Notes under the pieces: model-generated
Database searches by the model: none
What the model saw: the letters and a program-made list of their open reading frames with translations, nothing else
Told to the model about the DNA's origin: nothing
Position numbers and translations under genes: made by a program
In this document: positions 1-9,488 of the stretch, piece after piece
Position numbering within the stretch: position 1 is the stretch's first letter
How the letters are laid out: every line of letters begins with the position of its first letter
Source of the DNA: Naegleria gruberi
Taxonomy: Eukaryota
Length of the DNA: 9,488 nucleotides
Assembly: GCA_000004985.1 (NCBI GenBank)
Contig: GG739036.1
Strand: one strand, 5' to 3'

Positions 1-1289
1 AGATACATTTATTCACACTGATATACATCTGGTATCAATTTTAGTGTTTTAGAATTGAATTCAATATGATAATAATAACATTCTGTCAAATTGTCATATT
101 TCAACATATAGAATGAATACCATCTCAGTCAGTTTACAAAATATCATACTTGTATCAAATATGAATACACTTCCCTTGATGAGGAGAACAATCTGAGAAA
201 GTTTTATATTCATGGCAACATTCCATCTAAGGTAATCAAAAGGGAAGATTATACAAGAATAATACATTCAATTATTATATTCATGTCAGTAATCAGTGAA
301 GGTGACACTTCTTTCACCTTATACACATCTCAATATCTAGACTGTCTATTCCACTGAAACTTGAAATATTACCTATCTAGATGATATAATGATGACTCTC
401 CATAGTAACATACATGTGAAATTGAATATTGACACTTTTCATCTTGTTATATTTATAGAGATGGTATCCAACAGAGTCAGTTCACAATCTTAAATATTGA
501 AACTCATTCTGTATGACATACGTGATGTATAGAACGGTTTTTTTATTGAATGTAATCAGTTTGAAATAATTTGATGAAATTGACACTGTCTAATCACCTT
601 TACATGACAAATAGTCCATTGCTTACATTCCATCTCAGTCACTTCAGCGATTTATTGGTTAATTCCACCAACAGTATGTTTCTCATACATTTTAGTACAG
701 TTTATATTTCAAGAGTGATTTCTGTGTAGATTATTATAATCGTAATTCCATGCAATACCAATAAAACTCAGTAGAAGAGTTAATTCTTCTCATTTTCAAA
801 TAGATTATTCAATATAGAACACATCTAGATAGTTTCCAGATCATAAAAGTCAAGATACTATATATGGTCTTTGATTAAATTTAAAAATAGACTGCCGTTA
901 ATTACTGGAATATTAATATTCAAAGCTTGATGAGCAAGCTATTGATTGAAATCCAACCGATTATTGAATATTGATTATTGAATTGGTGAATAATCACTCT
1001 TGATAATGTTACTTATTCATATTGCATGCAAATCAACCTGATTCAATCTACTTCTCAAAGTCCATAATACAAAAGTTGATACTGACCTGACCTTTAAATA
1101 TCTGTCAATATAAGAAATGAAACCATCAAATTTACATCATTTATAGATGATAAGAAATATAATCAATGATATGAATCTTCACTAAGTAATCTATTAAATA
1201 ACCCAAATAAATCAATTCTGAATCCTAACCTTACACCTTTTATTTAATAAATATTAAATTTTATAAGGTTAATCTTTTCCAATTGATTC

Positions 1290-2357
1290 TTAAACAATTT
1301 GACAAATTAAAATCAAATCATGATATGATTTTGGGAATGGTTTGATTGGTGATTTCTTTCTTGGTGGTCCAATATGTGGATATTGTTGGAAATCAAATGG
1401 AACATCTCCTTCATATCCAAGTACATCTCCAATTCCAGCAATTATTTTCATATTTCCGTTCTTGAAAATCTTTCTTACGCAATGATTATAGTGGTCAGCA
1501 AAATAAACTTGATTTTTTGAATCAACAAATATTCCTGTTGGCCAACAAAGTTTTGTTCTTGTTGCTAATTTAAAATCTCCATTATATCCTTTTTTTCCTG
1601 GAATTCCTGCAATGTTTTTGATGATTCCATTGGGTAATATCTTTCTTATCACATGATTGTCTAAATCTGAAAAGTAAATTTCATCATTGTGAACAAAGAG
1701 AGAGTCAGGGTTGTTCAAACTTGTATCAGTGGCATTCCTTCTATCTCCATTGTATCCTTCAATTCCATTTCCTGCAATTGTGTGGATAATTCCATTTCTA
1801 TCAATTTTTCTAATCCTATTACTGAAGGAATCTGCAATGTAAATTTCATCTTTGTATTGAAATACACTACTAGGGTATCTCAATGAAGCCAATGTTGCCA
1901 ATTGATTATCTCCGTTGTATGTCATAATTCCATTTCCAGCAATTGTGCGGATGATGCCATTTCTATCAATCTTTCTCACACGATGATTTCTTTTATCACA
2001 AAATAATACTTCATCATTGTCAGTAATAAAAAGACCACAAGGAGAGTTCAATTTTGTATTTACAGCCAATTGATCATCTCCATTGTATTCTGTTTCATAT
2101 GTTCCGGCAATTTTTGAAATGATTCCAAATTCATCAATCTTGAAAATCAAATTACGTTCACCTTCCGAAATATAAACTTGATTTGATGATGAAACAACAA
2201 TAGAAGATGGATCATACAATGATCCACGCTCATTTCCTGCAATTGTTACAATTTGACCATTCCGAAGCAATTTTCTCACTCGATCATTACCCGTATCAGC
2301 AATAAATACTTCGTCATTTGAAACAAAAACGGCACTTGGACGATTGAGGTTTGACAT
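1290..2357 (-). CDS. Intact gene for an NHL-repeat six-bladed beta-propeller protein (355 aa). It has no N-terminal RING, B-box or coiled coil and no signal peptide.
   Basis: Single uninterrupted ORF with an ATG at 2355-2357 in an A-rich context (caaaaaaATGtc) and a TAA stop at 1290-1292. The translation contains six tandem units of about 47-55 aa, each of the form [PS]xx[IVL]FVxx(D/N)(E/Q)[IV][YF][IF][AS]DxxN(H/D)R[IV]RK[IL]xxNGxIxTIAG followed by a G(Y)NGDxxxAT..L..P linker. This is the NHL repeat signature (NCL-1/HT2A/LIN-41 family propeller). Blade starts in the protein: AVFVSNDEVFIADTGNDRVRKLL, SSIVVSSSNQVYISEGERNLIFKI, PCGLFITDNDEVLFCDKRNHRVRKI, PSSVFQYKDEIYIADSFSNRIRKI, PDSLFVHNDEIYFSDLDNHVIRKI, PTGIFVDSKNQVYFADHYNHCVRKI. 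On the minus strand, TTTATT/AATAAA lies about 45 nt downstream of the stop (plus coordinates about 1240-1252). Confidence 0.8.
   Translation of the reverse strand: MSNLNRPSAVFVSNDEVFIADTGNDRVRKLLRNGQIVTIAGNERGSLYDPSSIVVSSSNQVYISEGERNLIFKIDEFGIISKIAGTYETEYNGDDQLAVNTKLNSPCGLFITDNDEVLFCDKRNHRVRKIDRNGIIRTIAGNGIMTYNGDNQLATLASLRYPSSVFQYKDEIYIADSFSNRIRKIDRNGIIHTIAGNGIEGYNGDRRNATDTSLNNPDSLFVHNDEIYFSDLDNHVIRKILPNGIIKNIAGIPGKKGYNGDFKLATRTKLCWPTGIFVDSKNQVYFADHYNHCVRKIFKNGNMKIIAGIGDVLGYEGDVPFDFQQYPHIGPPRKKSPIKPFPKSYHDLILICQIV
1761..1813 (-). repeat. Copy 1 of an intragenic tandem DNA repeat: NHL blade 4 coding segment, about 89% identical to 1926-1978.
   Basis: aattccatttcctgcaattgtgtggataattccatttctatcaatttttct (1761-) aligns with aattccatttccagcaattgtgcggatgatgccatttctatcaatctttct (1926-), about 47 of 53 identical. 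The offset is 165 nt, i.e. 55 codons, exactly one blade. The encoded peptides are RIRKIDRNGIIHTIAGNGI versus RVRKIDRNGIIRTIAGNGI. Confidence 0.6.
1926..1978 (-). repeat. Copy 2 of the intragenic tandem DNA repeat: NHL blade 3 coding segment.
   Basis: See the partner repeat at 1761-1813. Nucleotide identity is far higher than between the other blades, implying a recent blade duplication or gene conversion. Confidence 0.6.
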
Positions 2358-3164
2358 TTTTTTGATGGTTGTGAACGAACCTGTTGATCATTCAATCCAC
2401 ATTTTTGAGTGTTGGATATATATTCTGTGAATGTTTGAATATTCTTCACAATCATCCCTTCACAAATACACCTTTACACTAATGAATCTGAATAGGAGGG
2501 AACACCAGACAATTAACTCTGTGCCCTGTAGAACTTTGATATATTTGAGTAAGATTCCATTGACAATGTGAAACAGTCAATCGCCTTTTCATAATCACAA
2601 GCATTCCTGTATGGCCATTCCATTAAGAAAATTGTAAAAGGATTTGATCTTCTCTTTTGTTCCCCAAATTGGATTAAGATTGACAATAGTCTTAATATTA
2701 ATATCTTTTGTTATATCTATAGAAGCTAATAGGTTCAAAGCAGAATGATTATTACCATTAGAAATATCAATCAAAGCCTTTACCAAAATACAAATCAACT
2801 CAACTTCTGGGCTACCGATTACACAACAAGTCAAGGTCCTTAATTGAATCAGTCAATGATAATGGAATATTAACGGAAAGCCTGTCAGGAATATGACGAC
2901 TATCCCGCGATTCATGTCATGGTATTTTGGAACTTGAAGTACATTAGACATCATAACGTAGTGTGTTGAATCTTCAGAGTAGTTTAAAAAAAGAATAATA
3001 CCATAATGAAGTGAATTTAAAACAAACTGAAGGTTAGAGAGCTTGTGAAATTGAATTGTATTTGAGGCATGTAGTGTAATTCTAACATCACGATCAGCTC
3101 ATTTCTCTGAAGTGTTGGTGGCGAAACTCCACCCATGCCTTTTTACTTCATGAAGTAAAAAAAA

Positions 3165-3827
3165 ATGTCTGAAGAAGTACGTTCGTGTAGTGTTTCCTTC
3201 TGTCATCGGTCAACCAAAACACTTGTCAGAAATGTCCGAATTCTACGTTGGAGATGAAGCTCAATCAAAACGAGGTCTATTAAATTTGAGAAATCCAATC
3301 AATCAAGGAATTGTCAATAATTGGGATGATATGGAAAGGATTTGGTTTCATACTTTTTACAATGAATTGAGAGTTGTTTTGAGGAATATCCAATATTGAT
3401 GAGTGAAGTTGCGTTGAATCTCAAGACAAATAGAGAGATGATGTCACAAGTCATGTTTGAAAAATTTTGTGTGCCAGCTCTGTATGTTGCTAATAGAGCT
3501 GTCTTGGCATTGTACGCTTCTGGAAAAAGTACTGGAATGATTGTGAATTCTGGAGATTCTGTCACTCATGCCGTTCCTATTTATGAAGGTCATACTCTGC
3601 CACATGCCATTTTGAAAATGGAAATGAAAATGTTAACAGAAAGAGGATACACTTTCACTAACACTGCTGAAAGAGAAATAGATCGTAAAGAAAAGCTCTG
3701 TTACCTTGCTCTCTATTTTCAAGAGGAAATGAATTCGGTTGTAAGAGAGGAACCAACCATTGATAGAAAATTGTATGATATACCAAAGGGTAATGTTGTC
3801 ACTCTTGGGAATGAAAGATTCAGATGA
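3165..3827 (+). pseudogene. Actin-derived pseudogene: N-terminally deleted, frameshifted, internally deleted and C-terminally truncated.
   Basis: ATG at 3165 in the context aaaaaaaaATGtct, reading MSEEV (compare actin M-x-DEEV). Frame +1 from about 3181 then reads [64 protein letters not shown], which corresponds to actin [69 protein letters not shown]. About 22 codons are missing ([22 protein letters not shown], the phosphate-1 loop), and the deletion length is not a multiple of three. At 3375-3380 'gtt gtt tt gag gaa' replaces the expected 6 nt for Ala-Pro, a 1-nt frameshift. Frame 0 then continues [117 protein letters not shown]...[12 protein letters not shown]. Relative to actin this lacks AGRDLTDYLM (10 aa) and VRDI is reduced to DR. 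A TGA at 3825-3827 ends homology at about actin residue 210, and no CPEALFQPSFLG follows. Confidence 0.75.
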
Positions 3828-3833
3828 ACATTT

Positions 3834-3839
3834 AAAAAA
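3834..3839 (-). terminator. RNA polymerase III oligo-T terminator of the 5S rRNA gene (T6 on the minus strand).
   Basis: The plus strand reads aaaaaa at 3834-3839, immediately 3' on the minus strand of the 5S end ...GCTGTAGTCTTTGC. A T-run of at least 4 on the coding strand is the canonical pol III termination signal. Confidence 0.55.
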
Positions 3840-3962
3840 GCAAAGACTACAGCACCACAGGTTCCCAAGTTGTCTCCAACCTCAGTACTGATGTGGCTCG
3901 ACGATGCTTAACTTCTCAAATCGGACGGGATGAGGTGTATTCATCGTGATATGGCCGTAGCC
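3840..3962 (-). rRNA. 5S ribosomal RNA gene, complete and about 120 nt long. Not in the ORF track.
   Basis: The minus-strand sequence is GGCTACGGCCATATCACGATGAATACACCTCATCCCGTCCGATTTGAGAAGTTAAGCATCGTCGAGCCACATCAGTACTGAGGTTGGAGACAACTTGGGAACCTGTGGTGCTGTAGTCTTTGC. It matches the eukaryotic 5S consensus throughout: the 5' GGCTACGGCCATA-CAC start, box A (GAAGTTAAGCA-CGTCG at about +45-62), box C (TCAGTACTGAGGTTGGAGAC...CTGGGAA at about +70-100), and the 3' GGTGCTGTAG-CTTT end. Helix I closes, with 5' GGCUACGGC pairing to 3' GCUGUAGUC through G-U wobbles. It is followed by an oligo-T terminator. Confidence 0.9.
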
Positions 3963-3985
3963 ATCATTTATCTTAATTCTTAGTA
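3963..3985 (-). promoter_or_regulatory. Conserved 5'-flanking block upstream of 5S copy 1, a possible upstream promoter element, with a TATA-like tract (TTTTTATAC) further upstream.
   Basis: On the minus strand, TACTAAGAATTAAGATAAATGAT sits immediately 5' of the 5S start. It is conserved in copy 2 with 2 mismatches in 23 (TACAAAGAATTGAGATAAATGAT), whereas sequence further upstream diverges by indels. TTTTTATAC lies at about -25 to -33 on the minus strand (plus coordinates about 3986-3995). That 5S genes in some eukaryotes use upstream elements is established knowledge; a function here is inferred. Confidence 0.3.
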
Positions 3986-4144
3986 TAAAAACAATCTCAT
4001 AACACTCATCAAGCAATTACTGATAATCCTTTATTTATTCAAAACCAATTGTTCAGCCACTGAATTTGTACTATCAATATGTTTCGTGTTTTAAAGTAAT
4101 TAAGGAAGGCGTGCTAATGTTGTTATCTTAATAAATGGGTTGAC

Positions 4145-4347
4145 CTAACATTTAAGTTTATCAAAAACCATCTTCCCATTTTGTGGTAAAGCTAATTCAA
4201 GTGCATTGAAACCCTTCGAATAAATCACCTTTTCTAATTTTGGTAATTTTAATAAAGATTCCAATCCAAACTGATCTATTTCAGCATATTTGATGGAGAG
4301 TTTCTTAATAGACTCAAATTTAGAGAAATGTTCTGCTAATTCATTGG
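4145..4347 (-). CDS. 3' end of a leucine-rich-repeat-like protein gene. It is partial, with the 5' part lost in the assembly gap.
   Basis: A 67-codon open frame on the minus strand ends at a TAG (plus coordinates 4145-4147). The translation (N to C) is ...NELAEHFSKFESIKKLSIKYAEIDQFGLESLLKLPKLEKVIYSKGFNALELALPQNGKMVFDKLKC*. It shows LxxLxxLxxL / LxL spacing typical of LRR or RNI-like C-terminal regions. The open frame is long for a sequence this AT-rich. The opposite-strand frame is full of TAA codons. Confidence 0.5.
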
Positions 4348-7300
4348 NNNNNNNNNNNNNNNNNNNNNNNNNNNNNNNNNNNNNNNNNNNNNNNNNNNNN
4401 NNNNNNNNNNNNNNNNNNNNNNNNNNNNNNNNNNNNNNNNNNNNNNNNNNNNNNNNNNNNNNNNNNNNNNNNNNNNNNNNNNNNNNNNNNNNNNNNNNNN
4501 NNNNNNNNNNNNNNNNNNNNNNNNNNNNNNNNNNNNNNNNNNNNNNNNNNNNNNNNNNNNNNNNNNNNNNNNNNNNNNNNNNNNNNNNNNNNNNNNNNNN
4601 NNNNNNNNNNNNNNNNNNNNNNNNNNNNNNNNNNNNNNNNNNNNNNNNNNNNNNNNNNNNNNNNNNNNNNNNNNNNNNNNNNNNNNNNNNNNNNNNNNNN
4701 NNNNNNNNNNNNNNNNNNNNNNNNNNNNNNNNNNNNNNNNNNNNNNNNNNNNNNNNNNNNNNNNNNNNNNNNNNNNNNNNNNNNNNNNNNNNNNNNNNNN
4801 NNNNNNNNNNNNNNNNNNNNNNNNNNNNNNNNNNNNNNNNNNNNNNNNNNNNNNNNNNNNNNNNNNNNNNNNNNNNNNNNNNNNNNNNNNNNNNNNNNNN
4901 NNNNNNNNNNNNNNNNNNNNNNNNNNNNNNNNNNNNNNNNNNNNNNNNNNNNNNNNNNNNNNNNNNNNNNNNNNNNNNNNNNNNNNNNNNNNNNNNNNNN
5001 NNNNNNNNNNNNNNNNNNNNNNNNNNNNNNNNNNNNNNNNNNNNNNNNNNNNNNNNNNNNNNNNNNNNNNNNNNNNNNNNNNNNNNNNNNNNNNNNNNNN
5101 NNNNNNNNNNNNNNNNNNNNNNNNNNNNNNNNNNNNNNNNNNNNNNNNNNNNNNNNNNNNNNNNNNNNNNNNNNNNNNNNNNNNNNNNNNNNNNNNNNNN
5201 NNNNNNNNNNNNNNNNNNNNNNNNNNNNNNNNNNNNNNNNNNNNNNNNNNNNNNNNNNNNNNNNNNNNNNNNNNNNNNNNNNNNNNNNNNNNNNNNNNNN
5301 NNNNNNNNNNNNNNNNNNNNNNNNNNNNNNNNNNNNNNNNNNNNNNNNNNNNNNNNNNNNNNNNNNNNNNNNNNNNNNNNNNNNNNNNNNNNNNNNNNNN
5401 NNNNNNNNNNNNNNNNNNNNNNNNNNNNNNNNNNNNNNNNNNNNNNNNNNNNNNNNNNNNNNNNNNNNNNNNNNNNNNNNNNNNNNNNNNNNNNNNNNNN
5501 NNNNNNNNNNNNNNNNNNNNNNNNNNNNNNNNNNNNNNNNNNNNNNNNNNNNNNNNNNNNNNNNNNNNNNNNNNNNNNNNNNNNNNNNNNNNNNNNNNNN
5601 NNNNNNNNNNNNNNNNNNNNNNNNNNNNNNNNNNNNNNNNNNNNNNNNNNNNNNNNNNNNNNNNNNNNNNNNNNNNNNNNNNNNNNNNNNNNNNNNNNNN
5701 NNNNNNNNNNNNNNNNNNNNNNNNNNNNNNNNNNNNNNNNNNNNNNNNNNNNNNNNNNNNNNNNNNNNNNNNNNNNNNNNNNNNNNNNNNNNNNNNNNNN
5801 NNNNNNNNNNNNNNNNNNNNNNNNNNNNNNNNNNNNNNNNNNNNNNNNNNNNNNNNNNNNNNNNNNNNNNNNNNNNNNNNNNNNNNNNNNNNNNNNNNNN
5901 NNNNNNNNNNNNNNNNNNNNNNNNNNNNNNNNNNNNNNNNNNNNNNNNNNNNNNNNNNNNNNNNNNNNNNNNNNNNNNNNNNNNNNNNNNNNNNNNNNNN
6001 NNNNNNNNNNNNNNNNNNNNNNNNNNNNNNNNNNNNNNNNNNNNNNNNNNNNNNNNNNNNNNNNNNNNNNNNNNNNNNNNNNNNNNNNNNNNNNNNNNNN
6101 NNNNNNNNNNNNNNNNNNNNNNNNNNNNNNNNNNNNNNNNNNNNNNNNNNNNNNNNNNNNNNNNNNNNNNNNNNNNNNNNNNNNNNNNNNNNNNNNNNNN
6201 NNNNNNNNNNNNNNNNNNNNNNNNNNNNNNNNNNNNNNNNNNNNNNNNNNNNNNNNNNNNNNNNNNNNNNNNNNNNNNNNNNNNNNNNNNNNNNNNNNNN
6301 NNNNNNNNNNNNNNNNNNNNNNNNNNNNNNNNNNNNNNNNNNNNNNNNNNNNNNNNNNNNNNNNNNNNNNNNNNNNNNNNNNNNNNNNNNNNNNNNNNNN
6401 NNNNNNNNNNNNNNNNNNNNNNNNNNNNNNNNNNNNNNNNNNNNNNNNNNNNNNNNNNNNNNNNNNNNNNNNNNNNNNNNNNNNNNNNNNNNNNNNNNNN
6501 NNNNNNNNNNNNNNNNNNNNNNNNNNNNNNNNNNNNNNNNNNNNNNNNNNNNNNNNNNNNNNNNNNNNNNNNNNNNNNNNNNNNNNNNNNNNNNNNNNNN
6601 NNNNNNNNNNNNNNNNNNNNNNNNNNNNNNNNNNNNNNNNNNNNNNNNNNNNNNNNNNNNNNNNNNNNNNNNNNNNNNNNNNNNNNNNNNNNNNNNNNNN
6701 NNNNNNNNNNNNNNNNNNNNNNNNNNNNNNNNNNNNNNNNNNNNNNNNNNNNNNNNNNNNNNNNNNNNNNNNNNNNNNNNNNNNNNNNNNNNNNNNNNNN
6801 NNNNNNNNNNNNNNNNNNNNNNNNNNNNNNNNNNNNNNNNNNNNNNNNNNNNNNNNNNNNNNNNNNNNNNNNNNNNNNNNNNNNNNNNNNNNNNNNNNNN
6901 NNNNNNNNNNNNNNNNNNNNNNNNNNNNNNNNNNNNNNNNNNNNNNNNNNNNNNNNNNNNNNNNNNNNNNNNNNNNNNNNNNNNNNNNNNNNNNNNNNNN
7001 NNNNNNNNNNNNNNNNNNNNNNNNNNNNNNNNNNNNNNNNNNNNNNNNNNNNNNNNNNNNNNNNNNNNNNNNNNNNNNNNNNNNNNNNNNNNNNNNNNNN
7101 NNNNNNNNNNNNNNNNNNNNNNNNNNNNNNNNNNNNNNNNNNNNNNNNNNNNNNNNNNNNNNNNNNNNNNNNNNNNNNNNNNNNNNNNNNNNNNNNNNNN
7201 NNNNNNNNNNNNNNNNNNNNNNNNNNNNNNNNNNNNNNNNNNNNNNNNNNNNNNNNNNNNNNNNNNNNNNNNNNNNNNNNNNNNNNNNNNNNNNNNNNNN

Positions 7301-8463
7301 NNNNNNNNNNNNNNNNNNNNNNNNNNNNNNNNNNNNNNNNNNNNNNNNNNNNNNNNNNNNNNNNNNNNNNNNNNNNNNNNNNNNNNNNNNNNNNNNNNNN
7401 NNNNNNNNNNNNNNNNNNNNNNNNNNNNNNNNNNNNNNNNNNNNNNNNNNNNNNNNNNNNNNNNNNNNNNNNNNNNNNNNNNNNNNNNNNNNNNNNNNNN
7501 NNNNNNNNNNNNNNNNNNNNNNNNNNNNNNNNNNNNNNNNNNNNNNNNNNNNNNNNNNNNNNNNNNNNNNNNNNNNNNNNNNNNNNNNNNNNNNNNNNNN
7601 NNNNNNNNNNNNNNNNNNNNNNNNNNNNNNNNNNNNNNNNNNNNNNNNNNNNNNNNNNNNNNNNNNNNNNNNNNNNNNNNNNNNNNNNNNNNNNNNNNNN
7701 NNNNNNNNNNNNNNNNNNNNNNNNNNNNNNNNNNNNNNNNNNNNNNNNNNNNNNNNNNNNNNNNNNNNNNNNNNNNNNNNNNNNNNNNNNNNNNNNNNNN
7801 NNNNNNNNNNNNNNNNNNNNNNNNNNNNNNNNNNNNNNNNNNNNNNNNNNNNNNNNNNNNNNNNNNNNNNNNNNNNNNNNNNNNNNNNNNNNNNNNNNNN
7901 NNNNNNNNNNNNNNNNNNNNNNNNNNNNNNNNNNNNNNNNNNNNNNNNNNNNNNNNNNNNNNNNNNNNNNNNNNNNNNNNNNNNNNNNNNNNNNNNNNNN
8001 NNNNNNNNNNNNNNNNNNNNNNNNNNNNNNNNNNNNNNNNNNNNNNNNNNNNNNNNNNNNNNNNNNNNNNNNNNNNNNNNNNNNNNNNNNNNNNNNNNNN
8101 NNNNNNNNNNNNNNNNNNNNNNNNNNNNNNNNNNNNNNNNNNNNNNNNNNNNNNNNNNNNNNNNNNNNNNNNNNNNNNNNNNNNNNNNNNNNNNNNNNNN
8201 NNNNNNNNNNNNNNNNNNNNNNNNNNNNNNNNNNNNNNNNNNNNNNNNNNNNNNNNNNNNNNNNNNNNNNNNNNNNNNNNNNNNNNNNNNNNNNNNNNNN
8301 NNNNNNNNNNNNNNNNNNNNNNNNNNNNNNNNNNNNNNNNNNNNNNNNNNNNNNNNNNNNNNNNNNNNNNNNNNNNNNNNNNNNNNNNNNNNNNNNNNNN
8401 NNNNNNNNNNNNNNNNNNNNNNNNNNNNNNNNNNNNNNNNNNNNNNNNNNNNNNNNNNNNNNN
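4348..8463. other. Assembly gap: 4116 consecutive N.
   Basis: Uninterrupted n from 4348 to 8463. The ORFs 4290..8513 (+) and 4341..8483 (-) in the supplied track are artefacts of translating N as X. Confidence 0.97.
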
Positions 8464-8526
8464 CGACGATGCTTACTTCTCAAATCGGACGGGATGAGGT
8501 GTATTCATCGTGATATGGCCGTAGCC
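8464..8526 (-). rRNA. 5S rRNA gene, second copy. It is partial: only the 5' 63 nt are visible and the 3' part is in the gap. It has a 1-nt deletion in box A.
   Basis: The minus-strand sequence is GGCTACGGCCATATCACGATGAATACACCTCATCCCGTCCGATTTGAGAAG-TAAGCATCGTCG. It is identical to copy 1 (3899-3962) except that GTTAAGC is reduced to GTAAGC. The gap edge cuts the gene at about nt 63. Confidence 0.8.
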
Positions 8527-8549
8527 ATCATTTATCTCAATTCTTTGTA
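8527..8549 (-). promoter_or_regulatory. Conserved 5'-flanking block upstream of 5S copy 2.
   Basis: On the plus strand, atcatttatctcaattctttgta matches atcatttatcttaattcttagta at 3963-3985 in 21 of 23 positions. Further out, aaacaacctcaaacaca and aaacaatctcataacac are related, but there are indels. Confidence 0.3.
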
Positions 8550-8773
8550 TTTAATTTTTAGAATAGAAACAACCTCAAACACATTACTTAATGTTAACCT
8601 TATGTTGAATCATATTAATGGTTCCTTAAAACCTAAAGCTTAATTTCATTGTTCTTAATTGCTCGGAATTGTATTATTCCCGCCAAAAGAAAACTCTGAA
8701 CATCCTACAAAAAAAATAGCACAACTCGACAACTTCACCAATACTGTATTAATACATTAAGGTTTGATGTAAC

Positions 8774-9488
8774 ATGACCGATCGAACAAACAAGAGAGTT
8801 CATGTTGAAGGCTTGCTGAAGAGAAAGATGATTGAGGAGACCTCACAATCTGATTCTCAATTCATCAAGGGAAGCAAGGGATCTTCAAGTTTCGCTCAAC
8901 CATCAACTCCCAAGTCAACCAGAAGGAAAATCAAACAAGACAATCGTAGCAATGATATGTTTACCATTCCTAACCAATTGAAGTCTGTGTTTTACTCTCA
9001 AGAAAATTCCTATCAACCAATAAGCCTCAACTCAAAATCTTCAAAGATATTTAATTCATCTTTGCCTCCAACCTTTGCAAACTTTGGAACGATTGAACAA
9101 TCAACTAATAATCCTTTCCAATTTTCAAATCCGAATAATAACTCTATACAATATTCAGAAGATGACATCTTCCGTCCTTCTGCTCAATCAACAACATTCA
9201 CTCCAAGCAAGAGAATTGATTCATCAAACAATTCTTCTCCATTCTTTAAGAGTGCAAACTCCTTTGATTCTGATTACAATCCTACACCATTCTCTCCAAT
9301 CAAAGCACAAGGAAATATCCATAAGAATAGCCTCTTCTCAAATACACAAGCCGGCAGCTGTGGTTCTTTCGAGTTCGAAGAGCAAATCAACCAACAGGCC
9401 CATCAACCAGATACGAAATTCAATCTTTTTAGGCAACAGCAACCCCGTGAGGAAGTCGATTTATTCTCTCCTTGCAACCAAATCGTAC
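8774..9488 (+). CDS. 5'-complete, 3'-open CDS (at least 238 codons) for an S/N/Q/P-rich low-complexity, likely intrinsically disordered, protein of unknown function.
   Basis: ATG at 8774 (gtaacATGacc). There is no stop codon in frame through the window end at 9488. The translation is MTDRTNKRVHVEGLLKRKMIEETSQSDSQFIKGSKGSSSFAQPSTPKSTRRKIKQDNRSNDMFTIPNQLKSVFYSQENSYQPISLNSKSSKIFNSSLPPTFANFGTIEQSTNNPFQFSNPNNNSIQYSEDDIFRPSAQSTTFTPSKRIDSSNNSSPFFKSANSFDSDYNPTPFSPIKAQGNIHKNSLFSNTQAGSCGSFEFEEQINQQAHQPDTKFNLFRQQQPREEVDLFSPCNQIV... It contains one NPF tripeptide and several PF/FxF motifs. It is not in the ORF track, probably because it runs off the window. Confidence 0.6.
   Translation, partial: MTDRTNKRVHVEGLLKRKMIEETSQSDSQFIKGSKGSSSFAQPSTPKSTRRKIKQDNRSNDMFTIPNQLKSVFYSQENSYQPISLNSKSSKIFNSSLPPTFANFGTIEQSTNNPFQFSNPNNNSIQYSEDDIFRPSAQSTTFTPSKRIDSSNNSSPFFKSANSFDSDYNPTPFSPIKAQGNIHKNSLFSNTQAGSCGSFEFEEQINQQAHQPDTKFNLFRQQQPREEVDLFSPCNQIV

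Follow-up and report, generated by a model that had tools for sequence, protein, structure and literature searches.

A 9488-bp Naegleria gruberi scaffold, analysed here in its entirety and referred to as the window, carries at 3165–3826 on the + strand a stretch that in all likelihood is a young, non-functional, unprocessed and truncated pseudogene of a divergent N. gruberi actin. The actin-derived nature of 3165–3826 is real and far beyond chance. Its ORF piece at 3190–3396 (+) returned a Pfam Actin hit (PF00022) with an E value of 9.1e-17 (profile 29–91), the ORF piece at 3396–3824 (+) returned one with an E value of 1.8e-28 (profile 98–173 and on), and tblastn of the closest protein against the window gave an E value of 3e-101 for the actin-derived stretch, bearing out the actin homology that the original prediction had placed there on the + strand. 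Truncated unprocessed pseudogenes are already well known as a kind, and this locus is a further example. Two annotated proteins are 100 % identical to the window, namely NAEGRDRAFT_76580 (P0002, 128 aa, 'predicted protein') and NAEGRDRAFT_76579 (P0121, 355 aa, NHL-repeat). The actin fragment (+) and a 5S rRNA gene at 3844–3962 (−) are convergent. To their right, 4116 Ns at 4348–8463 make up 43 % of the scaffold and are most simply read as a scaffold gap between two contigs; because the right-hand contig begins within a 5S gene, this gap probably reflects the difficulty of assembling repeated 5S units.

A protein search with the conceptual translation of the fragment returned a single outstanding match, NAEGRDRAFT_60876 (P0001; XP_002672334; UniProt D2VU98), a 362-aa protein encoded on a 310-kb scaffold, to which the fragment shows 95.7 % amino-acid identity (199/208 aligned columns); other actins reached at most 62 %. 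Against a conventional-type actin, the identity is 62 % over 216 aligned columns, slightly lower than the 65–70 % estimated previously. The N. gruberi genome has been reported to hold 78 actins and Arps (PMC7594500), and a literature search found no paper naming NAEGRDRAFT_60876 or NAEGRDRAFT_76580.

The second member of the 90 % cluster of NAEGRDRAFT_60876 is a 372-aa protein from an ENA metagenome assembly (P0241), the gene for which is one uninterrupted ORF at 948–2066 of a 2391-bp contig (L001). This protein has an end-to-end Pfam Actin match (437 bits) and aligns over its full length with solved actins, with two oddities: its D-loop is five residues shorter, and it reads NSGDSV where actins carry DSGDGV. 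The window fragment shares both features, along with the MSEEV start, with NAEGRDRAFT_60876 and with the metagenome protein. Since the shortened D-loop and NSGDSV are common to the fragment and the intact P0241, they appear to have been inherited from the divergent paralogue and not to have arisen by decay. An intact parent or paralogue thus exists in the form of this 372-aa protein, but it belongs to a near-identical strain, and the reference model P0001 itself looks frameshifted. The parent DNA used for comparison throughout is that of L001 and not of the reference genome, and some of the differences between copy and L001, including the gaps in the 5′ flank, could be changes in the lineage of the L001 strain.

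Over the coding part, 642 of 654 ungapped aligned bases are identical to L001 (12 mismatches, 98.2 % nucleotide identity); with gaps counted, window 3183–3826 and L001 1025–1705 are 92.5 % identical. The segments and lesions are arranged as follows:

3165–3179, +, ATG and codons 2–5 (MSEEV), identical to the parent start; P0001 and P0241 both begin MSEEV

3180–3183, +, site of a deletion of net 59 nt that can be aligned as 5 + 54 nt; codons 6–26, which include the first phosphate-binding loop, are gone and the frame is shifted

3184–3376, +, parent codons 27–90 plus one base, in a frame other than that of the ATG; 192/193 bases identical to the parent

3377–3380, +, 1-nt deletion and two adjacent substitutions (parent GCTCCT to G-TTTT, codons 91–92)

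3381–3826, +, parent codons 93–252 plus TG of codon 253, holding the 30-nt and 6-nt deletions

3622/3623, +, 30-nt deletion (DLGGRDLTNYL, residues 173–183)

3681/3682, +, 6-nt deletion (V-R of REIVRDR, two residues near 203)

3825–3827, +, TGA stop at the breakpoint, composed of TG from the parent Cys253 codon TGT and a foreign A

Alignment of the parent protein and DNA over the fragment mapped these lesions and placed the earlier coordinates right within 1–2 bases: the 1-nt frameshift expected near 3375–3380 is the deletion at 3377–3380, and the in-frame deletions of 10 and 2 aa correspond to the losses of 30 and 6 nt. Two further claims needed amendment. The MSEEV match had been suspected of being fortuitous; this is not so, as the A-run, the ATG and the first five codons (window 3158–3179) are 100 % identical to the parent start at L001 941–962 (BLASTn). 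The phosphate-binding loop is indeed lost with codons 6–26, but its loss is out of frame on account of the net 59 nt, which had been missed.

Downstream, the 1-nt deletion puts reading back into the ATG frame, and the ungapped blocks of 3381–3827 are identical to the parent at 238/242, 59/59 and 138/146 positions, the last block including junction base 3827. Everything past codon 252, corresponding to the last 120 residues, is gone. When judged as a working member of Pfam Actin, the copy has a significant profile match, no continuous frame of ~375 residues and no first phosphate-binding loop (DNGSG...); from its own ATG, it encodes just 30 residues before a stop. Relative to NAEGRDRAFT_60876, therefore, the copy is without residues 6–26 and 173–183, two residues near 203 and all those after 252, and carries two frameshifts. 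Copy and parent differ in length at seven places, and in each it is the copy that has lost sequence, for a total of ~540 bp from a 1.5-kb copy with zero insertions. Splicing that restores the frame was rejected, as each lesion is sequence missing relative to the parent and not extra sequence. Reading the alignment by eye revealed no consistent pattern of microhomology at the deletion junctions.

The substitutions speak to the age of the copy. Within the covered region, P0001 and P0241 differ at two residues (V243/V244 in P0001, D/I in P0241); in both cases, the window has the residue of P0001, which belongs to the same genome. Another six amino-acid changes occur in the window alone (I33V, S103A, I116V, A164T, D216Y and E240K), alongside four silent differences. 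The pN/pS ratio is 0.39–0.52; with small counts (10–12 differences) the test is weak, and in it the ratio is indistinguishable from neutrality (p 0.13) but at odds with the strong constraint to be expected for an actin (p 0.002 under an omega of 0.05). Four deletions against ~10 substitutions in the coding part is an unusually high ratio, and it could reflect one complex event as opposed to gradual decay. Given a DNA identity of 98.2 % to an intact paralogue that has these same peculiarities, the copy is young, ~2 % diverged from its parent.

This bears directly on the view that a conventional actin copy of old date decayed slowly where it stands and was cut at about residue 210 by the arrival of the 5S gene, which we consider unlikely. 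It draws on the fragment being just 62 % identical to conventional actin and on the homology stopping 7 nt short of the 5S T-run; moreover, Naegleria seems to have its 5S genes scattered among protein-coding genes (as at the one further locus, L003, described below, and for the two copies in the window), and these genes must therefore move or duplicate somehow. However, the low identity is inherited from the intact divergent paralogue NAEGRDRAFT_60876, to which the copy is 98.2 % (DNA) and 95.7 % (protein) identical, and so the proposal that the decay is old fails. Nor do the data show decay in place: this is an ectopic copy, neither side of which is syntenic with the parent locus, and it may have been truncated from birth.

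The part of this view that concerns the 5S gene depends on the 3′ breakpoint and its surroundings, the features of which are:

3827–3833, spacer AACATTT, seven bases from breakpoint to 5S T-run, homologous to neither the actin parent nor the other 5S locus

3834–3839, −, T6 run (A6 in + orientation), lying 5 nt past the 3′ end of the 5S gene, read from the sequence

3844–3962, −, complete 5S rRNA gene (Rfam RF00001, 106 bits vs a gathering threshold of 38, E value 4.4e-23, model 1–120)

3963–3986, −, conserved element upstream of 5S, found also at 8527–8550 (−) and at L003 658–676; its sense strand is roughly AGAATTRASATAARTRRAT

8464–8550, −, second 5S copy in the same orientation, of which the 5′ 63 nt (8464–8526) and the upstream element (8527–8550) are readable, the rest lying in the N gap

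The T6 run is presumably the pol III terminator, judging from general knowledge of pol III. As predicted, the 3′ end of the actin copy adjoins it: nucleotide homology extends to 3826 and is followed by seven bases and then by A6 at 3834. The earlier placing of the end of homology at GNERFR was nearly right, in that this motif ends at 3824 and not 3825, and the distance from the end of nucleotide homology to the T-run is 7 nt and not 8. The sequence between the actin breakpoint and the 5S is TTGCTTTTTTAAATGTT, and GCAA separates A6 (3834–3839) from the 5S 3′ end at 3844.

For comparison, JGI metagenome contigs were scanned once with a 25-nt 5S pattern, which yielded one Naegleria-like locus, L003, where the 5S is 96.4 % identical to window 3844–3962. 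Only 3842–3980 is shared between the two, comprising the 5S gene, 2 nt on its 3′ side and 18 nt upstream. Similarly, the common part of the two 5S copies in the window is limited to the gene and ~24 nt upstream (BLASTn, 96.6 % for the second copy vs 3899–3986). Of the upstream element, ~18–24 nt are kept in three copies, including the one at L003, which comes from another Naegleria-like organism; the element probably serves as an upstream promoter element. At 8464–8480, the second copy has TTACTTC in place of the TTAACTTC seen in the first copy and L003; the missing base is 11 nt away from where the contig meets the N gap, and its loss may represent a low-quality read end or a real mutation.

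The conserved 5S unit therefore measures ~140–145 bp and, because 5S copies share only the gene and ~18–24 nt upstream, the actin breakpoint falls outside it. Simple insertion of such a unit is excluded: had a short 5S unit inserted into a complete actin copy, actin sequence should resume near 3990, and it does not. Neither tblastn with parent residues 254–372 nor BLASTn with parent DNA past L001 1705 found any homology on either strand of the readable window, so in the part that can be read no actin sequence resumes past the 5S gene. Parent residues 243–362, used as a protein query, retrieved just conventional actins of at most 67 % identity and no N. gruberi fragment. The suggested check of other 5S loci for the same actin fragment found no actin next to the 5S of L003, the one locus available; the 3′ side of the second window copy lies in the N gap.

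Dispersed 5S rRNA genes are known in many fungi and protists. The window 5S resembles them: it is one gene of 119 nt, equipped with a T-run and a short upstream element that is conserved, it is situated among protein-coding genes, and its flanks are not conserved between copies. It is ordinary in comparison with such genes, apart from lying so near the pseudogene breakpoint. We propose that it is a normal dispersed pol III gene, the terminator of which happens to mark a rearrangement edge. A literature search on nuclear 5S gene organisation in Naegleria found nothing. As for the cause of the truncation, we favour a duplication that was partial from the start, or a later deletion that removed the 3′ third together with the stretch before the 5S, because the copy shows many other deletions. 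In principle, a larger segment that included the 5S gene could instead have been inserted, with the missing 3′ third possibly in the N gap.

We consider the copy very likely dead, given that it has two frameshifts and is without the first phosphate-binding loop, residues 173–183 and the last 120 residues. Public annotation implies otherwise, in that NAEGRDRAFT_76580 would be a working gene making a truncated actin-like protein from an internal ORF; an ORF of 142–143 codons does survive (3396/3399–3827), and the gene model was called on it. This ORF, however, begins mid actin fold, without the N-terminal phosphate loop and the C-terminal third, carries internal deletions of 10 and 2 residues and ends in a stop codon that is an accident of the junction. 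In addition, the frames opened by upstream ATGs of the retained leader are short and lead nowhere, and 6 of the 10 polarisable or silent differences change amino acids. A working gene is thus very improbable, and the 128-aa model is, we propose, an internal ORF left in a pseudogene.

Just as improbable is an assembly artefact, in which real actin reads would have been mis-joined to a 5S repeat on a chimeric or poorly sequenced small scaffold. The scaffold is indeed small (9488 bp), with a 4116-N gap and one contig ending inside a 5S repeat, and the 1-nt deletion lies in a T-rich run where it could be a read error. However, the copy is set apart from the parent by 12 substitutions, four deletions in coding sequence and two gaps in the flank, which points to a separate locus and not to mis-assembled parent reads, and the junction falls outside the repeated part of the 5S unit, where a repeat-driven mis-join is not expected.

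The pseudogene reading also agrees with the 5′ flank, which was copied from the parent actin locus along with the coding sequence. Over 2872–3164 (+), blocks of 90–100 % identity match L001 209–947:

2872–2908, +, flank block matching L001 209–245 (BLASTn, 94.6 % over 37 nt)

2922–3161, +, flank block matching L001 592–843 (BLASTn, 90.5 % over 252 nt, gaps counted); up to the ~94-bp gap, 2922–3146 pairs with L001 592–827

3158–3164, +, flank block matching L001 941–947 (100 %)

Two gaps relative to the parent interrupt the flank, one of ~346 bp at ~2909–2921 and the other of ~94 bp at ~3147–3157. The homology spans ~0.3 kb upstream of the ATG in the window and reaches ~−740 in the parent; left of 2872 in the window, no further homology to the parent was found. 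A perfect 22-nt palindrome, TTTTTACTTCATGAAGTAAAAA, occupies 3140–3161 (self-BLASTn, 100 %), on the junction of the ~94-bp gap and just upstream of the ATG. In the parent, a tRNA-Asp(GTC) gene at L001 1–71 (−) lies ~880 bp upstream of the actin and bounds the upstream intergenic region; the duplicated piece thus has both edges near pol III genes, tRNA-Asp in the parent and 5S in the copy.

Because the homology runs into the upstream flank of the parent, the copy is a DNA-level duplicate and not a retrocopy. Origin as a processed pseudogene, by reverse transcription of an actin mRNA, can be all but dismissed: the intronless state of the fragment is uninformative as the parent ORF is also uninterrupted, whereas the homology to ~−740 lies far past any plausible 5′ UTR (assuming that the parent 5′ UTR is shorter), and the 3′ end has no poly-A and falls inside coding sequence. 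The original prediction had likewise taken the fragment for a degenerate gene copy without 3′ poly-A or target-site duplication, and here it stands, the only A-run being the complement of the 5S T-run and no direct repeats being found around the copy. In contrast to processed pseudogenes, then, the copy has the parent's upstream flank, lacks poly-A and target-site duplications and is truncated at the 3′ and not the 5′ end.

It is instead reminiscent of unprocessed, 'dead on arrival' partial duplicates, being copied as DNA with its upstream flank and disabled by frameshifts, deletions and truncation, with a substitution pattern that, on small counts, is compatible with no constraint. Unlike typical unprocessed duplicates, it has unusually many deletions for ~2 % substitution divergence, without insertions, and a 3′ breakpoint only 7 nt from a pol III terminator.

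Together, these data suggest the following course of events. A piece of ~1.5 kb, from ~−740 of the parent to codon 253 and including the flank, was copied as DNA to an ectopic site. The copy may have ended at codon 253 from the start, or may have lost its 3′ third by later deletion, in which case the same deletion-prone process may have removed the ~540 bp missing elsewhere in the copy. At present, the 3′ end of the copy is 7 nt from the T-run of a convergent, intact-looking 5S gene. A broader generalisation, that the boundaries of recent segmental duplications in Naegleria are marked by pol III genes and that its compact genome clears dead copies by a strong deletion bias, strikes us as doubtful. 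Its first half draws on the 5S terminator 7 nt from the 3′ edge and on the tRNA-Asp at ~−880 relative to a 5′ edge at ~−740, and its second on the loss, at this one locus, of about a third of the copy length at ~2 % substitution divergence.

The comparison also called the reference model of the parent into question. NAEGRDRAFT_60876 is 10 residues shorter than the metagenome protein, with SVMLCHAIL replacing a 19-residue stretch of the latter (L001 1404–1450). Removing a 28-nt GT...AG stretch and the dinucleotide AC from the L001 coding sequence yields exactly the NAEGRDRAFT_60876 sequence there, at 362 residues. Read from the protein sequence and not from the reference DNA, the model seems to use a 28-nt pseudo-intron to get across a frameshift of 2 nt, and the predicted deletion in the reference parent is CCACATGCC to CCATGCC. 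This frameshift would be either a sequencing error or a sign that the parent gene of strain NEG-M is itself broken.

Other parts of the scaffold were also inspected. The NHL-repeat gene adjoining the pseudogene (window 1290–2357, −) has an intact ORF and is 95.5 % identical, over 1189 ungapped nt, to a paralogue (P0243; L002 1218–2285) that is close to NAEGRDRAFT_76434. Homology between the two ends 36 nt before the ATG, and they differ at 52 nucleotides and 33 amino acids (pN/pS 0.92), with 18 of the 52 falling in nt 400–500. By this similarity, the NHL-repeat gene appears to be a recent duplicate itself, and the scaffold looks like a mosaic of recent duplications. An open frame at 4148–4347 (−) has a leucine-rich-repeat look (…LSIKYAEIDQFGLESLLKLPKLEKVIYSKGFNALELALPQNGKMVFDKLKC, then a stop); it runs out of the N gap and ends at ~4148. 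Pfam returned no match for the ORFs at 4148–4345 (−) and 8774–9487 (+), nor for those at 2516–2834 (−), between the NHL gene and the actin flank.

The importance of the locus lies mainly in annotation: NAEGRDRAFT_76580 would be part of a pseudogene and should be left out of protein counts, and a NAEGRDRAFT_60876 model with a hidden frameshift would likewise affect counts of the N. gruberi actin family. The locus also illustrates how a divergent paralogue can make a young pseudogene seem ancient if it is compared with a conventional family member alone. Finally, the many deletions at low substitution divergence provide a small data point on DNA loss in a compact protist genome.

Follow-up and report, generated by a model that had tools for sequence, protein, structure and literature searches.

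In Schizosaccharomyces pombe, Neurospora crassa and other filamentous fungi, 5S rRNA genes are dispersed and carry an upstream TATA-like element. The Xenopus-type 5S rDNA is organized in tandem arrays and uses a type 1 RNA polymerase III (pol III) promoter with a TFIIIA-dependent internal control region (ICR). For Naegleria gruberi, a BLASTn survey of the JGI assembly listed 279 putative 5S genes (Feng et al., 2012; PLoS One 7:e36878, PMC3369914). According to that survey, the genes occur without linkage to the rDNA unit, 'tandem arrangement' is scored as present, and an ICR, a TATA box and T-runs are described for the family, while TFIIIA is not detectable in N. gruberi (Feng et al., 2012). 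Our literature search found nothing specific on Naegleria 5S organization beyond this study.

Here we describe a 9,488-nt stretch of DNA, referred to as the window, which corresponds to N. gruberi scaffold_203. The window carries a complete 5S gene, copy 1, and part of a second, copy 2. Copy 1 is already known, having been catalogued in 2012 as entry R33356 (scaffold_203:3843-3959, similarity 0.758) of Table S1 (Feng et al., 2012), and because it is listed there it is not a discovery of the present analysis. Its similarity value places it in the top class of that table. The entry and copy 1 are the same locus with coordinates that agree within 1-3 nt; the BLAST-based boundaries of the entry omit the first 3 nt of the gene.

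Identity, extent and flanking elements of copy 1

The features of copy 1 and its immediate surroundings are as follows.

3844-3962, minus strand: 5S rRNA gene copy 1, complete, nuclear, 119 nt (RF00001 match, structure and Table S1 row)
3834-3839, minus strand: T6 run, probable pol III terminator (read from the sequence)
3866-3913, minus strand: putative equivalent of the internal control region, with box A at +50 to +64, intermediate element at +67 to +72 and box C at +80 to +97
3963-3990, minus strand: conserved upstream block of copy 1, -1 to -28, the sole flank in common with copy 2 and also found in the metagenome contig L005
3984-3987, minus strand: TATA-like element TATA of copy 1, -25 to -22 (from the sequence)
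3968-3980, minus strand: motif AGAATTAAGATAA in the upstream block of copy 1, conserved in copy 2 and L005

The first-pass annotation of this DNA had read a complete eukaryotic 5S rRNA on the minus strand and had named, in advance, a covariance-model search with RF00001 as the check. That search returned a strong match over the full model (positions 1-120), at 106 bits where the gathering score is 38 (E=4.4e-23), and the call therefore stands. The span of 3834-3962 that the annotation had delimited corresponds to the 5S gene plus its terminator. In part, the reverse complement of 3844-3962 reads GGCTACGGCC...GAAGTTAAGCATCGTCG...CAGTACTGAGGTTGGAGAC...GGTGCTGTAGTCT; the complete minus-strand letters of the interval are GGCTACGGCCATATCACGATGAATACACCTCATCCCGTCCGATTTGAGAAGTTAAGCATCGTCGAGCCACATCAGTACTGAGGTTGGAGACAACTTGGGAACCTGTGGTGCTGTAGTCT. 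In the Rfam scan of the whole window, RF00001 at 3844-3962 on the minus strand was the sole family above threshold. A permissive Rfam search of positions 1-4347 and 8464-9488 added, besides 5S, chance-level matches to mir-1297, psbT-asRNA, SOX2OT, SNORD19 and sR43, all far under their own thresholds, and a tRNA scan of the window found no tRNA genes.

The predicted RNA structure agrees with this identification. When the Rfam consensus structure was mapped on the 119 nt, 34 of 34 consensus pairs were canonical in copy 1. The minimum free energy of the RNA is -41.2 kcal/mol (z = -3.1 against dinucleotide shuffles), and the minimum-energy fold has a three-way junction as in the consensus. To the pairing of helices I-V, which the first-pass annotation had also put forward as a check, covariation among related sequences lends further weight. 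These relatives were gathered with a 27-mer covering helix III and loop C (CATCCCGTCCGATTTGAGAAGTTAAGC), which retrieved 13 metagenome contigs, every one of them carrying a 5S gene above the Rfam threshold; the 29 nt at the 5' end of the gene found no match in the metagenomes. The contigs yielded nine distinct full-length 5S sequences, across which 98.7% of cells were paired, and 13 pairs in helices I, II, IV and the distal helix had changed on both sides. None of 500 shuffles reached the observed values. When the 3' partners were slid by 1-3 columns, pairing fell to 27-41% and compensatory pairs to 0-3. Helices III and V are invariant in the nine-sequence set and therefore uninformative.

The closest of these relatives is on JGI metagenome contig Ga0247722_10036048 (L005), whose 5S gene lies at 539-657 on the minus strand and scores 106.3 bits. 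It differs from copy 1 by 2 nt, both at unpaired positions, and has the upstream block in common with it. The gene lies 166 nt from a divergent open frame of 361 aa (823-1908, plus strand), a setting like that of the window copies. Judging by these sequences, L005 probably comes from a close Naegleria relative. The remaining 12 contigs (L001-L004 and L006-L012 from VFQM/VFQO, and L013 from LLBY) carry 5S genes with about 80% overall identity, rising to full identity over nt 26-57. The flanks differ from copy to copy, the stretch near -25 is AT-rich, the terminator is T4-T5, and contig GC is 33-40%, with L013 at 51%. These contigs point to 5S genes being dispersed in at least one other eukaryote.

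The same alignment fixes the 5' end of the gene. The helix I pairs 1-118, 2-117 and 3-116 all form in copy 1, and because pair 3-116 covaries from GC to CG in the relatives, the 5' end is placed at 3962 rather than at 3959, with GGC at 3960-3962 (minus strand) as the first three bases.

Upstream of the gene, a short block is common to copy 1, copy 2 and L005. In all three sequences there is a TATA-like element near -25 (TATA, AATA and TTATA, respectively), followed by AGAATT[A/G]A[G/C]ATAA at about -18 to -6, a few bases, and then GAT directly before +1. The motif AGAATTRASATAA occurs twice in the window, both times upstream of a 5S copy, where 0.00 occurrences are expected by chance. The AGAATTRAGATAA block at -18 to -6 appears specific to Naegleria. 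The conservation of the upstream block suggests that these genes depend more strongly on an upstream promoter than Xenopus-type 5S genes do. Within the gene, identity to the Xenopus somatic 5S sequence amounts to 11/15 positions in box A, 3/6 in the intermediate element and 11/18 in box C. This match is weak evidence for a TFIIIA-type promoter, and it overlaps bases that are structurally constrained. Scans for bacterial-type promoters and terminators around the gene returned chance-level results, which are not relevant to a eukaryote.

Downstream, the gene had been described as followed by T6. The T6 run is indeed present; it does not adjoin the gene directly, as TTGC lies between the mature 3' end and the run. 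Read along the minus strand, there is a T3 at the mature 3' end, then GC, and then T6. In related copies, T4-T5 stands directly at the 3' end. Because the first T-run of copy 1 is only T3, against T4-T5 in its relatives, termination would have to rely on the downstream T6.

These elements suggest how copy 1 may work. Pol III would be recruited via the TATA-like element and the AGAATTRAGATAA block, both within 28 nt upstream, and the internal box A and box C region probably joins in this recruitment. Transcription would start at the G at 3962. It might stop at the T3 of the mature 3' end, but the T6 run 5 nt beyond is the likelier stop, and the extra 3' bases would then be trimmed. Such 3' trimming of 5S precursors is established in yeast and animals. 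The 119-nt RNA is predicted to fold into a three-way junction with helices I-V and would enter the large ribosomal subunit.

We are highly confident that 3844-3962 on the minus strand is an intact N. gruberi nuclear 5S gene belonging to a dispersed family of about 279 copies, and copy 1 is, by its sequence and predicted structure, almost certainly functional as a 5S gene. It might instead be a surplus copy that has lost transcription and is silent or decaying, within degenerate DNA beside an actin pseudogene. The adjoining actin copy is clearly decayed, the first T-run of copy 1 is weakened, copy 2 has a 1-nt deletion (see below), and Table S1 holds many truncated or divergent entries (80-112 nt, similarity 0.5-0.73), so that 5S pseudogenes do exist in this genome. 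However, copy 1 is full length with every consensus pair canonical, scores 106.0 bits where the best environmental relative scores 106.3, differs from L005 at unpaired positions only, keeps both the upstream block and the T6 run, and ranks in the top similarity class of Table S1. We consider a silent copy quite unlikely.

The second copy, the assembly gap and the 5S family

To the right of copy 1, the window is interrupted by an assembly gap, beyond which part of a second 5S gene is visible.

4348-8463, no strand: assembly gap of 4116 N (from the sequence)
8464-8526, minus strand: 5S copy 2, 5' 63 nt only, cut by the gap (RF00001, 43.1 bits, model positions 1-65)
8527-8554, minus strand: conserved upstream block of copy 2 (alignment with copy 1)
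8532-8544, minus strand: motif AGAATTGAGATAA in the upstream block of copy 2 (motif scan)

A conserved block recurring on the other side of the gap had been noticed in the first-pass annotation and put down to the 5S gene. It proved to be a gap-truncated second 5S copy together with its 28 promoter-proximal nucleotides. The RF00001 match of copy 2 is flagged as cut at its 3' end by the N-run, and the repetition is seen at the DNA level as a 76-nt direct repeat with 97% identity (3911-3986 and 8475-8550). In the alignment, copies 1 and 2 are alike only through the gene and about 28 nt upstream; their farther flanks are unrelated. The two genes have the same orientation, and their starts lie 4564 bp apart if the gap has its estimated size. 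Copy 2 is one base short, with GAAGTAAGC in place of GAAGTTAAGC. What is missing is a single T within the conserved GAAGUUAAGC, at a distance of 12 nt from where the contig ends (8464-8480, minus strand), and this could be a sequencing error at a read end or a genuine defect. Copy 2 is absent from Table S1, which has a single row for scaffold_203. As 5S is a high-copy repeat, the assembly probably broke at copy 2.

The gap also accounts for part of the open reading frame track. The frames 4290..8513 on the plus strand and 4341..8483 on the minus strand are all-X artefacts of the N-run. The latter had been dismissed as spurious because it was thought to overlap or abut copy 1; it is spurious, being almost all N, and its start lies inside copy 2 rather than copy 1. 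A further frame, 3314..3565 on the minus strand, had been set aside for the same reason. Here too the frame is likely spurious, because it is antisense to the actin pseudogene, and the supposed overlap or abutment does not hold, as it lies 279 nt from the 5S gene.

To place the pair within the family, we computed same-scaffold spacings (162 in number) from the 279 coordinates of Table S1. The entries are spread over 117 scaffolds, 57 of which have a single copy. The median same-scaffold spacing is 34 kb; 38 of the 162 spacings are at most 6 kb and one is below 1 kb. In all, 72 copies have a neighbor within 6 kb. The family is thus dispersed with loose clusters 1-6 kb apart, which is a better label than 'tandem', and the 4.56-kb pair in the window is a typical loose cluster.

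This distribution bears directly on the possibility that a head-to-tail tandem 5S rDNA array is hidden in the gap, with the two copies as its visible edges. The two genes share an orientation, the 4.1-kb gap has its right edge inside a 5S gene, and a tandem arrangement was scored as present by Feng et al., 2012. An array of short units would nevertheless be hard to reconcile with the upstream flanks of the two copies, which are unrelated beyond -28, with the left edge of the gap, which is unique open-frame sequence rather than 5S spacer, and with the Table S1 spacings, whose median of 34 kb and single value below 1 kb describe loose clusters. Neither the flanks of the two copies nor these spacings revealed a homogeneous spacer or head-to-tail units, and we regard a hidden array as very unlikely. 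One or two further dispersed 5S copies inside the gap are possible.

The actin pseudogene and its junction with copy 1

On the other side of copy 1 lies the remnant of an actin gene.

3165-3827, plus strand: actin pseudogene, a truncated and frameshifted partial duplicate of NAEGRDRAFT_60876 (Pfam, tblastn)

Two PF00022 matches (E=2e-17 and 7e-31) identify the sequence as actin. For tblastn, human ACTB and P0121, the 362-aa product of the full-length N. gruberi paralogue NAEGRDRAFT_60876 found by database search, were used as queries. Human ACTB residues 28-97 align in frame +1 (3184-3378) and residues 99-256 in frame +3 (3381-3824). Compared with P0121, the copy is 97% identical over residues 27-91 and, with gaps included, 82% identical over residues 93-242. 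The copy starts with MSEEV at 3165 and then changes frame; parent residues 6-26, with the DNGSG phosphate-binding loop among them, are lost. A 1-nt frameshift follows at 3379-3380, there are in-frame deletions of 10 and 2 residues, and the stop comes directly after GNERFR, at the equivalent of R242 of 362, the last 120 residues being absent from the window. The first-pass description of this sequence as an actin pseudogene is thus borne out by two frame changes, two internal deletions and the missing last 120 residues relative to P0121, and the sequence comparison points to a partial duplicate that is young and has decayed.

The annotated 128-aa model P0123 (MSQVMF...GNERFR; 3441-3827, plus strand) covers only the tail of the actin fragment. 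It is the longest open piece of the truncated, frameshifted duplicate and is probably a mis-called pseudogene fragment. Separately, at 3561-3599 (plus strand) the pseudogene keeps an actin segment of 13 residues that is absent from P0121, which reads SVMLCHAIL there (residues 153-156). The parent gene model is probably mis-spliced, with an intron called in error; alternatively, the pseudogene stems from a paralogue other than P0121.

The 5S gene had been described as convergent on the actin pseudogene, and this is what we find, with the 3' end of the plus-strand actin sequence 6 nt from the 5S terminator. Actin homology itself stops at 3824-3826, about 7 nt from the T6 run. An actin end so close to a 5S terminator may be coincidental, or it may stem from cassette-like insertion or from rearrangement at a fragile site associated with pol III. 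The 120 codons that the actin copy has lost do not reappear on the far side of the 5S gene, so this is not a simple insertion.

A more general, and in our estimation unlikely, idea is that Naegleria 5S genes propagate, or draw rearrangements, in the form of a minimal cassette of about 170 bp that reaches from -28 to the terminator. The actin duplicate in the window, which is young (82-97% identical to its parent at the protein level) and stops about 7 nt short of a terminator, would fit a DNA-level insertion of such a 5S cassette, or the capture of duplicated DNA at a fragile site that a pol III gene creates. If this were true genome-wide, 5S genes would drive gene-fragment duplication and pseudogene formation.

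Insertion could also have been the work of a mobile or retroposed element derived from 5S, either SINE-like or transposon-borne, that landed in the actin gene and truncated it. The close approach of actin homology to the T6 run, the compactness of the unit common to the copies, at about 170 bp from -28 to the terminator, and the scatter of copies over 117 scaffolds would all be expected of such an element. But the common unit reaches 28 nt beyond +1 on the upstream side, and a copy made through RNA would not carry these nucleotides; the unit has no poly-A and no SINE tail unrelated to 5S; and the missing actin codons are not found beyond the 5S gene. A search for a target-site duplication found no direct repeat of at least 7 nt flanking the copy 1 unit, so that the hallmarks of a SINE or retroposed copy were absent on each of these counts. 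We judge a mobile element to be very unlikely. A mitochondrial or bacterial origin of the 5S sequence was rejected, given the nuclear scaffold, the nuclear neighbors, the pol III T-run and the approximately 279 copies.

Neighboring genes, annotation and comparison with known systems

Further open frames in the window are the following.

4145-4347, minus strand: putative open frame of 66 codons plus stop, a 3' end running out of the gap (six-frame translation)
8774-9488, plus strand: open frame, 238 codons or longer, that continues past the scaffold end (six-frame translation)
1290-2357, minus strand: NHL-repeat protein gene, 355 aa (Pfam NHL and TEN_NHL)

Both 5S copies occupy short intergenic spaces. 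The 4145-4347 frame (NELAEHFSKFESIKKLSIKYAEIDQFGLESLLKLPKLEKV...) is on the same strand as copy 1 and stops 183 nt upstream of it; it has no Pfam match. It may represent the final part of a gene with a 3' UTR nearing the 5S promoter. The frame at 8774-9488, likewise with no Pfam match, is divergent from copy 2, with 248 nt from the 5S +1 to its ATG.

The 355-aa NHL-repeat frame is 100% identical to an N. gruberi predicted protein (P0001), which establishes this species as the source of the window. Internal DNA repeats at 1406-2329 (minus strand) with a period of about 165-171 nt (families D3-D6) correspond to the NHL blades and are not a separate repeat element. Just upstream of this gene, at 2513-2834 (minus strand), are two overlapping short frames in different reading frames, of which the one at 2598-2834 has no Pfam match. 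An upstream exon, the remains of a decayed gene and noise are all possible readings of these frames.

For annotation, an rRNA feature is due at 3844-3962 and a partial one at 8464-8526, both on the minus strand; the 128-aa actin-fragment model should be flagged as a pseudogene, and the frames over the N-run should be ignored. Beyond such annotation hygiene, the importance of the locus is very small. To the published record it adds a correction of the 5' end by 3 nt, the conservation of AGAATTRAGATAA and a TATA-like element in two genomic copies and an environmental Naegleria relative, and the description of the 5S family as dispersed with loose clusters rather than tandem. Together with the reported absence of TFIIIA, the upstream block offers a concrete mutation target for a study of the pol III promoter in Heterolobosea.

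Compared with the Xenopus-type system, copy 1 has in common the predicted RNA fold, probable termination at a T-run and a partial match to box A and box C. In contrast to that system, the N. gruberi genes do not form a homogeneous tandem array, the intermediate element of copy 1 matches poorly (3/6), and TFIIIA is reported as not detectable. The dispersed 5S genes of fungi offer a further likeness. There, as in N. gruberi, single units stand apart among pol II genes, conservation between copies is limited to the gene and a short AT-rich element upstream, and truncated pseudogene copies occur too. The two differ in lineage, N. gruberi belonging to the Heterolobosea.

Follow-up and report, generated by a model that had tools for sequence, protein, structure and literature searches.

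A complete and a half-assembled 5S rRNA gene on Naegleria gruberi scaffold_203, most probably separate members of a dispersed, loosely clustered family

The window analysed here, a stretch of 9,488 nucleotides that is JGI scaffold_203 of Naegleria gruberi, carries one complete 5S rRNA gene (copy 1) and one half-assembled 5S rRNA gene (copy 2). We put the probability at roughly 0.87 that these are separate members, lying in the same orientation on scaffold_203, of the nuclear 5S family of N. gruberi, which is dispersed and loosely clustered and numbers about 280 copies. The family is catalogued and the pair is an ordinary, already known feature of it, such that the biological weight of the result is small: it amounts to the re-discovery, in the 2010 N. 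gruberi assembly, of two members of a multi-copy housekeeping family. The genes, the presumed terminator of the first and the gap between them are located as follows.

3834-3839, minus strand: run of six T residues (T6), presumed Pol III terminator of copy 1, read from the sequence
3844-3962, minus strand: 5S rRNA gene copy 1, complete, 119 nt (Rfam RF00001)
4348-8463: assembly gap of 4116 N, an estimated size
8464-8526, minus strand: 5S rRNA gene copy 2, first 63 nt of the RNA visible (Rfam)

Both copies scored above the RF00001 gathering threshold of 38 bits. Copy 1 matched model positions 1-120 (106 bits, E = 4e-23), and its MFE fold is the canonical three-helix junction, or Y shape (-41.2 kcal/mol, z = -3.1), a form which the centroid structure likewise takes. 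Against the consensus sequences that PMC3369914 gives, box A at +50 proved exact and box C at +80 had two mismatches; the GUUAAG motif of the loop B/box A region is intact. Copy 1 is presumably transcribed by Pol III from the internal control region that these boxes (box A +50, box C +80) define, and a TATA-like element near -25 would be expected to assist. On the gene strand a TTTTTT run begins 5 nt past the 3′ end (...GUAGUCU TTGC TTTTTT). RNA polymerase III generally stops at T runs, and for this reason the T6 at 3834-3839 is taken as the terminator, at which the transcript of copy 1 would end. The gene is present in Table S1 of PMC3369914 (PLoS One 2012) as R33356, at scaffold_203 3843-3959.

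Copy 2 is only half assembled because the right contig starts inside the gene. It matched Rfam model positions 1-65 (43.1 bits, E = 2e-7), being 3′-truncated by the gap, and is missing from the published table of 279 genes; Rfam scans of the whole window in gathering mode do not report it either. An earlier, sequence-only reading had two 5S copies bracketing the gap. Both are indeed 5S by Rfam, but only the first 63 nt of copy 2 can be seen and, while copy 2 abuts the gap, copy 1 stands 385 nt to its left. The gap must conceal the 3′ end of copy 2 (~56 nt) with its box C and its terminator, as well as the upstream part of an LRR-like ORF that neighbours copy 1. The same reading held that the 5S portions differ by a single nucleotide, and over the 63 visible nt this is so: the difference is a 1-nt deletion in copy 2, between 8475 and 8476, which turns GUUAAG into GU-AAG and removes the box A consensus match, none being found in the visible copy 2 sequence. 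The deletion sits 12 nt from the contig edge, and may be either a base-calling error at the contig end or the sign of a defective variant; it should not be taken as a variant 5S before the reads are checked.

Comparison of the two copies bore out the claimed collinearity of 3899-3985 (87 nt) with 8464-8549 (86 nt): 84 positions are identical, and the stretches differ by two mismatches and a single 1-nt indel. A repeat search recovered the ungapped core as a direct repeat of 76 nt (97% identity, 3911-3986 versus 8475-8550, spacing 4564 nt), and this is the sole long repeat common to both contigs. Upstream of the genes, likeness between the copies lies in the following blocks.

3963-3986, minus strand: proximal upstream block of copy 1, -1 to -24, of which 22/24 positions match copy 2
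3983-3991, minus strand: TATA-like TTTTTATAC of copy 1, -29 to -21, which includes the distal end of the proximal block
3989-4005, minus strand: distal upstream block of copy 1, GTGTTATGAGATTGTTT, -27 to -43, aligning with 8567-8582
8527-8550, minus strand: proximal upstream block of copy 2, -1 to -24
8547-8554, minus strand: TATA-like TTAAATAC of copy 2, -28 to -21
8567-8582, minus strand: distal upstream block of copy 2, GTGTTTGAGGTTGTTT, -41 to -56

The sequence-only reading described a flank with two early mismatches that then decays into indel-rich similarity, which is broadly right. Past the proximal block (22/24) comes a 14-nt insertion in copy 2, and this shifts the second, 17-nt block relative to its position in copy 1. 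The match in that distal block, GTGTT(A)TGAG(A/G)TTGTTT, is 15/17 (position-constrained p ~0.006), a score reached by 0/348 real-sequence controls. Past both blocks the likeness of the flanks was that of shuffled sequence (local score 18 versus 15.5 +/- 2.3 for shuffles, 62/300 shuffles equalling or exceeding the observed score), so that homology between the copies stops ~44-56 nt upstream of the gene. Within the limits of a comparison of two N. gruberi copies, what is conserved is the gene together with ~44-56 nt upstream; the DNA beyond is unrelated, and each copy occupies a short intergenic space of its own, bounded by protein-coding genes other than those around its partner. The protein-coding neighbours, and the one further gene of the window, are these.

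1290-2357, minus strand: NHL protein, matching a predicted protein of N. gruberi at 100% identity, which together with the Table S1 entry fixes organism and scaffold
3165-3827, plus strand: actin relic, neighbour of copy 1, converging on the 5S (Pfam Actin, E = 1.6e-53)
4145-4347, minus strand: LRR-like ORF, upstream neighbour of copy 1, visible as its last 66 codons and stop (4145-4147) and continuing into the gap
8774-9488, plus strand: S/N-rich ORF, neighbour of copy 2, seen from its translation, diverging from the 5S

The LRR character of the ORF at 4145-4347 was recognised by eye only. The S/N-rich ORF opens with an ATG at a distance of 247 nt from the start of the 5S gene and runs off the scaffold end, and for neither of the two did Pfam return a family at E <= 0.1. 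That the adjoining genes of the two copies differ had also been pointed out from the sequence, and they do so in both sequence and strand, an LRR-like stop on the minus strand as against an S/N-rich ATG on the plus strand. Since upstream likeness soon ends and the neighbouring genes differ, the copies are read as separate loci. The contrary view, that one locus appears twice, either as an unmerged contig overlap or as two haplotypes of one 5S gene, with the gap an artefact, would explain why 84/87 positions match exactly where the right contig begins and why the sole gene-body difference falls so near a contig edge, an error-prone place. It is nevertheless highly improbable, given that the flanks past -44/-56 are no more alike than shuffles, that the next ORFs differ in distance as well as in sequence and strand, that the upstream regions are separated by a 14-nt indel, and that hundreds of 5S paralogues are documented in N. 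gruberi. The earlier conclusion that these are two genuine paralogues thus stands, on the end of homology at 44-56 nt, the differing ORFs and the documented multi-copy family.

The actin relic spans actin residues 28-256 (tblastn with an actin query); it is frameshifted near residue 98, has internal deletions, and ceases to resemble actin 19 nt short of the 3′ end of the copy 1 5S. Its identity to N. gruberi NAEGRDRAFT_60876 (362 aa) is 86%, and it is a truncated, frameshifted duplicate of that one divergent actin gene. The annotated 128-aa model P0122 is this actin piece on scaffold_203, and is the only truncated model of its type among N. gruberi proteins; for that reason a further actin fragment inside the gap, which the sequence-only reading had entertained, is not favoured. 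No second actin piece was found in the visible window, nor adjoining the 5S genes of metagenome relatives. The window holds no tRNA genes, and Rfam at E <= 0.1 gave nothing besides 5S in 1-4347; on these two results, a linkage of the 5S copies to tRNA or other RNA genes was dropped. Right of the gap there were two snoRNA-like Rfam matches, far under threshold (E 0.5-1). A DNA scan of genome contigs with an N. gruberi-specific 29-mer returned no match, nor did one of viral contigs with a 28-mer; one scan of metagenome contigs yielded a relative ~80% identical and nothing from N. gruberi itself.

How the pair relates to the rest of the family can be gauged from Table S1 of PMC3369914, which gives 279 putative N. 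gruberi 5S genes. By our analysis of its coordinates these are spread over 117 scaffolds with a median adjacent spacing of 34 kb; the smallest spacing is 462 nt and the next is at least 1104 nt, and no short-period 5S arrays are present in the table. Short spacings are nonetheless in excess of what uniform scatter predicts: 32/162 were <= 5 kb, compared with an expectation of ~5.4, and 62/279 copies had a neighbour within 5 kb. The table contains 34 clusters, of which 30 are pairs and only 4 triplets; the sequence-only reading had supposed that the gap may hide further 5S units. Such loose groupings at 1-6 kb exceed the expectation from uniform scatter six-fold, from which it follows that a pair ~4.56 kb apart is typical of the family; a pair a few kb apart is its usual local arrangement. 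PMC3369914 scores the N. gruberi 5S family as ‘tandem’, a label at odds with the published coordinates, in which the genes are dispersed and only loosely clustered at short range. Followed over all copies, this clustering could reveal how dispersed 5S families grow.

The ~4.56-kb spacing of the two copies includes the estimated 4116-N run, and the true distance across the gap may accordingly differ from it. One could suppose that the paralogues are real and that the right contig, only 1025 bp long, has been misjoined or the gap wrongly sized, in which case there would be no local pair at 4.56 kb; the contig does begin inside a repeat of ~280 copies, and the size of the gap is an estimate. We consider such a scaffolding artefact improbable. 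Mate-pair links are normally anchored in the unique portion of a contig, and 962/1025 bp of this one lie outside the gene; pairs at 1-6 kb are in any case common in the genome, on the spacing statistics just given, and the additional upstream likeness of copies 1 and 2 fits a local relationship. No newer long-read N. gruberi assembly was found in the literature, and a recent comparative paper (PMC11702301) still relies on GCF_000004985.1.

The proposal that a repeated 5S unit is the likely cause of the gap is a weak one. Only the right contig ends in 5S, the left contig ending in a coding ORF 385 nt past copy 1, and the repeat is only ~120-170 nt long. Moreover, 239/279 copies are on scaffolds numbered below 100, indicating that the assembly was not interrupted at most copies. 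A right contig of 1025 bp is explained equally well by thin coverage as by a 5S repeat. A rough hand count over Table S1 found 5 copies <=300 nt from a scaffold start versus roughly 2-3 expected, and the idea that 5S genes are over-represented there was rejected as not significant.

The upstream blocks may have a promoter function. A TATA box ahead of the 5S genes of N. gruberi is reported in PMC3369914 (the paper also describes ICR and T-run features), so part of the shared upstream block is probably under constraint. Metagenome contigs supply a measure of how far such constraint might reach: they contain a eukaryote 5S ~80% identical to that of N. gruberi, in which identical gene bodies have nothing in common upstream past about -7, unlike the longer blocks of the N. 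gruberi pair. The 24-nt and 17-nt blocks are, by this measure, longer than promoter constraint alone would predict.

A refinement of the reading of the copies as dispersed family members, rather than an alternative to it, is that a promoter-bearing 5S cassette, from about -44 to the terminator, was recently duplicated over a short range, the upstream blocks being a common inheritance of this pair, or of a small subfamily only, and not a family-wide promoter. We regard this as a reasonable conjecture, with the odds somewhat against it. Upstream identity of ~90% (22/24 and 15/17) that is interrupted by indels and ends abruptly is what a decaying duplicate with a sharp boundary would leave; neighbours 1-6 kb apart are over-represented genome-wide, about six-fold; and the metagenome relative, with its identical gene bodies, lacks upstream blocks of this kind beyond about -7. 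Set against these points, the case is based on two copies only, the reported TATA box makes some constraint probable, copy 1 is without target-site duplication or tail, and an unrelated coding ORF lies between the copies, with the consequence that this is not a simple tandem duplication.

A bolder version would have Naegleria 5S genes spread as self-sufficient DNA cassettes of ~170-180 bp (~45-55 nt upstream, gene and terminator) whose insertions favour sites a few kb away from copies already present, a form of ‘local hopping’, with an insertion or rearrangement having cut the actin duplicate 19 nt from the 5S. We found no signature of transposition and give the idea a slim chance, which it owes to the sharp boundary at -44/-56, the six-fold excess at 1-6 kb, the unique genes between pairs and the actin breakpoint.

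Among known 5S systems, the classical tandem arrays of Xenopus, human, Trypanosoma cruzi and Trichomonas vaginalis share with the N. gruberi pair the gene, its internal promoter and the head-to-tail orientation of copies. They differ from it in having a constant short unit and a homologous spacer, whereas the N. gruberi copies are spaced ~4.6 kb apart with an ORF between. A tandem 5S rDNA array was rejected for scaffold_203 on the end of homology 44-56 nt upstream, the 76-nt core as sole repeat, the intervening coding ORF and a genome without short-period arrays.

5S-derived SINEs and retroposed 5S pseudogenes are likewise short 5S-containing units scattered at many sites. The N. gruberi copies depart from these in having no tail, target-site duplication or foreign 3′ module: no A-rich tail was found at copy 1, and the longest word occurring in both of its flanks is 5 nt, a length equalled by 364-415/500 shuffles. 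Copy 1 is, moreover, full length and canonical, and upstream DNA that is not transcribed is shared by the copies. RNA-mediated copying does not fit on any of these counts, and a 5S retroposon or SINE was rejected.

The metagenome eukaryote has its 5S genes arranged as in N. gruberi, with one 5S gene per contig of 1.5-6.8 kb, unrelated surroundings and a T run directly past the gene; GUUAAG is intact in all 11 of these relatives. Dispersed 5S rRNA genes in many copies with a conserved gene body are also found in Neurospora crassa, Schizosaccharomyces pombe and Acanthamoeba castellanii, where a short upstream segment is conserved, including a TATA-like element near -25 to -30, and where the remaining flanks have nothing in common and the copies are set among protein-coding genes. 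What sets N. gruberi apart from these three is its lineage, the Heterolobosea, and the significant clustering of its 5S genes at distances of 1-6 kb.

Two contigs make up the window (1–4347 and 8464–9488), with 4116 N between them, and the features that bear on the 5S rRNA genes are as follows.

3844–3962, minus strand: 5S rRNA copy 1, complete (Rfam, 106 bits, E = 4e-23, model positions 1–120)
8464–8526, minus strand: 5S rRNA copy 2, 3′-truncated (Rfam, 43.1 bits, model positions 1–65)
Stop at 4145–4147, minus strand: ORF upstream of copy 1, running into the gap (translation reading)
Start at 8774, plus strand: S/N-rich ORF upstream of copy 2 and divergent from it (translation reading)
3165–3827, plus strand: actin relic, covering actin residues 28–256

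Copy 2 was matched by searching the right-hand contig alone. As the match stops at model position 65, no more than nt 1–63 of this RNA can be seen; the remaining ~56 nt and the terminator lie within the gap. The collinear stretches described in the sequence-only reading differed by one indel and two mismatches (84/87 positions identical), and a 76-nt ungapped core (97% identity, spacing 4564 nt) was the sole long repeat common to both contigs. The single-nucleotide difference noticed inside the gene proved to be a 1-nt deletion in copy 2 (window 8475/8476), which converts GUUAAG to GU-AAG 12 nt from the contig edge; there was no other intragenic difference.

Similarity between the flanks, numbered upstream of the gene start along the gene strand, was limited. 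Positions −1 to −24 were identical at 22/24 sites. A second block reads GTGTTATGAGATTGTTT in copy 1 (−27 to −43) and GTGTTTGAGGTTGTTT in copy 2 (−41 to −56), the two being offset by an indel of 14 nt; when position was constrained, its score was reached by 0.6% of shuffles and by 0/348 real AT-rich segments of the window. Beyond both blocks, the local score of the flanks was at shuffle level (18 versus 15.5 ± 2.3, with 62/300 shuffles equalling or exceeding it), such that the proposed decay into indel-rich similarity holds for one further block and no farther out. The neighbouring ORFs do differ, as had been claimed, but neither gave a match in a Pfam search, and the ‘LRR’ label given by eye to the one beside copy 1 is therefore a visual impression. 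The unlike outer flanks and different neighbouring ORFs exclude both a contig overlap left unmerged and a single locus that was read twice; the limited flank homology and differing neighbours bear out the central reading, that the two loci are paralogous.

Copy 1 folds as a canonical three-helix junction (MFE equal to centroid, −41.2 kcal/mol, z = −3.1). Against the consensus strings of PMC3369914, the box A at +50 is an exact match and the box C (+80) has two mismatches. On the gene strand TTGC follows the gene and then TTTTTT (3834–3839), a typical Pol III stop, and upstream lies a TATA-like TTTTTATAC (−29 to −21). In copy 2 as assembled, the box A match is lost through the deletion, which shortens a universally conserved motif; GTTAAGC was kept in 11/11 related metagenome 5S genes. 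The deletion may be either a base-calling or assembly error at the contig end or a real defect, error being plausible because of its closeness to the edge. Judging by these motifs and by general knowledge of 5S genes, each copy would be a type 1 Pol III gene in its own right, with predicted expression. Its transcription factors would be recruited by the internal control region, TFIIIB/TBP would be positioned with help from the TATA-like element near −25, and transcription would stop at the T run. TFIIIB and TFIIIC have been reported in N. gruberi, where TFIIIA was not detectable (PMC3369914).

The unit kept alike between the two copies compared is the gene plus about 44–56 nt upstream. One reading takes the upstream blocks for a promoter, or a copied cassette, common to the whole family, and the reported TATA box of N. 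gruberi 5S genes speaks for constraint. Alternatively, the copies could be a recent short-range duplicate in decay, as suggested by ~90% identity with indels, by the sharp end of the similarity, and by the lack of conservation beyond −7 in a relative's 5S genes. Neither a target-site duplication nor a tail was found at copy 1, which therefore bears no mark of transposition. The true distance between the copies may differ from that in the assembly.

The actin relic breaks off following GNERFR, with 19 nt between it and the 3′ end of copy 1. It retains the start MSEEV of NAEGRDRAFT_60876, a divergent actin (362 aa, on a 310-kb scaffold) with which it shares 86% amino-acid identity; residues 6–27 are missing, the frame shifts near residue 98, and there are two internal deletions. 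Among N. gruberi proteins the one further close match is a 128-aa model on the window's own scaffold (P0122), a ‘predicted protein’ that is the sole NCBI annotation at the relic. A single parent and a single same-scaffold match indicate a one-off truncated duplicate. No second actin piece was found on either side of the gap or next to the relative's 5S genes; actin was thus not seen to be co-repeated with 5S, and another fragment inside the gap, a possibility raised by the sequence-only reading, is not favoured.

Elsewhere, an intronless gene at 1290–2357 (minus strand) encodes a 355-aa NHL-repeat (beta-propeller) protein, 100% identical to an N. gruberi ‘predicted protein’, its DNA carrying internal repeats of period 165–171 nt. 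Homologues number thousands, and the many in ENA metagenome assemblies (55–61% identity) suggest a large family among related amoebae. The AT-rich stretches 1–1289 (~1.3 kb) and 2358–3164 (~0.8 kb) hold no long ORF on either strand, and no RNA family or tRNA matches were found within them.

Table S1 of PMC3369914 (PLoS One 2012) gives coordinates for 279 putative 5S genes of the JGI N. gruberi assembly. Its entry ‘R33356 scaffold_203 3843-3959’ matches copy 1, which identifies the window as scaffold_203 and copy 1 as already catalogued; the half copy is absent. Parsed from its coordinates, the copies spread over 117 scaffolds, with a median spacing between adjacent same-scaffold copies of 34 kb. 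The smallest spacing is 462 nt and the next at least 1104 nt, so the 279 coordinates contain no short-period tandem arrays. Spacings ≤5 kb were nonetheless over-represented (32/162, against ~5.4 expected under uniform scatter), 62/279 copies having a neighbour within 5 kb, and linkage at ≤6 kb gave 207 singletons, 30 pairs and 4 triplets, the excess being limited to loose pairs and triplets 1–6 kb apart. A same-strand pair ~4.6 kb apart is therefore the ordinary local pattern, and the feature is a known, ordinary part of a catalogued gene family. Whether the copies are tandem or dispersed, a question left by the sequence-only reading, is answered by the table's coordinates: they are dispersed, with loose short-range clusters. 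Table 1 of PMC3369914 scores the arrangement as tandem, at odds with the paper's own coordinates.

That a 5S repeat caused the gap is a weak proposal. Of the two contigs, the right one alone breaks off within a 5S gene; the left extends 385 nt beyond copy 1 and stops in a coding ORF. The long capillary reads from which the 2010 assembly was presumably built greatly exceed the repeat in length, 239 of the 279 copies in the table are on scaffolds with numbers below 100, and the 1025-bp right contig points to thin coverage as much as to repeat trouble. Further 5S units in the gap are possible, though not the default, given 4 triplets to 30 pairs.

A 28-nt word from the 5S gene, used in one scan of metagenomes, recovered 11 contigs (VFQM01/VFQO01; 1.5–6.8 kb) from a relative, each with one eukaryotic 5S copy that shares ~80% identity with the Naegleria gene. 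The copies fall into four or more variants, set apart by compensatory changes within a single helix (TTGCATAG...CTGTGCC, TTGTGTAG...CTGCACC, TTGCGTAG...CTGCGCC and TTGCTGAG...CTCAGCC), and TTTTACT followed most copies. Flanks were unrelated up to about −7, a T run directly followed the gene, and in one contig (L007) the gene sat inside a 400-bp space with a long ORF on each side. The relative shows that the dispersed layout is the same in a related 5S lineage.
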